Source: Clostridia bacterium (GTDB taxonomy: Bacteria > Bacillota > Clostridia > Oscillospirales > CAG-272). Taken from it: a DNA stretch of 64,000 nt. Position 1 is the first letter of the stretch. Every line of letters begins with the position of its first letter. Both the position numbers and the translations under genes were made by a program. The DNA lies in NCBI GenBank assembly GCA_017625065.1, contig JAGALS010000016.1, positions 26,707 through 90,706 on the forward strand. Reading direction: 5' to 3'. Below the pieces are notes generated by a model. That model ran no database searches. It was not told where the DNA came from and was given only the letters and a program-made list of their open reading frames with translations. Positions 1 to 64,000 of the stretch are shown here, one piece after another.

Positions 1-1119
1 TTCGTGGAGCAGGAGCTGACGGCGCGCCTTGGTGATGTTGGCAAGAAGCTGCACACCGCAAGAAGCCGTAACGACCAGGTCGCGCTTGACGTGCGGATGT
101 ATCTGCGCGAGGAGACCGACGGCATTATGGCACAGCTTCGCGAGTTACTCACGGTCGTGATCGACCGCGCCGCCGAATACGAGGGCACGATCATGCCCGG
201 CTATACCCACCTGCAAAGAGCGCAGCCCATCACCTTCGGCCATTGGCTGATGGCGTACGCTATGATGCTTTTGCGCGATCTTGACCGCTTGACCGACACA
301 AGAAAGCGCATCAACGTTTCCCCCATCGGCTGCTGCGCCCTGGCGGGCACCACCTACAACACCGACCGTCGCTTTGAAGCGGAGCGCCTTGGCTTCCCCG
401 AGATCTGCCGCAACTCGCTTGACGGCGTTTCGGACCGCGATTTTTGCCTTGAATTTATGAGCGCCTGCTCAATTCTGATGATGCACCTTTCCCGTATGTC
501 CGAGGAGATCATTCTGTATTCGAGCTGGGAGTTCGCCTTCATCGAGCTCTCCGACGCCTACACCACGGGCTCGTCGATCATGCCGCAAAAGAAGAATTCC
601 GATATGGCGGAGCTGATCCGCGGCAAAACGGGACGCGTTTACGGCGATCTTGTGGCGCTGCTCACCACGCTCAAGGGCTTGCCGCTTGCTTATAACAAGG
701 ATATGCAGGAGGACAAGGAGAGCCTGTTTGATGCCGTGGACACGGTGAAAATGTGTCTGTCGGTGCTCACGCCTATGCTCGCCACGATGAGCGTGAAGGC
801 AGAGAATATGAAAAAAGCGGCAAGCGGCGGCTTTATCAACGCCACCGACCTTGCCGACTATCTGGTGGGAAAGGGTATGCCCTTCCGCACCGCATATAAA
901 ATTTCGGGACAGCTGGTCGCTCATTGCATCAAGGAGGGCACCGTGCTGGAAAACCTGCCTCTTGAGATCTATCGCACGTATAGCGAGCTTTTTGACGAAA
1001 CGCTGTACGATGCCATTGATCTTGAGGCGTGCGTAAACCGCCGCATTTCCGAGGGTGGAACCTCACGCGAGTCGGTACGCGCACAGATCCTCTATGTAAA
1101 GGAGCGTTTGGAGCAATGA
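1..1119 (+). CDS. argH: argininosuccinate lyase (5' truncated by window edge)
   Basis: HTARSRNDQV, PGYTHLQRAQP and GSSIMPQKKN fumarase-family signature; first gene of arg cluster. Confidence 0.97.
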   Translation, partial: FVEQELTARLGDVGKKLHTARSRNDQVALDVRMYLREETDGIMAQLRELLTVVIDRAAEYEGTIMPGYTHLQRAQPITFGHWLMAYAMMLLRDLDRLTDTRKRINVSPIGCCALAGTTYNTDRRFEAERLGFPEICRNSLDGVSDRDFCLEFMSACSILMMHLSRMSEEIILYSSWEFAFIELSDAYTTGSSIMPQKKNSDMAELIRGKTGRVYGDLVALLTTLKGLPLAYNKDMQEDKESLFDAVDTVKMCLSVLTPMLATMSVKAENMKKAASGGFINATDLADYLVGKGMPFRTAYKISGQLVAHCIKEGTVLENLPLEIYRTYSELFDETLYDAIDLEACVNRRISEGGTSRESVRAQILYVKERLEQ

Positions 1120-2036
1120 CAAAGGTATTCATAGACGGCTCTGCCGGCACCACGGGGCTTCGTATTCACGAGCGCCTGTCCGATCGCAAGGATCTTTCGC
1201 TGGTCACGCTTCCCGACGAGGTGCGTAAGGATCCCACCGCACGCCGCGAGGCGATCAACGGCGCGGACATCGTGTTTTTGTGTCTGCCCGATGCCGCCGC
1301 GATCGAGGCGGTCGCAATGTGCGACGACCCCAATGTGAAGATCATCGATACCTCGACCGCCCATCGCACGAACGACGCGTGGGCTTACGGCTTTGCCGAG
1401 CTTGGCCGCCGCGCGCAGATCCAGGCATCGAAGCGCATCGCCAACCCCGGCTGCCACGCCAGCGGATTTCTGGCACTGACCGAGCCGCTTGTGCGCGCGG
1501 GGCTGCTCAAAGCGGATGCGTATCTTTCCTGCTTTTCGCTGACCGGCTATTCGGGCGGCGGCAAAAAGATGATCGCGGACTACGAAAACGGGGAACGTGA
1601 CAAGCTTTTGGATGCACCCCGTCAGTACGGTATCGCGCAAGCGCACAAGCATCTGCCCGAAATGGTGAAGATCAGTGGCTTGCAAAATGCTCCCGCTTTC
1701 TGCCCCATCGTGGGGGATTTTTACAGCGGTATGGAAGTGACCGTCCCCGTGTTTGCAAAGGATCTGAAGGGCAATGCAGAGGACATCAAGAGTGTTTACC
1801 GCGAGACCTACAAAGAAGGACTCGTCCGCTTTGTTGAGGACGAGGGAGAGGGCGGATTCCTTTCCGCCAACGCCTTTGCGGATCGCGACGATATGGAGGT
1901 CCGTGTCTGCGGCAACGGCGAACGCATTTTGCTGGTTTCCCGCTTCGATAATCTCGGCAAGGGCGCATCGGGCGCAGCCATTCAAAATATGAATATTCTT
2001 CTCGGTGTCGATGAGGCAACGGGATTGAACGTATAA
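1116..2036 (+). CDS. argC: N-acetyl-gamma-glutamyl-phosphate reductase (type 2)
   Basis: VFIDGSAGTTG, IANPGC, DNLGKGASGAA; ATG overlaps argH stop. Confidence 0.95.
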   Translation: MTKVFIDGSAGTTGLRIHERLSDRKDLSLVTLPDEVRKDPTARREAINGADIVFLCLPDAAAIEAVAMCDDPNVKIIDTSTAHRTNDAWAYGFAELGRRAQIQASKRIANPGCHASGFLALTEPLVRAGLLKADAYLSCFSLTGYSGGGKKMIADYENGERDKLLDAPRQYGIAQAHKHLPEMVKISGLQNAPAFCPIVGDFYSGMEVTVPVFAKDLKGNAEDIKSVYRETYKEGLVRFVEDEGEGGFLSANAFADRDDMEVRVCGNGERILLVSRFDNLGKGASGAAIQNMNILLGVDEATGLNV

Positions 2037-2046
2037 GGAGACAGAA

Positions 2047-3261
2047 ATGAAAACAGTATCCGGCGGCATCTGTGCCGCAAAAGGCTTTTTGGCAAGCGGT
2101 GTGCATTGCGGCATCCGCAAGAATCGCACCAAAAGAGATATCTCGCTGATCTTCAGCGAAGCGCGCGCACACGCCGCGGCAGTTTATACCACCAATCTTG
2201 TCAAGGGTGCACCCTTGACCGTGACCAAAAATCATATCGCCGACGGCTTTGCCCAGGCGGTGATCTGCAACAGCGGCAACGCCAACACCTGCAACGCCAA
2301 CGGCATTGAGATCGCCGAGCAGATGAGCGATCTGGTGGCAGATGCGCTCCACATCGCGGCAAGCGACGTTGTGGTGGCTTCCACCGGTGTGATCGGTCAG
2401 CCTCTCAATATTGAGCCCATTGCCGCAGGTGTGCCGCAGCTTGTAAAGGAGCTTTCCGCAAACGGCGGTGAGGCGGCTGCCGAGGGCATTATGACCACCG
2501 ACACCGTCAAAAAAGAGATCGCCGTGGAGTTTGAGCTTGGCGGCAAGACCTGCCATCTTGGCGGCATCGCCAAGGGCAGCGGTATGATCCACCCCAATAT
2601 GGCAACGATGCTGGTGTTTTTGACCACCGATGCGGCCATTTCCGCCGAGATGCTGGAAAAGGCGCTGAAGCACGACGTGCAGAACACCTTTAATATGACC
2701 AGCGTTGACGGCGATACCTCGACCAACGATATGGTCACGATCCTTGCAAACGGACTTGCGGGGAATGAGGAGATCACCGCAGACGGTGCTGATTTTGCCA
2801 CCTTTATGAAGGCGCTGAACACGGTTACCGTGTATCTGTGCCGTATGATCGCCGGTGACGGTGAGGGCGCGACAAAGCTCCTTGAATGTAAGGTCAGCGG
2901 TGCCGCGGATGAGAAAACCGCCAAGACGGTTGCGAAAAGCGTGATCTGCTCCAGCCTTTTGAAGGCGGCAATGTTCGGCGCTGATGCCAACTGGGGGCGC
3001 GTGCTTTGCGCCATCGGCTACAGCGGTGCTGATGTGGACGTCTGCAAGGTCGACGTCGCGTTCCGTTCCGTCAAGGGCACGATCTCGGTTTGTGAGAACG
3101 GTGCTGGCGTGGACTTTTCCGAGGAGATCGCCAAGGAGATTTTGCTTGAAAAGGAAATTGAGATCTTGGTTGAGCTGAACAGCGGCGATCTTGCCGCGAC
3201 CGCGTTCGGTTGCGATCTGACCTACGATTACGTGAAAATCAACGGGGATTATAGAACTTAA
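2047..3261 (+). CDS. argJ: bifunctional ornithine acetyltransferase
   Basis: KGSGMIHPNMATML, DGDTSTND, DGEGATK, GCDLTYDYVKINGDYRT. Confidence 0.97.
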   Translation: MKTVSGGICAAKGFLASGVHCGIRKNRTKRDISLIFSEARAHAAAVYTTNLVKGAPLTVTKNHIADGFAQAVICNSGNANTCNANGIEIAEQMSDLVADALHIAASDVVVASTGVIGQPLNIEPIAAGVPQLVKELSANGGEAAAEGIMTTDTVKKEIAVEFELGGKTCHLGGIAKGSGMIHPNMATMLVFLTTDAAISAEMLEKALKHDVQNTFNMTSVDGDTSTNDMVTILANGLAGNEEITADGADFATFMKALNTVTVYLCRMIAGDGEGATKLLECKVSGAADEKTAKTVAKSVICSSLLKAAMFGADANWGRVLCAIGYSGADVDVCKVDVAFRSVKGTISVCENGAGVDFSEEIAKEILLEKEIEILVELNSGDLAATAFGCDLTYDYVKINGDYRT

Positions 3262-3303
3262 CCCCAAAACGGTATCAAAAAATCAACACATAAAGAGGAA
3301 ATC

Positions 3304-4176
3304 ATGGGTATTGATAATCATTTTTCCAACGCGCAACGGGCAGAGGTGCTGACACAGGCGTTGCCCTATATCAAAAAGTTCAACGGTAAGATCGTTGTCA
3401 TCAAATACGGCGGAAACGCCATGATCAATGAGCAGCTCAAGGAGCAGGTGATGGAGGACATCGCGCTGCTTTGGCTGATCGGCGTTAAGGTCGTTCTGGT
3501 ACACGGTGGCGGCCCCGAGATCAGCGAAATGATGCAAAAGCTCGGTAAGCACCCCGAGTTCGTGGACGGCTTGCGTGTCACCGACAAGGAGACCGTTGAC
3601 ATCGTGCAGATGGTGCTTGCGGGCAAGGTCAACAAATCGCTTGTCACGCTCCTTCAAATGAAGGGCGGACATGCGGTCGGTCTTTCGGGTATGGACGGCG
3701 GTATGATCGAGGCGCAGTTCAAGGACGAGCGCCTTGGGTACGTGGGCAAGATCACCAAGATCCGTCCCCAGCCCATCAACGACCTTCTGGAAAAGAATTA
3801 TATTCCCGTCGTTTCTACCGTTGCAAGTGATCGCAACGGCAACGTTTATAACATCAACGGCGACACCGCCGCCGCTTACATCGCGGGCGCGCTTGGCGCG
3901 GAGCGTCTGTTTATGATGACCGATATCGCGGGTATTTTGCGCGATAAGGACGATCCCTCGACCCTGATCCCCTCGATCACCGTTGAGGAGGCAGGGAAGC
4001 TCTATGACGAGGGTGTCATTTCGGGCGGTATGATCCCCAAGGTGGATTGTTGCATCGAAGCGATCAACCGCGGCGTGAAGAACGTCGTCATTATGGACGG
4101 CCGTGTGCCGCACTCCATTTTGATGGAGCTGTTAACCGATGAGGGCGCGGGCACCATGGTCAAAGGAGAAGCATAA
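3304..4176 (+). CDS. argB: acetylglutamate kinase
   Basis: VIKYGGNAM, VHGGGPEI, GLRVTD, GGMIPKV. Confidence 0.97.
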   Translation: MGIDNHFSNAQRAEVLTQALPYIKKFNGKIVVIKYGGNAMINEQLKEQVMEDIALLWLIGVKVVLVHGGGPEISEMMQKLGKHPEFVDGLRVTDKETVDIVQMVLAGKVNKSLVTLLQMKGGHAVGLSGMDGGMIEAQFKDERLGYVGKITKIRPQPINDLLEKNYIPVVSTVASDRNGNVYNINGDTAAAYIAGALGAERLFMMTDIAGILRDKDDPSTLIPSITVEEAGKLYDEGVISGGMIPKVDCCIEAINRGVKNVVIMDGRVPHSILMELLTDEGAGTMVKGEA

Positions 4177-5342
4177 TGTCGCAATTACAAGAGCTTGACA
4201 AACAGTACGTGGCGGGCACCTATGCGCGCTTTCCCGTGGAGATCGTATCGGGCAAGGGCTCGCTGATGGTGGACACCGACGGCAAGGAATACATTGACCT
4301 CGGTACAGGCATCGGCGTGACTGCCTTCGGCATTGCCGACGAGGCGTGGAAAAGCGCCGTGATCGATCAGCTTTCCAAGGTGCAGCACACCTCAAATCTT
4401 TACTATACCGAGCCCTGTGCAAAGCTCGCCGAGCTATTATGTGGCAAGACGGGGCTCAAAAAGGTATTTTTCTCCAATTCGGGTGCCGAGGCAAATGAGT
4501 GTGCCATCAAGGTGGCGCGCAAGTATGCCCAAGAAAAAAAGGGAGCCGAATACAGCACCATCGTGACGCTCTGTAACAGCTTCCACGGCAGAACGCTGAC
4601 CACGCTTGCCGCAACGGGGCAGGAGCATTATCACGAGCTGTTTCAGCCCCTCACTCCCGGCTTTGTCCACGTGACGGCAGGGGATAAGGAAGAGCTTCAA
4701 AGCATCGTTGAAACCCACAAAGTCGCGGGCATTCTGATCGAGTGCATTCAGGGCGAGGGCGGCGTGAACGTCGTCGATGCCGATTTTGTGAAATTCGCCG
4801 CAGAGCTTGCCGCTGAGCAGGACATCATTTTTATGGTTGACGAGGTGCAGACCGGCAACGGACGCACCGGTGAGCTGTACGCCTATATGCACTATGGCAT
4901 CACCCCCGACGTGGTGACAACAGCGAAGGGACTGGGCGGCGGTTTGCCCATCGGCGCTTGTATGTTGGGCGAAAAAGTGCAGAACGTTCTCGGATTTGGC
5001 GACCACGGCTCGACCTATGGCGGCAATCCCGTGGCGTGCGCGGGCGCTTATAACGTGCTGTCCCGTATCGATGATGCATTGCTGCAGACGGTGAAGGAAA
5101 AGGGCGAATATATCAAAAAAACCTTCACGGGTGCAAAGGGTGTGAAGTCGGTGAGCGGACTTGGACTGATGGTGGGCATCGAAACCGAAAAGCCTGCTGC
5201 CGAGGTCGTCAAGGCTTGCATCGCCGAGGGCGTGTTGTGCCTGACGGCAAAGAACAAGGTGCGCCTGTTGCCCGCGCTCAATATCCCGATGGAACAATTA
5301 CAGAAGGCGGCGCAGATCCTTCTTGCCGCTTGCGCACAGTAA
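4176..5342 (+). CDS. argD: acetylornithine aminotransferase
   Basis: [27 protein letters not shown] class III aminotransferase motifs in arg operon. Confidence 0.95.
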
Positions 5343-5352
5343 GGAGCTATAT

Positions 5353-6336
5353 ATGAATTTAAAAGGAAGACATTTTCTCAAACTGCTTGATTTCACTCCT
5401 GCCGAGATCGCGTATCTCATCGACCTTGCCGCAGAGCTGAAAGCAAAGAAAAAGGCGGGCATTGCGCACAAATTGTGCGACGGCAAAAGCATTGCATTGA
5501 TTTTTGAAAAGACCAGCACCCGTACTCGCTGCGCCTTTGAGGTGGCGGCAAACGATCTTGGTATGCATCCCGTCTATCTGGATCCCACGGGCTCTCAGAT
5601 CGGCAAAAAGGAAAGCATCGCCGACACCGCGCGCGTGCTTGGCAGAATGTTTGACGGTATCGAATACCGCGGCTTTGGTCAGGAGATCGTAGAGGATCTT
5701 GCCGCATACGCGGGCGTTCCGGTTTGGAACGGTCTCACCAACGAGTTCCACCCCACCCAGATCCTTGCCGACTTTCTCACCATTCGTGAGCATTGCGGCG
5801 AGCTGAAGGGCAAAAAGCTGGTGTATCTTGGCGACGCGCGCTACAATATGGGCAATTCGCTGATGGTCGGTTGTGCCAAGATGGGCATGCAGTTTGTTGC
5901 CGCCGCCCCCAAGAAGTATTTTCCCGATCAGGCACTGATCGCACAGTGCGAGGAGATCGCAAAACAGACAGGCGCTACCCTTGCCTTTGAGGAAGATCCC
6001 ATGAAGGCGGTAGAGGGCGCTGACGTGCTTTACACCGACGTTTGGGTGTCGATGGGCGAGCCCAAGGAGATCTTTGCCGAGCGTATCAAGGATCTTTCCC
6101 CCTACCGTGTGACCAAGGAACTGATGGATCACGCCGGCGCGCAATGCCGCTTTATGCATTGCCTGCCCGCCTTCCACGACCTTGGTACCGTGATCGGACG
6201 TGAGATCTATGAGCAGTTTGGCATTGACTGTATGGAGGTCACCCACGAGGTCATCGAGGGGTCGCAGTCTATCGTCTTTGACGAAGCTGAAAACAGAATG
6301 CATACGATAAAAGCCGTCATGGCAGCTACGCTTTAA
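5353..6336 (+). CDS. argF: ornithine carbamoyltransferase
   Basis: [22 protein letters not shown]; SD AAGGAG before ATG 5353. Confidence 0.97.
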
Positions 6337-6455
6337 GACCGCTAAAATTCCGCACAGGGTGTCGTTGCTCCGCGCAGGTGAACTCGACGTAGATCTACTA
6401 CGCCATCGTCCACCTGCTGTGGTGCGCCTAACCCTGTGCATTTTTTAGCGGTCTT
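6335..6455. repeat. long imperfect hairpin element (related to 41788-41915)
   Basis: AAGACCGCTAAAA...TTTTAGCGGTCTT, GCACAGGGT/ACCCTGTGC, GCAGGTG/CACCTGC and apical CGTAG/CTACG arms. Confidence 0.7.
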
Positions 6456-6519
6456 GGGAAAGTGTGGCAAAAGTTTTTTGACGGTCTTGGGGAAGTGCGG
6501 TGAAGCTTTTAAACAAAAT

Positions 6520-6555
6520 AAAAGGAGCGACATTGATAAATAGTCGCTCCTTTTA
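6520..6555. terminator. bidirectional intrinsic terminator
   Basis: AAAAGGAGCGAC...GTCGCTCCTTTT between convergent argF and XRE gene. Confidence 0.75.
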
Positions 6556-6777
6556 TTAATGGAATAATTTTTTGGGTGTGTCTATAAGTCCAAGCAGATA
6601 GTCGGTAGATACATTATAATATCTGGCTAATTTGATGTATTTGTCGACTCCCATCATTTGGGCACCGGTTTCCCATTTGCTGACCTGTTGCCTTGTTGTA
6701 TCCAAAAGCTTTGCTATATCGGTTTGCGTGAGGTCGTGATCTTCTCTTAAATCCTTTAATCGATCATAATAGTTCAT
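6556..6777 (-). CDS. small XRE-family helix-turn-helix regulator
   Basis: RLKDLREDHDLTQ...VSKWETG...VSTDYLLG HTH_3 pattern. Confidence 0.9.
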   Translation of the reverse strand: MNYYDRLKDLREDHDLTQTDIAKLLDTTRQQVSKWETGAQMMGVDKYIKLARYYNVSTDYLLGLIDTPKKLFH

Positions 6778-6808
6778 ACAACAGCCCCCTTTTTTAATAT
6801 TATATCAT

Positions 6809-6880
6809 GCACTCTATAAGATGCTCTTGACAAGCACCTTAAAAGGTGCTATAATGAGCATATAGCACCTCATAAGGTGC
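6809..6880. promoter_or_regulatory. sigmaA promoter (TTGACA 6827-6832, TATAAT 6850-6855) with three 16-bp operator-like palindromes
   Basis: GCACTCTATAAGATGC 6809-6824, GCACCTTAAAAGGTGC 6834-6849, GCACCTCATAAGGTGC 6865-6880. Confidence 0.8.
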
Positions 6881-6891
6881 AAGGAAGGTGC

Positions 6892-7152
6892 ATGAAAAGA
6901 ATTTTAGAGGATCTGTGGTATTCGTATCAAATCGAAAATGTAGTAAAATTCGGCAACAAAGAAAAGGAAATGGCAAACAAGATTTTGATAGCGGAAGAAA
7001 CATTACAAAAAAGCTTAACTGACGAGCAGAAAGCGGCACTGAAGATATATGAGGATTGCTTGGATGAGGTCAGCGCTGCTTGTGAAAAGAAAGCGTTTGT
7101 TAAAGGTGTTCGTTTTGCGGTTGGCTTTTTGTTGGAGGCGTTATATATGTAA
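6892..7152 (+). CDS. small helical hypothetical protein (DUF6809-like)
   Basis: ILEDLWY...L+++Q...AF++G+RF...L+E pattern; SD AGGAAGG; consensus promoter upstream. Confidence 0.7.
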   Translation: MKRILEDLWYSYQIENVVKFGNKEKEMANKILIAEETLQKSLTDEQKAALKIYEDCLDEVSAACEKKAFVKGVRFAVGFLLEALYM

Positions 7153-7240
7153 TGCGGAGCTTTCGTTGCGCGGTTTTGAGGGAAATTTTTGCTTTTTAAA
7201 AATATTTTATCGCTTTAAAGCAAAAAAATCTCAAAACCTC

Positions 7241-7269
7241 TTGACAAACCGTTTAAAACGTGATATGAT
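7241..7269 (+). promoter_or_regulatory. sigmaA promoter of T-box leader
   Basis: TTGACA-17bp-TATGAT with TG extension. Confidence 0.75.
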
Positions 7270-7284
7270 ACTGTCATATTCCAA

Positions 7285-7566
7285 AGGCGCTTGAGCAAAA
7301 CGCAGTAGGGAATACGAAAACGCATAGAGAGTCGTCGATTGGTGGAAAGACGGCGGTGAGTAGTGCCCGAATTACCTTTTGTGAGCTTTGTGTTGAACCG
7401 GGTTCGGCCCGTTAAGTAGGCACAACGGTGGCAACCGTTATCTTGCGGGGCAGTTGCATGACTGCCGATGAGGTCACAGACCGCAAGGTCGTGATAAAGC
7501 AGAGTGGTAACACGGCGACTGCCGTCCCTGCATCCCTTTTCTCTTGGGATGTGGGCTTTTTTGTTT
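7285..7566 (+). promoter_or_regulatory. T-box riboswitch, probable Tyr (UAC) specifier
   Basis: AGAGA and GGTGGAA stem I motifs, GAATTACC specifier region (TAC 7373-7375), T-box AGAGTGGTAACACG 7501-7514, terminator hairpin plus U-tract. Confidence 0.88.
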
Positions 7567-7630
7567 TTGTTTATATTTGCCAAAGGCATTTATAATAAAT
7601 TTATTTTCCATATAAATGGAGGGAAAGATC

Positions 7631-8605
7631 ATGAAAAAAATCACAGCACTCGTATTGGCGCTTCTGTTAGTCGTCGCCGCCCCCTTGGCGCTTGCATCCT
7701 GCTCGGGCAAGGGTGAGTACACCGTCGGTATCATCCAGCTCATTCAGCATGAGGCTCTGGATGCCGCAACCAAGGGCTTTAAGGACGTTCTGATCGCTGA
7801 GTTCGGCGAGGAGAACATCAAGTTTGAAGAGGTCAATGCACAGGGTGATTCCACCATTTGTACCACTGCTGCGACCGACCTTGTCAACAAGAACGTTGAC
7901 CTGATCCTGGGCAATGCAACCGCTGCGCTTCAGGCTGCTGCAAATGCGACCGAGAAGATCCCCGTGCTCGGCACCTCTATCACCGACTACGGCACGGCTC
8001 TGAACATGGAGTTCAAGGGCGGCGCTGTTGGCGGCAACATTTCCGGCACCACCGACCTCGCTCCTCTTGATCAGCAGGCTGCTATGATCAAGGAGCTTTA
8101 CCCCAATGCTACTAAGGTTGGCCTGCTTTACTGCTCTGCAGAGCCCAACTCTAAATATCAGGTGACCGTGATCCGCGAGGAGCTTAAGAAGCTTGGCTAC
8201 GCTGACGAAAACATCAAGGATTTCCCCTTTGCTGACTCCAACGACATCGGTCCTGTTTCCAAGGGCGCTTCTGATTTCGCTGACGTTCTGTACGTTCCCA
8301 CCGATAACACTGCTGCTTCCTTCGGCGCTACCATCAAGGATAACATCGGCAACGATCCTTTGATTGCGGGCGAGTCCGGTATCTGCGGCCTTTGCGGCAT
8401 CGCAACCCTTTCCATCGACTACTATGAGCTTGGTAAGATCACCGGTGAGATGGCTGTTAAGATCCTGAAGGGTGAGGCTAAGGTTGGCGAGCTCGAGATC
8501 GCTTCTGTTCCCGCTGCCACCATCACCAAGAAGTACAACACCGTTCGCGCAGCCGAGATCGGCTTTACCGCTCCCGAGGGCTATACCGCTCTTCCCACTG
8601 AATAA
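7631..8605 (+). CDS. ABC transporter substrate-binding lipoprotein (TrpX-like, aromatic amino acid)
   Basis: lipobox LASC; VGIIQLIQHEALD, NAQGD, YVPTDN. Confidence 0.9.
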   Translation: MKKITALVLALLLVVAAPLALASCSGKGEYTVGIIQLIQHEALDAATKGFKDVLIAEFGEENIKFEEVNAQGDSTICTTAATDLVNKNVDLILGNATAALQAAANATEKIPVLGTSITDYGTALNMEFKGGAVGGNISGTTDLAPLDQQAAMIKELYPNATKVGLLYCSAEPNSKYQVTVIREELKKLGYADENIKDFPFADSNDIGPVSKGASDFADVLYVPTDNTAASFGATIKDNIGNDPLIAGESGICGLCGIATLSIDYYELGKITGEMAVKILKGEAKVGELEIASVPAATITKKYNTVRAAEIGFTAPEGYTALPTE

Positions 8606-8630
8606 TATTAAAGGTAGTAAATAATTAAAC

Positions 8631-9605
8631 ATGAGTATATTGAATTGGCTTGGTGCTCTGCCCGGTGCTGCCGCACAGGGCATCATCTGGGGTATTATGG
8701 CCATTGGCGTGTATTTTACGTATAAGATCCTGGACGTGGCTGATCTGACCGTGGACGGATCTATCTGCACGGGCGGTGCCGTTTGCGCCGTTTTGATGAC
8801 GGCGGGTATGGATGCGTGGCTTGCCATGCTCATCGCCGTCGTTGCGGGTGTTCTTTGCGGACTGCTTACGGGTGTGTTCCACACCTTGATGGGTATTCCT
8901 GCCATTCTTGCGGGTATTCTGACGCAGCTTATTTTGTGGTCTGTCAATTTGAAGATCATGGGGCAGGCAAATATGGCTCTGCCCTCCAGAAGCTTTGACG
9001 TGCTGGTCGCCGCCTCTCGCGTAGGTGTGTCGCTCCCCATTCTGATCGTCTTTGTGGTGGTGCTGATCGCGTTGCTTTACTGCTTCCTTGGCACCGAGCT
9101 TGGCGCAGCCCTGCGTTCTACGGGCTGCAATCTGAATATGAGCCGCGCACAGGGCATCAACGTGGAGCTGATCAAGGTGTTGGGCCTCGCGCTTTCCAAC
9201 GGTGTGGTTGCACTGTCGGGTGCATTGCTCACCCAGTATCAGGGCTTTGCGGACATCAATATGGGCCGTGGTGCAATCGTCATCGGTCTTGCGGCCGTGA
9301 TCATCGGTGAGGTCGTGACCTCCCGTCTGGCGAATAGCAACTTTGTCAAAAAGATCGGCATTGGCTATGCCTTCCGTCTGCTTGGCGTTGTGATCGGCGG
9401 CGTGATCTACTTCTTCGTATATCAGACCGTCGTCTTCCTTGGCCTTGATACCGACCTGCTCAAGATGCTTTCCGCCCTTGTGGTGGCTGTCTTCCTTGCG
9501 GTACCGTATTGGAAGAAAAAGTATCTCTCCAGCCCTCACAAAAAAGCAGCCGTTTCTGCTGGCTGTACCAACGACGCGGTGAAGGAGGATGAGAGCAATG
9601 CTTGA
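8631..9605 (+). CDS. ABC transporter permease
   Basis: DLTVDGS, multiple TM helices, QYQGFADINMG. Confidence 0.9.
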   Translation: MSILNWLGALPGAAAQGIIWGIMAIGVYFTYKILDVADLTVDGSICTGGAVCAVLMTAGMDAWLAMLIAVVAGVLCGLLTGVFHTLMGIPAILAGILTQLILWSVNLKIMGQANMALPSRSFDVLVAASRVGVSLPILIVFVVVLIALLYCFLGTELGAALRSTGCNLNMSRAQGINVELIKVLGLALSNGVVALSGALLTQYQGFADINMGRGAIVIGLAAVIIGEVVTSRLANSNFVKKIGIGYAFRLLGVVIGGVIYFFVYQTVVFLGLDTDLLKMLSALVVAVFLAVPYWKKKYLSSPHKKAAVSAGCTNDAVKEDESNA

Positions 9606-10392
9606 GATGAAAAACATCACAAAGACCTTCTTTCCCGGAACGGTCAATGAAAAGGTTGCCTTGAAGGGCATTGATCTGACCCTTGAGGATGGCGACTTCG
9701 TTACCATTATCGGCGGTAACGGTGCGGGAAAATCCACACTGCTCAACGCCATTTCGGGTGTTTGGAAGCCCGATTGCGGACAGGTCATCATTGACGGCAT
9801 TGACGTGACCCACTTGCCCGAATACAAGCGCGCCAAGTATCTTGGTCGCGTCTTCCAGGACCCGATGATGGGTACTGCCAAGGATATGGAGATCGAGGAA
9901 AACCTCGCGCTTGCGCTTCGTCGCGGTAAGCGCCGCACCCTCAAATGGCGTATTTCCAAGGCTGAGCGCGAAGAATACCGCCGTATTCTGGCCGATTTGG
10001 ATCTTGGCCTTGAGACCCGTATGACTCACAAGGTCGGTTTGCTTTCTGGCGGTCAGCGCCAGGCGGTGACATTGCTGATGGCAACGCTCAATACCCCCAA
10101 GCTCTTACTGCTTGACGAGCACACCGCCGCCCTTGACCCCAAGACTGCGGCAAAGGTGTTGGAGATCACCGACCGTATCGTCGAAAAGGATCACCTGACC
10201 ACTTTGATGATCACCCATAATATGCAGGATGCTATCGATCATGGCAATCGCCTTATTATGATGCATGAGGGAAAAGTTATCATTGATGTGAAGGGTGAGG
10301 AGAAGAAAAAATTGACGGTGCCCGATCTGCTTGCAATGTTTGCCAATGCCAGCGGTAAGGCTTTCACCAACGACCGTGCAATGCTGTCGTAA
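9598..10392 (+). CDS. ABC transporter ATP-binding protein
   Basis: GGNGAGKST, LSGGQRQ, LLLDEHTAALDP. Confidence 0.93.
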   Translation: MLEMKNITKTFFPGTVNEKVALKGIDLTLEDGDFVTIIGGNGAGKSTLLNAISGVWKPDCGQVIIDGIDVTHLPEYKRAKYLGRVFQDPMMGTAKDMEIEENLALALRRGKRRTLKWRISKAEREEYRRILADLDLGLETRMTHKVGLLSGGQRQAVTLLMATLNTPKLLLLDEHTAALDPKTAAKVLEITDRIVEKDHLTTLMITHNMQDAIDHGNRLIMMHEGKVIIDVKGEEKKKLTVPDLLAMFANASGKAFTNDRAMLS

Positions 10393-10395
10393 TAA

Positions 10396-10436
10396 CAAAA
10401 AAGCGCAGAACGGAAAACCGTTCTGCGCTTTTTTAT
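10396..10436. terminator. bidirectional intrinsic terminator
   Basis: AAAAAAGCGCAGAACGG-AAAA-CCGTTCTGCGCTTTTTT. Confidence 0.85.
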
Positions 10437-10453
10437 GTTGTGACTTGTGACAC

Positions 10454-11311
10454 TTACCAAAGATCATCCTGTGAAAGCTCTGCGATGTCACCGTCAACAA
10501 AGCCGGCAGCTGTAAGGTAAGGCTCCACCTGGGAGCGAACATCCCCGTATTCGTGATGCGAATCCGATCCATACGTCACGGGAATCCCCCTTTCAAAAAG
10601 CTCTCTTAAAAACGCCGCGTATTGGTGCTTGAATGTTTCGGTCGCTTTCGCGGAGCAGAAAAAGTGTGAATTGCACTCTACGTATTTGCGATTTTCCTTC
10701 AGCGCCGCCGCAAGCTCCAGATGCATCGATTGGGGAATGACCGAAAAGTCCTCATACCAAATGCCTTTTCCGTGATACCAAGGATGACCGAGGATCGTGA
10801 CGCGCTCATCGCAAGCAAGCCACATCTGCTGGCGGTACCATTCCTTGATGCACGTGTCAAGGTCGGGGGTCAGCTTGCGCCCGTTTGGTACGTCAACGCG
10901 CCAATGGGAAGCGCCGATGGCATAGCGCACGCCAAGCGCGATCAGCTCCTCCTTGGTCTGTGCAAGCTCGATCGCAAAGGGTTTGGAAAGGGTGGGCGCA
11001 ACGTAGCCTTCGCGCGTTTTATGCTGCCTGATGTAATCAAATTCAGGCTTTTCGATGGGGGTCAGCTCGACACCAAGTACCATAAAAGGATACTTTTCCT
11101 GTGCAGCTTTTACGCCGACAGCGGAGCTGTGCAGATCCCCGATGAATTTTTCGTCGTTGAAGTTTGCGTGATCGGTGATGCCGACAAATCGCAGTCCCTG
11201 CGCTTGTGCTTGCTGTGCGATCGCATCGAGCGTGTTCGAGGCATCGTAGGAGTGCTCGCTATGAATGTGCCAATCTGAATGGATCACGGTCTTTTTCCTC
11301 TCAGTTCTCAT
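10454..11311 (-). CDS. PHP-domain phosphoesterase (histidinol-phosphatase-like)
   Basis: DWHIHS, ITDH, GVE, ILGHP, YGSDSHH metal-binding motifs. Confidence 0.8.
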   Translation of the reverse strand: MRTERKKTVIHSDWHIHSEHSYDASNTLDAIAQQAQAQGLRFVGITDHANFNDEKFIGDLHSSAVGVKAAQEKYPFMVLGVELTPIEKPEFDYIRQHKTREGYVAPTLSKPFAIELAQTKEELIALGVRYAIGASHWRVDVPNGRKLTPDLDTCIKEWYRQQMWLACDERVTILGHPWYHGKGIWYEDFSVIPQSMHLELAAALKENRKYVECNSHFFCSAKATETFKHQYAAFLRELFERGIPVTYGSDSHHEYGDVRSQVEPYLTAAGFVDGDIAELSQDDLW

Positions 11312-11409
11312 ATTTAAACGTTTTGGACGAAAAGAACCGATACGAATGGCGTCGTATCGGTTCTTTTGCTTTTCAACGCCGTGGCGTATTTTTTATCCCG
11401 TTTGGGGAC

Positions 11410-12009
11410 TTATTCAAAATCGCGTCTGCCCTCAAGCGCGCGCGAAAGAGTGATCTCATCCGCGTATTCCAGCTCACCGCCGTAGGGGATGCCGTGGGCA
11501 AGACGGGTGACCTTCACGCCAAGGGGGGAGAGCAAACGGGCGATGTACATCGCGGTCGCCTCGCCCTCGATGGTGGCACCGGTCGCCACGATGACCTCGC
11601 GCACAGTCGCATCCTCCAAGCGGAGCAGCAGCTCGCGCAGGCAAAGCGCATCGGGCGTGATGCCACTCATTGGCGAGATCAGCCCGTGCAAAACGTGATA
11701 AACACCGCGGAAGGAGCGCACCTTTTCAAACGCCATCACGGCGCGCGCATCCTCGACCACGCAAATGACCGATTTATCGCGTCCCGCATCGGCGCAGATC
11801 GGGCAAAGCTCGCGATCGGTCAGATTCTGGCAGGTGGGGCAATGATGGATCTTTTCTTTGGCATCCTTGATAGCGGATGTAAAGGCTTCGATCTCCTCAG
11901 GGCTGTATTTGAGGACGGAAAAGGCAAGACGTTGTGCTGTTTTTCGTCCAATGCCCGGTAAACGGGCAAACTGCTCGGTGAGGATGTCAAGTGATTCGAT
12001 ACCCGACAT
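11410..12009 (-). CDS. recR: recombination mediator RecR
   Basis: LPGIGRKTAQRLA, C4 zinc finger, TOPRIM EGEATA. Confidence 0.96.
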   Translation of the reverse strand: MSGIESLDILTEQFARLPGIGRKTAQRLAFSVLKYSPEEIEAFTSAIKDAKEKIHHCPTCQNLTDRELCPICADAGRDKSVICVVEDARAVMAFEKVRSFRGVYHVLHGLISPMSGITPDALCLRELLLRLEDATVREVIVATGATIEGEATAMYIARLLSPLGVKVTRLAHGIPYGGELEYADEITLSRALEGRRDFE

Positions 12010-12010
12010 A

Positions 12011-12370
12011 TCAGAACAGTCCCGGCATACCGCCCATACCGGGGAGGTTCATTGCGCCGGTGATCTTTTCCATTTCGGCGGCGCTCGTATCCTCAACGCG
12101 CTTGATAGCCTCGTTGACGGCGGCGACCAAAATATCGGAAAGGGTCTCGATATCATCGGGGTCGACGATCTCGGGGGCGATATCAAGCGACAGGATCTGC
12201 TTTTTGCCGTTGATCTTAACGGTCACGGCACCGCCGCCGGCAGAGATCTCATATTCGCGCTCTTCAAGCTCAGCCTGCTTTGCCGCCATATCCTCCTGCA
12301 TTTTCTGTGCTTGCTGCAGCATGGCGTTCAGATTTTGTCCGCCTGCGTTTCTTTGATAATTGGCTCTCAT
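12011..12370 (-). CDS. ybaB: YbaB/EbfC nucleoid-associated protein
   Basis: QQAQKMQ, AGGGAVTV, DPDDIETLSDILVAAVNEA; between dnaX and recR. Confidence 0.93.
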   Translation of the reverse strand: MRANYQRNAGGQNLNAMLQQAQKMQEDMAAKQAELEEREYEISAGGGAVTVKINGKKQILSLDIAPEIVDPDDIETLSDILVAAVNEAIKRVEDTSAAEMEKITGAMNLPGMGGMPGLF

Positions 12371-12416
12371 TTGTATGATCTCCTTATAAAATGATACCCG
12401 TTTTGGGGGATATTGA

Positions 12417-14081
12417 TTACTCGTTGCTGTTTGCGGCATCCAAAAGGTCGTCAAGCACGGTGTCATTTGATGCCGCTTCCTTGTCGACGATCTCGATCGA
12501 TAGCTTGACGGTGGAGGCATCCTTTTTCAGCTCAGCGGCGATCGCGCGGCAAAGCAGCTCCTTGGTGCTTGGCTCGTTTAGCATCATTTCAGCAAACGAG
12601 TTCGAAAGCTGCAGCACGACCTGCTCGCTCTCATCAAGGAACGCGCGCGCATCGGTGAGGAAGGAAGCCGCCATTGTGTCTTCGCGCCGCACGCGCTCGA
12701 CACAGTTCATAAATCCGCGGATGCGGTGCAGCACGCGCCCTGCTTGTGCCGAAGCTGTACCGATAGCAGACGGCGTTTGGGAAGCAGTCTGCGACGGCTT
12801 TGTATCGCGCGGCTTGCTTGCAGCAGGTGTGGTTTTGCTTGCGGTCGGTGCGACGGGAACAGAAGCCGGTTGTTTCGAAATTTCAGTAACGGGTGCCGTT
12901 TTTTTGGCAGGAGCCGCAGAAATCACGGGTACACCGGTCGCCACAGCATCCTCTAATCGCTCCACACGGGCAAGCAGCCCCTCAGCTGAGGTGTCGAGGG
13001 TGGGATCACACATCCGCACTAGGGTCAGCTCGGCGATCATCCGCTTGACGGCATTTGCCGATTGCATCGCAAAAAGCGCATCCTCAAGCAAATGGCAGTG
13101 TGCGAGCAAGGTCCCTTTTTTGAAGCGGCCCGCAAGCTCCGTCAGCTTCGCCGTTTCAGTATCGGTCAGATCCAGATAGTTGGTGGCATTTGAAGCAGTC
13201 TTGACCACCAAAAGGTCACGGTAGACCGAGATCAGGTCTTGCCAGAAGACAGTCAGATCACGGGAGGAGGCGACCGCCTCGCTGACGGTTGCAAAGATGG
13301 CATCGTAATCGGCGCTTGCGATCGCCTCTACGATAGAAAGCATTTCCTCTCTGCCGCCCGAACCCATCATTTCGTCCACGGTGGCAACGTCTATTTTTTT
13401 GCGCGTGCCGCCGCAAAGCTCTAAGAGGCTGATGGCATCGCGCATACCGCCCTGTGCCATGCGCGCGATGCGCTCGGCAGCTGCGGGCTCCAGCTCCATG
13501 CCCTCTTGCTGTGCGATGTAGGAAATGCGCGCCGCCAGGACCGAAAGGGAAATGCGGCGGAAATCGAATCGCTGACAGCGAGAAACGATGGTGGCGGGGA
13601 GCTTGTGCAGCTCGGTGGTGGCGAGGATAAAAATGACGTGTGACGGGGGTTCCTCTAATGTCTTGAGCAGAGCGTTGAACGCGCTTTGCGAGAGCATATG
13701 GACCTCGTCCACGATGTAAACGCGATAGCGCAGCGAGGAGGGGGTATACACGACCTCGTCGCGGATGTCACGGATGTTTTCAACGCCGTTGTTGGAGGCG
13801 GCATCCATTTCCAACACGTCGGTGGCGGAGCCGTTGTCGATGGAAAGGCAAGCGGCACACTTGCCGCAGGGACTGCCGTCCACGGGGGAAAGGCAGTTGA
13901 CCGCTTTGGCAAGGATCTTTGCACAGGTGGTCTTACCCGTACCGCGCGAGCCGCAGAAAAGATAGGCGTGGGAAAGGGCATTTTGCGATACCTCATAACG
14001 AAGCACCGAGGTGATATGGTCCTGACCGCAAACGTCATCAAAGGTCTGTGGTCTCCACTTGCGGTAAAGCGCCTGATGCAT
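12417..14081 (-). CDS. dnaX: DNA polymerase III subunit gamma/tau
   Basis: ALYRKWRPQTF, GSRGTGKTT, DEVHML, SRC. Confidence 0.96.
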   Translation of the reverse strand: MHQALYRKWRPQTFDDVCGQDHITSVLRYEVSQNALSHAYLFCGSRGTGKTTCAKILAKAVNCLSPVDGSPCGKCAACLSIDNGSATDVLEMDAASNNGVENIRDIRDEVVYTPSSLRYRVYIVDEVHMLSQSAFNALLKTLEEPPSHVIFILATTELHKLPATIVSRCQRFDFRRISLSVLAARISYIAQQEGMELEPAAAERIARMAQGGMRDAISLLELCGGTRKKIDVATVDEMMGSGGREEMLSIVEAIASADYDAIFATVSEAVASSRDLTVFWQDLISVYRDLLVVKTASNATNYLDLTDTETAKLTELAGRFKKGTLLAHCHLLEDALFAMQSANAVKRMIAELTLVRMCDPTLDTSAEGLLARVERLEDAVATGVPVISAAPAKKTAPVTEISKQPASVPVAPTASKTTPAASKPRDTKPSQTASQTPSAIGTASAQAGRVLHRIRGFMNCVERVRREDTMAASFLTDARAFLDESEQVVLQLSNSFAEMMLNEPSTKELLCRAIAAELKKDASTVKLSIEIVDKEAASNDTVLDDLLDAANSNE

Positions 14082-14121
14082 AAAATGCCCTCCTTCCGAA
14101 TTTAAGAAAATAAGCTGCAAA

Positions 14122-14400
14122 ATAAGACCATACACCCTCCAATCGAACGTCACCTTTGCGCGGAATTCGCCTCTCTCGCTCAGAGCAGGCACCCTCACGG
14201 CACATCAGATGAGCCGCTTAATGCTGCTTGGTTCCCCACCTGACATGGTTCACGGCGTCTGATTGCGTAAGACCCACTCGTCAACACGAAAGAGCACGCT
14301 CCGGACCGCATCGCATCGGTCCTCAAGGAGGGGATCCACCCCTGCTATAGCGGATTTCAGGTGCAGGGCTCCGCTACTTCCCCGGCTGGTATGGCCTTAT
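14122..14400 (-). ncRNA. ffs: large (Alu-containing) signal recognition particle RNA
   Basis: minus strand GGGGAAGTAGCGGAGCCCTGCACCTGAAATCCGCTATAGCAGGG Alu domain, S-domain CATGTCAGG-TGG-GGAA-CCA-AGCAGCA, paired ends, canonical position upstream of dnaX. Confidence 0.93.
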
Positions 14401-14595
14401 TTCACAGCTTACATTATTATTATAACAGAAAAAATCTCTTTTTGCAAGAGGAACAAAAATTTTTATCGTGAATTTTGTGAGATATTTCGACTGTCTTCTG
14501 CGCATCAAATGAGAACCGCGTTTTCTTGTGGGGCGCGTCCTGCCTGATCGGCAAAGCAGAAAGCATAACGCCCTCGCACAGCGAGGGCGTTATGC

Positions 14596-15402
14596 TTATA
14601 CATTCTGGTTTTTCTTCGCTTCGTCTATTTTGACAAAGGCATGATAATATCTTTTGCCAAGCTCGTAGAGGGAACGGCGGGAAAAATGAATTCCGTCTTC
14701 GCATTTACCGCTATTCCAAGGATTTTTTTCGAACTCTTGCGCGTTGGAAAAAAGTCCGTCGGTTTCAACAAATATTCCGTTTCCGCAATCCTTGCATACG
14801 TCCTTGATCGCATTGATGACAGGAGGAGCGGTATCAGGGCGTGCTGTTTTCCATGCTTGTACGACGTCGCCTGCGATAAAGGGCAGATGCGAGGCATTCA
14901 GCTCTGCTCTGGATGAACGGACCAACGTCATTACGTAATCAAAATGCGTTTCATAGGGGATCTTCGCGCAAATTTCGTTTTCTCCCTGATGCCAAAGCAT
15001 AGCAATTAAGCGATTTTGCGGATTCAGAGACAGCGCTGTTTTGGCCATAGAGATCATATTTTGATACAGATCATCCGTGCATTTCCATCGGTTATCCACA
15101 AACCCTGTTCCCCCGACAGCTGCACGAACGATCAAAAGCTTTCTTCCTTCGGCAAGCCGTCCGTTTTGTACGTATTCTTGTGCAAAGCTCAATGCAAAGT
15201 TTGACCGTATCTCGTTTCCACACGCCTTCTCACTATCCGGAGAGATCGTGTATTCTGAAGACTTGAAGTTGTAATTCATACTCCAAACGTTATCGTTTGG
15301 CATATATGCCTTTTCAACCGATCCGTATCCCCAACCCTCTGCATTTGACTGACCTGCCAAAATAATGATATCATACAATTCGTTTTTGAAATTTTTCAGC
15401 AT
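14596..15402 (-). CDS. SASA/CE6-like carbohydrate O-acetylesterase (copy 2)
   Basis: LAGQSNA, WHQGE, DGIHF motifs. Confidence 0.88.
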   Translation of the reverse strand: MLKNFKNELYDIIILAGQSNAEGWGYGSVEKAYMPNDNVWSMNYNFKSSEYTISPDSEKACGNEIRSNFALSFAQEYVQNGRLAEGRKLLIVRAAVGGTGFVDNRWKCTDDLYQNMISMAKTALSLNPQNRLIAMLWHQGENEICAKIPYETHFDYVMTLVRSSRAELNASHLPFIAGDVVQAWKTARPDTAPPVINAIKDVCKDCGNGIFVETDGLFSNAQEFEKNPWNSGKCEDGIHFSRRSLYELGKRYYHAFVKIDEAKKNQNV

Positions 15403-15524
15403 AAAATAACCTTCTGTAAAATCATATTTGCTTTTTTATCGGCATTTGAGGTGGTTCGTTATGGATTGAATGATGCCTATGCGGCCGGAAAGCGTGCGAT
15501 CCGCAGATCCTTCGAACAAGAAAA

Positions 15525-16325
15525 TCACTGATTTTTGTTCGCTTCGCCTATTTTGACAAAGGCTTGATAATATCTCTTGCCAAGCTCGTAGAGGGAGCGG
15601 CGAGAAAAATGAATTCCGTCCTTGCACTCGCCGTTATTCCAGGGATTTTGTTTAAACTCTTGCGCGTTGGAAAGCAATCCGTCGGTTTCAACGAACGCTC
15701 CGTTTCCGCAGTCCTTGCATACGTCCTTGATCGCATTTATGACGGGCAAGGAAATGTCAAGGAAAGACGCTTTCCATTTTGGTACGATATCCGCTGCGAT
15801 AAAGGGCAGATCCGGGGCATTCAGCTCCGCTCTGGATGATCGGACCAACGTCATTAAGTTGTCAAAATGCGTTTCGTAAGGGATGCGTGCCCAAATATCG
15901 GCTTCTCCCTGATGCCAAAGCATAGCGACTAAGCGGTTTTGGGGGTTCAGGGACAGCGCGGTCTTGGCCATCGAGATCATATTTTGGTACAGATCATCCG
16001 TGCATTTCCATCGGTTATCCACAAACCCCGTTGCGCTGACGGCAGCACGAACGATCAAAAGCTTTCTTCCCTCGGCAAGCCGACCGTCCCGTACGTATTC
16101 CTTTGCAAAGCTCAATGCAAAATTTGAGCGTATCTCGTTTTCAAATACCTTTTCCTCGTCCGGAGAGATCGTGTATTCCAAGGGGGTGAAGCTGCAATTC
16201 ATGCTCCAGATCTTATCGCTTGGCTTGTATGCCTTTTCAACCGATCCGATCCCACGCCCCTCCGCGTTTGATTGACCTGCCAAAATAATGACGTCGTATA
16301 CTTCGTTTTCAAAATTTCTTAACAT
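15525..16325 (-). CDS. SASA/CE6-like carbohydrate O-acetylesterase (copy 1)
   Basis: LAGQSNA, WHQGE, DGIHF; collinear paralog of neighbour. Confidence 0.88.
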   Translation of the reverse strand: MLRNFENEVYDVIILAGQSNAEGRGIGSVEKAYKPSDKIWSMNCSFTPLEYTISPDEEKVFENEIRSNFALSFAKEYVRDGRLAEGRKLLIVRAAVSATGFVDNRWKCTDDLYQNMISMAKTALSLNPQNRLVAMLWHQGEADIWARIPYETHFDNLMTLVRSSRAELNAPDLPFIAADIVPKWKASFLDISLPVINAIKDVCKDCGNGAFVETDGLLSNAQEFKQNPWNNGECKDGIHFSRRSLYELGKRYYQAFVKIGEANKNQ

Positions 16326-16365
16326 AAAACACTCTTTTGCAAAATCGATTTTTTGATGCTGTCGG

Positions 16366-18054
16366 TTATTGAACTTCAAACTCGAACAAGCGAAGCTTTT
16401 CACAGCCGTGAGTGGACATAGGGATGAATCGAATGCTCTTGATCTTCCAATCGACTGCGTGGCGCACAAGACGCTGATGGTTGTCGCAAACGCTCAGCGA
16501 GAAGGATTCGCCCTTTGAATTTTCTGCTTCGATCCGATATTCCTTGATCAGCGTTTGCGGCAGCTTGAAGCTGGTTTCGACAAGCGGATAATACCAAGGC
16601 ATATTGCGATACTTGCGGTTCATATCATTGTCAAAAACAAGGCGTATCTCGGAAATGTCCGTATCCTCATCGAACTTGTATTCGATATGATCGCCGTGAT
16701 CTCCGATCCAAAGATTTTCTTCTCCGCGCTCTATGCCGTTTCTGACCACCTCCGCACTGCACTGCGCGTGCTTGGTAAGGGCAGGAACTTCTCTTGTGTG
16801 CCAGGGAATATAGCAGTCATCCGCCATCAGGGTCTGCTGCAATTCGTGGATATCCACGTCCTCGACCTTGTAGCCCTTGGAGACCGCCTGTGCCACTGCC
16901 GTGCCAAGTGCCTGACCGAGAATGGCACACGTAGCCATAACGCGCGAGGAGGAGAGCGCAGCGTGAGTGACGCTGATATTTCTTCCCGCGAAGACAAGAT
17001 TTTCAATGTTGTCGGATATCATGCATCTGAGAGGGAGGCCCCACGGACTTGGCGCGGGATGATAGATGGTGGGATATCCATCTTTGTAGTAAAACCCTTG
17101 GGGGAAATGGTCATCCATCGGCCATCCGCCATAGGCAACGATATCGGGGAATTTTCCCTCGGCCTCCACGTCGTTTTGCGTGACGATATGCTTGCCGAGA
17201 TAGCGGCGGCTTTCGCGCTTGCCCGGAAGAAATTCTATCCACTCAAGCTCCCAATTGTCCACCTTGTAATTTCCGTGGTTTTTCATGTGATCCCACACGC
17301 CGTAGCAGATCTTCAGCAGCTCGTCGCGGCAGCGGTCGGTATCGTGAATGCAATCCCATTCTCCGCCGATCTCGATCCACCAATAGTTGTTGTGTCTGCC
17401 CACGTCTTTGTACGGAAGATCATCGCGGGATTCGTATTTGTACGCCCACGTGGGCGGCGTATATTCAACCTTGTGATCTGTTTCGCGGATCTGAAACAGA
17501 CAGCTCATGCCCATGGTTTTGGAGTCGGCTTCATCCGGCGGGATCGTTTCGTTGAAATCGGATTTTGCCTCTCTGCCATACATGAATTTTGCGCCTGACA
17601 ACGGTGCTAATATCGAATCTCCCGAGCAATCGGCAAAATAGGTCGCGGAAATAATGTGAAAGGTCTCCGCGTTTGATTGCCATGCTTTAATGCTGACGAT
17701 CCGATTTCCGTCCATCGTTGCATCAAGGCAGCTCGTGTTCAGCAACAGCGTCAGATTTTCCTCCGCCTTGGCTTTTTCATATAAAACGCTATCCCAAAGC
17801 GGATACTTCAGCTCTCGGTTTTGATAAAAATTTTCGAGGAAGATCTCTTCAATAATGCCGCCCTCGCGATTGTCCTTGCCTTGGGCTCCGGCAATGCACA
17901 TACGAACCTCGCTGGAAGCATTTCCGCCAAGCACCGGGCGATCCTGAACCAAAACGACCTTGATACCGTGACGCGCTGCCGCTATTGCACAGCAAAGCCC
18001 CGCCATTCCGCCGCCGACGACACACAGATCTGTCTGATAGGTTAAGTTTCTCAT
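16366..18054 (-). CDS. FAD-dependent oxidoreductase (FAD_oxidored family)
   Basis: VVGGGMAG, RPVLGGNASSE, DCSGD, KRESRR, SRVMATC. Confidence 0.88.
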   Translation of the reverse strand: MRNLTYQTDLCVVGGGMAGLCCAIAAARHGIKVVLVQDRPVLGGNASSEVRMCIAGAQGKDNREGGIIEEIFLENFYQNRELKYPLWDSVLYEKAKAEENLTLLLNTSCLDATMDGNRIVSIKAWQSNAETFHIISATYFADCSGDSILAPLSGAKFMYGREAKSDFNETIPPDEADSKTMGMSCLFQIRETDHKVEYTPPTWAYKYESRDDLPYKDVGRHNNYWWIEIGGEWDCIHDTDRCRDELLKICYGVWDHMKNHGNYKVDNWELEWIEFLPGKRESRRYLGKHIVTQNDVEAEGKFPDIVAYGGWPMDDHFPQGFYYKDGYPTIYHPAPSPWGLPLRCMISDNIENLVFAGRNISVTHAALSSSRVMATCAILGQALGTAVAQAVSKGYKVEDVDIHELQQTLMADDCYIPWHTREVPALTKHAQCSAEVVRNGIERGEENLWIGDHGDHIEYKFDEDTDISEIRLVFDNDMNRKYRNMPWYYPLVETSFKLPQTLIKEYRIEAENSKGESFSLSVCDNHQRLVRHAVDWKIKSIRFIPMSTHGCEKLRLFEFEVQ

Positions 18055-18266
18055 AAAACCCCTCCAAAGTGTTAATAGATTACATAATAATTATGGCATA
18101 TATATAGGAAAAAGGAAATAGCATATTGTTTTGAAAATTTGGCATTTTGTCAGGTGATTTTGACCGATATATAATGATAAAAAGGCAGCGCATAAGGCAG
18201 ATCGTATCAAAGCAGACAGAGAAAAGAAGCTTCGATGAGAAAGATCTCTCGTCGAAGCTTCTTTTT

Positions 18267-19751
18267 TTATCCGTGATAGAGCTTTTTGGTTTGATAGCGT
18301 GGCTCGCAGGTCATCTGAATACCAAGCTTTTTCAGGGTGTTCAGGTCGTTTTGCGCAAGGATCACCGAGGAGTGGCCTTCGCAGTGGCGCAGCTCGGGCA
18401 GACATTCAAGCGCACGGCGCGCGGTCTCGTCGCTGACAGCGCAGATCGACAGCGCGATCAGCACCTCGTCCGGGTGCAGACGGGGGTTGTGGTTGCCAAG
18501 GCGCTCGATCTTTAAGGTGGAGACGGGCTCCAGAATATCGGGGGAGATCAGGCGCGTTTCCTTTGGAATGTTGGCAAGCGCCTTCAGGGCATTGAGCAGC
18601 ATTGCGGAGGCAGAGCCAAGGAGCTTGGAGGTCTTTCCGGTGACGATGCGTCCGTCGCGCAGCTGCAATGCAACAGCGGGGGCTTCGGTCTCATCCGCGC
18701 GGGCAAGCGCCGCCGCGATCACGGGACGGTGGTCGGTCTGCAGACCGTCCTTCGCCATCAGAATTTTGATCTTTTCGACCTCTGTGTCATTGTTTTCACC
18801 CTGACGTTGACGGCAAAGCGCCGTATAGTAGCGTCGCAGGATCTCGTCTCTTGCGCCCTCTCGCACGTTCTCGTCGTCAAAAATGCAGAAGCCCGCCATA
18901 TTGACACCCATATCCGTGGGAGATTGATAGGGGCATTCGCCGTAAATGTGCTCAAACATCGCCTTCACAACGGGGAAGATCTCCACGTCGCGGTTGTAGT
19001 TGACGGCGGTCTCACCGTATGCCGCAAGGTGGAAGGGATCCACCATATTCATGTCGTTGAGGTCGGCGGTCGCCGCCTCGTAAGCAAGGTTTACGGGGTG
19101 ATTGAGGGGGAGGCTCCAGACGGGGAAGGTCTCAAATTTCGCATAGCCCGAGCGGATGCCGCGCTTGTTGTCCAGATAAAGCTGGGAAAGGCAGGTCGCC
19201 ATTTTACCCGAACCGGGGCCGGGTGCGGTGACGACCACCAGAGATCTTGTGGTCTCAATGTATTCATTCTTGCCAAAGCCCTCGTCGCTGACGATGGACT
19301 TCACGTCCGAGGGGTAGCCGGGGATCGGGTAATGGCGGTAGACCTTGAGGCCGAGCGCCTCCAAACGCTTCTGGAAGGCACTTGCCGCGCTTTGGCCCGT
19401 GTAGCGTGTCAGCACAACGCTGCCGACGTAAAGCCCAAAGCCGCGGAAGGCATCGATCAGGCGCAGCACGTCCTGGTCGTATGTAATGCCAAGGTCGCCA
19501 CGTACCTTGTTTTTTTCAATATCAGCCGCATTGATAGCGATCACGATCTCGGCTTCCGCCGCAAGCTGCAAGAGCATACGGATCTTGCTGTCGGGGGCAA
19601 ATCCGGGCAGAGCGCGCGAGGCGTGATAGTCGTCAAACAGCTTGCCGCCGAATTCAAGATAGAGCTTGCCGCCGAATTTCTGAATACGCTCGTGAATGTG
19701 AGCGGATTGGGTGCGGATATATTGCTCGTTGTCAAAACCGATTTTAAACAT
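18267..19751 (-). CDS. DUF1846 (UPF0371) P-loop protein
   Basis: KLYLEFGGKLFDDYHASR, APGPGSGKMATCLSQLY, AKFETFP. Confidence 0.9.
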   Translation of the reverse strand: MFKIGFDNEQYIRTQSAHIHERIQKFGGKLYLEFGGKLFDDYHASRALPGFAPDSKIRMLLQLAAEAEIVIAINAADIEKNKVRGDLGITYDQDVLRLIDAFRGFGLYVGSVVLTRYTGQSAASAFQKRLEALGLKVYRHYPIPGYPSDVKSIVSDEGFGKNEYIETTRSLVVVTAPGPGSGKMATCLSQLYLDNKRGIRSGYAKFETFPVWSLPLNHPVNLAYEAATADLNDMNMVDPFHLAAYGETAVNYNRDVEIFPVVKAMFEHIYGECPYQSPTDMGVNMAGFCIFDDENVREGARDEILRRYYTALCRQRQGENNDTEVEKIKILMAKDGLQTDHRPVIAAALARADETEAPAVALQLRDGRIVTGKTSKLLGSASAMLLNALKALANIPKETRLISPDILEPVSTLKIERLGNHNPRLHPDEVLIALSICAVSDETARRALECLPELRHCEGHSSVILAQNDLNTLKKLGIQMTCEPRYQTKKLYHG

Positions 19752-19871
19752 AGAACCCCCTTGGCAGTATCGCGTAAGATCACTGCCGCATCATAAAACA
19801 TAATATAAGTATATCACAATTCTTTCAAAGGAGCAAGCCTTTTTTGCGAAATTTCGACACCAAAGCGTCGG

Positions 19872-20345
19872 TTAATTGAACTCGTCCGCAAGATTGATCA
19901 GCTCGACCTTTTGCTTCAAGGCATAGGAGCAGGTGTAAAGCGTTCCGCCGCCGTTCCGCTGCAAAAAGGCGATGCAGCAGTCGCTCCCGTCCACAAGGGC
20001 ACGGTTGCGCGTGTGCATACAGGTGGGCGTGTAGGCAAGGGATACGTAATCGACCTGATCCGCCTTTGACAAAATGTATTCAAACAATTCTCGCTCGCCG
20101 TCTTTCCAGAGCTTGTTCTGATCACGGCAGGGAAGGATCAGATGCAGCTGACAGTCGGGGCGGCGTTCCTTCAGGGCAAGCACGCGCAAAGCGGCAAGCG
20201 TGTCAAAGCCTCTTGCACCGCCCGTGCGGAATTCGGTGTAGCCATCTTGTGCCATCGCCTCAAGCTTTTGATCAAGGGAACGAGTGAGCGAAACGGCGAT
20301 ATCACCGGGGATCACACGATGACCGGTGAAGCAGCAAATTTTCAA
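19872..20345 (-). CDS. SLOG/YspA-like (DUF1273) protein
   Basis: CCFTGHR, GGARGFD, RNRALVD, GGT. Confidence 0.82.
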   Translation of the reverse strand: MKICCFTGHRVIPGDIAVSLTRSLDQKLEAMAQDGYTEFRTGGARGFDTLAALRVLALKERRPDCQLHLILPCRDQNKLWKDGERELFEYILSKADQVDYVSLAYTPTCMHTRNRALVDGSDCCIAFLQRNGGGTLYTCSYALKQKVELINLADEFN

Positions 20346-20611
20346 TGTTCATTCCCCCTTTTTTAGCGATAGTAACAGTATAGCATAATTTTTGATTTTA
20401 TGAAAGGGGTTTTGCAAAATATTCCTGCGCTTTTCAAAAATCCTTCGCCCCACTGCGACACGCTTTTGCACAGCTGCTTTGGATAACGCATGAAACGACC
20501 TCTGTTTGTGTCAGCTTTGCTTTTTTGACACCAAGATGTGACAAATTTTAAGGCACGTTATGGATAAAATGATACAAAACGGCGTTTGAACGCCCGAGGG
20601 AGGTTTATGCT

Positions 20612-22978
20612 ATGAGGATCCGTGTACATTCGTCACGTGAGGCAAAACGAAAGCCACTGCTACAGCAAAATTCGCGCTTTCTTGAAATGACCTGCGTGCA
20701 ATTATTATTTGCCTCGTTGGGGGCGCTTGCGGGCAGCGCGGAGCTGCTATTTCACGTGCGCCCGTTTGGCGTCGCACTTGCGGCAGCGGCGACCGCGCTT
20801 TTTCCTGCGGTGTCGCTTGGGGCGGCGATTTTTTATATCGTCACAAAGGAATACGTGACGTTGGTGGCGCTCGCGCTTGTGGGGGCGGCAAGGGGAATTT
20901 TGCACTTTTACCCCCACAACGGTGCAAGAAAAACGCGAATTTTCACAGAGCGCATCTCCTATCGCGTGCTGATCGCGGCGGTGGCGCTCTTTTCCACGGG
21001 GCTCTTTCGCATCATTCGCGGCGGCTTCCGCTTTTTCGATCTGTTCGCGCTCTTGCTCGCGGTCACGGCGGCTGCGCTTGCCACGCTGCTGTTTTCGGGA
21101 ATGTTTGAAAAAAGGGATAGGCTCTTTTTGCACAGCCGCGAGATCGGTGTCGCCGCGCTGGTCCTGACTTGCATCTTTGCAATGCGCGAGGTCAGCTTTT
21201 TCGGTGTATATCCCTCGGCGGTCGCGGCGGCGCTTGCGGCGTTTTGGTTGGTCGCGCATCGGGGCGTTTCGCTTGGAACTGTTGGCGGCGCGCTTGCGGG
21301 GCTGTGCTTTGATGTTCGTATGGCACCGGCGTTCCTTTTGTGTGGGCTTTGTTTTGGGTTGCTCGAAAAAAGCAGCCGCGGCGGCGGTATCCTGGCAGGC
21401 AGCGGTGCGGCGGCGATCTATGCCTTTGCCGTTGCGAGGACTGCGGGGATCACGTTGATCCTGCCTGCACTGCTCACTGCGGGTGCACTATTTTTAGCGG
21501 GAGACAGCGCGGGGCTTGTGGAGGGCTCATCGGGCTATCGTCTCATGCTCACGCGGCGACGAGCCGCACTGCAATCCGCCAAGGCGGGGGAGCAGCTGGA
21601 AAGCGAAACACAGGTCAGAGAGCTTTCGGGCGCCCTACTTGACCTTTCCGGCACTTTCTTTGAGCTCAGCAACCGTCTGCGCCGTCCCGGGCTGATGGAC
21701 TTGCGCCATCTGTGTGATAAGGCGTTTGATGAGGCTTGCCCGGGGTGTCGCAACCGTGATATTTGCTGGGGCACGGAGTACCACGCAACGGCAAGCACGG
21801 TGGGGGCGCTTGGTAGTCGCTTACACACGAGCGGTGTGGTTGGAAAGGAGCAGATCCCCGCGGATCTCGCCGCCAGATGCACCCGCTTGTCGACTATTTT
21901 AAAAAGCATCAACGAGGGTGCGTTGCGCCTTTCGGAGGAGGCGCTTCGAGGCGATAAGACCTCGGTGGTGGCGAGTGATTATGCCGCCGTTGGTCGCATT
22001 TTGAGCGAGACGTTAGAGGATTCTCGCGACATGTTCGTGACTGATGCCGCCGCAGGCGAGCGCATTCTGGAGCGCTTGCAGCGCCTTGGCTACGTGATGG
22101 AATCGGTCGCGGTCTGCGGCAAAAAGCATCGGCGCGTGATCCTGCGCGGCATCCGTCTGCCGGGCAGACATTTGAAGGTGAGAGAGCTGCGGCAACTTCT
22201 GGAGCAGCATTGCCGCTTTTCGCTCGGCGCGCCCGAGGTCGTCGAAGCTGACGGAGCTGCGGATATGGTGTTCCCGGAGCGGACAAAATACGGCAGCGTG
22301 ACCGTTAAGGAAACGCGCGTGAAATCGAAGAGCGAAGGGCGCTATTGCGGCGATAGTGTGATGACACTTTCCACGGACAAGGGGTATGATTACGCGTTTT
22401 TGTGTGACGGAATGGGCAGCGGCAATCAGGCGGCGCTGACCTCAGCGCTGGCTTCGACCTTTCTTGCGCGTATGCTTCGTGCGGGGAGCCGCGCGGATAC
22501 CGCGTTGCGGATGCTCAACGGCTTTCTTGCCGCCAGAGGCTCGCGCGAATCGGAATCCAGCACGACGGTGGATCTGCTTGAGATCGACCGTGTCAGCGGT
22601 GAGGCGTCGCTGTTCAAATGCGGTGCGGCGGTGACGTATTTATTGCGACGGGGGGAGATCACGCGCTTTGTCTCTCGCACGGCACCGGTTGGTATTTTGG
22701 AGTCGCTGGATGCCGAGCGGATCCGTTTTTCGGTGAACGTTGGCGATATTTTGATACAAGTGAGCGACGGCGTGACCAAAGGTGAAGAGGATTGCCCGTG
22801 GCTTTCGGAGATGCTTTCAACAAAATGGGATGGCGATGCCGAGAAATTCGCGCGCCTTGTTTTGGGCCGTGCCGCGCAGGAAGGAAACGACGATCTTTCG
22901 ATCATGGTGACCGAGATCACCCGAGCGAAGGGCTTAAACGAAGAGAATGGCGCAAGTGCAGACAGAACGTCTGCATAA
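20612..22978 (+). CDS. spoIIE: stage II sporulation protein E (membrane PP2C phosphatase)
   Basis: N-terminal multi-TM domain with PFG motif, CxxC..CW linker, PP2C motifs CGDS, CDGMGSG, SDGV, DDLS. Confidence 0.85.
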   Translation: MRIRVHSSREAKRKPLLQQNSRFLEMTCVQLLFASLGALAGSAELLFHVRPFGVALAAAATALFPAVSLGAAIFYIVTKEYVTLVALALVGAARGILHFYPHNGARKTRIFTERISYRVLIAAVALFSTGLFRIIRGGFRFFDLFALLLAVTAAALATLLFSGMFEKRDRLFLHSREIGVAALVLTCIFAMREVSFFGVYPSAVAAALAAFWLVAHRGVSLGTVGGALAGLCFDVRMAPAFLLCGLCFGLLEKSSRGGGILAGSGAAAIYAFAVARTAGITLILPALLTAGALFLAGDSAGLVEGSSGYRLMLTRRRAALQSAKAGEQLESETQVRELSGALLDLSGTFFELSNRLRRPGLMDLRHLCDKAFDEACPGCRNRDICWGTEYHATASTVGALGSRLHTSGVVGKEQIPADLAARCTRLSTILKSINEGALRLSEEALRGDKTSVVASDYAAVGRILSETLEDSRDMFVTDAAAGERILERLQRLGYVMESVAVCGKKHRRVILRGIRLPGRHLKVRELRQLLEQHCRFSLGAPEVVEADGAADMVFPERTKYGSVTVKETRVKSKSEGRYCGDSVMTLSTDKGYDYAFLCDGMGSGNQAALTSALASTFLARMLRAGSRADTALRMLNGFLAARGSRESESSTTVDLLEIDRVSGEASLFKCGAAVTYLLRRGEITRFVSRTAPVGILESLDAERIRFSVNVGDILIQVSDGVTKGEEDCPWLSEMLSTKWDGDAEKFARLVLGRAAQEGNDDLSIMVTEITRAKGLNEENGASADRTSA

Positions 22979-22979
22979 C

Positions 22980-23020
22980 AAAAAGGGCGGGAGATGCAAA
23001 ACGCATCTCCCGCCTTTTTT
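22980..23020. terminator. spoIIE intrinsic terminator (bidirectional)
   Basis: AAAAGGGCGGGAGATGC-AAAAC-GCATCTCCCGCCTTTTTT. Confidence 0.85.
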
Positions 23021-23025
23021 GCGGC

Positions 23026-23098
23026 AATAAAAAGAGGAAATGTCCCGACAGTGATCGCCCAACAAACAAGGCTGGGAGATATAACGGCGGCATCCCTC
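23026..23098 (-). ncRNA. putative small hairpin RNA (array unit 3)
   Basis: minus-strand TTGACC(23134-23129)-17bp-TATACT(23111-23106); 65-nt hairpin GAGGGATG...CATTTCCTC then TTTTTATT. Confidence 0.6.
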
Positions 23099-23142
23099 AA
23101 AAAAGAGTATAGCACAAAAATCAAAAACGGTCAACCCATAGT

Positions 23143-23301
23143 AATAAAAAATGCCGGCTTTGTCTCGCGCTCAATATTCTCGGATGTGAGCGAGAATCGA
23201 GGAAAATACGCCTACAATGCCGACAAAGAGCAGCTCTCAATATCCCACTGGCCCAAATAAGACCCGCGGGGCGTACGTCCAAAACCGTTAAAGAGAACTG
23301 T
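23143..23301 (-). ncRNA. putative ~155-nt structured small RNA (array unit 2)
   Basis: minus-strand TTGACA(23336-23331)-17bp-TATACT(23313-23308); multiple stems; ends GCCGGCATTTTTTATT; no ATG-led ORF. Confidence 0.55.
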
Positions 23302-23346
23302 GTTTAAAGTATAAAACAAAATGTCAAAAATGTCAACCCCGTAGCA

Positions 23347-23413
23347 TAAAAAGCAAGCATCCCTACTGTTCGGGTCGCCAAAAGGCGTTGCCCTCGCAGA
23401 TGGTGATGCTTGC
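23347..23413 (-). ncRNA. putative small hairpin RNA (array unit 1)
   Basis: minus-strand TTGACA(23449-23444)-17bp-TATACT(23426-23421); 61-nt hairpin GCAAGCATC...GATGCTTGC then TTTTT. Confidence 0.62.
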
Positions 23414-23504
23414 ATCCGTCAGTATAGCAGCTTTTATGGAAAATGTCAAGCCTTTATGATATGACACGAAATACAAGAAACGCGATGCATTTTTTGGGAA
23501 ATCC

Positions 23505-23534
23505 TTGACACGGAACGCACAAAAGTGGTATACT
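23505..23534 (+). promoter_or_regulatory. sigmaA promoter of mrnC operon
   Basis: TTGACA-18bp-TATACT with TG extension. Confidence 0.7.
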
Positions 23535-23586
23535 GAAGAAAACTCTTTTGACGTTCCTTGTGGGCGTTTGAGGAAAGGAAAACAAG

Positions 23587-23964
23587 ATGGATCTTCATAC
23601 AGTCGGCACTGCGGCCCTGGCGTATCTTGGTGACGCGGTGATCGAATTGATGGTAAGAGAGCGCTTGGTGGGCATGGGCTACTCCTCGTCCAAGGCGCTC
23701 AACGCCCGTGCGCTGGATTTTGTGCGCGCCTCGGCGCAAGCACAGGCAATGGAGCGACTGCTTCCGCACCTCACGGAGGAGGAAGAGGGCGCGTTCCGCC
23801 GCGGACGGAATATCGGACATACCAATACCCCAAAGCGCGCAACGGTCGCCGAATACCGCAACGCCACGGGCATGGAGGCACTGTTTGGCTACCTACACAT
23901 CAAGGGCGAGCAAGCGCGGATCAAAGAGCTATTTAAATTGGCATATCAGGAGGATGAAAAATGA
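23587..23964 (+). CDS. mrnC: Mini-ribonuclease III
   Basis: LAYLGDAV, FVRASAQA, RRGRN, YRNATGMEALFGYL; no dsRBD. Confidence 0.93.
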   Translation: MDLHTVGTAALAYLGDAVIELMVRERLVGMGYSSSKALNARALDFVRASAQAQAMERLLPHLTEEEEGAFRRGRNIGHTNTPKRATVAEYRNATGMEALFGYLHIKGEQARIKELFKLAYQEDEK

Positions 23965-24785
23965 AAGTTGGGTTTAACCTTTACAAGGATGGCAAGCACA
24001 AGGCGCTGACCATGAGCTACGATGACGGACAGGTGCATGACATCAGACTGCTTGAGATCTTCAACAAATACGGCATCAAGGGCACCTTCCATCTGAATTC
24101 CGGCAAGCTTGATGATGAGGCGGGCAAGTTCCTGACCTCGGAGCAGGTCGCCACCGTATTCGACACACACGAGGTCTCGGTGCATAGCCTGACACACCCC
24201 TATCTGGAGCGTGTGTCGGACGAGGAAGTTGTTTACGAGATCGTGGAGGATCGCAAAAATTTGGAAAAGCTTTGCGGCTATCCCGTGCGCGGAATGTCCT
24301 ATCCCTTTGGCACATACAATACGCAATTGATCGAAAAGCTGCGCGTGCTCGGTATGCAATATTCCCGTACCATCAAGCCCGCAGGCGTTTGGAGCAGCCC
24401 CGACGATTTCAAAATCCCCGATGATTTTATGCAATGGCACCCCACCTGTCATCATGCGGACGAAAAGCTGTTCGACTATTTGGCGGCGTTCAAAAGGAAC
24501 AAGCGCCCCTTGGCCCTGTTCTACGTCTGGGGACACAGCTTTGAGTTCCCGCGTGGTGACGGTTGGACGCGTATCGAGGAATTCTGCGAAAAGGCTGGCG
24601 GCGACCCCGATGTGTGGTATGCCACCAACATTGAAATTTACGACTATATTATGGCGCTTCGCGCTCTGCGCTTTTCTGCCGATCGCACGATGGTCTATAA
24701 TCCCACCGCCACCGACGTTTGGGTGGATGTAGATGGGAAAGCCGTGGTTTGCCCCGCGGGAAAGGTTACAAGGTTTACTATTTGA
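23961..24785 (+). CDS. polysaccharide deacetylase family protein (CE4)
   Basis: TMSYDDG, HEVSVHSLTHP, SYPFG, WGHS. Confidence 0.88.
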   Translation: MKVGFNLYKDGKHKALTMSYDDGQVHDIRLLEIFNKYGIKGTFHLNSGKLDDEAGKFLTSEQVATVFDTHEVSVHSLTHPYLERVSDEEVVYEIVEDRKNLEKLCGYPVRGMSYPFGTYNTQLIEKLRVLGMQYSRTIKPAGVWSSPDDFKIPDDFMQWHPTCHHADEKLFDYLAAFKRNKRPLALFYVWGHSFEFPRGDGWTRIEEFCEKAGGDPDVWYATNIEIYDYIMALRALRFSADRTMVYNPTATDVWVDVDGKAVVCPAGKVTRFTI

Positions 24786-24801
24786 AAGAGAGGAATAAAA
24801 A

Positions 24802-25308
24802 ATGAACCATCCACAAATCAAGATCACCGTAAAGAACTTTGGCACGATGACCGCCGAGCTCTATCCCGAAATGGCGCCTCTGACCGTTGCCAATTTTTTG
24901 AAGCTCGCGCGAGAAAGCTTTTTTGACGGACTGATCTTCCACCGCGTGATCAGCGGCTTTATGCTGCAGGGCGGCGGCTACAACGAGCAGATGGAAGAAA
25001 AGAGAGCCGACGCGATTCGCGGCGAGTTCGCCGCAAATGGCTTCAAGCAGAATACCCTCAAGCACGGCAGAGGGGTGCTCTCTATGGCACGCACCAGCGA
25101 TCCCAACTCCGCATCCTCGCAGTTTTTCATCATGCACGCGCCCGCACCTTATCTGGACGGACAGTATGCGGCATTCGGTAAGGTCATTGAGGGCGATGCT
25201 GTGATCGATCAGATCGCAAATGTGCAGACCGGAAATTACGGCTGGTACATGCAAGACGTACCGATGGATCCTGTTGTGATCGAAAGCTTGGAAATTATAT
25301 CGGAATAA
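24802..25308 (+). CDS. cyclophilin-type peptidyl-prolyl isomerase
   Basis: FHRVISGFMLQGG, LSMAR, SQFFI, LDGQYAAFG. Confidence 0.95.
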   Translation: MNHPQIKITVKNFGTMTAELYPEMAPLTVANFLKLARESFFDGLIFHRVISGFMLQGGGYNEQMEEKRADAIRGEFAANGFKQNTLKHGRGVLSMARTSDPNSASSQFFIMHAPAPYLDGQYAAFGKVIEGDAVIDQIANVQTGNYGWYMQDVPMDPVVIESLEIISE

Positions 25309-25420
25309 AAACTAAATATTTAGAATAACCAATTTAAAAATTGGAAAAATATAATAAAAAATTAGAAAAGGCGTGATCGAAGCCGTTTGGCAGCGATTCA
25401 CGCCTTTTCGTTTTCTTTTG

Positions 25421-26197
25421 TTAAGTGTTGTCCTCGGAGTCAGCTTCCTTCTTTCGTGCCGAGTGCGGCGCGAGGTCCACGGGATGGAATCCGTCGACCT
25501 TGCCGCGCTGGATCGCACCGAAAATGCGATAGCGAAGTCCGGGGCTGTGCTTTTCCATTTGCAAAAGGAATTTGTTGACCTCTGTGCGCTCGGTGTTGTT
25601 ATCGGCGGGACAGGGGGATTTGTAAACGGGGAGATTGTTTTTGTTGGTGAAATAGACCACCGATTTTTCAGGCATATACAAAAGCGGTCTGATGACACGC
25701 ACACCCACGCGCGAAAGCTCGGAGACCGGCTGGAAGCAGCCGATGCGTCCTTCGTAGAAGAGGTTCAGCATAAAGGTGTCAATGACGTCGTCCTGATGGT
25801 GTCCGAGTGCCACGACGTTGCAGCCGAGGTCCTTTGCGGTGTTGTGCAGCACGCCGCGCCGCATCTTGGAGCAAAGGGCGCAGGGGCTTTTTTCTTTTCT
25901 GATGTTAAAAATAATATCGTAAATATCGGTCTTGACGATGTGGTAGGGGACGTCCAGCTCATGGCAAAAATCCGCGATGGCGGAAAAATCGCTTCCCCCT
26001 TCAAAGCCCATATCGACGGTGATGGCGACCACCTCGAAGGGGTTGGGGTAAAAGCGGCGGAGCCCGGCAAGACCCGCGAGCAGGGTCAGCGAGTCCTTGC
26101 CGCCCGAAATGCCGACGGCAACGCGGTCGCCCGGCTTGATCATTTCATAATCGTCCACCGCACGGCGGACGTAGCTTAAAACGCGGCGCAGATCCAT
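25421..26197 (-). CDS. ttcA: tRNA 2-thiocytidine biosynthesis TtcA family protein
   Basis: PP-loop SGGKDS, CALCSKMRRG, GHHQDD, IRPL. Confidence 0.85.
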   Translation of the reverse strand: MDLRRVLSYVRRAVDDYEMIKPGDRVAVGISGGKDSLTLLAGLAGLRRFYPNPFEVVAITVDMGFEGGSDFSAIADFCHELDVPYHIVKTDIYDIIFNIRKEKSPCALCSKMRRGVLHNTAKDLGCNVVALGHHQDDVIDTFMLNLFYEGRIGCFQPVSELSRVGVRVIRPLLYMPEKSVVYFTNKNNLPVYKSPCPADNNTERTEVNKFLLQMEKHSPGLRYRIFGAIQRGKVDGFHPVDLAPHSARKKEADSEDNT

Positions 26198-26208
26198 AAT
26201 CGGCTCCT

Positions 26209-27369
26209 TTACTTGCCAAGCAGGAAGGCGCGTGCTGCCTTATATTCGGCAAGTGCCTTCTGCTCGGCGGCGGTTCCCGTGCCGGCATCAGCGCGGCGCA
26301 GGGCGCGAAGCATAATGTTTTTCGGGGTGTCATCGGGGTCGATCAGCTCCAGAGCCGCCACCTCGTATCCGTTTGCCTCAAGCCATTTGAGGCGCAGCGC
26401 ATCGGTCGCGGCATCGCAAAGCTTTTGCCGCAGCATCGAGTGGCTTGCGATGAAGTCTAAGGTGGGGCAATTTAAGGTATGATTGAGCTCGTGATGGCAG
26501 CAGGGGGTCGCAAGGATCACCTTAGCCGAAAAGGTCAGCGCGCGCTCCAAAACAAGGTCGGTGGCGGTATCGCAGGCGTGCAGGGAAATGACAAGGTCGG
26601 GCAGGTCATCGGTCTTGTAAGCGGCGACGTCGCCGCACAGGAATTCAAGCCCCTCAAAGAAGAGATTTTCCGCCACGTCCTGGCAGTAATCGATCACGTC
26701 GGGCTTGAGATCCACGCCCGTCATCGACACCTCGCGGCCAAGAATATTTGCAAAATAATGGTACACGGCAAAGGAAAGATAGCTCTTTCCGCAGCAAAGA
26801 TCCAGGATGCGGATGCGCCCCGTGGGAAGGGCGGGGAGCGTGTCGCGGATCAGCTCCAGAAAACGGTTGATCTGGCGGAATTTTGCCTGCTTTTTGTCAT
26901 AGATGCGACCGTTTTTGTCCGACACACCCAGACGGATCAAAAAGGGCTCGTTGCCCTCTAAAATATGCTTTTTTTCCTTGTTGTTACCACTGATCGTCAC
27001 CGCGGGAACGGCGTTGTCGGAAAGGTGGCGGCGGAGCTTGTCCGCGCCAAGCAAGAGCTCCGCGCCCTTTTTGGTGCGGCGCAGCTCGCAGTCTCCACCC
27101 GTTGTGAGCAGATTGACCTGAGAAAATCTTGTAAAGCGCGAGGAAAGGCTATCCTCCGTGGCGCGATCAAGGGGGAGATTTTCGTGTGTTGCCTTGTGGT
27201 CGCTGTGCAGTGTCTCGATCTGCAAAACGACCTTGCCGCCAATGCGGCAAAGAACACCCGTCGCACGGGTAATATCCCCGTCAATGGGGCGGGAAAACAC
27301 TAATTTTTTTAAAGTTTCGGTGCGTGCCGCCAAAAGGCAAAGCGACGCGAGCTCAGCATACGTATTCAC
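26209..27369 (-). CDS. SAM-dependent methyltransferase (Methyltransf_32-like)
   Basis: KFRQINRFLE, DLCCGKSYLSF, LHACDTATD, PCC, TPKN. Confidence 0.88.
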   Translation of the reverse strand: MNTYAELASLCLLAARTETLKKLVFSRPIDGDITRATGVLCRIGGKVVLQIETLHSDHKATHENLPLDRATEDSLSSRFTRFSQVNLLTTGGDCELRRTKKGAELLLGADKLRRHLSDNAVPAVTISGNNKEKKHILEGNEPFLIRLGVSDKNGRIYDKKQAKFRQINRFLELIRDTLPALPTGRIRILDLCCGKSYLSFAVYHYFANILGREVSMTGVDLKPDVIDYCQDVAENLFFEGLEFLCGDVAAYKTDDLPDLVISLHACDTATDLVLERALTFSAKVILATPCCHHELNHTLNCPTLDFIASHSMLRQKLCDAATDALRLKWLEANGYEVAALELIDPDDTPKNIMLRALRRADAGTGTAAEQKALAEYKAARAFLLGK

Positions 27370-27399
27370 ATTGAACCTTTCTTTTTTGAGGAGTTAAAC

Positions 27400-28287
27400 T
27401 TACTTTCTTTTCTTCAGCCTTTTCAGCTTTTTTTCGGATACGGGATGCTTTTTTGCTGACGCTTCCTGATTCGACTCATTCAAACCGCCTGCTTCGGGCG
27501 CGCTTTCGGGTACCGCATTTGCTACGGGTGCCTCGGGCGTTTTGTGCCAGAGCTTCAGCTTTCGCTCGGTCCTATCCATAATGCGCTTCAGATTGCCGCG
27601 GTGTGCCCAGGTAACAAGAGCCGCGATCATCAGCGCGATGACGCTCGGAATACCGTATCGCATCGTAACGGTGTCAAAACTGTGCAGCAGGATCGGATAG
27701 AAAAGCGCGATCACCACCGAACCAAGGGAAATGTAGCGAGTCATCGCGACCAAGGGGATATACAGGCACAGCAGGACCAAGGCGATAAAGGGGTTCAGCG
27801 CGATCACGCACATCGACATAGTGGCAAAGCCCTTTCCGCCGCGGAAGTGCGAAAAGCAGGGGAACACGTGACCGAAAATGCAGAAGAAAGCGGAAAGGAA
27901 AGAGGCGTATACCAGATAGATATAATAGAAATCATTTGTGGAATGACCGAAAATGGCGCAAGCGATGAGAATGGAAACAACACCCTTCAGACCGTCACCG
28001 AGGAAGGTGAGGATCGCGGCCTTTTTTCCGTAGCTGCGTCCAATATTGGTGGCGCCCGCATTACCGCTGCCGTGATTTCTCACGTCATCGTGATAAAAGA
28101 GCTTGGAGACGACCAACGCGAAATTGACACTGCCAAGCAAATAAGAAGCGGCGATGCAAAAGACAAAGCCAAGTCCGATCAGCAGCGCGGTCGTGCCCTG
28201 TGTAAACGAGAACTTTTGAAACAAAAAGCGCAACAGTCCGTTTTCGAACCAGTTGTAGATGCCCCAGATCAAAAAAGATACAGGCAT
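27400..28287 (-). CDS. plsY: glycerol-3-phosphate acyltransferase PlsY
   Basis: YLLGS, GSGNAGATN, GHVFP..FRGGKG, HRGN. Confidence 0.92.
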   Translation of the reverse strand: MPVSFLIWGIYNWFENGLLRFLFQKFSFTQGTTALLIGLGFVFCIAASYLLGSVNFALVVSKLFYHDDVRNHGSGNAGATNIGRSYGKKAAILTFLGDGLKGVVSILIACAIFGHSTNDFYYIYLVYASFLSAFFCIFGHVFPCFSHFRGGKGFATMSMCVIALNPFIALVLLCLYIPLVAMTRYISLGSVVIALFYPILLHSFDTVTMRYGIPSVIALMIAALVTWAHRGNLKRIMDRTERKLKLWHKTPEAPVANAVPESAPEAGGLNESNQEASAKKHPVSEKKLKRLKKRK

Positions 28288-28394
28288 ATGCCCCTCCTTG
28301 AGTGATATCGCAAAATAGCGATAGTACTTTATTCTATTATAACATAAAATATTGGCGCAGGCAAGACCTGCGCCAATATTTTTATTGATGGATT

Positions 28395-29141
28395 TTATGT
28401 CTTTGGATTTTCCTCATTGTTTTCGGCAGAAGTGTCGATTTCGCATCCCGTTTCGGGGGATGTTTCACTGCTGGCAGCAAGCGCCTTGCGGTGAAGGAGG
28501 CGACGGAGCAGCACCGCAAGGTCAAAATGCAGCAAAAATCGAATGAAGCCCTTATCGGTGTGCCTTTCGCATACCGAAAAAAGCCAGCGTGAGAGGAAAT
28601 AGCCGCCGATCGCGCCCAGTGCGCCTGCAATCAATCCGCCCAACACGTCGGTGGGGTAATGCACCATCAGATACATACGCGAAAGCCCCATCAGGGCCGC
28701 AAAAATAAATGCGGTCCAGCTGTACTTTTTGTTTGTGGTCAGGAACAGCGCGGTCATTGCCGCCATCGCGGAGGTGGTGTGTCCCGACGGGAAGGAATTT
28801 TTGCTTGCGTGCGGCGCGCCGATGTATTGCCACCAATCGAAAAAGGCTCTTGCCTCGTCGGCAAAGGGACGGGGGCGCGCCACGATGTTTTTGAGCAGAA
28901 TATTGGTGATCACGGCGCCGCAGGCAATGGCAAAGAGGATGCACGCGCCCTGGCGTTTTGTCTTTTTGAAGCAAAACAGCAAAAGTCCAAGCAAAATAAG
29001 GCAGATGCCCTCCTCGCCGAGGAAGCTGATGAATTTCATAAGAAAATCGAAAAAGCCGCCCGTTGCAACGGTGAAATTGTGGATCGCCCCCAGGATCGCG
29101 TGATCGAAGGCGTAGCATACGGTATCCAACCAATGCGCCAT
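28395..29141 (-). CDS. PAP2-family membrane phosphatase
   Basis: KNIVARPRP, SFPSGH, SRMYLMVHYPTDV. Confidence 0.92.
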   Translation of the reverse strand: MAHWLDTVCYAFDHAILGAIHNFTVATGGFFDFLMKFISFLGEEGICLILLGLLLFCFKKTKRQGACILFAIACGAVITNILLKNIVARPRPFADEARAFFDWWQYIGAPHASKNSFPSGHTTSAMAAMTALFLTTNKKYSWTAFIFAALMGLSRMYLMVHYPTDVLGGLIAGALGAIGGYFLSRWLFSVCERHTDKGFIRFLLHFDLAVLLRRLLHRKALAASSETSPETGCEIDTSAENNEENPKT

Positions 29142-29207
29142 AAGATGCTCCTTTCAATGTGCTGATTTTTTTGTTACGTGTCGCAAAATTTGCGACAGAT
29201 CATCGAT

Positions 29208-30317
29208 TTATTGCAATAATTGAGAAAGCTCGTTTTCGTAAATGAATTGGATCACAACTCGGGGGCTTGCTTCGGCGAAGATCACGGGGTCATCCGAAAG
29301 GTCGGTCTGATAGGTGACCTTGCTGAAGGTGTTTGAAAAGAAGGGCTCGACCTGCAAACGCTCCCACGTGTTGGAAAACTGCAGCAGAAGCTCGGGGGAA
29401 TCGGAGGTGTGCGAGGGAATATAGAACGGGAGCTTTAGCGTGGTGGAGGAAACGCCGCCGTTGTGTAAAAAGCGGTAATTGAGCTTGGTCCTGTTTGATA
29501 GCGAAACGGTATGATTTTCTACAACGTCTTCAAGCCCCGCCCCGCGTGCCACGCGCTTTCCTGTCGTCAGGTGCTGGTAAAAGTCCAGATCCTCTCGTTC
29601 AAGCATTTTGCTATTCGCCAATACGTTGGGCGAAAAGCGCCTGCAGACCGCCTTATAGGCATAGTAAGAGCCCAGAGAGTTCAGTGAGTTTTCGGTGTTG
29701 TTGTAAAGCAAGCCATCGCTTTTTGCCTCGCGCAGATCCTCGGTCAGATCAATAAAATGATAAAACCCGTGGTCATACAAATGATCGCTTAATGCGTTCA
29801 GACGTGTGTTTTCATCAATATTGCCGAGGTAGCTTGGCATACACTCGCTGTAAACCGTTTGAGAGTTCGGAATGATCACCAGAAGATATTCCGCATTGCG
29901 CTTGGCATAGGAATCCTTGGTCTGCCGCAGATGATGCAATATCTGCGACATTTCCTCCTCGGTGAAGGCGTGCTTTCCGATATAATCTTCAATGTAATGA
30001 TAGTTGTTTTCCGTGTCCTCGATCTCAAACAAAAAGTCATTTTTGCCCGCAATGACCTCATGGCTGTTCACGATTCCAAACAAACGGTATTGATATTCGT
30101 GTACCAGGCCGAGATTTTTCTTGTTTTGATAAACACTGCGGCGCAGGGCTGCAAAGGGCTCGCCTTCGTCTATGATACTGCCGTCATAGCATTCAGATGC
30201 AATGGCGCTATCGTGTTCGGTCAAAAAGTTGACAAGATAAACGATCGAGAAGGTCAGCAATACCCCGATGAACACCGTGAACACGGTCAAATGGTAAATA
30301 GAGTTCGTTTTCTTCAT
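29208..30317 (-). CDS. AlgJ/AlgX-like SGNH-fold protein, catalytic motifs degenerate
   Basis: N-terminal TM, VIAGKNDFLF, YLLVIIPN..TVYSE.MP, FIDL; follows MBOAT gene. Confidence 0.7.
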   Translation of the reverse strand: MKKTNSIYHLTVFTVFIGVLLTFSIVYLVNFLTEHDSAIASECYDGSIIDEGEPFAALRRSVYQNKKNLGLVHEYQYRLFGIVNSHEVIAGKNDFLFEIEDTENNYHYIEDYIGKHAFTEEEMSQILHHLRQTKDSYAKRNAEYLLVIIPNSQTVYSECMPSYLGNIDENTRLNALSDHLYDHGFYHFIDLTEDLREAKSDGLLYNNTENSLNSLGSYYAYKAVCRRFSPNVLANSKMLEREDLDFYQHLTTGKRVARGAGLEDVVENHTVSLSNRTKLNYRFLHNGGVSSTTLKLPFYIPSHTSDSPELLLQFSNTWERLQVEPFFSNTFSKVTYQTDLSDDPVIFAEASPRVVIQFIYENELSQLLQ

Positions 30318-31738
30318 GGCGCTACCTCACCGTATCGGAAGATGCCGTATGCGTATTCGGCATACGTGGGGAATTGGGGAAGGAAATAGATCATTGTCAG
30401 TACAAAGCACACGAAAAGGAAGGTGATCTCACAGATAGAGAAAACAAGCGCCGTGCGCTCTCTCGCCTTGCGAAAGATCCAATGGCGAAGCAGTGCCCAA
30501 GGCAAAAACAAGACAAGCAGGATCAGCAAAAGCCCCAAATAATTGGCATCCTGTATCGCGCCGAGAATGTAGCGTGTGGGATGATTGGTCTCGGACGAAA
30601 AGGCGCTTTTGATGAGCAAAAAAACATCTGAAGGCTTGGGAAGTAAAAGAGATAACGTGAAAAAAGAGCACAGGAATATCGATATCGGGCTTAGGAGCAA
30701 GCGCCACCAGAATTTGAGGCTTGGCAGCTTGCGAACAGGCGTCAGCTCGGTCAGCAAGGCAAAGAGCAGGATCGGTGCTCCGAGCAGCAAAAGCTCCAAA
30801 CGGGTGCGGAAAACAAGCACCGTGATGCAATAGATCAGCAATATGGATAGGATGCGCCCCCGCCTTCCTTTGCATACGCGGCAGAGGGGATAGCGCACAT
30901 AATCAAAGAGGTAATTGCGTAAGGAAAGCGTCGTGCCGTAAAGCATACGGTCGGGCGTGGTCGAGGTCAAAACGTTGCCGCGGTCACGGGTTAGCGGAAT
31001 GCCGTAGATCGCGCAAACGCCCCTTGCAAGATCGGCACCGCCCGTAATATAAAAATAAAAGAAGAAAAACGAGCAAAGCAGCAAAAGGATGAGGATGGTA
31101 GGGGAAAAGATCGTCTCACTGTAATGCAGGAGATTCTGCAAGGCACGCATCAGCACTGCCGCGACGGCAAGGCGCTTGATATAGCCAAGCATATACAGCC
31201 GTATGCCATCCGTGAGGCGTGTCGGCTTTAGCGAAAGCTCCTCCGTCAGATCAAAAAAGTGCTTGCTTCGTACCACGGGCCCCACCATCAGCGTGGGGAA
31301 AAAGAGCAGATAGCCGATCAGCTCCAAGGGGTTGCGCGGACGGACGACGTCGCCGCGTGCGCGGTCCATCGCATAGGAAACGATGCCAAGTGTGACAAAC
31401 AAAAGCCCGGCGGGATAGACGTAAGATGTGTCAAGGTGCTCGCCAACGATCCTTGCCGCGATCAAAGAAGCGATCGACGTGAGGATCAAAAACGCGGTTC
31501 TGAATTTTGCGGCACCGATGGTGCGGGGGGGAGGAAGATAGGCGATCAGGGCGGTCAGAAAAACAAGCGCACCGATCTGTAAGATTCCCCACAAATTGTT
31601 GAAATTTGCAAGAACGTACCACAAAATTGATAACAAGGAGAGGGAAAGCCGGCGATATGCCTTTGGCAAAAAGAGGATCAGGGGAAGGGAAAGGGGCAAA
31701 AACAAAAACAGAAAAGCAATACTTGTCAGCTGCATCAT
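30314..31738 (-). CDS. AlgI/DltB-like MBOAT protein, catalytic motifs degenerate
   Basis: FLFLFLP, SY..D..RG, Y..FFP.L..GP..R, DYV.YPL. Confidence 0.75.
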   Translation of the reverse strand: MMQLTSIAFLFLFLPLSLPLILFLPKAYRRLSLSLLSILWYVLANFNNLWGILQIGALVFLTALIAYLPPPRTIGAAKFRTAFLILTSIASLIAARIVGEHLDTSYVYPAGLLFVTLGIVSYAMDRARGDVVRPRNPLELIGYLLFFPTLMVGPVVRSKHFFDLTEELSLKPTRLTDGIRLYMLGYIKRLAVAAVLMRALQNLLHYSETIFSPTILILLLLCSFFFFYFYITGGADLARGVCAIYGIPLTRDRGNVLTSTTPDRMLYGTTLSLRNYLFDYVRYPLCRVCKGRRGRILSILLIYCITVLVFRTRLELLLLGAPILLFALLTELTPVRKLPSLKFWWRLLLSPISIFLCSFFTLSLLLPKPSDVFLLIKSAFSSETNHPTRYILGAIQDANYLGLLLILLVLFLPWALLRHWIFRKARERTALVFSICEITFLFVCFVLTMIYFLPQFPTYAEYAYGIFRYGEVAP

Positions 31739-31774
31739 ATCCCCCCCTTTTTTTCATCCTTTTTTCTTATTGTA

Positions 31775-32485
31775 TCATACTTCCTTCTGTTTTGCAAGCT
31801 GTGTTTCCTTCATACGTCTGGCAAGATAAACGATGGGGGTATCCAGCAGTGCCGTGATGAAGAAGATCAGATAGCTTGAGCCGATGATGCTGAAGAGTGT
31901 CGAGGGTCCGTATGTGCCAAGGAAGGCACCAAGACTGAAGAGCACGGTGTTGAGCAATTGCGATATCATCCTCGAGCCGTTGTTTCGCAGCCATAGGAAG
32001 CGACGGGAGTCGCCGAATTTTCGCTCTGTGAAGCTCCACCACTTGTGATACAACCACACGTCCAGCTTTTGCGTGATGGCATAGACCAAAAGGCTGCTGA
32101 TCATCAAGCGCGGAATACCCGAAAAGAGCGCCTGGATGTGGGGCATTACGGTATCGTCCGGTGCCGGGGTAAAAAGCAGCCATCCTTGCGAGAGCAGTAA
32201 AAAGAGGACCGTGATGAGAATACCAAGATTTGCCGCACGGTTGGCATCTTCCTTGCTTTCGTTCTCGCTCAGGATATCCGTGATCAGGAAGGATGCGGCA
32301 AACAGCACGTTGCCAAGCGTTTGATCCATCCCGAAGGCGTGGACCAGGATCAGGACCTCGATGTTGGCGGCAATGGTGCAAAAGGCGGTCATAGCAAAAA
32401 GCCCGCTTTTTCCGAACAGACGATAGGATAGCAGGACCGTGCCAAAGCAAAACAGCAGCGATCCGATCAATAAAAGCTCATTCAT
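31775..32485 (-). CDS. queuosine precursor transporter (YhhQ/COG1738)
   Basis: TLGNVLFA..FL.TDILSE, LWLRNNGS..ISQ, LDTP; downstream of preQ1 riboswitch. Confidence 0.88.
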   Translation of the reverse strand: MNELLLIGSLLFCFGTVLLSYRLFGKSGLFAMTAFCTIAANIEVLILVHAFGMDQTLGNVLFAASFLITDILSENESKEDANRAANLGILITVLFLLLSQGWLLFTPAPDDTVMPHIQALFSGIPRLMISSLLVYAITQKLDVWLYHKWWSFTERKFGDSRRFLWLRNNGSRMISQLLNTVLFSLGAFLGTYGPSTLFSIIGSSYLIFFITALLDTPIVYLARRMKETQLAKQKEV

Positions 32486-32495
32486 AAAGTTCTCC

Positions 32496-33206
32496 TTATT
32501 CTCTCTTGCCTACACCGAAATCGGTGTTTTGCAACAGAATATCGACTCTTTGATCATTTTGGTAAAGTGGATATACCTCGCGCATAAAGGCTTCTATCAC
32601 TTTTTTGTCGGGTCGGACCGCAGTGGTGTTTTCGGTCATCACGTTGACACAGACACGCGAAAAATGCGCGAGTCCCGTTTCAATATCCGCGCGTATACCG
32701 CTTGCTGTTTGACCGTCGATGCCGCAAAGCAGATTGATCTCCTCAAAGCCTGCGGCGGCGATCTGTTCGGGTGTGGCGTTCCCAAGCCCCTTTTTCAGGA
32801 TCCGCTCCCGAAAGGGGATGTCGAAGCTCTCAACCCCGATCTTGAAGATCAGGCGGATGCGATCCTTTGCAAAAAATGCGCGAAGGTCGTTTAAAGCGCC
32901 GCGATGCATCCAATGGCACTCAAAGTGGAGCGCGGAGATGCCTTTCGCGATGGCGACGTCTCGGATCTTTTGCATTGTTTTTGCGTCCAGATCCACAAAG
33001 CTGCCCGAATTGATGACCTCAAGCCGTCCAAGCTCGCCTGTTACACAGTCAAGCACGGCGCTGTTGAGCGCAAAATTGGCATTTGCATCGCTTGAAGCAT
33101 CGGTGTGGTAATCGCAAAAGGTGCATCGCTTCCATTGGCATCCCGTGCCGCGCAGCAGCACGATCTCGCGCGGATTTTTCTCGGTGATCTTGTCGTATCG
33201 TTTCAT
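32496..33206 (-). CDS. queL: short radical SAM enzyme, probable queuine lyase
   Basis: REIVLL, CxxxxCxxC (CQWKRCTFCDY), INSGS, ECHW, GVESFD; preQ1 riboswitch and YhhQ context. Confidence 0.78.
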   Translation of the reverse strand: MKRYDKITEKNPREIVLLRGTGCQWKRCTFCDYHTDASSDANANFALNSAVLDCVTGELGRLEVINSGSFVDLDAKTMQKIRDVAIAKGISALHFECHWMHRGALNDLRAFFAKDRIRLIFKIGVESFDIPFRERILKKGLGNATPEQIAAAGFEEINLLCGIDGQTASGIRADIETGLAHFSRVCVNVMTENTTAVRPDKKVIEAFMREVYPLYQNDQRVDILLQNTDFGVGKRE

Positions 33207-33247
33207 TTTAAATAAAAAAGGGCACACTACCGGCGCCTTCACTCCCC

Positions 33248-33287
33248 CGTAGTTTTGTTTTGAGACAGGATGGTTACGAACTGTCTG
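33248..33287 (-). promoter_or_regulatory. preQ1 class I riboswitch
   Basis: minus strand AGACAG-TTCGTAACCATC-CTGTCT stem-loop followed by A-rich tail CAAAAACAAAACTACG; promoter TTGCTT-17bp-TATACT just upstream. Confidence 0.88.
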
Positions 33288-33436
33288 TTGTTGATTTGTA
33301 CCTTAATAGTATAGCACATTTTCTTGCGGCAAGCAAGTCCTTTTTGAGAAAACTTATTTTATTCTGTTTGCGGAAAAATAAAAGTACAAATCAAAATTTC
33401 AAATCAGGACTAATAAAAACAATTTTCCGCTTTTGG

Positions 33437-33486
33437 AAACAAATGTTCAAAAAACACTTGACAAACGCCTTCGCTTGTCGTATAAT
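33437..33486 (+). promoter_or_regulatory. recA promoter with putative LexA (Cheo) box
   Basis: AAAC-AAAT-GTTC 33437-33448 (one mismatch to GAAC-N4-GTTC); TTGACA 33458-17bp-TATAAT 33481. Confidence 0.7.
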
Positions 33487-33529
33487 GGTGTCAATGACAA
33501 AACAACAAGCGAAGGGAAGGTACATCAAA

Positions 33530-34651
33530 ATGGCAAAGGCAAGCACGACGAAAAAGGCAGCGGTATCCTTGGTTGGCGCGGACGCGAGCGAGCGCAAGAA
33601 GGCGCTGGAGACCGCGATCAAGCAGCTTGAGCGTGATTACGGTGCGGGCACCGTGATGAAGCTCGGCGAGAATACACATATGGAGGTGCAGGCTGTCCAT
33701 ACAGGCTCGATCGCGCTGGACCGCGCGCTCGGCATCGGCGGTGTGCCCCGCGGACGTATCATTGAGATCTTTGGCCCCGAATCCTCGGGTAAAACGACGG
33801 TTGCGCTGCACATCGTTGCGGAGGTGCAGAAAACAGGCGGGCAGGCGGCGTTCATCGATGCCGAGCACGCGCTGGACCCCGTTTACGCCAAGGCGCTTGG
33901 CGTTGACATCAATAATTTGTTGGTCTCCCAGCCCGACTGCGGTGAGGATGCGCTTGACATCACCGAGGCGTTGGTGCGCTCGGGTGCGGTGGACGTTGTG
34001 GTCATCGACTCGGTGGCGGCGCTCGTACCCCGTCAGGAGATCGAGGGCGATATGGGACAGTCTCAGGTCGGTGTGCAGGCAAGACTGATGTCGCAGGCAA
34101 TGCGTAAGCTCTCCGCGGTGATCTCCAAGAGCAACGCGGTGGTCATCTTCATCAATCAGCTTCGCGAAAAGGTCGGTGTGATGTACGGCAACCCCGAGAC
34201 CACCACGGGCGGCCGCGCGCTGAAGTTCTATGCTTCTGTCCGTATCGACGTACGCAAGACCGAGCAGCTCAAGAACGGTAATGATATTTACGGTAACCAC
34301 GTCAAGTGTAAGATCGTCAAAAACAAGGTCGCGCCCCCCTTCCGTGTGGCGGAGTTTGATATTCTTTACGGCAAGGGCATCTCCCGTGCGGGCGAGCTTG
34401 TCGACATCGGCCTTGCGCTGGACGTCATTCAAAAAAGCGGCTCGTGGTTCTCTTATAACGGCGAGCGCTTGGGCCAGGGCAAGGACAACATCCGCAAGAT
34501 GCTGGAGAGCGATGAGAAGCTGTTTGCCGAGATCGAGGCAAAGGTGCGTGCGATGTCCGACGAGATGGAAACCGTCGAGGAGACCTTCGATGTCGACGAC
34601 GAGGAGGACGATTTCGACCTGCGCGCCCTGAAGCTTGGCGATGATGAATAA
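33530..34651 (+). CDS. recA: recombinase A
   Basis: [31 protein letters not shown]. Confidence 0.98.
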
Positions 34652-35262
34652 TAGCTTTATCCGCATTTGCGGAATGCGCGCCGCCGACGGCGGCGCGCAA
34701 CTTGTTGTTGAGATCGAGCAAAGGAAGGGCGAGGAGGTCATCCGCGAAACGGTAGCCCTGCTCACGGCACGGCTTGAGGGACTGCCCACCGTGGGGGAGA
34801 TCGGCGAAGAGGAGCTTTTGCACCTGCGGCGTGAGGCAGAGATCTGTGATGCGATCGGGGCAGGCATGCGTTCGCTTGGCGCGAACGGATGCTCGGCAAG
34901 GTATCTGGCGCAAAAGCTGCGCGCAAAGGGTTTTTCCGCCGATGTTGCAGGTGAAGCTGTGGCAGAGCTTGCCGAAAAGGGTTACCTCAAGGAAGAGGAG
35001 GGTGCGCTCCGCGAAGCCGAAAAGGGGATCGCCAAGCTTTGGGGAGATCGTCGCATCCTTGCCGATCTGCAAGCCAAAGGCTACACGGGCGGCGCGCTTG
35101 CGTGCCGAGGACGGCGCCGCGCGCTGTGCGATGCTGATGCGCAAGCGCCGTATGCATCCCGCGGCAGACGAGGCGGAGCTGCGCCGTATGCTCTCATCGC
35201 TGATTCGCTACGGATACACACAGGATGAGATCAAACGCGCTCTGCGTATGCGCCATTCATAA
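34641..35262 (+). pseudogene. recX: RecX-family regulator split by a frameshift near 35095
   Basis: N-terminal frame has L.QKL..KGF, L...GYL, WG..RI..DL..KGY; C-terminal L.RYGY motif is in a different frame ending 35262; directly after recA. Confidence 0.75.
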
Positions 35263-35366
35263 GAAGAATGTTTTTATAGAAGTCCGAGGCTTTAGAAGAT
35301 CAAACAGGATACATATTGTAAGGTGTTACAAAGCAACGTATAAGTTTTAATACATTTGTTCGATTC

Positions 35367-35490
35367 GCCTCCCTTGTGCAAAGGGAGGTGCCGAGCAAAT
35401 GCGAGGCGGAGGGATTGTAAAACAGCTTTGGTAAGGAACGATCCCCAGTCAGCCGTGCTGACAGCTCCCTTTGCACAAGGGAGCTTTTTT
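35367..35490. repeat. REP/REPIN-like element: two inverted 19-bp imperfect palindromes
   Basis: CTCCCTTGTGCAAAGGGAG 35369-35387 and its exact reverse complement 35465-35483. Confidence 0.75.
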
Positions 35491-35585
35491 GTTTGTGTGG
35501 TTTTCCTCTCTTTTTTTCTGTATTACTTTACAAATCCGAAAATTTAGGGTATACTAAAATAAATAACAACACTTGGAGGTGCTTT

Positions 35586-36140
35586 ATGCATCTGGAAGAA
35601 AAATGTACGTCCTCAAGGCTGATCTATGACGGAAGGATCGTCAAGCTTTTTGAGGATGAGATCGAGCTGCCCAACGGCGCGCCTGCAAAACGCGAACATA
35701 TCAAGCACGTGGGGGCTGTTTGCGTGTTGCCCCTCACCGACGACGGAAACGTGGTGATGGAACGGCAATTCCGCTACCCGTTCGGCAAGGTTCTGGTCGA
35801 GATCCCTGCGGGAAAGCTGGACGGGCCGAACGAGGATCTGCTGGCCGCAGCACTGCGCGAGCTGCGCGAGGAAACGGGCATTGTGCCGCAAAGTATGACC
35901 TACCTTGGCGATTTCATCGGATCTCCCGCCATTTTGGGCGAGCACGTCGGTATGTTCCTTGCACGGGGGCTCTCGTTTTGTGAACAGCAGCTTGACGAGG
36001 ATGAATTTTTAGAGGTGTTCACAATGCCGCTTGGGGACGCCGTCGAAAAGGTGCTTTCTGGTGAGATCACCGACGGAAAAACGCAGGCGGCGGTGTTAAA
36101 AACGCATATTATTTTACAAAAGGAAGGGAAGGAAGTATGA
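35586..36140 (+). CDS. NUDIX hydrolase (ADP-ribose pyrophosphatase-like)
   Basis: QFRYP, EIPAGKLD, AALRELREETG, DGKT. Confidence 0.92.
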   Translation: MHLEEKCTSSRLIYDGRIVKLFEDEIELPNGAPAKREHIKHVGAVCVLPLTDDGNVVMERQFRYPFGKVLVEIPAGKLDGPNEDLLAAALRELREETGIVPQSMTYLGDFIGSPAILGEHVGMFLARGLSFCEQQLDEDEFLEVFTMPLGDAVEKVLSGEITDGKTQAAVLKTHIILQKEGKEV

Positions 36141-37741
36141 AGCTCAATTATAAGCGCGTGATATTTGTCGGCTTTGCCTTTTTTCTGATCTCGGCGTTCT
36201 GGCAAGCATATGATACCATCGTTCCCAAGATCCTGACCGACAAATTCGGTCTGCCGCAGGCGTGGTCGGGTGCCATTATGGCGCTTGATAACATCTTTGC
36301 GCTTGTGCTGCTGCCTATTTTCGGCTCGATCTCGGATAAGGTGAACAGCAAGCACGGCAAGCGCACACCCTTTATCGTGATCGGCGCCGTGGTGGCGGCG
36401 ATCCTGCTGGTCTCGCTGTCGATCCCCGACAACGCGCAGCTCGCGAACATCAACGCGGCGGCAGAGGTGACCGATACCGAGTGCGGTACGGGCTACACCG
36501 AGGCGCTTGGTGAGATCTGGGATGCGAACCCCAAGGTCACGCCTTGGAAGACCGACAGTGTGCTCAGCGAAAAGGCTCCCTTGCAGTCGCTGATCACCCG
36601 TGAGGAGTTTACCGCCATTCCGATGACGGTGAGCGACGAGAACGGGGAGAGCGTCATCAACCCCGCGTATACGAATATCGTGGTACCCGCAAGACAATCC
36701 TATGCCGCCCTTGCAACTGCAAAAAATGCCACACCGTTGGTCATTTTTATGGTTCTTTTGTTCTTTACGCTCGTGGCAATGGGCACCTTCCGCTCACCTG
36801 CGGTCGCGCTGATGCCCGACGTCACCGTGAAGCCTCTGCGCTCTAAAGCAAATGCCGTCATCAATCTGATGGGTACGGCGGGCGGCATTCTGGTGCTGCT
36901 GCTTGGCACGGTGCTTCGTACGGGCAAAACGGAAAACGCGCTGATGAGCTACACCACCTTCTTTGCCATCGTCGCGGGCATTATGATGGTGGGACTTGCT
37001 ATCTTTTTGTGGAAAGTGCGTGAGCCGCAGTGGGCAGCGGAAATGCAACAGCAATCGATCGAGCTGGGGCTGGATCAGCCCGAGGAGCCGACCGACTCCG
37101 AAGCAGAGGTGCGCCGCCTTTCCAAAGGCGAAAAGCTCTCGCTGTTTTTGATCCTTGCTTCGGTTGTGTTCTGGTTTATGGGCTATAACGCCGTGACCAG
37201 TAAGTATTCGGTCTATGCCAGCACCGTGTTGGACGTGGACTACAACACCACACTGCTGATCGCGCAAGCGGCGGCGATCGTGGCATATCTTCCCGTAGGC
37301 ATCCTTTCCTCAAAGCTTGGGCGCAAAAAGATGATCCTTGGCGGCGTGGTGATCCTTGGCGCATCCTTCTTCTTTGCATCCTTCCTCAGCGCCGACAGCC
37401 CCAATCTGATCAAACAGCTTCTGATGCCCTTGCTCTTTGCCTGTGCGGGCATTGGCTGGGCGACCATCAACGTCAACTCCTACCCCATGGTCGTGGAGCT
37501 TTCCCGCGGCTCGAACGTCGGTAAATACACGGGCTTTTACTACACCGCAAGTATGTCTGCTCAGGTCATCACCCCCATTTTGTCGGGTGTGTTCCTGGAT
37601 ATGAACTTCCGCACACTTTTTCCGTACGCCACCTTCTTTGTGGCGCTGGCGTTTGTCACGATGTTCTTTGTCCGTCACGGCGACGCAAAGCCCGATGCCA
37701 AACAGACTGTTCTTGACGGTGTCGGAGGAGGTGACGACTGA
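36137..37741 (+). CDS. MFS transporter with large extracytoplasmic insertion
   Basis: G.ISDK....GKRTPF, FRSPAVALMPD, multiple TM helices. Confidence 0.88.
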   Translation: MKLNYKRVIFVGFAFFLISAFWQAYDTIVPKILTDKFGLPQAWSGAIMALDNIFALVLLPIFGSISDKVNSKHGKRTPFIVIGAVVAAILLVSLSIPDNAQLANINAAAEVTDTECGTGYTEALGEIWDANPKVTPWKTDSVLSEKAPLQSLITREEFTAIPMTVSDENGESVINPAYTNIVVPARQSYAALATAKNATPLVIFMVLLFFTLVAMGTFRSPAVALMPDVTVKPLRSKANAVINLMGTAGGILVLLLGTVLRTGKTENALMSYTTFFAIVAGIMMVGLAIFLWKVREPQWAAEMQQQSIELGLDQPEEPTDSEAEVRRLSKGEKLSLFLILASVVFWFMGYNAVTSKYSVYASTVLDVDYNTTLLIAQAAAIVAYLPVGILSSKLGRKKMILGGVVILGASFFFASFLSADSPNLIKQLLMPLLFACAGIGWATINVNSYPMVVELSRGSNVGKYTGFYYTASMSAQVITPILSGVFLDMNFRTLFPYATFFVALAFVTMFFVRHGDAKPDAKQTVLDGVGGGDD

Positions 37742-38574
37742 TGGAGCCTTGGCTGATCGTCTTGATCGCTTTTTTGGCTACCGTTGTGGCACTTTTTGTA
37801 CTTTGGCTGTTTTTGATCGCGCCGCGCGCGCGTAAAAAAGTGATCAAGCCCTTTCTGCGCCCCTATGCCCACCGCGGGCTGTGGGGCAGGGAGATCCCCG
37901 AAAACTCGCTCGCGGCATTTCGCCGTGCCGCCGAGCACGGCTTCGCGATCGAGCTGGACGTGCAGCTCTCAAGCGACGGCGAAGTGATGGTCTTTCACGA
38001 TTATACCCTTGACCGCGTGTGCGGTGTGCAGGGCAAGGTGGCGGAGCGTACCGCCGCCGAGCTCACAAATATCCCCCTGAACGGGGTGGAAAATGAGTGT
38101 ATTCCTACCTTTGGGCAGGTGCTTGACACTGTGGATGGACGCGTGCCGTTGCTCATCGAGCTGAAGGGAGAGAGCGGCAATACCGATCTGGTGCCTGCCG
38201 TGTTGAAGCTCCTTGCCGACTACAAGGGAGAGTGGTGTATGGAGACCTTCAATCCGCTGCTTTTGCGCGCGGTGCGAAAGCAAGCGCCGCAGGTCGTGCG
38301 GGGTCTGCTTTCCAGCGATCTGATCAAGGAAAAGCGCAAAGGCTCAAAGTTACTCAACTTTATCCTATCTGCGCTTTGGCTCACCTTCCTTTGCAGACCC
38401 GCATTCCACGCTTGGGATGCAAAATATCCCAAGCGCCTTGCTCTTCGCGTGGGGCTGAAATGGTTCGGCGCGGCATCCTTCGTTTACACCATTCGAGACG
38501 AGGCCGAATATGAGCAATATTTGGCAAACGACACATACCCGATCTTCGAGGGGTTTATTCCCAAAAATCAATAA
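37741..38574 (+). CDS. glycerophosphodiester phosphodiesterase
   Basis: AHRG, PENSLAAF, IELDV, VFHD, IELK; N-terminal membrane anchor. Confidence 0.92.
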   Translation: MEPWLIVLIAFLATVVALFVLWLFLIAPRARKKVIKPFLRPYAHRGLWGREIPENSLAAFRRAAEHGFAIELDVQLSSDGEVMVFHDYTLDRVCGVQGKVAERTAAELTNIPLNGVENECIPTFGQVLDTVDGRVPLLIELKGESGNTDLVPAVLKLLADYKGEWCMETFNPLLLRAVRKQAPQVVRGLLSSDLIKEKRKGSKLLNFILSALWLTFLCRPAFHAWDAKYPKRLALRVGLKWFGAASFVYTIRDEAEYEQYLANDTYPIFEGFIPKNQ

Positions 38575-38593
38575 AATCGTGAAACGGTATCAA

Positions 38594-38632
38594 AAAACGC
38601 TGTCCTTTTTTGCAAAGGACAGCGTTTTTTGT
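38594..38632. terminator. bidirectional intrinsic terminator
   Basis: AAAAACGCTGTCCTTT...AAAGGACAGCGTTTTT between convergent genes. Confidence 0.8.
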
Positions 38633-38639
38633 GTGATAT

Positions 38640-39389
38640 TTAAAGGCTTTCGACCACGTGATCCATATTGTAAAGCCCGGCGGGCTTGCCCGTCATAAAA
38701 TGGGCGGCGCGGAGCGCACCCGTGGCAAAGACCTCGCGCGAGGCGGCACTGTGGGATAGGGTGATGACCTCATCCTTGCCGCAGAACATCACCTCGTGCT
38801 CGCCGACAATGGTGCCGCCGCGTACGGCGTGCAATCCGATCTCGCCTTTTGCTCTTGCGCGGCGCTCGGCGTGGCGGTCATAAACGTAAGGATGCTCCTT
38901 CTCCTCGCTGATGGCATCGGCGATCATCAGCGCCGTGCCGCTGGGGGCGTCGAGCTTTTGATTGTGGTGCTTTTCGATGATCTCAATATCAAACGCATCG
39001 CCAAGCGTCGCCGCGGCACGGCGGCAAAGCGCGATCAAGAGATTGATACCAAGCGACATATTACGCGAAAAGAAAACGGGCACGGTGGTTGCGGCCTCCT
39101 TCATCGCGGCAAGCTCCTCTTCGGTGTGACCGGTGGTGCAGACTACGATAGGGGTAGCATTTTTTGTGGCATAAGCAAGCAGCCCTTGCAGGGCGCTGTG
39201 ATGCGAAAAATCCACGATCACATCGGCTCTGCCCTGAAATTCATCGGGAGAGGTGAAAATGGGGAATGGACTGTCGGCGGCGGGGTTGATATCAACGCCT
39301 GCCACGATGCGGTCGCCGGCTTCCTTGGCGGCGGCAATCACCGCCGCGCCCATTCGTCCGCCACAGCCGCAGAGCATGATGTTCAGCAT
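38640..39389 (-). CDS. dapB: 4-hydroxy-tetrahydrodipicolinate reductase
   Basis: GCGGRMG, DFS, EKHHNQKLDAPSGTA, RGGTIVGEH. Confidence 0.96.
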   Translation of the reverse strand: MLNIMLCGCGGRMGAAVIAAAKEAGDRIVAGVDINPAADSPFPIFTSPDEFQGRADVIVDFSHHSALQGLLAYATKNATPIVVCTTGHTEEELAAMKEAATTVPVFFSRNMSLGINLLIALCRRAAATLGDAFDIEIIEKHHNQKLDAPSGTALMIADAISEEKEHPYVYDRHAERRARAKGEIGLHAVRGGTIVGEHEVMFCGKDEVITLSHSAASREVFATGALRAAHFMTGKPAGLYNMDHVVESL

Positions 39390-39413
39390 CTTTAAACTTC
39401 CTTTCAGATCAAA

Positions 39414-40307
39414 TTACAGCAATCCGTACTCTGCCATCACTGCCTTGAGCTTGGCAAGGTTGGCATCTTCCATTTCCGAAAGAGGCAGACGGAACTCAAG
39501 ATCGCACATACCCAGAAGGGCGGCGGCAGTCTTGACGGGGATGGGGTTGACCTCGCAGAACAGCGTGTTCATCAGCTTGAGGTACTTCAGCTGCATTTCA
39601 GCGCCTGTCTTGAAGTCGCCCGCAAGACAAGCGGCACAGAGATCGTGGGTCTCGCGGGGCAGAATGCCCGAGAACACCGAGATCACACCCTTGCCGCCAA
39701 GCGACATGATGGGCACGATCTGGTCGTCGTTGCCGGAATACACGTCCAGCGAATCGCCGCACTCGGCGATCAGCTCGGCAATGGCGGAAAGGTTGCCCGA
39801 GGCTTCCTTGGCGGCAACGATGCGCTCGTGCTTGGCAAGCTCGCGGTAAACGGGCAGTGTGATGTTCACGCCCGTGCGAGAGGGAACGTTATAGAGAATG
39901 ATGGGTTTATCGGTCGCCTCTGCCGTAGCAAGAAAGCTCTCGATCAAGCCCTTGGGGGTCGCCTTGTTGTAGTAGGGCGTGACCAGCAGCAGCGCGTCGC
40001 AGCCGACCTCGCAGGCGTACTTGGACAGCTCAATGCCGTAGGCGGTGTCGTTGGAGCCTGTACCCGCGATCACGGGCACGCGTCCCGCGGTATATTCGAC
40101 CGAGGCGCGCAGCAGCTCGCAGTGCTCCTCGTGGTCAAGAGTTGCCGCCTCGCCCGTGGTGCCGGCGATGACAAGCGCATCGATGCCGCCGTTGATCTGT
40201 TGATCGATCAGCTGCTTTAAGCGCTCATAATCGATCTTGCCGTTTTTGAAGGGCGTGATCAGGGCGGTTGCCGCACCTGTAAAAATGGATTTTTTCAGCT
40301 TGCTCAT
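39414..40307 (-). CDS. dapA: 4-hydroxy-tetrahydrodipicolinate synthase
   Basis: ALITPF, GTTGEA, TPYYNK, LYNVPSRTG, KEASG. Confidence 0.96.
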   Translation of the reverse strand: MSKLKKSIFTGAATALITPFKNGKIDYERLKQLIDQQINGGIDALVIAGTTGEAATLDHEEHCELLRASVEYTAGRVPVIAGTGSNDTAYGIELSKYACEVGCDALLLVTPYYNKATPKGLIESFLATAEATDKPIILYNVPSRTGVNITLPVYRELAKHERIVAAKEASGNLSAIAELIAECGDSLDVYSGNDDQIVPIMSLGGKGVISVFSGILPRETHDLCAACLAGDFKTGAEMQLKYLKLMNTLFCEVNPIPVKTAAALLGMCDLEFRLPLSEMEDANLAKLKAVMAEYGLL

Positions 40308-40442
40308 GGTATGACTTCCTTTCTCCGGCCCTGCCGGCAATGCGTAAAAAACGCAAGAAAATAAAAAAACCGGTTGAAAACCAGCCGTAGTTGTACTATA
40401 ATAAGAACAGACGGTGCAAAGCACGCGCCGCTTAGCAACATA

Positions 40443-40608
40443 CAGATAGCTCTCCATCAATACTGACGACAGTTCCACAGCTTTGAACCGTGTGAACCAG
40501 CAAGGCATCCGCCGCAGAAAGCCCCACTTCGGCGCTCTGTGCTCTCACCCTGGCTACAAGCGGTCACGGCGACCTTGCCAGAATGAGGTCGCAGCGCGCA
40601 CCTCTATC
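40443..40608 (-). promoter_or_regulatory. lysine riboswitch
   Basis: minus strand ATAGAGGTGCGC...GCCGAA...ACTGTC...GGAGAGCTATC upstream of dapAB, followed by terminator CGGCTGG/CAACCGG-U tract. Confidence 0.85.
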
Positions 40609-40721
40609 ATTATATTATGTTTTTTTGACCTTTTGGTCACTAATATCTTAACACATAAATATGTGCTTGTCAACCGTTTTTGAAAGGTTTTTTAAAAAGA
40701 CAAGCCACTGAAAGGACAGAT

Positions 40722-41801
40722 ATGAAAGAGCCCATTCGCAACGAGAAAATTTCAACCGATCTCAAGACCTCTGATTTTTATTACGACCTGCCCGAGGAGC
40801 GCATCGCGCAGCACCCCGTCGAGCCGCGCGACGCCTCGCGCCTGATGGTGCTGGATCGCAAGAGCAATACAGTCGAGCACAAGCACTTCCATAACGTTTT
40901 GGATTATCTTCGGGAGGGCGACGTGCTGGTCATCAACGATTCCAAGGTCATCCCCGCCCGTTTGTACGGGCACGTGGAGGGCAGACCCGAGGCGACGATC
41001 GAGCTGCTGCTGCTCCGTCAGCGCGAGCTTGACGTGTGGGAAACGCTGGTCAAGCCCGGCAAGCGCGCCCGTGTGGGGATGCGACTTGTGTTTGGCGACG
41101 GAATGCTGACCGCTACGGTGACCGACATCGTGGAGGAGGGTAACCGCTACGTCAAATTTGACTATGATCGCGACACGTATGCAAATATTTATGACATTTT
41201 GCATCGCATCGGTATGATGCCGCTCCCCCCATACATCACGGCACAGCTGCAGGATAACGACCGTTATCAGACGGTCTACGCAAGGGAAGAGGGCTCTGCC
41301 GCAGCACCCACCGCGGGGTTGCATTTCACGCCCGAGCTGCTTGAAAAGGTACGCGCCAAGGGCGTTGCCATCGCCCCCGTGATGCTGCACGTGGGGCTTG
41401 GCACTTTCCGTCCCGTGAAGGCAGACCGTGTGGACGAGCACGTGATGCATACCGAATTCATTTCGGTCTCTAAAGAGAGCGCCGATCTGATCAACAGCCG
41501 CCGCGCCGCGGGCGGACGCATCGTGGCGGTTGGCACGACCTCTTGCCGCACGCTGGAGAGTGTAGCGGACGAAGAGGGAAAAATTCAACCCGTTTCGGGG
41601 GATACGGGCATTTTTATCTATCCCGGATACCGCTTTAAGGCGGTCGATGCCCTGATCACCAACTTCCATCTGCCCGAAAGCACGCTTTTGATGCTGGTCT
41701 CCGCTTTTTATAACCGCGATGCGATGTTAGATGCCTATAAGACCGCGGTCGAGGAAAAGTATCGCTTCTTTTCCTTCGGCGACGCGATGTTGATCGTATA
41801 A
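40722..41801 (+). CDS. queA: S-adenosylmethionine:tRNA ribosyltransferase-isomerase
   Basis: [41 protein letters not shown]. Confidence 0.97.
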
Positions 41802-41915
41802 ATTCCGCAATACTGCGTTAAAGCTTCGACTTGTCGCCCTCGCCGTAGGTCACTACGCCGTCGGGCGTCGCGCTCGCTTTGCCTTGTCTTGCGAAATTTC
41901 TACTGATCAGCAAAT
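41788..41915. repeat. long imperfect hairpin element (related to 6335-6455)
   Basis: AAATTCCGCAA...TTGCGAAATTT arms with core CTCGCCGTAG-GTCA-CTACGCCGTCG. Confidence 0.65.
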
Positions 41916-42033
41916 GCTGTTGTGTGTTTTGTACAACAAAAATTGCGAGTTGCTGCTTGCTTTAGCCTAGGAAAATCATTTATAACTCACCCCGTCTTGG
42001 GGGATACTTCAAAAAAGTCTTGAAAGGAGCCTT

Positions 42034-42261
42034 ATGATACCTGTTGCATTGTTTACAGATATCGCATACGCGGCATTGGCGCTTTTGATCGCGGTGCTGG
42101 CGATCTATTTTGCACTGCGCGTGCTTGGAAAAATCACAAAATTCTTTGTGACCGTGATCGTACTTGCCGTGGTGGCAGTTGTGCTGTACTTGATCTTTTC
42201 GGATCATAGCATTTTAAAGGCCGCTTCGGACCTGCTTTGGCAGTTACCGAAACGGCTTTGA
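42034..42261 (+). CDS. small two-TM membrane protein
   Basis: SD AAGGAG, two hydrophobic segments. Confidence 0.65.
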   Translation: MIPVALFTDIAYAALALLIAVLAIYFALRVLGKITKFFVTVIVLAVVAVVLYLIFSDHSILKAASDLLWQLPKRL

Positions 42262-42317
42262 TATAGAAATTTTAAACGTGTTTTTGTTAGTAAAAAATTC
42301 GGAAAGGGGGCATAACG

Positions 42318-43283
42318 GTGTGCAAAAAGCCTGAAATTTTAGCGGTTGTCGGTCCTACTGCAAGCGGCAAAAGCGCCCTTGCGTTGGAGCTTTGCAAGCG
42401 CCTTGGGGGCGAGATCGTTTCCTGTGACTCAATGCAGATCTATCGCGGTATGGATATCGGCACCGCAAAGCCGACTGCCGCAGAGATGCGCGAGGTGCCC
42501 CATCATCTGATCGACATTGCCGACCCCGAGGAGGAGTTCTCGGTGATGGATTTTGTCGCCGCCGCGGAGCGAGCGACCGAGGATATTCTGTCCCGTGGAA
42601 GGATGCCCGTATTTTGCGGCGGCACGGGGCTTTATCTGGATGCTTTTTTGCGTGGGGGCGTTGCCGAAACGCCCGGTGCCGATCCCGTCTTGCGCGCCGA
42701 GCTGAACGCATTGGCGGATACGTGCGGCGCGGAGCATTTGCACGCTATGTTAAAGGAAGTGGACCCCAAAAGTGCCGATACGGTGCATCCAAATAACGTG
42801 CGCCGCGTGATCCGCGCGTTGGAGATCTACCGTGCCACGGGCATCCCGAAATCCGAATGGGATCGCCGTTCCTTGCAAATGCCATCCCGTTATAACGCCA
42901 CCGTGCTGGGGCTTTCCTATTCCGACCGTGAGCTGTTGTATCGCCGCATCGAGGCGCGTGTGGATCAGATGCTCGAGGAAGGGCTTGTTGAGGAGACGCG
43001 GCGCTTGATGGAGCGTGGCGTTTTTGAGGTTTCGCGTACCGCCTGCGCCGCGATCGGCTACAAGGAGCTTTTGCCTTATTTGCGCGGTGAGCAGACACTT
43101 AACGAGGCTGTTTCGGAGCTCAAAACCGCAACAAGGCGCTACGCAAAGCGCCAGATGACATGGTTTTTGGCAAAGCCATACGTGCATTGGATCGAGGCGA
43201 ATGATGGAAATTTGGTTCGAAAAAGTGAAGAAATTGTAAATATGTCATTACAAGTATTCCTAAAACATAAGAATATGTTATAA
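42318..43283 (+). CDS. miaA: tRNA dimethylallyltransferase
   Basis: GPTASGKS, DSMQIYRGMDIGTAKP, TRRYAKRQMTWF. Confidence 0.96.
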   Translation: MCKKPEILAVVGPTASGKSALALELCKRLGGEIVSCDSMQIYRGMDIGTAKPTAAEMREVPHHLIDIADPEEEFSVMDFVAAAERATEDILSRGRMPVFCGGTGLYLDAFLRGGVAETPGADPVLRAELNALADTCGAEHLHAMLKEVDPKSADTVHPNNVRRVIRALEIYRATGIPKSEWDRRSLQMPSRYNATVLGLSYSDRELLYRRIEARVDQMLEEGLVEETRRLMERGVFEVSRTACAAIGYKELLPYLRGEQTLNEAVSELKTATRRYAKRQMTWFLAKPYVHWIEANDGNLVRKSEEIVNMSLQVFLKHKNML

Positions 43284-43307
43284 TAATTTATTATAAGAAT
43301 TCAACAT

Positions 43308-44549
43308 ATGCCCAAAACAAAAGGGGGGAGCGATGTGAACAAAAGATCATACAGGCGCAAAAGCTATCATATCGCTCAATTGATATGTGTCCTTTTGTTG
43401 CTCTCCTTTCTGGTCGTCATTCTGGGCATCGAAGCACAGAGAAATGCGGTATCTTACAGCCGCGAGGCTGCAAAAACCGTTTCCTATACCGTGACCGATT
43501 CGCTTTCGGGCTACGTGTTCCGTGATGAAAAGACCTTGGAAAGCCAAAACAACGGTCCGATCGAATACTTGGTCTCTGACGGCAGCTTTGTCAAGGCGGG
43601 AGACCGACTTGCCAATGTTTACGTGGACGATACGGGAACAGACAAGCGTCAGACCGCGGCGGCGCTGTATGCGGAGATCGCCCGCTTGGAGCGAGCGCTG
43701 GAGCGTGACGTGATCGCGTGGCAGCTGACGTATTTTGAATCCTATGAGGATATGATGGGTGCCATCAGTGCGGGTGACCTACGCACGGGGCGGAATGCCG
43801 CGGGCGACCTTGCCGCTACATTGGAGCGCCGCAGTGCCTTTGGCGATAGCAGAGCGGAGCTGGAAGCGCGTATCGCGGCCCTGCGTGCCGAGATCGGAGA
43901 GCTTGTGCGCTACGTCGATCAGCCCCAAGCGTTTTCGGCGAAGGAAAACGGCTACTACTTCAGCTATCAAGCTGACGGATACGAGGCGCTTTTCGGTACA
44001 GCCGCCGTGGAGGATCTGACACCCGAGGGGCTGGAGCGCTTGCTCGGCTCCAAAACAGTTTCTGACAATGCTATCGGAAAGCTTGTGAGCGGCGGAGAGT
44101 ATTATCTCGCGGTCCCGACCTCGCTTGAGAGGGCGAAAAGCTATACGGTGGATGCCGTCTACCGCGTGCGTATGGCGCGCGGAGGCGAAGCACAAATGCG
44201 CCTTTCACGCATTGCCGCTTCTCAAAACGGGGAGGATGCATTGCTGATCTTTTATGCTGAAAAGTGCCCGAACGGTATGGATCTTTGCCGCCGACAGCCC
44301 GTCGAGATCGAGCGAAGCACCGTGGAGGGGCTTCGTGTGCCCGCGGCGGCGCTTTACAACGAGGGCGATGAGGATGCGGTGTACGTTGCAACAGACGGCG
44401 TTGCAGCAAGAAGGCGCGTGCAGGTCTTGTGCCGGGAAGGTGGCAGCTGCATCGTTGCTGTCTCTCACGAGGAAGGCTATCTGCGCGAAGGCGAAATGAT
44501 CGTGATCACCGCACGCAGTGTTTACGATGGGAAGGAGCTACGTCGATGA
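43308..44549 (+). CDS. HlyD-like membrane-fusion/adaptor protein
   Basis: N-terminal TM, lipoyl-like V.DG..VK.G, coiled coil, GL.VP..AL; upstream of yggS. Confidence 0.7.
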   Translation: MPKTKGGSDVNKRSYRRKSYHIAQLICVLLLLSFLVVILGIEAQRNAVSYSREAAKTVSYTVTDSLSGYVFRDEKTLESQNNGPIEYLVSDGSFVKAGDRLANVYVDDTGTDKRQTAAALYAEIARLERALERDVIAWQLTYFESYEDMMGAISAGDLRTGRNAAGDLAATLERRSAFGDSRAELEARIAALRAEIGELVRYVDQPQAFSAKENGYYFSYQADGYEALFGTAAVEDLTPEGLERLLGSKTVSDNAIGKLVSGGEYYLAVPTSLERAKSYTVDAVYRVRMARGGEAQMRLSRIAASQNGEDALLIFYAEKCPNGMDLCRRQPVEIERSTVEGLRVPAAALYNEGDEDAVYVATDGVAARRRVQVLCREGGSCIVAVSHEEGYLREGEMIVITARSVYDGKELRR

Positions 44550-45250
44550 CCGACCTTGCATATATCAAAGAAAACCTTGAGGCGGTACGCACCGAGATCG
44601 CGAAAGCGGAAAATAATGCAGAACGCGTTGGCAAAACGCTGATGCTCGCCGCGATCAAGTACGGCACCGATGACGAGGTGCGTGCGCTTTTATCAAACGG
44701 CGTCCTCGACGTGGGCGAAAACCGCGTGCAGCAGCTGCTTGACCGCTTTGAATTGCTCTCGGCACATCAAGCGCGGGTGCATTTCATCGGCTCGTTGCAG
44801 ACCAATAAGGTCAAATACATCATTGATAAGGTCTCGATGATCCATTCGGTGGACTCCGAAAAGCTTGCCGCCGAGATCAACCGCCGCGCGGCACAAAAGG
44901 AGCTTGTGATGGACGTGCTGGTCGAGATCAACGGCGCAAGGGAAGAGGCTAAAAGCGGCGTGATGCCCGAGGATGCACAGGCCCTTTGTCGCCGGATACT
45001 TGCTATGCCCAATCTTAAGTTGCGGGGCTTTATGACAATGGGCCCCCGATTTGACAGTGACGATGCCTATCAGGCGTATTTCGCCTCGGTGAAGGCGATC
45101 GGCGATGCGCTCTGGCAGGAGCTTTCGATGGACGGTACCCCCTTGTATTCGATGGGAATGTCCGAAAGCTTTGCCCCCGCCATTGCGGCGGGCGCCGATA
45201 TGGTGCGCGTCGGCAGACGGCTTTTTTACAACAGTGAGCAAACAAATTGA
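44546..45250 (+). CDS. yggS: pyridoxal phosphate homeostasis protein YggS/YlmE
   Basis: GENRVQ, HFIGSLQTNKVK, SMGMS, VRVG. Confidence 0.93.
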   Translation: MTDLAYIKENLEAVRTEIAKAENNAERVGKTLMLAAIKYGTDDEVRALLSNGVLDVGENRVQQLLDRFELLSAHQARVHFIGSLQTNKVKYIIDKVSMIHSVDSEKLAAEINRRAAQKELVMDVLVEINGAREEAKSGVMPEDAQALCRRILAMPNLKLRGFMTMGPRFDSDDAYQAYFASVKAIGDALWQELSMDGTPLYSMGMSESFAPAIAAGADMVRVGRRLFYNSEQTN

Positions 45251-45280
45251 TGAATATAACACGAAAGGATGGAAAAACGA

Positions 45281-45718
45281 ATGAAAAACCCCTTTTTCAA
45301 GAAGCCTAAAAATGACTACGATTCTTACGATGATTCCTATGATAACGGCTTTTACCGCGCCGAAGAAGAGGAAGAGGACGGCATTGTGGGTGACCTCGAG
45401 GAGGAGACCCCCGTGCTGACTCAAACGCCCAAGAGGCCGACTCCTACAGGCTCTGCGAACCGACTGAAGGTCGTCAAGCCTCATGGCTATCAGGATGGTC
45501 CCTCGATCGCCGAATATCTGGTTGACGGTTACACCGTTGTAATGAACATCGAGGAGCTGGAGCGCCCTGCCGCGCTGCGCCTGATCGACTTTTTGCTCGG
45601 CGCTTTGCAGGTGCTTGGCGGTGAGCTGCGCCGTGTGACCAAGACCACCCTTGTGCTTGCTCCCCGTCCCGGTGAGCTTGTTGAGGAAGAGGAGCAGGAG
45701 GGGGACGACCGTCTTTGA
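45281..45718 (+). CDS. sepF: cell division protein SepF
   Basis: amphipathic N-terminus, acidic linker, VV.P..Y..., R.IDFL.G; position in ylm cluster (alternative start 45269). Confidence 0.88.
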   Translation: MKNPFFKKPKNDYDSYDDSYDNGFYRAEEEEEDGIVGDLEEETPVLTQTPKRPTPTGSANRLKVVKPHGYQDGPSIAEYLVDGYTVVMNIEELERPAALRLIDFLLGALQVLGGELRRVTKTTLVLAPRPGELVEEEEQEGDDRL

Positions 45719-45760
45719 TCGGACGCGTTTGTTGCTACATTTTGGAAAGGAGAGGCAGAT

Positions 45761-46039
45761 ATGGATCTTGTCGTCAAGCTGATCATCGGTATTGCACAGG
45801 CAATGCTTGCCACGTTGCAGATCGCTATGCTGATCCGCGCCATTCTTTCCTGGCTTCCCATCAGCGATGACAATATATTCGTGCGCTTTGTGACGATGCT
45901 GACCGAGCCGATCGTTGCCCCCATCCGTGCGCTGTTTGAGCGTATGAATTGGTTTCAGAACATCCCCATTGACATTTCCTTTTTGGTGGCGTATATCCTG
46001 CTGTCGGTCGTGAGCACGGTACTTGGCGTGGTGGCGTGA
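45761..46039 (+). CDS. YggT/YlmG membrane protein
   Basis: RAILSW, TEP..AP.R, IDIS. Confidence 0.9.
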   Translation: MDLVVKLIIGIAQAMLATLQIAMLIRAILSWLPISDDNIFVRFVTMLTEPIVAPIRALFERMNWFQNIPIDISFLVAYILLSVVSTVLGVVA

Positions 46040-46824
46040 TGATCGAATCTCTTGAATTGCTGTATGCAAGAGCCGAGGAGCTGCTTGATCGCTCCCGTCG
46101 GCAAATGATCATGACGTATACCGATTTTCTCACCCCACAACAGCAAATGCGGCTTTCCCGTCATTTGGCGGGGGCTGCGGATGAGTGGCGCTTTTTTGGC
46201 GGCTATGAAGAGGCGGAGCGGCGCAGAATGTTCTTTCTGCCCGCGTATCTTGCCGACCTTGAAGAAAGCGACCGTGCCGAATGCCTGCAGGAGACCTATT
46301 CCGAGTGCCTGATCCCACTTGAGATCAAGGGAAGCGGCTATCGGGAGCTTTCGCACCGTGACTTTTTGGGCGCTTTGTTGCATCTTGGGGTCGAGCGAGA
46401 TCGCATCGGTGACATTTGCGTGCTTCCCCCCGACCGCGCGATCCTGTTTTGCGATCGCGTGATGGCAGATTTCTTTGCGCAGAATTTGAGCCGTGTCGCA
46501 AACGACGCGGTGCGGATTTCGACCGTGACGCTTCCTGCGGATTTTGACGGGGGCAGACGGTTTGAAAGCATCAGCGATACGGTGGCATCCCCGCGTGCGG
46601 ATGCCGTGGTCGCCGCGCTTGCGAACCTCGCGCGCGAAAAAGCGCAGGCGCTGTTTCGCGAGGGGCGCGTTGAAATCGACTACGAGCCCGAGCTGCGTAC
46701 GGACCGCAACGTCGATGCGGGGGCGGTCATCGTAATCCGCGGATGCGGAAAATTTATCATTCGTTCACTTTCGGACAAGACCCGCAAGGGGCGCTATCGC
46801 TTGCTTGCGGACCGCTACGTCTGA
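46036..46824 (+). CDS. ylmH: YlmH-like S4 RNA-binding protein
   Basis: TDFLTP, GGYEEAER, LSHRDFLGAL, IGDI, S.R.D, IRG.GK. Confidence 0.9.
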   Translation: MMIESLELLYARAEELLDRSRRQMIMTYTDFLTPQQQMRLSRHLAGAADEWRFFGGYEEAERRRMFFLPAYLADLEESDRAECLQETYSECLIPLEIKGSGYRELSHRDFLGALLHLGVERDRIGDICVLPPDRAILFCDRVMADFFAQNLSRVANDAVRISTVTLPADFDGGRRFESISDTVASPRADAVVAALANLAREKAQALFREGRVEIDYEPELRTDRNVDAGAVIVIRGCGKFIIRSLSDKTRKGRYRLLADRYV

Positions 46825-46878
46825 TCTTGATTTGTTTTTTTATTTTAGTGACATATAAACAGAGGAGCTTTGAAAAAA

Positions 46879-49674
46879 ATGGCAAAAGATTACAGTGCAT
46901 CCCTTAACCTTCCGAACACGACCTTTGCGATGCGTGCGGAGCTGCCCAAGCGCGAGCCGCAGACCATTGAATACTGGAAGGAGATCGATCTTTACGGCAT
47001 GATGCAGAAAAACGGAGAGGGCAAGCCCTACTTCGTGCTGCACGACGGCCCCCCCTTCTCCAACGGCAACATCCATATGGGACACGCCTTGAATAAGATC
47101 CTGAAGGATTTTATCAACAAGTCCCGTAATATGATGGGCTACAAGGTGCCTTACATCCCCGGCTGGGATAACCACGGTATGCCGATCGAGAGCGCGATCA
47201 TCAAAAAGAACAAGATCGACCGCAAGCGTATGTCGATCCCCGAGTTCCGCAGCGCCTGCCAGCGCTTCGCGCAAAATTTTGTTGACACGCAAATGGAGCA
47301 GTTCAAGCGCCTTGGCATTTCGGGCGATTGGGATCATCCCTATACCACCATGGCGCCCGAATTTGAAGCGCGCGAGGTGCGCGTGTTCGGCGATATGTAC
47401 CGCAAGGGCTACATCTATAAGGGCCTCAAGCCCGTTTATTGGTGCCCCAAGGACGAAACGGCGCTGGCTGAGGCGGAGATCGAGTATCGCACCGATCCCT
47501 GTACCTCTATCTACGTCAAGTTCCGTGTGGCAGACGACAAGGGTAAGCTCGCAGGAGTCTGTGATCTTGCCAACACCTATTTCGTGATCTGGACGACGAC
47601 CACCTGGACGTTGCCCGGCAATATTGCCATCGCCCTCAACCCCGTTGAGGAGTACGTTGTGGTCAAGGCTGGCGGTGAGAATTATATCGTCGCAAAGGCG
47701 CTGATGGACAAGACCATGCAGGCAGGCGGCATTTCGGAGTACGAGGTCATTGCCACCTTCCGCGGCGCTGAGCTTGAGTATATGAGCGCACAGCACCCCT
47801 TCCTTGACCGCCTTTCCACCGTTGTCAACGCCGATTACGTCACGATGGACAGCGGTACAGGCTGCGTACACACCGCACCCGGCTTTGGCGCGGATGACTA
47901 TCAGACCTGCCGCCGTTATAATATTGATGTGTTCGTTCCCGTGGACGACCGCGGCTATCAGACTGCCGAGGCGGGCAAGTTCGCGGGTATGCGCTATGAC
48001 GAAAGTAACGTCGCCATCCTTGCCGACCTGAAGGAAAGCGGCGCGCTGTTTGCAAGCGAGGATATCGAGCACGAATATCCCCACTGCTGGCGCTGCAAGT
48101 CTCCCATCATCTTCCGCGCGACCCCTCAGTGGTTCTGCTCGGTCGATGCCTTCAAGGAGGAGGCGGCTGCCGCTTGTGACAAGGTACAATGGCTGCCCGC
48201 ATGGGGCGGTGAGCGTATGGTGCAGATGGTGCGCGAGCGCGCCGATTGGTGCATCTCCCGTCAGCGCCATTGGGGTCTGCCCATCCCCGTGTTCTACTGC
48301 GAGGATTGCGGCAAGCCCGTATGCGACGATACGACGATCGATGCCGTATCCAAGCTCTTTGCAAAGAATGGCTCCAATGCCTGGTATGAGGTTGAGGCGG
48401 CTGATATCCTGCCCAAAGACTATGCTTGCCCCCATTGCGGCGGCAAGACCTTCACCAAGGAGACCAATACCCTTGACGGTTGGTTTGACTCGGGCTCCAC
48501 GCACTTCAGCGTGCTTGGTGACAAGGAATGGCCTGCCGACGTCTATCTTGAGGGCGCCGATCAGTACCGTGGCTGGTTCCAGTCCTCGCTGCTGACCGCA
48601 GTTGGCTCTACGGGCAAGGCACAGGCACCCTTCAAGACGGTTCTCACGCACGGTTGGGTCGTCGACGGAGAGGGTCGCGCGATGCACAAATCGCTTGGCA
48701 ACGGTGTCGATCCCTTGGAAATGATTCAAAAGTACGGTGCCGATCTGCTTCGTTTGTGGGTCGCATCCAGCGACTATCACGTCGACGTGCGCGCATCGGA
48801 TGCTATCTTCAAGCAGCTCTCGGATGCTTACCGCAAGATCCGTAATACCGCCCGCTTCCTGCTGGCGGACCTTTACGATTTCAACCCCGATACCGATGCA
48901 CTGCCTTTCGATGAGCTTTACGAGATCGACAAGTGGATCGTCGCGGGTATGAACGATTTGATCAAAACAGCTTGGGAGGGCTATGAGAATTACGAATTCC
49001 ATACCATCTATCACGCGCTGTGCAACTTCTGCACCGTGGATCTGTCCAAGCTCTATATCGACATCACCAAGGACCGCGTTTATGCCGAAGCACCCGACTC
49101 CAAGGCGCGTCGCTCGGCGCAGACCGCGATGTACCATATCGTCAGCGCGATGACGCGTATGATGGCACCGATGCTGTCCTTTACCGCCGAAGAGATCTGG
49201 CAGGCAATGCCCCACAAGGCGGGAGACGTGAAGGAAAGCGTCTTCCTCAACGATATTCCGCGGTACGATGAAAAGCTCACCTTCTCTGAGGAGACCGCAC
49301 GTTGGAATCAGCTCCTTGAGCTGCGCGAGTCTGTGATGAAGTCGCTTGAGCTTGCCCGTGCCGAGAAGCGCATCGGCAAGTCGCTTGACGCGAAGGTCAC
49401 GGTCTATGCACCCGATGCAGCGACCTATGATCTGCTTGCATCCTTCAAGGACGAGCTGCCCACCGTCTTTATTGTGTCGCAGGTCGAGCTGATCAAGGCT
49501 GCCGCACCTGAGGGAACCATCATTGACGAGGGTCCCATCGGTGTCGTTGTCGAGGCCGCTGACGGCAAAAAGTGCGACCGTTGCTGGAATTTCACAACAA
49601 ATGGCACGGACGATGGCGAGGATGGATGTCTTTGCCCCCGTTGTAAGACCGTTCTTGGACTGATCAAGAAATAA
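46879..49674 (+). CDS. ileS: isoleucine--tRNA ligase (type 1)
   Basis: HDGPP, HMGH, WTTT.WT, WCISRQR, AMHKS (KMSKS variant), C-terminal zinc finger. Confidence 0.97.
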   Translation: MAKDYSASLNLPNTTFAMRAELPKREPQTIEYWKEIDLYGMMQKNGEGKPYFVLHDGPPFSNGNIHMGHALNKILKDFINKSRNMMGYKVPYIPGWDNHGMPIESAIIKKNKIDRKRMSIPEFRSACQRFAQNFVDTQMEQFKRLGISGDWDHPYTTMAPEFEAREVRVFGDMYRKGYIYKGLKPVYWCPKDETALAEAEIEYRTDPCTSIYVKFRVADDKGKLAGVCDLANTYFVIWTTTTWTLPGNIAIALNPVEEYVVVKAGGENYIVAKALMDKTMQAGGISEYEVIATFRGAELEYMSAQHPFLDRLSTVVNADYVTMDSGTGCVHTAPGFGADDYQTCRRYNIDVFVPVDDRGYQTAEAGKFAGMRYDESNVAILADLKESGALFASEDIEHEYPHCWRCKSPIIFRATPQWFCSVDAFKEEAAAACDKVQWLPAWGGERMVQMVRERADWCISRQRHWGLPIPVFYCEDCGKPVCDDTTIDAVSKLFAKNGSNAWYEVEAADILPKDYACPHCGGKTFTKETNTLDGWFDSGSTHFSVLGDKEWPADVYLEGADQYRGWFQSSLLTAVGSTGKAQAPFKTVLTHGWVVDGEGRAMHKSLGNGVDPLEMIQKYGADLLRLWVASSDYHVDVRASDAIFKQLSDAYRKIRNTARFLLADLYDFNPDTDALPFDELYEIDKWIVAGMNDLIKTAWEGYENYEFHTIYHALCNFCTVDLSKLYIDITKDRVYAEAPDSKARRSAQTAMYHIVSAMTRMMAPMLSFTAEEIWQAMPHKAGDVKESVFLNDIPRYDEKLTFSEETARWNQLLELRESVMKSLELARAEKRIGKSLDAKVTVYAPDAATYDLLASFKDELPTVFIVSQVELIKAAAPEGTIIDEGPIGVVVEAADGKKCDRCWNFTTNGTDDGEDGCLCPRCKTVLGLIKK

Positions 49675-49745
49675 TACAATGCCGCAAGCGCCTGCCCAAG
49701 GGCGGCATTTGCGGCATTTATCATCTGTATCGAAAGGAGAGCAGC

Positions 49746-50264
49746 ATGTGGATGATACTTGTCGGCGCTCTGATCCTTGGCGTGATCGCGTTGGATCAGA
49801 TCAGCAAGGCGCTGGTGCTGAACTTTCTGTATGAGGGGCAGGTCGTCCTGATCTCCGGCGTGCTCAATTTTACCTACGTGGAAAACCGCGGTATGGCATT
49901 CGGATTGCTTTCCGATCACCGTTGGATTTTTATGGTGCTGTCGGTTTTGGGGATCACGTTGGTTGGCTTTTATCTGTACCGCTTTGTAAAATCTACCCTG
50001 GGGCGTGTATCGCTTGCTCTCATCATCGGTGGGGGCATCGGTAATATGATCGATCGCATTTCGCTTGGCTTTGTGGTGGATTTTATCGATTTTTGCCTGT
50101 TTGATTTTTGGGTCTGGGTGTTCAATGTTGCCGATGCCGCCGTTTGTGTGGGTGCGGCGCTCTTTGCGCTCGATCTGATCCTTGAAACGGTGAAGGATTA
50201 CAAAAAGTCCCATAACGGTAGCGAAAAAACGCAAAAAAGCGGTGAGGGAAAGAACGATGGCTGA
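49746..50264 (+). CDS. lspA: signal peptidase II
   Basis: DQ.SK, N.G.AFG, GN.IDR, VVDF, FNVAD. Confidence 0.95.
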   Translation: MWMILVGALILGVIALDQISKALVLNFLYEGQVVLISGVLNFTYVENRGMAFGLLSDHRWIFMVLSVLGITLVGFYLYRFVKSTLGRVSLALIIGGGIGNMIDRISLGFVVDFIDFCLFDFWVWVFNVADAAVCVGAALFALDLILETVKDYKKSHNGSEKTQKSGEGKNDG

Positions 50265-51204
50265 AAGCTTTGAGATGACGGTCGATGCCGCGCACAGCGG
50301 CGAGCGTCTGGATCGCTTTCTTGCGGATGCGCTCTCGGTCACACGCTCCGCCGTCGAGCGCTTGCTCGATGAAGGAGCCATCTGTGTCACGGGCGGCAGT
50401 GCTGTCAAAAACTATCGCTTAAAGGGCGGCGAAAATATCACCGTAGAGATCGCAGACCCCGTACCTGCCGAGGCACAGCCCGAAAATATCCCGCTTGATA
50501 TCGTGTACGAGGATGCGGATATCATCGTGATCAATAAACCGCAGGGGATGGTCGTTCATCCCGCCGCGGGCAACCCCTGCGGAACACTTGTCAATGCGCT
50601 GCTCTATCATTGCGGCGATTCGCTGTCGGGTGTTGGCGGTGTGGCGCGTCCGGGTATCGTTCATCGCATCGATAAGGACACCAGCGGATTGTTGGTGGTG
50701 GCAAAGAACGATGCGGCGCACAATGCGCTTGCCGAACAGCTGAAAACGCATACCGTCAGCAGGGTTTATCACGCGATTGCAATCGGAAACATCAAAACCG
50801 ACGAGGGTACTGTCAACAAAAAGATCGCCCGTCATCCCGTCGATCGTAAGCGTATGGCGATCACGGTCAAGGCAGGGGAAGGCAGAGAAGCGATCACGCA
50901 TTATCAAGTTTTGGAGCGCTTTGGCAGCTTCACACACGTGCAGTGTCGCTTGGAAACAGGGCGAACCCATCAGATCCGCGTACATCTTGCTTCACTTGGA
51001 CATCCCCTTTTGGGTGATCCCGTGTACGGCGGTGACGGTACGCGCTTTCAATCGCAGCACAAGTCACTTTTTGCAGGACAATGCCTTCACGCGGGCGAGC
51101 TTCGGCTGATCCATCCGCGAACGGGCAAGGAAATGCACTTTGAGGCGCCATTACCTCAAAATTTCGATACCGTGTTGGGGCTTTTGCGAAAGGAGAACGT
51201 ATGA
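50257..51204 (+). CDS. rluD: RluA/RluD-family pseudouridine synthase
   Basis: S4 domain, NKP.G.VVHP, HRIDKDTSG, TGRTHQIRVH; follows lspA. Confidence 0.9.
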   Translation: MAESFEMTVDAAHSGERLDRFLADALSVTRSAVERLLDEGAICVTGGSAVKNYRLKGGENITVEIADPVPAEAQPENIPLDIVYEDADIIVINKPQGMVVHPAAGNPCGTLVNALLYHCGDSLSGVGGVARPGIVHRIDKDTSGLLVVAKNDAAHNALAEQLKTHTVSRVYHAIAIGNIKTDEGTVNKKIARHPVDRKRMAITVKAGEGREAITHYQVLERFGSFTHVQCRLETGRTHQIRVHLASLGHPLLGDPVYGGDGTRFQSQHKSLFAGQCLHAGELRLIHPRTGKEMHFEAPLPQNFDTVLGLLRKENV

Positions 51205-51851
51205 AATACAGACTTGCGATGTTCGACCTGGACGGTACGATCCTGAATACTTTAGAGGATCTGACCGATTCCGTGAACGCCGTTTTGCAAAAGCACGGAT
51301 TTCCCACGCACTCTCTTGATTCGATCTGCTCTTTTGTGGGAAACGGTATCTTTACTCTGATTCAAAAGGCGCTTCCTGCCAATACGGACGAGGAAAAGCT
51401 GAACGCCGTATTTGCGGATTTCAAGGTTTATTACGCCGCGCACTGCGCCGATAAGACAAAACCGTATGAGGGCATTGTCGATCTGCTTTCGGAGCTGCGC
51501 CGTGCGGGTGTTCTCACGGCGGTGGTCTCCAACAAAGCCGATTTTGCGGTGAAGGAGCTTGCCGACCGTTATTTCAACGGACTTTTTGACGTGGCGGTGG
51601 GAGAGCGGGAGGGTGTTCCCAGAAAGCCCGCCCCCGACAGTGTATTTGCGGTGATGCGCTCGCTTGGTTGCAGTGTAGAGGAGTCGGTCTATATCGGAGA
51701 TTCCGACGTGGACGTAGAAACCGCAAAAAACGCGAACGTAGACGGAATTTTTGTAAAATGGGGCTTCCGCTCGGCAAAAGTTTTACGCGCTTGCGGCGCC
51801 AAAATGCTTGTCAGCACACCCGATGAGATCGCCAAAATAATTTTAGAATGA
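51201..51851 (+). CDS. HAD-family hydrolase (phosphoglycolate phosphatase-like)
   Basis: FDLDGT, SNK, KP.P, GDS.VD. Confidence 0.9.
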   Translation: MKYRLAMFDLDGTILNTLEDLTDSVNAVLQKHGFPTHSLDSICSFVGNGIFTLIQKALPANTDEEKLNAVFADFKVYYAAHCADKTKPYEGIVDLLSELRRAGVLTAVVSNKADFAVKELADRYFNGLFDVAVGEREGVPRKPAPDSVFAVMRSLGCSVEESVYIGDSDVDVETAKNANVDGIFVKWGFRSAKVLRACGAKMLVSTPDEIAKIILE

Positions 51852-51912
51852 AGAAAGCCCCACGTAAGTTTACCGCACAAATGCGGAAACCGCGTAGGGC
51901 TTTTTATTTTTG

Positions 51913-52431
51913 TCAATTCACTTTTCTTGGCTGATCGAAGCAGGGCAGCACGCGCATCAAAAACTTTGTGCGCTCTGCCTGCGCGCCGCGGATCTCCACG
52001 GTGTAGTCCATTTCAAGCACACCCTCGCTCTCGATCGCGTTGCGCACCGATCTGGTGTAAACGCAGACCTCAAAGGGCATGATCTGGGTTTGATAGACAC
52101 ACAGATGTCGCTTGGCCTGCTCAAAGACCAACGCTGTTTTGACCGTGCCGTCGCGCAGCATCGAAAGCGTTTGCGGCTCGCTTTTGTAAAAGGAAACGGA
52201 GGTGGTCGACCCCTCCATACCTGTGAGCTCGCTTTCCTTGTAGCTGATGCAAACACGCGTACCGTCGTCGTGGTAACGTGCCTCAACGGTCATTTCCATA
52301 TGCTCGGCCTCGCCCTGAAACGAAGGGGGCGTGACAGCTTCGGGCGGCACCATTTCCATTGTATTGCCATAAAAAGATCCCTTGACCTCATAGCGGTCAG
52401 TGATGATCTGAACACGAACTTTTTTCAGCAT
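51913..52431 (-). CDS. DUF1934 (YwiB-like) beta-barrel protein
   Basis: ISY.ESELTGMEG, R.G.V...L.FE, Y.T. Confidence 0.78.
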   Translation of the reverse strand: MLKKVRVQIITDRYEVKGSFYGNTMEMVPPEAVTPPSFQGEAEHMEMTVEARYHDDGTRVCISYKESELTGMEGSTTSVSFYKSEPQTLSMLRDGTVKTALVFEQAKRHLCVYQTQIMPFEVCVYTRSVRNAIESEGVLEMDYTVEIRGAQAERTKFLMRVLPCFDQPRKVN

Positions 52432-52616
52432 AGTACACCTTTTATCATCATACATCATTGATGCTTCTATTATATCAGCACCGCGCAAAAAAAGCAAGAG
52501 CTTTTTCTGATGTGTAATACTTCAATTCCCTTGACAAGCACATCGAAAAAAGGTATAATATAATGTGTTACTGTTATCAATGAATTATAGATTGGATGAA
52601 ATAAGCGTTATCTGAA

Positions 52617-53744
52617 ATGAAGTATTTGTTTTTTGATATTGAATGCGCGAATTGCTATAACAATTGCGCCAAAATTTTCAGTCTTGGATACCTCATCACC
52701 GATGAGAAATTCAACGTCCTGCACGAAAAAGAGGATGTGCTGATCAACCCGCGTGACCGCTTCGATTGGTACGTGGCAAAAAAGATGATGGCATACCCTC
52801 GCGAGATCTTTAAAGATCAGCCCCCGTTCCCTGATTTTTACAACCGCTTCAAGGAAATGTTTGAGGATCCCGAAACCGTTGTCATCGGCTACGCCGTGAC
52901 CAATGACGTGCATTTCCTGCACGATGATTGCAAGCGCTATAATTTGCCTGTGTTTTCCTATCGCTTCTTTGACGTGCAGCAGCTTTACGCCCGTCAGCCC
53001 GTGAACAACACCGCGAAGAATCTGGAGGATTCGGTGCTTTCCTGGTACGGCGAGGAGCCCGAAAATATGCACCGCAGCGATGAGGATGCCTACAACACGA
53101 TGCGTATTATGAAGGCGATCGCCGCCTTCCACAACACCGATCTGCCGGGACTGCTTGAAATGTATCCCGACTGCGGCGGTGAAACGCACGACGGCATCAT
53201 CAACTACGCATGGAAGAAGCCCGAGGGTGAGAAAAAGAAGAAACGTCATCGCAGCAAGAAGGGCAAGAAGAAGGAAGAGGAAGCGATCCCCGAGACGGGC
53301 GACAACAATATGGAGCAGGGCTCGCACAATGCGGAGCTGTTCGTGCGGTTCTTGGAGAATGTCAAGCCGCGCAAAAAGATCCGCAAGCCGCCGTTGCTTT
53401 CGGGCCATACCGTTACGGTCAGCTTGAATTACCAGCGCTACCACTTCAATGAGATGCTGTACCTGGTGCAGATGATCGTGGACGCGGGCGGACATTACAC
53501 CCTTTGCACAAGAGATGCCGATACGCTTTATACATACGGCGACGAGGAAAACGATATCCGCTATTCGATCTTCAGCGAGCGCATTGCCGCGGGCGAGGAT
53601 CTGGATGTCCTTCCTTTAAAGGCACTGTTTGATATTTTGGAAACAAGTGAACTTAGGCTTTCCCGCAAACCCAAAAAGGATCTTTCGATGTTTGAGGAAG
53701 AGGAAGCGGACGAAGCAGAAGAAAACGAAGAGTTCCCCGTTTGA
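52617..53744 (+). CDS. DEDDh 3'-5' exonuclease with C-terminal extension
   Basis: FFDIEC, ND..FL, H.S.EDA..T; promoter TTGACA..TATAAT at 52531-52559. Confidence 0.8.
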   Translation: MKYLFFDIECANCYNNCAKIFSLGYLITDEKFNVLHEKEDVLINPRDRFDWYVAKKMMAYPREIFKDQPPFPDFYNRFKEMFEDPETVVIGYAVTNDVHFLHDDCKRYNLPVFSYRFFDVQQLYARQPVNNTAKNLEDSVLSWYGEEPENMHRSDEDAYNTMRIMKAIAAFHNTDLPGLLEMYPDCGGETHDGIINYAWKKPEGEKKKKRHRSKKGKKKEEEAIPETGDNNMEQGSHNAELFVRFLENVKPRKKIRKPPLLSGHTVTVSLNYQRYHFNEMLYLVQMIVDAGGHYTLCTRDADTLYTYGDEENDIRYSIFSERIAAGEDLDVLPLKALFDILETSELRLSRKPKKDLSMFEEEEADEAEENEEFPV

Positions 53745-53754
53745 CGAGAGGGGA

Positions 53755-53800
53755 TACCGCAAGAGGCGCGCCCATGGGCGCGCCTCTTGCGTTATTTTTT
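53755..53800. terminator. intrinsic terminator
   Basis: GCAAGAGGCGCGCCC-AT-GGGCGCGCCTCTTGC plus T-tract. Confidence 0.8.
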
Positions 53801-54206
53801 AAATACCCATGTGCACGTAGGGATTTGCCTGAACCTTTACAATGCGGGTTTGCAGATAAGCTTGTAATTTTTCGGGATATTTTATATAGGAGGTGGAAAC
53901 GTCCCAAACTCCTACGGCATCGACCTCGACCTCTCCGTAATCAAACAGAGACCCCCATATGGATTTTCTGACCGAAGTGGAGGTAACACCGTTAAAGGTC
54001 ATTGTTTTTGTGCTGGTGCTCAGCCAACCGCTTTTTACAACGATCTTGTCATCATAAAATTCCAAGAAATAGTGCTTTGCGGAAATGGTACGGAAAATTT
54101 GCACGATGATTGGAATGATTGTCCAAAAAAGAAGGACGGTGATAAGTGTGCTTAAAGGGCTCCAAGCAGCCCATGCACTTTTTTTAGCGACGTAATTGGG
54201 TTTCAT
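53799..54206 (-). CDS. bacterial PH-domain (bPH_2-like) membrane protein
   Basis: N-terminal TM, ...KSGWLS..., V.KS.WG.LFDYG.V. Confidence 0.72.
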   Translation of the reverse strand: MKPNYVAKKSAWAAWSPLSTLITVLLFWTIIPIIVQIFRTISAKHYFLEFYDDKIVVKSGWLSTSTKTMTFNGVTSTSVRKSIWGSLFDYGEVEVDAVGVWDVSTSYIKYPEKLQAYLQTRIVKVQANPYVHMGI

Positions 54207-54229
54207 AGAAAAGAATCTCCTTTTTAATG

Positions 54230-54287
54230 ATTGTATACCAATATATTGGTATACAATGAGTATACTGTAAAATTAGTGGTATGTCAA
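54230..54287. promoter_or_regulatory. 28-bp perfect palindrome plus leftward sigmaA promoter
   Basis: ATTGTATACCAATA/TATTGGTATACAAT 54230-54257; minus-strand TTGACA 54287-54282, 17 bp, TATACT 54264-54259. Confidence 0.78.
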
Positions 54288-54339
54288 GAGCTTTTTGAAA
54301 TTTTATGGTAAAGTGAAAGAAAAAAGGAAATTTTTTTCT

Positions 54340-54624
54340 ATGAATAGAATCAAAGATTTGCGTGAGGACAGAGATCTGCGACAAGTAGATGTGGCGGAAA
54401 GCGTAGGGATCGATCAGCGATCTCTTTCTAATTACGAAACGGGGAAGACCAATCCCGATAGCGAAACCGTGATCAAGCTGGCTCGCTTTTTTGGCGTCAG
54501 CTGTGACTATTTGCTTGGTGTCAGTGATAGCAATCTGACCGATCACCGTGCCATAGTGAAGGAGTTAAATGATATCAAGCGGCGCTTGGAGGAAATCCAA
54601 CGGTATCTGGGCGGCTTATCTTAA
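54340..54624 (+). CDS. XRE-family helix-turn-helix regulator
   Basis: RIKDLREDRDLRQ, SNYETG...P, VSCDYLLG. Confidence 0.9.
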   Translation: MNRIKDLREDRDLRQVDVAESVGIDQRSLSNYETGKTNPDSETVIKLARFFGVSCDYLLGVSDSNLTDHRAIVKELNDIKRRLEEIQRYLGGLS

Positions 54625-54665
54625 ACAAAAAGGGCGAGGAATTTTCCTCGCCTTTACTTGTATCA

Positions 54666-55145
54666 TTATTTATGATATTTTCCACCGTGGAGAATGGAAA
54701 GGCTGCGATAGACGGTCTCAAGCAGCAGCACGCGCATGAGCTGATGGGGGAAGGTGAGCGCAGAGACCGACAGCTTAAAATCGGCGGCGGCCTTGACACG
54801 CGGCGAAAGGCCGTGCGAGCTGCCGATGATCAGGCAGAGCTCGCCGCTATTTTGCATAACGGTATCAAGTTTTTGCGCCAACTGCTCGGAGGAAAGCTGT
54901 TTTCCTTCCACGCAAAGTGCCACCGTATAAGCGCGATTCGGGATCGCCGCAAGGATGGCATCAGCCTCTTTTTCCAGCACCGCTTCGATCTCGGTGGAGG
55001 TTGGCTGATCCGCGATGCGGCACTCTTTCAATTCAACAATATCGACCTTGGCGTAAGCGCCAAGGCGTTTTTCATATTCGGCGGCGGCAGCGCGCCAATA
55101 GGCTTCCTTCAGGTTGCCCGTTACGATCAATCGGATGCGTAGCAT
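54666..55145 (-). CDS. rlmH: 23S rRNA (pseudouridine1915-N3)-methyltransferase
   Basis: G.LKE.Y, EY.KRL, IGSSHGL, TFPHQL.R, YR, KYHK. Confidence 0.95.
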   Translation of the reverse strand: MLRIRLIVTGNLKEAYWRAAAAEYEKRLGAYAKVDIVELKECRIADQPTSTEIEAVLEKEADAILAAIPNRAYTVALCVEGKQLSSEQLAQKLDTVMQNSGELCLIIGSSHGLSPRVKAAADFKLSVSALTFPHQLMRVLLLETVYRSLSILHGGKYHK

Positions 55146-55153
55146 ATCTAACC

Positions 55154-55930
55154 TCACAGTTCTGTGATATCGGTGGGGGAAGCGGCGGCGATGTGCACGG
55201 AGGTGCCTGCCAGCGCGGCGCGCACCTCGCCAAGCGCTAATTCGGGGAGATTGTTGGTTTCGGAAAGGTGCGCCAGCAGTAAGCGCTTCATGCCGTTTGC
55301 CGCCAGACGGATCGAAAAAGCGGCGCAATCGGTGTTCGAAAGATGTCCGCGGCGCGAGGCAATGCGGCGCTTGAGATCGTGAGGGTACGGCCCCGTGATC
55401 AGCATCTCCTCGTCGTGATTGCACTCCAGAATGACCGCCTCGCATCCCATCAATCCCTCCTCAACGGCGGGGGTCACGATGCCAAGGTCGGTGGCATAAC
55501 CAATAACGTGCGGCTTTTCGCCGTTTAACGTGATGCGAAAGCCGACACTGCTCAGGCTATCGTGCGAGGTGGGGAAGGAGGAAAAGGTCATGCTTCCAAC
55601 CGTTTCGGTGAAAATTGGCGGATGCGAAACAAGCGCGGCGCGCAGATGCTCGCCCGCGCGGCTTGCAATCTTCTCGGCGGATGCGCCGACTGCGTGAACG
55701 GGAACGGGATGGTGCTTGACAAAGATGTCAAGGGCAGCGGTGTGATCGTGATGCTCGTGGGTAATGAAGATCGCCGAAAGCGCGTCGGGCGAAACGTTTG
55801 CCGAGACAAGCGCCGTGCAAAGCGCCCGTGCCGAGCGCCCCGCATCGATCAGGATCGCCGTGTCGCCAACGGTCAGCAAAGCGGCGTTGCCCGTGGAGCC
55901 GGAATAGAGCATTTTGAAAGAATAATTCAT
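55154..55930 (-). CDS. MBL-fold hydrolase (WalJ/YycJ-like)
   Basis: SGSTGN, THEHHDH, SHD, ECNHD, GHLSN, AHLS..NN. Confidence 0.88.
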   Translation of the reverse strand: MNYSFKMLYSGSTGNAALLTVGDTAILIDAGRSARALCTALVSANVSPDALSAIFITHEHHDHTAALDIFVKHHPVPVHAVGASAEKIASRAGEHLRAALVSHPPIFTETVGSMTFSSFPTSHDSLSSVGFRITLNGEKPHVIGYATDLGIVTPAVEEGLMGCEAVILECNHDEEMLITGPYPHDLKRRIASRRGHLSNTDCAAFSIRLAANGMKRLLLAHLSETNNLPELALGEVRAALAGTSVHIAAASPTDITEL

Positions 55931-55954
55931 ATAACGTATGTTGATTTCCTTGTT

Positions 55955-56347
55955 TTATTGCCTGAAAAACGGATCGATGAAAAACAGATCGACGGCATCG
56001 ATCAAAAAGGTGAAGAGTAGCGGAAAAATGATGGTCAGCATCCATTTGGAGCGCTGCAAGCGGCGCTCGCCGTCCGCAAGAAAGGCGACCTTTTGCTCGG
56101 CGCTCCATTCGGTGGGCAGCTGCTCGGGCGTCACACCCTTGCGATAGAGAAAACGATTGTAAATGAGATAAGCCAGCACAAATCCTAGCAGCAGCGCGAG
56201 ATAGGATACCATCACCACAAATGCAAAAAAGGTCTTGTCGGTCAGCTCCGCGTAGCTGAGCGGTATGCGGTAAATGAGTAAGGCAAGGATCGTATTGACG
56301 ATCAATAGGATCAGGTATCGCGTGTTTTGGGGAGATCTTTTCTTCAT
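55955..56347 (-). CDS. hypothetical three-TM membrane protein
   Basis: hydrophobic segments, SD AAAGG, co-oriented with neighbours. Confidence 0.65.
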   Translation of the reverse strand: MKKRSPQNTRYLILLIVNTILALLIYRIPLSYAELTDKTFFAFVVMVSYLALLLGFVLAYLIYNRFLYRKGVTPEQLPTEWSAEQKVAFLADGERRLQRSKWMLTIIFPLLFTFLIDAVDLFFIDPFFRQ

Positions 56348-56407
56348 TTGAAAACCTTTCTAAAACAGCGCGGAGCTTTCACGCACCGCGCTGTTTTGAT
56401 CAAACGG

Positions 56408-57691
56408 TTAGTCAATTTTTGTCGCGCCCTCGTTGCGGATACGCAATACGATGCACGCACCCTCACCGAACACGCCGTCCATCAAGGTGCGGAAGCCCGC
56501 CACGTCCTCGGAGCGAACAAACGCTTGAATGGTGCCCGCAAAGCCACCACCGTGTACGCGGAAGGCGCCCTTCTTGTCTGCAAGATAGCGCTCTGCAAGG
56601 CAAAGCGCAAGGGAAAGTCCTTGCTCTGCCACGTTCTTGGTGGTATACACGTTTTGCAGGTAGCAGAAGGAGGAGCGACCCGAGTTGATCACGTTCTCAA
56701 AGAACTTGTCAAGGTCGCCTGCCTCAAGCGCCGCCTTTTGTGTTGCCACGCGGCGGTTCTCGGCAAAGAAGTGGAGCGCGCGCAAAATGGCGCGGTCGCC
56801 GAGGCTTTCACGCAAAGAGGGGATCGCGGCGATTACAGCATCCTCATCGGTCTCGCGCAGCACGGTCTTGCCCATTGCGGCGGCGATGCCCTTCATCTCG
56901 GCGGGAACTGCGGCGTAATCGGGGGTGAGGTCGGCGTGATTTCCGCCGGTATTCACGATGCAAAGGTTGTAGCCCGCGGCGGTGATGTCGAAGTCGATCT
57001 TGTTGATCACGGGAGCCTTGGGGGCTTTGAAGTCGATCGAAATGATGCCGCCCACAGCGCAAGCCATCTGGTCCATCAGACCGCAGGGCTTGCCGAAGAA
57101 CTCGTTCTCGGCATACTGCGCGATCTTGGCGATCTCGACGTTATCGACCCTGCCGCCGTTGTACAAATGATTTTCAATATTTCCGATCATATCCTCGAAT
57201 GCGGCAGAGGAGGAAAGCCCTGAGCCCTTGAGGACACTTGAGGTGGTGTAGGCATCAAAACCGCCGACCGTATAGCCGCTTTTTTGCATTCCGGCACACA
57301 TACCCGCGATGATCGAGTCCGAATGTGAGAAGCGCTCGGCACGGGGTGCGGTGTAATCGGCGATGTCCACAACGTCCTCGGGGAAGCCCTCGGACTTGAC
57401 GCGGATCACGGTACCTTCGGATTTGGCAACGACCGCAATGATGTCAAGGTCGATGGATGCGGCGACCACACAGCCGTAGTTGTGGTCGGTGTGGTTGCCC
57501 GACAGCTCGCTGCGTCCCGCGACCGAAAGCAGCAGCACGTCTCTGTCTGCACCATAAAGCTTTTCAAAGGCGCGGATGGCATCGATGTAGCGGTTTTTGA
57601 CACCCGTCAGGGCCTCTTTTCCGTAAAGGGCAGTAAGGCGCGCATCCAATTCGCCGCGCTCGATCTTGTTGATGGTTTGGTTTGTGTTCAT
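56408..57691 (-). CDS. galK: galactokinase (GHMP kinase)
   Basis: GR.EL.GNHTDHN, GSGLSSSAAFE, CGLMDQ, RVHGGGFAG. Confidence 0.88.
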   Translation of the reverse strand: MNTNQTINKIERGELDARLTALYGKEALTGVKNRYIDAIRAFEKLYGADRDVLLLSVAGRSELSGNHTDHNYGCVVAASIDLDIIAVVAKSEGTVIRVKSEGFPEDVVDIADYTAPRAERFSHSDSIIAGMCAGMQKSGYTVGGFDAYTTSSVLKGSGLSSSAAFEDMIGNIENHLYNGGRVDNVEIAKIAQYAENEFFGKPCGLMDQMACAVGGIISIDFKAPKAPVINKIDFDITAAGYNLCIVNTGGNHADLTPDYAAVPAEMKGIAAAMGKTVLRETDEDAVIAAIPSLRESLGDRAILRALHFFAENRRVATQKAALEAGDLDKFFENVINSGRSSFCYLQNVYTTKNVAEQGLSLALCLAERYLADKKGAFRVHGGGFAGTIQAFVRSEDVAGFRTLMDGVFGEGACIVLRIRNEGATKID

Positions 57692-57709
57692 AAGGCGTTT
57701 TCTCCTCGT

Positions 57710-58645
57710 TTATTGTTCGATGCCCATTTGTTCCATGAGCTTTTTGTTGAATTCTTCCGCTGTATTGTAGCCCATCTTCTTTTGACGGTTGTTCATTGCC
57801 ACGATCTCCAGGATGATGGCAAGGTTTCGTCCGGGCTTGACGGGAATGGTGATGCTGGGGATCTCAATGCCCAGAATGTTCATAGTCTGGCTGTCCAATC
57901 CCAGTCGGTCGTACATTTTGCCCTGTACCCACGGCTCCAGATTGATGACCAGATCAATGCCTTCTGAATTTTTGACCGCACCCATACCGAACAGGCGGCG
58001 CACGTCAACGATGCCGATGCCGCGCAGCTCCACGTAGTGACGGATGATCTCGGGTGCCTCGCCCACCAGCCTTTTGGCGGAAACGCGCTTGATCTCCACT
58101 GCATCGTCCGCGATCAGTCGATGTCCGCGCTTGACAAGCTCGATGGCGGTCTCACTTTTACCGACGCCCGAGTCGCCAAGGATCAGAAGCCCCTCGCCGT
58201 AAACCTCGATCAGAACGCCGTGCCGCGTGATGCGGGGGGCGAGCTGAACGTTGAGAAAGGCGATCAAGGCTGCCATAAAGGGGCTGGTCTTTTCGCGCGC
58301 GATCAAAAGCGGCACGCCGTTTTCCTTTGCCATTTCCTCCATGCGGGGGAAGGGGGGAAGACTTGTGGTCAAGACCACGGCCACGGGCTTGTGCCGAAAG
58401 AAATCGTCTATTTTTGCGTTGCGCCTTGCCTCATCTCGCTCTTCCAGATAGCGGTACTCGGCGATGCCGATCAGCTGCACGCGCGATCGCTCAAATTTTT
58501 CAAAAAATCCCGCCAAAGCAAGACCGGGGCGGCTGACCTCTGTATTGGAGATCAAAAGCTTTTCAGCTTCGTCCGGCAGATAAACGGGGGTCAGCCCGAA
58601 TTCCTCAATGAGAGAGGAGAGGGGAATGGTATAGGTTTCCTTCAT
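57710..58645 (-). CDS. hprK: HPr kinase/phosphorylase
   Basis: RPGLALAG, HGVL, GDSGVGKSETA, LIADD, ELRGIGI, PGRNLA. Confidence 0.96.
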   Translation of the reverse strand: MKETYTIPLSSLIEEFGLTPVYLPDEAEKLLISNTEVSRPGLALAGFFEKFERSRVQLIGIAEYRYLEERDEARRNAKIDDFFRHKPVAVVLTTSLPPFPRMEEMAKENGVPLLIAREKTSPFMAALIAFLNVQLAPRITRHGVLIEVYGEGLLILGDSGVGKSETAIELVKRGHRLIADDAVEIKRVSAKRLVGEAPEIIRHYVELRGIGIVDVRRLFGMGAVKNSEGIDLVINLEPWVQGKMYDRLGLDSQTMNILGIEIPSITIPVKPGRNLAIILEIVAMNNRQKKMGYNTAEEFNKKLMEQMGIEQ

Positions 58646-58822
58646 ACAGATCTCCTTGCTCTTTAATTTTATTTATTATAGCATATTATTTTTGCTTTGG
58701 AAAGGGGTTTTCGCTATTTTTCACAAAAAAGCTCCGACTTGTAGTGTGCAATTCACAAAATGTTCACAACTATACTTTATAATAAATAGCGATATACAAA
58801 TCTCAACATAACGGGAGGCTTT

Positions 58823-60001
58823 GTGACCGTGAAAACCAAAAAAATCTTGCGCTTTTGCGCGATGCTGCTTGCGCTTGTGATGGCGGTGTCGCTTTGCGGA
58901 TGCTCCTCGTCGGGTGCAATGCGTCCGACCGCGATCGCGAACAAGGTCGTCGCAAGGGCAGACGATATAGACATTACGTACGACAGCCTTTATTACGTGA
59001 CGATGACACGCATCAAGGAGCTGAAGATCGTGTATGGCGAGGATGCGCTCGCAGATCCCCAAAGATGTGCCGAGCTTGAGACCTTCGTGAAGGCAAATCT
59101 GCTCACACGTGCCGAGGCGCTGATCTCCATCGGTCACGAGTACGGCTTGGACATCGAAAAAGGAGATATTGCGGCTAACGTGCAAGCTGAGATCGATGCT
59201 ATGCTACAGGGGAGCTTCGAGGGCGATGAGGATGCATATGCCGAGGGGCTGAACGCGATGTTTATGACCGACCGCTATTTGCGCGCTTATCTTGCGACAG
59301 AGAACTATTTGAGCAAGGCGATCATTAGCGAGATGCTGATGCGCGACGAGATCGACGACTCCGACGAAACGGCAAGAAATCTGATCAACAGTGACAGCTT
59401 TTTGCATACCGTTCACGTATTTATTGACCGCGGCAACGGTAAGACCGATGAGGAAAACCGCGCCAATGCCGCGGCGCTTCAGGCGAGAGTTGCCGCAAAG
59501 ACGACTAGCGAAGAGCGCTATGAACAAATGCGCAAGGAGCTTGGCGGCGTATATAACAACGACTATTTTGACCTGCTTGGAAACGGCTATTATTTCACAC
59601 GCGGCGAGACTGAGCGCGTGTACGAGGATGCGGCGTTCGCTTTGAACGATTACGAGGTCAGCCCTGTGATCGAAAGTGTTGAGGGCTATTATATTGTGAT
59701 GCGGTTGCCCAAGGACGAGAACTATATCGCCGATCATTTCCAGGAGCTGAAGGAAAAGACCTATTACGTGAAGCTCAACGAAATGGTCGATCAGCGCCTT
59801 TCGACGATGACCCTGGAAATGACCAATTACGGTGAAAGGCTGGACCTTTTGGAGCTGCCCCCCATCGATGCCGATGGCGGAGAGGGCGCGTTTGTCGCTG
59901 CGGTGGTGATCTCCTGCGTGATCTGCTGCAGTGCTCTTTTTGCGGTGGTATACATGATTTCCAAAAAGAAGGGAAAACTGAAGAAAAAGGCGAAAAAGTA
60001 A
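58823..60001 (+). CDS. PrsA/parvulin-like foldase lipoprotein with C-terminal TM helix
   Basis: lipobox LCGC, HVFI, GYYFT.GE...YE.AAF.L...EVS.VIES..GYYI. Confidence 0.72.
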   Translation: MTVKTKKILRFCAMLLALVMAVSLCGCSSSGAMRPTAIANKVVARADDIDITYDSLYYVTMTRIKELKIVYGEDALADPQRCAELETFVKANLLTRAEALISIGHEYGLDIEKGDIAANVQAEIDAMLQGSFEGDEDAYAEGLNAMFMTDRYLRAYLATENYLSKAIISEMLMRDEIDDSDETARNLINSDSFLHTVHVFIDRGNGKTDEENRANAAALQARVAAKTTSEERYEQMRKELGGVYNNDYFDLLGNGYYFTRGETERVYEDAAFALNDYEVSPVIESVEGYYIVMRLPKDENYIADHFQELKEKTYYVKLNEMVDQRLSTMTLEMTNYGERLDLLELPPIDADGGEGAFVAAVVISCVICCSALFAVVYMISKKKGKLKKKAKK

Positions 60002-60107
60002 TACTGTTATCACATAGGCAAGCGCGAACAAACCGAACCTGCTCTAAAGACTTGCTTTTCGGTGCTTTCGGATGATTCACTCTTGCCTATCTTGAAAGGA
60101 CAAGCCA

Positions 60108-60833
60108 ATGGATCCTTTGTTTGAATATTTGTTTTTGTTCTGCGTTTGCGCCACGGCAGGGTGGCTGATCGAGGTGGTGTATCGCGGCTTCCGCCATCAT
60201 AAGGTGGTCAATCCCGGGTTTCTGACGGGATGCTGCCTGCCCATTTACGGCATCGGCGGCACGATCCTATATTTTCTGTCGGGTCTCAAGCTCCGTGCAC
60301 TCCCGAATGAGTTCGTGCGCGTTGCTGTGATTTTGCTGCTCGCGGTCCTGGTGATGACCTTGATCGAGCTGGTCGGCGGATGGATCGCGGTGCAGTTTTT
60401 CCATATACGTCTGTGGGATTATTCGCACGAATGGATGAATTTCAAGGGGCTGATCTGTCCAAAGTTCTCGCTATTTTGGGGACTGATCTGCGCCGCGTTC
60501 TATTTTTTGCTGTATCTGCCCTTGCACATCTACGTCGAGGGCGTGATCGAATACCCCTTGTTGATCCTTGCGATCGGTATGTATCTGGGTGTTTTTGTTG
60601 TGGATCTGGTCCACTCTCTGCGCCTCTTGCAGCGCGTGAAATCCTACGCGATGCATATGCGAACGCTCATCAACCTCAATCAGCTCAAAAGCAACGCCCG
60701 CGAGCATTTTCAAAATGCAGCGGGCGGCAAGCGGCACGCGCCCTTTAACTTTTACCGTATGGTCGGCCGCTATATGACCGATATTCACGGCTACCGTGAG
60801 CAGATCCAGCAGAAATGGGGAGAGAAAAAGTGA
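60108..60833 (+). CDS. ABC_trans_CmpB (DUF1113)-like membrane protein
   Basis: GW..EV, N.GFL.G..LPIYG.G, LWDYS....NF.G.IC. Confidence 0.85.
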   Translation: MDPLFEYLFLFCVCATAGWLIEVVYRGFRHHKVVNPGFLTGCCLPIYGIGGTILYFLSGLKLRALPNEFVRVAVILLLAVLVMTLIELVGGWIAVQFFHIRLWDYSHEWMNFKGLICPKFSLFWGLICAAFYFLLYLPLHIYVEGVIEYPLLILAIGMYLGVFVVDLVHSLRLLQRVKSYAMHMRTLINLNQLKSNAREHFQNAAGGKRHAPFNFYRMVGRYMTDIHGYREQIQQKWGEKK

Positions 60834-61297
60834 AAAAGACAGTAGATAATAAGCTGTTTTCTGAGGTGGCGCGCGAGGTCGTCGGCAAGGCGCGCTACGA
60901 TGAAATGAAGCAGTACGTATCCCATTCCGATATCACGGTCTATCAGCATTGCATCAAGGTGGCGTACAAGGCGTATTGCTTTGCGGTACGCCACGATATC
61001 CCTTGCGATATGCGCGCGCTGATCCGCGGAGCGCTGCTGCACGATTACTATCTTTACGATTGGCACGATCCGAACAAGGGCTTTCGCTGGCACGGCTTCA
61101 AGCATCATCGCTTTGCACTGCGGAACGCCGAGCGCGATTTCGTCCTTTCCAAAAAAGAGCGCAATATCATCCACTCGCATATGTTTCCTCTGACCTTCTG
61201 GTGCCTGCCCCGCTGCCGCGAGGCGTGGCTCGTCACGCTCGCGGACAAGCTCGTCGCCACCGAGGAGACCTTGATCAAATACCGCAAAAAAACATAA
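60830..61297 (+). CDS. HD-domain phosphohydrolase
   Basis: H..KVA, LLHDYYLYDW, H...AL.NA, SHMFP, ADK. Confidence 0.85.
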   Translation: MKKTVDNKLFSEVAREVVGKARYDEMKQYVSHSDITVYQHCIKVAYKAYCFAVRHDIPCDMRALIRGALLHDYYLYDWHDPNKGFRWHGFKHHRFALRNAERDFVLSKKERNIIHSHMFPLTFWCLPRCREAWLVTLADKLVATEETLIKYRKKT

Positions 61298-61448
61298 ATC
61301 TCACCCCGTTAGGCGCCTAAATGACGTTTGACGGGGAATTCTTATTACATAAAAAGAGAATTTTTGAAAAAATAATAAAAAAGACTTGACAAGACACGCG
61401 CTTTGTGTTATACTCTGTAAAGGATTTTGCTTTACAGGCGGTGAGAGT

Positions 61449-61781
61449 ATGTTTGAAAAGAATCTTTTGCTGTCCTATTTGCTGGATCAGTACGGTGCTG
61501 TTCTGGGTGAACGGCATCGCACGTTGCTTGATTACTATTATAATCAAGATCTCTCGCTTGCCGAGATCGCGGCCGAGGTCGGCATTTCGCGCCAAGGCGT
61601 GCGAGACAGCATCAAAAAGGCAGAAGAGGAGCTCTTCTTTTTGGAGGAGAACCTGCATTTGCACGAGCGCACGTTGAAGATGGCAAAGGCAAGCGATCGG
61701 CTATTGCGGCTGCCGATGTCAAACGAGATGCGTGAGGCGGTTCAGGAGCTGATCGAGGCGGCAGAGCTTGCCACGAACTAA
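61449..61781 (+). CDS. ylxM: YlxM SRP-associated protein
   Basis: YY.QDLSL.EIA...ISRQGV.D; upstream of ffh. Confidence 0.9.
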   Translation: MFEKNLLLSYLLDQYGAVLGERHRTLLDYYYNQDLSLAEIAAEVGISRQGVRDSIKKAEEELFFLEENLHLHERTLKMAKASDRLLRLPMSNEMREAVQELIEAAELATN

Positions 61782-61801
61782 TCAAAGAAAGGCGGTATCG
61801 T

Positions 61802-63142
61802 ATGTTTGAAAATTTGAGCGAAAAACTGAGTAACGCCTTTAAATTTTTCCGTAACAAGGGCAAGCTGACCGAGGCGGATATCAAAGCAGGTATGCGCGAG
61901 ATCAAGCTGGCACTGCTGGAAGCGGACGTCAACTTCAAGGTCGTGCGCGACTTTGTCAAGATGGTCTCGGAGCGCGCCGTTGGTGCCGAGGTGCTGGAAT
62001 CCCTGCTCCCCGCGCAGCAGATCGTCAAGATCGTCAATGAGGAAATGATCCGCTTGATGGGGCAGACGCAGGCGAAGCTCACCATTGCACCCAAGCCCCC
62101 GACAGTCGTGATGATGGTCGGCTTGCAGGGCGCGGGTAAGACCACCCACGCGGGTAAGCTCGCGGGGATGTATAAAAAACAAGGAAAGAAGCCGTTGCTT
62201 GTGGCGTGTGACGTTTACCGTCCCGCGGCGATCAAGCAGCTGCAGATACTTGGCGAGAAGCTGGACATTCCGGTCTTCACCCTTGGTGAAAAGGAAAAGC
62301 CGGTTAAGATCGCCAAGGAGGGCTTGAAGCACGCCGAGAAGATGGGCTATGATATGGTCTTTATCGATACGGCAGGTCGACTTCACATCGACGAGGAGCT
62401 GATGGGCGAGCTTCAGGACATCAAAAAGGCGGTCGATCCCACCGAGATCCTGCTCACGGTCGATGCAATGATCGGTCAGGATGCGGTCACGGTCGCCGAG
62501 CATTTCAACGGTCAGCTTGACGTCACGGGCGTGATCCTGACCAAGCTTGACGGCGACACCCGTGGCGGTGCGGCGCTTTCGGTCCGTCACGTGACGGGCA
62601 AGCCCATCAAATTCGTGGGTGTGGGCGAGAAGATCGACGCGATCGAGCCCTTCTATCCCGACCGTATGGCAAGCCGTATCCTCGGTATGGGCGACGTGCT
62701 GTCTCTCATTGAGAAGGCAGAGCAGGCCTACGACGAAAAGCAGGCGGCGGCGCTGGAAAAGAAGATGCGCGAGGCCACCTTCACCCTTGATGACTATCTG
62801 GATCAGTTTGCACAGCTGAAAAAGATGGGTAATATTGAATCGTTGCTTGGTATGATGCCCGGCGTGAATGCAAGCGCCCTGAAGGATGCCAAGATCGACG
62901 AAAAGCAAATGGCGCGCACCGAGGCGATCATCAAATCGATGACCAAGAAGGAGCGCGAAAAGCCCGACATCATCGGTGCTTCCCGCAAGCAGCGCATCGC
63001 GCGCGGCAGCGGCACCACGGTCGAGGATGTCAACAAGCTCTTAAAGCAATTTGAGCAGGTCCGAAAGATGATGAAGCAGTTCGCAAACGGCGGACTGAAA
63101 CGAGGACTTTTCGGAAAAGGGAAAATGAAATTCCCGATGTAA
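61802..63142 (+). CDS. ffh: signal recognition particle protein
   Basis: ALLEADV, GLQGAGKTT, DTAGR, TKLDGD, M-domain SMT..ER. Confidence 0.97.
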   Translation: MFENLSEKLSNAFKFFRNKGKLTEADIKAGMREIKLALLEADVNFKVVRDFVKMVSERAVGAEVLESLLPAQQIVKIVNEEMIRLMGQTQAKLTIAPKPPTVVMMVGLQGAGKTTHAGKLAGMYKKQGKKPLLVACDVYRPAAIKQLQILGEKLDIPVFTLGEKEKPVKIAKEGLKHAEKMGYDMVFIDTAGRLHIDEELMGELQDIKKAVDPTEILLTVDAMIGQDAVTVAEHFNGQLDVTGVILTKLDGDTRGGAALSVRHVTGKPIKFVGVGEKIDAIEPFYPDRMASRILGMGDVLSLIEKAEQAYDEKQAAALEKKMREATFTLDDYLDQFAQLKKMGNIESLLGMMPGVNASALKDAKIDEKQMARTEAIIKSMTKKEREKPDIIGASRKQRIARGSGTTVEDVNKLLKQFEQVRKMMKQFANGGLKRGLFGKGKMKFPM

Positions 63143-63210
63143 TGTCTTGAAAAAAAGACAACGTAACACAGTTTTAAAAAAAATTATAAAAATAAAGGAG
63201 AATTTTAACC

Positions 63211-63447
63211 ATGGTTAAGATCAGACTCACCCGTACGGGCAAGACCCATTCCGCATGCTACCGCATCGTTGTTGCTGACCAGCGCTCTCCCCGCGACGGC
63301 CGCTTTATCGAGGAGATCGGCTTCTACAACCCCAACTCCAAGGAGCTGAAGGTGAACGAAGAGGCTGCTAAGAAGTGGCTTGCAAACGGCGCTCAGCCCA
63401 GCGACACCACCAAGGCTCTGCTCAAGAAGGCCGGCGTTATCGCCTAA
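63211..63447 (+). CDS. rpsP: 30S ribosomal protein S16
   Basis: MVKIRL, YRIVVAD.RSPRDG, W...GAQPS. Confidence 0.97.
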
Positions 63448-63462
63448 TTTTTGGGGGACGAT

Positions 63463-63702
63463 ATGGTCGATCTGAAAGAGATCCTCACAGATATCGCCCG
63501 CGCCATCGTGGACCATCCCGATGATGTGATGGTAACTGAAGAGGAAAACAATGGGGATGTCACCCTGACCCTCGGCGTACATGCAGACGACATGGGTATG
63601 GTCATCGGCCGTCACGGCAGGATCGCAAAGGCGATCCGCTCGGTGATGAAGGCTGCGGCAGGCACCTGTGGCAAAAAGGTCAACGTTGAGATCACGGACT
63701 GA
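63463..63702 (+). CDS. khpA: KH-domain protein KhpA
   Basis: VD.PD.V, DMG.VIGR.GR.A.AIR; after rpsP. Confidence 0.9.
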   Translation: MVDLKEILTDIARAIVDHPDDVMVTEEENNGDVTLTLGVHADDMGMVIGRHGRIAKAIRSVMKAAAGTCGKKVNVEITD

Positions 63703-63704
63703 CA

Positions 63705-63750
63705 CAAAAAACGAAGGCGCACCGCATCGCGGTGCGCCTTCGTTTTTAAA
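63705..63750. terminator. intrinsic terminator
   Basis: AAAAACGAAGGCGCACCG-CATCG-CGGTGCGCCTTCGTTTTT. Confidence 0.85.
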
Positions 63751-63837
63751 AAATGTTTTTGTCGCTTTTTGCTTGACTTTCCCATCTTGCGATGCTATAA
63801 TACTAGGGTATGTTTTATATGCTTGAAAGGAGAAGCT

Positions 63838-64000
63838 ATGACTTTGTCCATATCAAAGCGTGTTAAGGGCTTTACCTACCTTTTGACACTGGTCTATTTT
63901 GGCAGCTACGTGATGCGGATCAACTTTGCCGCGATGCTAGCGACCATTTATCCCGATATCGGTGTGACGAAAAGCGCGATTTCCGTGGTCATCACGGGTC
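63838..64000 (+). CDS. MFS transporter (3' truncated by window edge)
   Basis: SD AAGGAG; translates MTLSISKRVKGFTYLLTLVYFGSYVMRINF..., typical MFS TM1 Y..R.N. Confidence 0.7.
   Translation, partial: MTLSISKRVKGFTYLLTLVYFGSYVMRINFAAMLATIYPDIGVTKSAISVVITG

What the first reader, a model, noticed from the sequence alone, without database searches (positions are those of the whole stretch)
23026..23449. Tandem array of three independently promoted, unannotated small RNA genes between spoIIE and Mini-III RNase
Seen: this non-coding stretch tiles on the minus strand into three head-to-tail units, each [-35]-17 bp-[TATACT]-structured body-U tract. Unit 1: TTGACA 23449-23444, TATACT 23426-23421, 61-nt hairpin GCAAGCATC...CGCC-TTTT-GGCG...GATGCTTGC (23413-23353), TTTTT. 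Unit 2: TTGACA 23336-23331, TATACT 23313-23308, ~155-nt body ending GCCGGCATTTTTTATT at 23143. Unit 3: TTGACC 23134-23129, TATACT 23111-23106, 65-nt hairpin GAGGGATG...CCCAGC-CTTGTTT-GTTGGG...CATTTCCTC (23098-23034), TTTTTATT. In units 1 and 3 the -10 is TG-extended and the first paired G follows the -10 by exactly 7 intervening bases, so the whole transcript would be one rod from +1 to the U-tract. There is no SD/ORF in any unit, and I recognise no tRNA, riboswitch, 6S or CRISPR family. Inference: a cassette of strongly expressed small structured RNAs (decoys, antisense regulators or antitoxin-like) of undescribed function.
Basis: partly seen in the sequence, partly recalled or inferred. Interest (0 to 1): 0.85.

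Follow-up and report, generated by a model that had tools for sequence, protein, structure and literature searches.

The report
Phage-derived small RNA gene cassettes
The three promoter-hairpin-terminator units are real, conserved small-RNA gene cassettes whose relatives sit backwards inside giant phage-type "polyvalent" protein genes, so this looks like a chromosomal array of phage-derived antisense RNAs, a kind not yet catalogued.

Summary
Three near-consensus sigma-A promoters lie on the minus strand (23449-23421, 23336-23308, 23134-23106). Each is followed by a rod-like hairpin and a U-tract. There is no Rfam or tRNA hit.

- **Recent arrival.** The roughly 430-nt block is missing from the same spoIIE-mrnC interval in the closest relative, so the Mini-III neighbourhood is incidental.
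- **Four RNA families.** Unit 2 is two modules (2a, 2b). Units 1, 2a, 2b and 3 each have homologues in other genomes, nearly all with their own promoter and U-tract, and with compensatory stem changes.
- **Strand.** Across the four families there are about 54 G-U cells against 5 A-C cells. The structure is therefore selected on the promoter strand.
- **Context of the homologues.** Many lie antisense inside giant polyvalent-protein genes (LPD3, PBECR3, MuF_C domains), at domain junctions. All 7 junctions found by protein similarity alone carry such a cassette. Third-codon-position identity peaks over it.
- **Arrays elsewhere.** Tandem cassette arrays recur in other genera.

Best reading: autonomous, phage-derived antisense sRNA cassettes ("RNA morons"), perhaps acting in superinfection exclusion like Salmonella STnc6030.

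Expression is untested. A related strain carries mutations that break stem pairs, so a decaying relic remains a serious rival.

The parts
23022..23455 (-). Lineage-specific block of about 430 nt that holds the whole array. The closest relative (G016) has a 17-nt spacer here instead.
   Evidence: window and G016 align on both sides, at the spoIIE terminator on the left and at ATGATAT plus the mrnC promoter on the right
23421..23449 (-). Promoter of unit 1: TTGACA, 17 nt, TG-extended TATACT
   Evidence: Hexamers are conserved in 7 of 7 family members: -35 identical in all, -10 TATACT/TATTCT/TACACT/TATATT
23348..23414 (-). Unit 1 RNA: 61-nt rod hairpin (23413-23353) plus U-tract. It belongs to a family of 7 sequences.
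   Evidence: 95% of cells paired, 12 of 21 pairs changed on both sides, 0 of 500 shuffles as good, 14 G-U cells against 0 A-C
23308..23336 (-). Promoter of unit 2: TTGACA, 17 nt, TATACT
   Evidence: The 2a homologues G023 and G441 carry TTGACT-16-TATACT and TTGACA-17-TATACT
23224..23301 (-). Module 2a: the 5' hairpin domain of unit 2. Its own U-tract is eroded (CUCUUUG).
   Evidence: 3 sequences, 29 pairs, 4 compensatory. The homologues end in CTCTCTTTTTT
23143..23224 (-). Module 2b: the 3' hairpin domain of unit 2 with its U-tract. It has no promoter of its own here.
   Evidence: the G352 homologue has its own TTGACA-17-TACACT; 3 sequences, 24 pairs, 3 compensatory
23106..23134 (-). Promoter of unit 3: TTGACC, 17 nt, TG-extended TATACT
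   Evidence: Four of the five homologues have TTGAC[AT]-17-TATACT and the fifth is weaker
23029..23099 (-). Unit 3 RNA: 65-nt hairpin plus U-tract. It belongs to a family of 6 sequences from 6 genera.
   Evidence: 22 pairs; 97 Watson-Crick, 21 G-U, 3 A-C and 11 other cells; 4 pairs compensatory
22979..23021 (.). Bidirectional terminator hairpin. It ends spoIIE on the + strand and would stop read-through from the array on the - strand. It is native, since G016 has it too.

Best explanation
The interval holds three independent transcription units, four hairpin modules in all. Each is read from a strong constitutive sigma-A promoter into a short RNA of about 65-155 nt. The 5' and 3' ends of the RNA pair into a rod that ends in an intrinsic terminator.

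The modules arrived as a block of about 430 nt, and their position beside spoIIE and mrnC is incidental. Each belongs to a conserved, uncatalogued RNA family. Other members of these families lie antisense inside giant polyvalent-protein genes of phage type (LPD3, PBECR3, MuF_C domains), at domain junctions, or in similar tandem arrays in other genera.

**Shown here**
- Anatomy of the units.
- The block is specific to this lineage.
- Homology of every module.
- Covariation in the stems.
- Selection for pairing on the promoter strand.
- Nucleotide-level constraint on the cassette inside the coding genes.

**Inferred**
- In the mobile element the RNAs are expressed in the lysogen or carrier state. 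They pair with the polyvalent-gene mRNA and limit its expression, or that of a superinfecting relative. This is an 'RNA moron' with an exclusion role, like STnc6030 of Salmonella prophage BTP1.
- The chromosomal array is what remains after the element decayed. It is either kept as orphan immunity RNAs or is on its way out.
For: 1. **Anatomy.** Promoters, hairpins and U-tracts are as described.

2. **Unit 1 family.**
   - With 4 sequences, 8 of 20 pairs are compensatory.
   - With 7 sequences, 95.2% of cells pair, 12 of 21 pairs change on both sides, and 0 of 500 shuffles match this. Slid controls reach at most 47.5% paired.
   - There are 14 G-U and 0 A-C cells.

3. **Other families.**
   - Unit 3: 21 G-U against 3 A-C.
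   - Module 2a: 4 of 29 pairs compensatory.
   - Module 2b: 3 of 24 pairs compensatory.

4. **Homologues inside real ORFs, on the opposite strand.**
   - G045: a 1596-aa ORF carries 3 cassettes and none on the sense strand.
   - L052: a 2426-aa ORF.
   - G441: a 1031-aa ORF.
   - G398: an ORF of at least 545 aa.
   - Domain hits: PBECR3, MuF_C, LPD3 and phrog_22978.

5. **Unbiased sample.** All 7 junctions found by protein similarity alone carry cTTGACA-17-TATACT (TACACT in L085, TATATT in L086), a closed rod and a T-run. They are L085 and L086, L121, L124, L125 and L129 and L118. The four share only 26-28% amino-acid identity with G045.
   - Of 9 further polyvalent loci with other upstream domains, 5 carry a clear cassette within 400 nt.

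6. **Synonymous sites.** Third-codon-position identity averages 0.41. It rises to 0.6-0.85 exactly over the cassette, where amino-acid identity is only 0.33-0.7.

7. **Frame decay in the window copy.** The polyvalent reading frame is broken twice in unit 1 and once in unit 3. Hexamers, spacing, stems and U-tracts stay intact.

8. **Arrays elsewhere**.
   - G438: 5 modules.
   - G298: 4 modules.
   - G352: 3 modules.
   - G323: 2 modules.
   - Own contig C51: 2 modules.

9. **Precedent.** STnc6030 lies antisense to a DNA-injection gene and a tailspike gene. It is highly expressed in lysogens and excludes phage BTP1 when expressed in another host (PMC7067206, passages read).
Against: - **No expression data.** The only RNA run listed does not cover 22970-23700.
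- **Drift in a near-identical strain.** Run X2 shows 8 differences in about 570 nt of the interval, about 1.4%. Flanking coding DNA shows about 0.4%.
  - By my reading, four of the eight break a predicted pair: three in module 2b and one in 2a.
  - One shortens the promoter-1 spacer to 16 nt.
  - This looks like relaxed constraint in the host. Depth is only 3.5-4, so some differences may be errors.
- **No target in this genome.** Nothing overlaps the array on the + strand, and no polyvalent gene was found in this 88%-complete assembly.
- **Rare in the genus.** The unit 1 family scored strongly in only 4 of 40 genomes.
- **Conserved loops may be coding by-products.** The conserved loop bases of units 1 and 3 coincide with conserved peptides (VALADG, PTVR, LSVIA, NITE) in the polyvalent proteins.
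- **Mobile-element assignment is indirect.** No hit appeared in the cultured-phage, plasmid or IMG/VR collections. It rests on Pfam and PHROG families.
Confidence: 0.55

Rival explanations
1. Decaying relic. The block is what is left of a degraded polyvalent-protein gene or prophage. The promoters may still fire, but the RNAs have no selected function in this host.
For: - The block is absent from the closest relative.
- The loci form a decay series: a 2426-aa ORF (L052), a 1596-aa ORF among non-phage genes (G045), a split ORF (G023), and single or triple cassettes only (G013, window).
- The + strand still reads peptide remnants such as GVALADGDA, IPTVR and VIAQQTRLGDITAASL, and it keeps an 88-codon frame.
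- The related strain in run X2 carries pair-breaking differences, at about 3-4 times the density seen in flanking genes.
Against: - Only the cassettes survive, tiled head to tail. The domain-coding DNA of 1-2.4 kb that separates them in G045 is gone.
- Cassette-only arrays recur in at least four other genera, in unrelated chromosomal contexts.
- At about 19% divergence from G045, unit 1 keeps all 12 hexamer bases, the 17-nt spacing and a compensated stem, while its coding frame is broken.
Confidence: 0.28
2. RNA immunity by decoy. Each hairpin binds and neutralises a toxic domain of the injected polyvalent protein, such as a PBECR RNase. The array would be the RNA counterpart of an orphan-immunity gene island.
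For: - Three cassettes lie directly after PBECR3 nuclease domains: G023, G441 and the third G045 cassette.
- The G352 array lies just after an ORF with an ADP-ribosyltransferase domain.
- The arrays combine different cassette families, each with its own constitutive promoter.
Against: - Cassettes also follow LPD3 and MuF_C domains, which are not known toxins.
- Apical loops vary and show no conserved substrate-like motif.
- Binding was not tested.
Confidence: 0.07
3. Ordinary host trans-acting sRNAs with host mRNA targets. Their likeness to mobile-element sequence would be secondary.
For: - Their promoters resemble those of this genus's stable RNA genes, namely tRNA operons and a 6S-like RNA.
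- Further cassettes sit among housekeeping genes on contig C51.
Against: - The block is present in 1 of 40 genus genomes at this site.
- Complementarity to the own genome does not exceed chance: the best is 16 nt at E 0.75.
- The homologues are mostly inside polyvalent genes.
Confidence: 0.06
4. The signal belongs to the sense strand of the polyvalent gene. It would be either a conserved linker peptide (SIADFLxxVK) or a frameshift signal formed by an A-run followed by a hairpin. The antisense 'promoter' would then be a by-product.
For: - The peptide SIADFLxxVK is kept at 26-28% identity.
- On the sense strand an A-run sits directly before the hairpin. In G023 a 1-nt difference in that run splits the ORF.
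Against: - There are 54 G-U cells against 5 A-C cells, so pairing is kept on the other strand.
- Third positions inside the hexamers are invariant although synonymous sites are otherwise saturated.
- The window, G013, G438 and G298 carry the cassettes without any ORF.
Confidence: 0.03

Closest known systems
STnc6030, antisense RNA of Salmonella prophage BTP1 (PMC7067206; abstract and passages read)
   Same: - It is encoded antisense to a late gene for a DNA-injection protein.
- It has its own transcription start and is highly expressed in lysogens.
- It confers superinfection exclusion when expressed alone.

This is the working model for the cassettes inside polyvalent (injected head-protein type) genes.
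   Different: - STnc6030 is a single RNA of about 786 nt in an enterobacterial phage. It is not a 65-80-nt rod.
- There is no sequence or structural relation.
- Chromosomal arrays of it are not described.
- Expression and phenotype are untested here.
Short phage antisense RNAs such as lambda OOP and P22 sas (named in PMC7067206; P1 c4 and P4 CI recalled)
   Same: They are short, highly structured and constitutively transcribed. Each has its own promoter and intrinsic terminator, overlaps a phage coding gene and acts by base pairing.
   Different: - They belong to different families and different hosts.
- Each of those phages has one such RNA, placed at a regulatory switch.
- Here several cassettes stud one structural or effector gene at its domain junctions. 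The same cassettes also stand alone in host DNA.
Phage morons (PMC3594210, listing and start of abstract only)
   Same: A moron is an independent transcription unit, bounded by a promoter and a terminator, that is carried in a phage genome and spread horizontally. The cassettes fit that definition at sequence level.
   Different: - Described morons encode proteins and lie between genes.
- These cassettes encode only an RNA.
- They are overprinted on the opposite strand of a coding gene without breaking its frame.
Tandem sRNA gene arrays such as Listeria LhrC1-4 (arrangement recalled; only review listings seen)
   Same: Several small RNA genes lie head to tail, each with its own promoter and terminator.
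   Different: LhrC copies are paralogues of one sequence under one regulator. The units here are unrelated in sequence, apart from promoter style, and are single-copy in the genome.
Type III toxin-antitoxin RNA arrays (ToxI; recalled)
   Same: An array of short structured RNAs linked, in the homologues, to an RNase-type toxic domain.
   Different: ToxI is a run of identical repeats of about 36 nt. It is made as one transcript and cut by the toxin encoded downstream. Here there are no repeats, the promoters are separate and no toxin gene is present.
Rickettsia palindromic elements (recalled)
   Same: Hairpin-forming DNA that lies in frame inside protein-coding genes and adds a peptide segment.
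   Different: Those elements are multi-copy selfish repeats without promoters. The cassettes are single-copy per genome and carry a promoter and a terminator.

Membership tests
Any Rfam 15 family (riboswitch, 6S, tRNA-like, CRISPR repeat, known sRNA) | Covariance-model score at or above the family's gathering score | tested here: not met
   - Window at gathering thresholds: only SRP RNA and a lysine riboswitch, both elsewhere.
- E-value mode on 22900-23650: nothing significant on the units.
- 18 homologue loci: only a ZMP/ZTP riboswitch and Gut-1, neither on a cassette.
- ARAGORN: 0 genes.
Cis-antisense RNA of a mobile element (OOP / STnc6030 kind) | Own promoter and terminator on the strand opposite a coding gene of the element | tested here: met
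   Met for the homologues, in ORFs with PBECR3, LPD3 or MuF_C domains. Not met for the window copies, which overlap no gene.
Cis-antisense RNA of a mobile element (OOP / STnc6030 kind) | The transcript exists and lowers expression of the overlapped gene, or excludes the phage | not testable with these tools
   The one RNA run available gave no cover of the region.
Phage moron | Autonomous promoter-to-terminator unit carried within a phage genome | tested here: inconclusive
   Promoter and terminator are present in all homologues. Phage origin of the host genes rests on Pfam and PHROG families and on one phage-like neighbour. There was no hit in the cultured-phage or IMG/VR collections.
Type I toxin-antitoxin (RNA antitoxin) | A small toxic-peptide gene overlapped by, or adjacent to, the antisense RNA | tested here: not met
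   No such ORF in or beside the array. The short frames on the RNA strand are not conserved between the window and G045 (read).
Type III toxin-antitoxin (ToxI-like) | Tandem identical repeats in one transcript upstream of an endoRNase gene | tested here: not met
   The only repeats in the interval are the promoter words. There are three separate promoters. The downstream gene is convergent spoIIE.
MITE / REP / palindromic-element type repeat | Many similar copies per genome | tested here: not met
   The own-genome search with the 435-nt block finds only itself. Other hits are 37 nt or shorter with E of 0.2 or more.
Programmed frameshift signal of the polyvalent gene | Hairpin selected on the mRNA (sense) strand after a slippery run | tested here: not met
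   G-U pairs on the antisense strand, which would be A-C mismatches on the sense strand, outnumber the converse by about 54 to 5.

The most novel reading that the evidence does not exclude
Two linked claims.

- Polyvalent-protein genes of gut Clostridia phages are systematically overprinted at their domain junctions with antisense promoter-hairpin-terminator sRNA genes.
- Bacteria keep cassette-only arrays of these as a heritable RNA immunity island. Each cassette would silence one junction of the injected-protein gene of incoming relatives. The array would be an innate, antisense counterpart of a CRISPR array or an orphan-immunity cluster.
Probability: 0.2. Interest if true: 0.85.

Novelty: new variant of a known kind. 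Interest (0 to 1): 0.68.

Why it matters
If the cassettes are transcribed as predicted, three things follow.

- **New RNA families.** They add at least four conserved structured RNA families to uncultured gut Oscillospiraceae-type bacteria, a group with almost no described sRNAs.
- **Dual coding.** Giant polyvalent or MuF-type genes would carry a hidden second layer of genes on the opposite strand, kept at 26% protein identity. That is a clear case of dual coding. It would also give a handle on how these injected multi-domain proteins are controlled.
- **A simple testable defence.** Orphan arrays of phage-derived antisense RNAs could act as a defence, and this can be tested with a plasmid and a phage.

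It also gives annotation a practical rule. A perfect TTGACA-17-TATACT followed by a rod and a U-tract, on the strand opposite a long ORF, is a feature and not noise.

Tried and rejected
- **Expression check.** The look-up of sequencing runs listed one RNA run (X1, word share 0.07) and one run of unknown kind (X2). When laid, X1 contigs cover only 23711-24292 and nothing over the array. This gives no verdict on expression.
- **Link to Mini-III or spoIIE.** Rejected. The block is missing from the same interval in G016 and G041.
- **Known RNA families, tRNA, CRISPR.** Nothing found.
- **Repeat or MITE.** Rejected; the block is single-copy in the own genome.
- **Host targets by complementarity.** The best match is 16 nt at E 0.75, which is chance level.
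- **Polyvalent gene in the own genome.** Not found with one 1036-aa query. The assembly is 87.7% complete, so this does not show absence.
- **Phage, plasmid and viral collections.** Two patterns and one protein profile found nothing in IMG/VR. blastn and tblastn found nothing in the phage and plasmid collections.
- **Frameshift-signal and linker-peptide readings.** Rejected on the G-U against A-C asymmetry and on the stand-alone copies.
- **Anticodon-loop mimicry.** Looked at by eye in the alignments. The loops vary and no motif is conserved.
- **Conserved small ORF on the RNA strand.** The unit 1 ATG frame differs between the window and G045. I read this and did not compute it.
- **Unit 3 covariation.** MAFFT misaligned the outer stem. 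I used the model-fitted alignment A6, which leans towards the structure, and counted only its first 6 of 9 rows. The dropped rows (L087, L105, L051) belong to other families.
- **Unit 1 model search.** The model R1 found only its own four training sequences above 30 bits in 40 genus genomes. The remaining hits look like ordinary terminators and were not inspected one by one.
- **Literature.** Searches for prior description of antisense RNAs in polyvalent or MuF genes listed nothing relevant. That is three word searches of an open-access library, not proof of absence.
Full report
**1. The observation**

- TTGACA-17-TATACT at 23449-23421, TG-extended, 11 of 12 matches;
- TTGACA-17-TATACT at 23336-23308, 11 of 12;
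- TTGACC-17-TATACT at 23134-23106, TG-extended, 10 of 12.

A fourth site on the + strand (23505-23534) belongs to the RNase III-domain gene at 23587-23964. The neighbours are SpoIIE (20612-22978, +), the Mini-III-like gene, a polysaccharide deacetylase and a cyclophilin.

The folds are as follows.
- Unit 1 is a single rod: -33.1 kcal/mol, z -5.6.
- Unit 2 has two hairpin domains: -56 kcal/mol, z -3.4.
- Unit 3 is a weaker rod: -22.4 kcal/mol, z -1.65.

ARAGORN finds no tRNA. Rfam finds nothing on the units at gathering or E-value thresholds.

**2. The block is a recent arrival**

The Mini-III gene is present in 40 of 40 genus genomes. Among the 29 relatives' loci checked, spoIIE lies next to it only in G016 and G041. 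G016 is the closest relative, at 89% identity.

G016 aligns with the window across the spoIIE terminator on one side and across ATGATAT plus the mrnC promoter on the other. In between it has 17 nt where the window has about 430 nt (23022-23455). So the array is an insertion in this lineage, or a loss in G016, and its neighbours say nothing about its function.

A near-identical strain in run X2 also carries the block.

**3. Every module has relatives elsewhere**

A BLAST search of the genus found unit 1 in G045, G013 and G023, and the first half of unit 2 in G023. Each copy has its own promoter and U-tract, and each sits at a different genomic site.

A search of 400 family genomes from 97 genera found more:
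- unit 3 in five other genera (G398, G298, G138, G323, G256);
- module 2a in G441;
- module 2b in G352, where it has its own TTGACA-17-TACACT promoter, and in G438.

Unit 2 is therefore two modules. Here 2a has lost most of its U-tract and 2b has no promoter.

A pattern scan of 185,579 species genomes added one more unit 1 copy, L052. A protein-guided metagenome scan added two, L085 and L086.

**4. These are structured RNAs read from the promoter strand**

| Family | Sequences | Pairs | Compensatory pairs | G-U cells | A-C cells |
|---|---|---|---|---|---|
| Unit 1 | 7 | 21 | 12 | 14 | 0 |
| Unit 3 | 6 | 22 | 4 | 21 | 3 |
| Module 2a | 3 | 29 | 4 | about 12 | 2 |
| Module 2b | 3 | 24 | 3 | 7 | 0 |

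For unit 1, 95.2% of cells pair, no shuffle of 500 reaches the observed values, and slid controls stay at 47.5% or below. The unit 3 counts come from a model-fitted alignment, which leans towards the structure. The G-U and A-C figures for 2a and 2b are my own counts from the pair tables.

A G-U pair on this strand is an A-C mismatch on the other. A ratio of about 54 to 5 therefore shows that pairing is selected in the transcript that starts at the promoter and ends at the U-tract.

**5. The surprise: homologues lie backwards inside giant genes**

Several homologues sit on the strand opposite a long open reading frame.
- In G045 the unit 1 homologue and two other cassettes lie on the strand opposite a continuous 1596-aa ORF. 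The sense strand has none.
- In L052 the unit 1 homologue lies inside a 2426-aa ORF.
- Module 2a lies inside a 1031-aa ORF in G441 and a 650-aa ORF in G023.
- Unit 3 lies inside an ORF of at least 545 aa in G398.

These ORFs carry PBECR3, MuF_C and LPD3 domains and match phrog_22978. They are polyvalent proteins of phage or conjugative-element type. That family concept is recalled from Iyer et al. 2017, which I did not read here. MuF toxins appear in PMC5576092, of which I saw only the listing.

The cassettes lie directly after domains, that is, at the inter-domain junctions.

**6. Is the cassette real inside the genes, or a coding by-product?**

Four tests point to a real cassette.

(a) *Unbiased sample.* I located polyvalent junctions by protein similarity alone. 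These were L085 and L086 and G415, G291, G414, G087 and G343. All 7 carry cTTGACA-17-TATACT on the antisense strand (TACACT in L085, TATATT in L086), most of them TG-extended, then a body closed by a 5'/3' stem, then a T-run. The four share only 26-28% protein identity with G045. The bodies differ between subfamilies.

(b) *Other junctions.* Nine further loci matched only the downstream coil region.
- Five have a clear cassette within 400 nt upstream, three of them with 12 of 12 hexamer matches.
- One is cut by a contig end.
- Three have none or only a weak one.

(c) *Synonymous sites.* In a codon alignment of four ORFs, third-position identity averages 0.41. It rises to 0.6-0.85 exactly over the cassette, where amino-acid identity is only 0.33-0.7. 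The best-conserved protein blocks, at 0.9 amino-acid identity, have third-position identity of 0.37-0.46.

(d) *Stand-alone copies.* The cassettes also exist without any ORF.

The conserved peptide SIADFLxxVK is therefore the translation of the promoter read backwards, not the reverse.

**7. Arrays recur**

| Genome | Locus | Array |
|---|---|---|
| G438 | L115 | 5 modules in about 900 nt |
| G298 | L104 | 4 modules, including the unit 3 homologue |
| G352 | L106 | 3 modules, just after an ORF with an ADP-ribosyltransferase domain |
| G323 | L108 | 2 modules |
| G000 | contig C51 | a tandem pair and one single |
| G046 | L099 | see below |

G046 also has several promoter-plus-hairpin modules at its locus, two of them copies of the C51 hairpin. 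Otherwise the flanking genes are housekeeping.

**8. What it most likely is**

Sequence shows autonomous promoter-to-terminator units, which fits the definition of a moron. They make only a short RNA whose paired ends should make it stable.

The closest working precedent is STnc6030 of Salmonella prophage BTP1. That RNA lies antisense to a DNA-injection gene, is abundant in lysogens and excludes BTP1 when expressed alone (PMC7067206, passages read).

By analogy, I infer that the cassettes restrain or exclude polyvalent-gene expression by base pairing. The window's array would then be what remains after the element decayed. The loci form a decay series: L052, then G045, then G023, then G013 and the window.

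Unit 1 still shares a 20-nt identical stretch with the G045 cassette.

**9. What speaks against a current function here**
- There is no expression evidence.
- No overlapped gene exists, and no polyvalent gene was found in this incomplete genome.
- The related strain in X2 differs at 8 places in about 570 nt, against about 0.4% in flanking genes. By my reading, four differences break predicted pairs (three in 2b, one in 2a) and one shortens a promoter spacer. Depth is only 3.5-4.

The relic reading therefore stays at about 0.28. I considered decoy, host-sRNA and sense-strand readings and rate them lower; they are set out under the rival explanations.

**10. Novelty**

None of the four families is in Rfam 15. 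Three literature searches found no description of antisense RNA genes in polyvalent or MuF genes.

The kind of element, a phage antisense sRNA or moron, is known. Three things are new:
- systematic overprinting at the domain junctions of giant genes;
- conservation of the cassette at 26% protein identity;
- cassette-only tandem arrays in host chromosomes.

Hence 'new variant of a known kind', with interest 0.68.

Noticed in passing
G000 contig C51 (L051 3430-3700 minus; L051 13040-13160 minus): The own genome holds three more cassettes of the same build among housekeeping genes: a tandem pair and a single. The first of the pair has two adjacent homologues in G046 (L099) that share a GGUUACCUACGGGGCC / CGCCGUAAUGGGUGGGCG core. 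None has an Rfam hit.
   Followed up: partly
L051 3710-3900 minus (G000 C51 52710-52899): Directly upstream of the C51 cassette pair lies a dispersed repeat made of four ATATCATCA words separated by small GC hairpins. It has many copies: 24 of 40 genus genomes match the query that contains it, often at contig ends. Its build resembles the Gut-1 RNA motif, with a different repeated word.
   Followed up: partly
L108 390-463 minus and 1-59 plus: In G323 a full Gut-1 RNA (RF01706, 60 bits) and a second, inverted partial copy flank the two-cassette array that holds the unit 3 homologue. Together with the C51 case, this hints that Gut-1-like repeats and cassette arrays travel together.
   Followed up: partly
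window 22994-23260 (+): An 88-codon open frame runs on the + strand across unit 3 and module 2b. It starts inside the spoIIE terminator. It reads like a remnant of polyvalent-protein linker peptides, for example VIAQQTRLGDITAASL.
   Followed up: partly
L009 about 553-565 (G023): Compared with G045, the A-run at the end of the unit 1 homologue is one base longer, and this splits the polyvalent ORF in two. It could be a homopolymer frameshift, an assembly error or a phase switch.
   Followed up: no
window 14128-14394 (-) and 40439-40614 (-): A bacterial large SRP RNA (167 bits) and a lysine riboswitch (68 bits).
   Followed up: no
L010 371-453 (-): A ZMP/ZTP riboswitch lies about 1 kb from the G013 unit 1 copy.
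   Followed up: no
G000 C82 18496 (+); L026 minus about 1501: Long rod-like RNAs behind the same style of promoter look like 6S RNA. This was not checked against Rfam. tRNA operons in the genus use similar promoters.
   Followed up: no
window 23431: The related strain in run X2 lacks one base in the spacer of promoter 1, making it 16 nt instead of 17.
   Followed up: no
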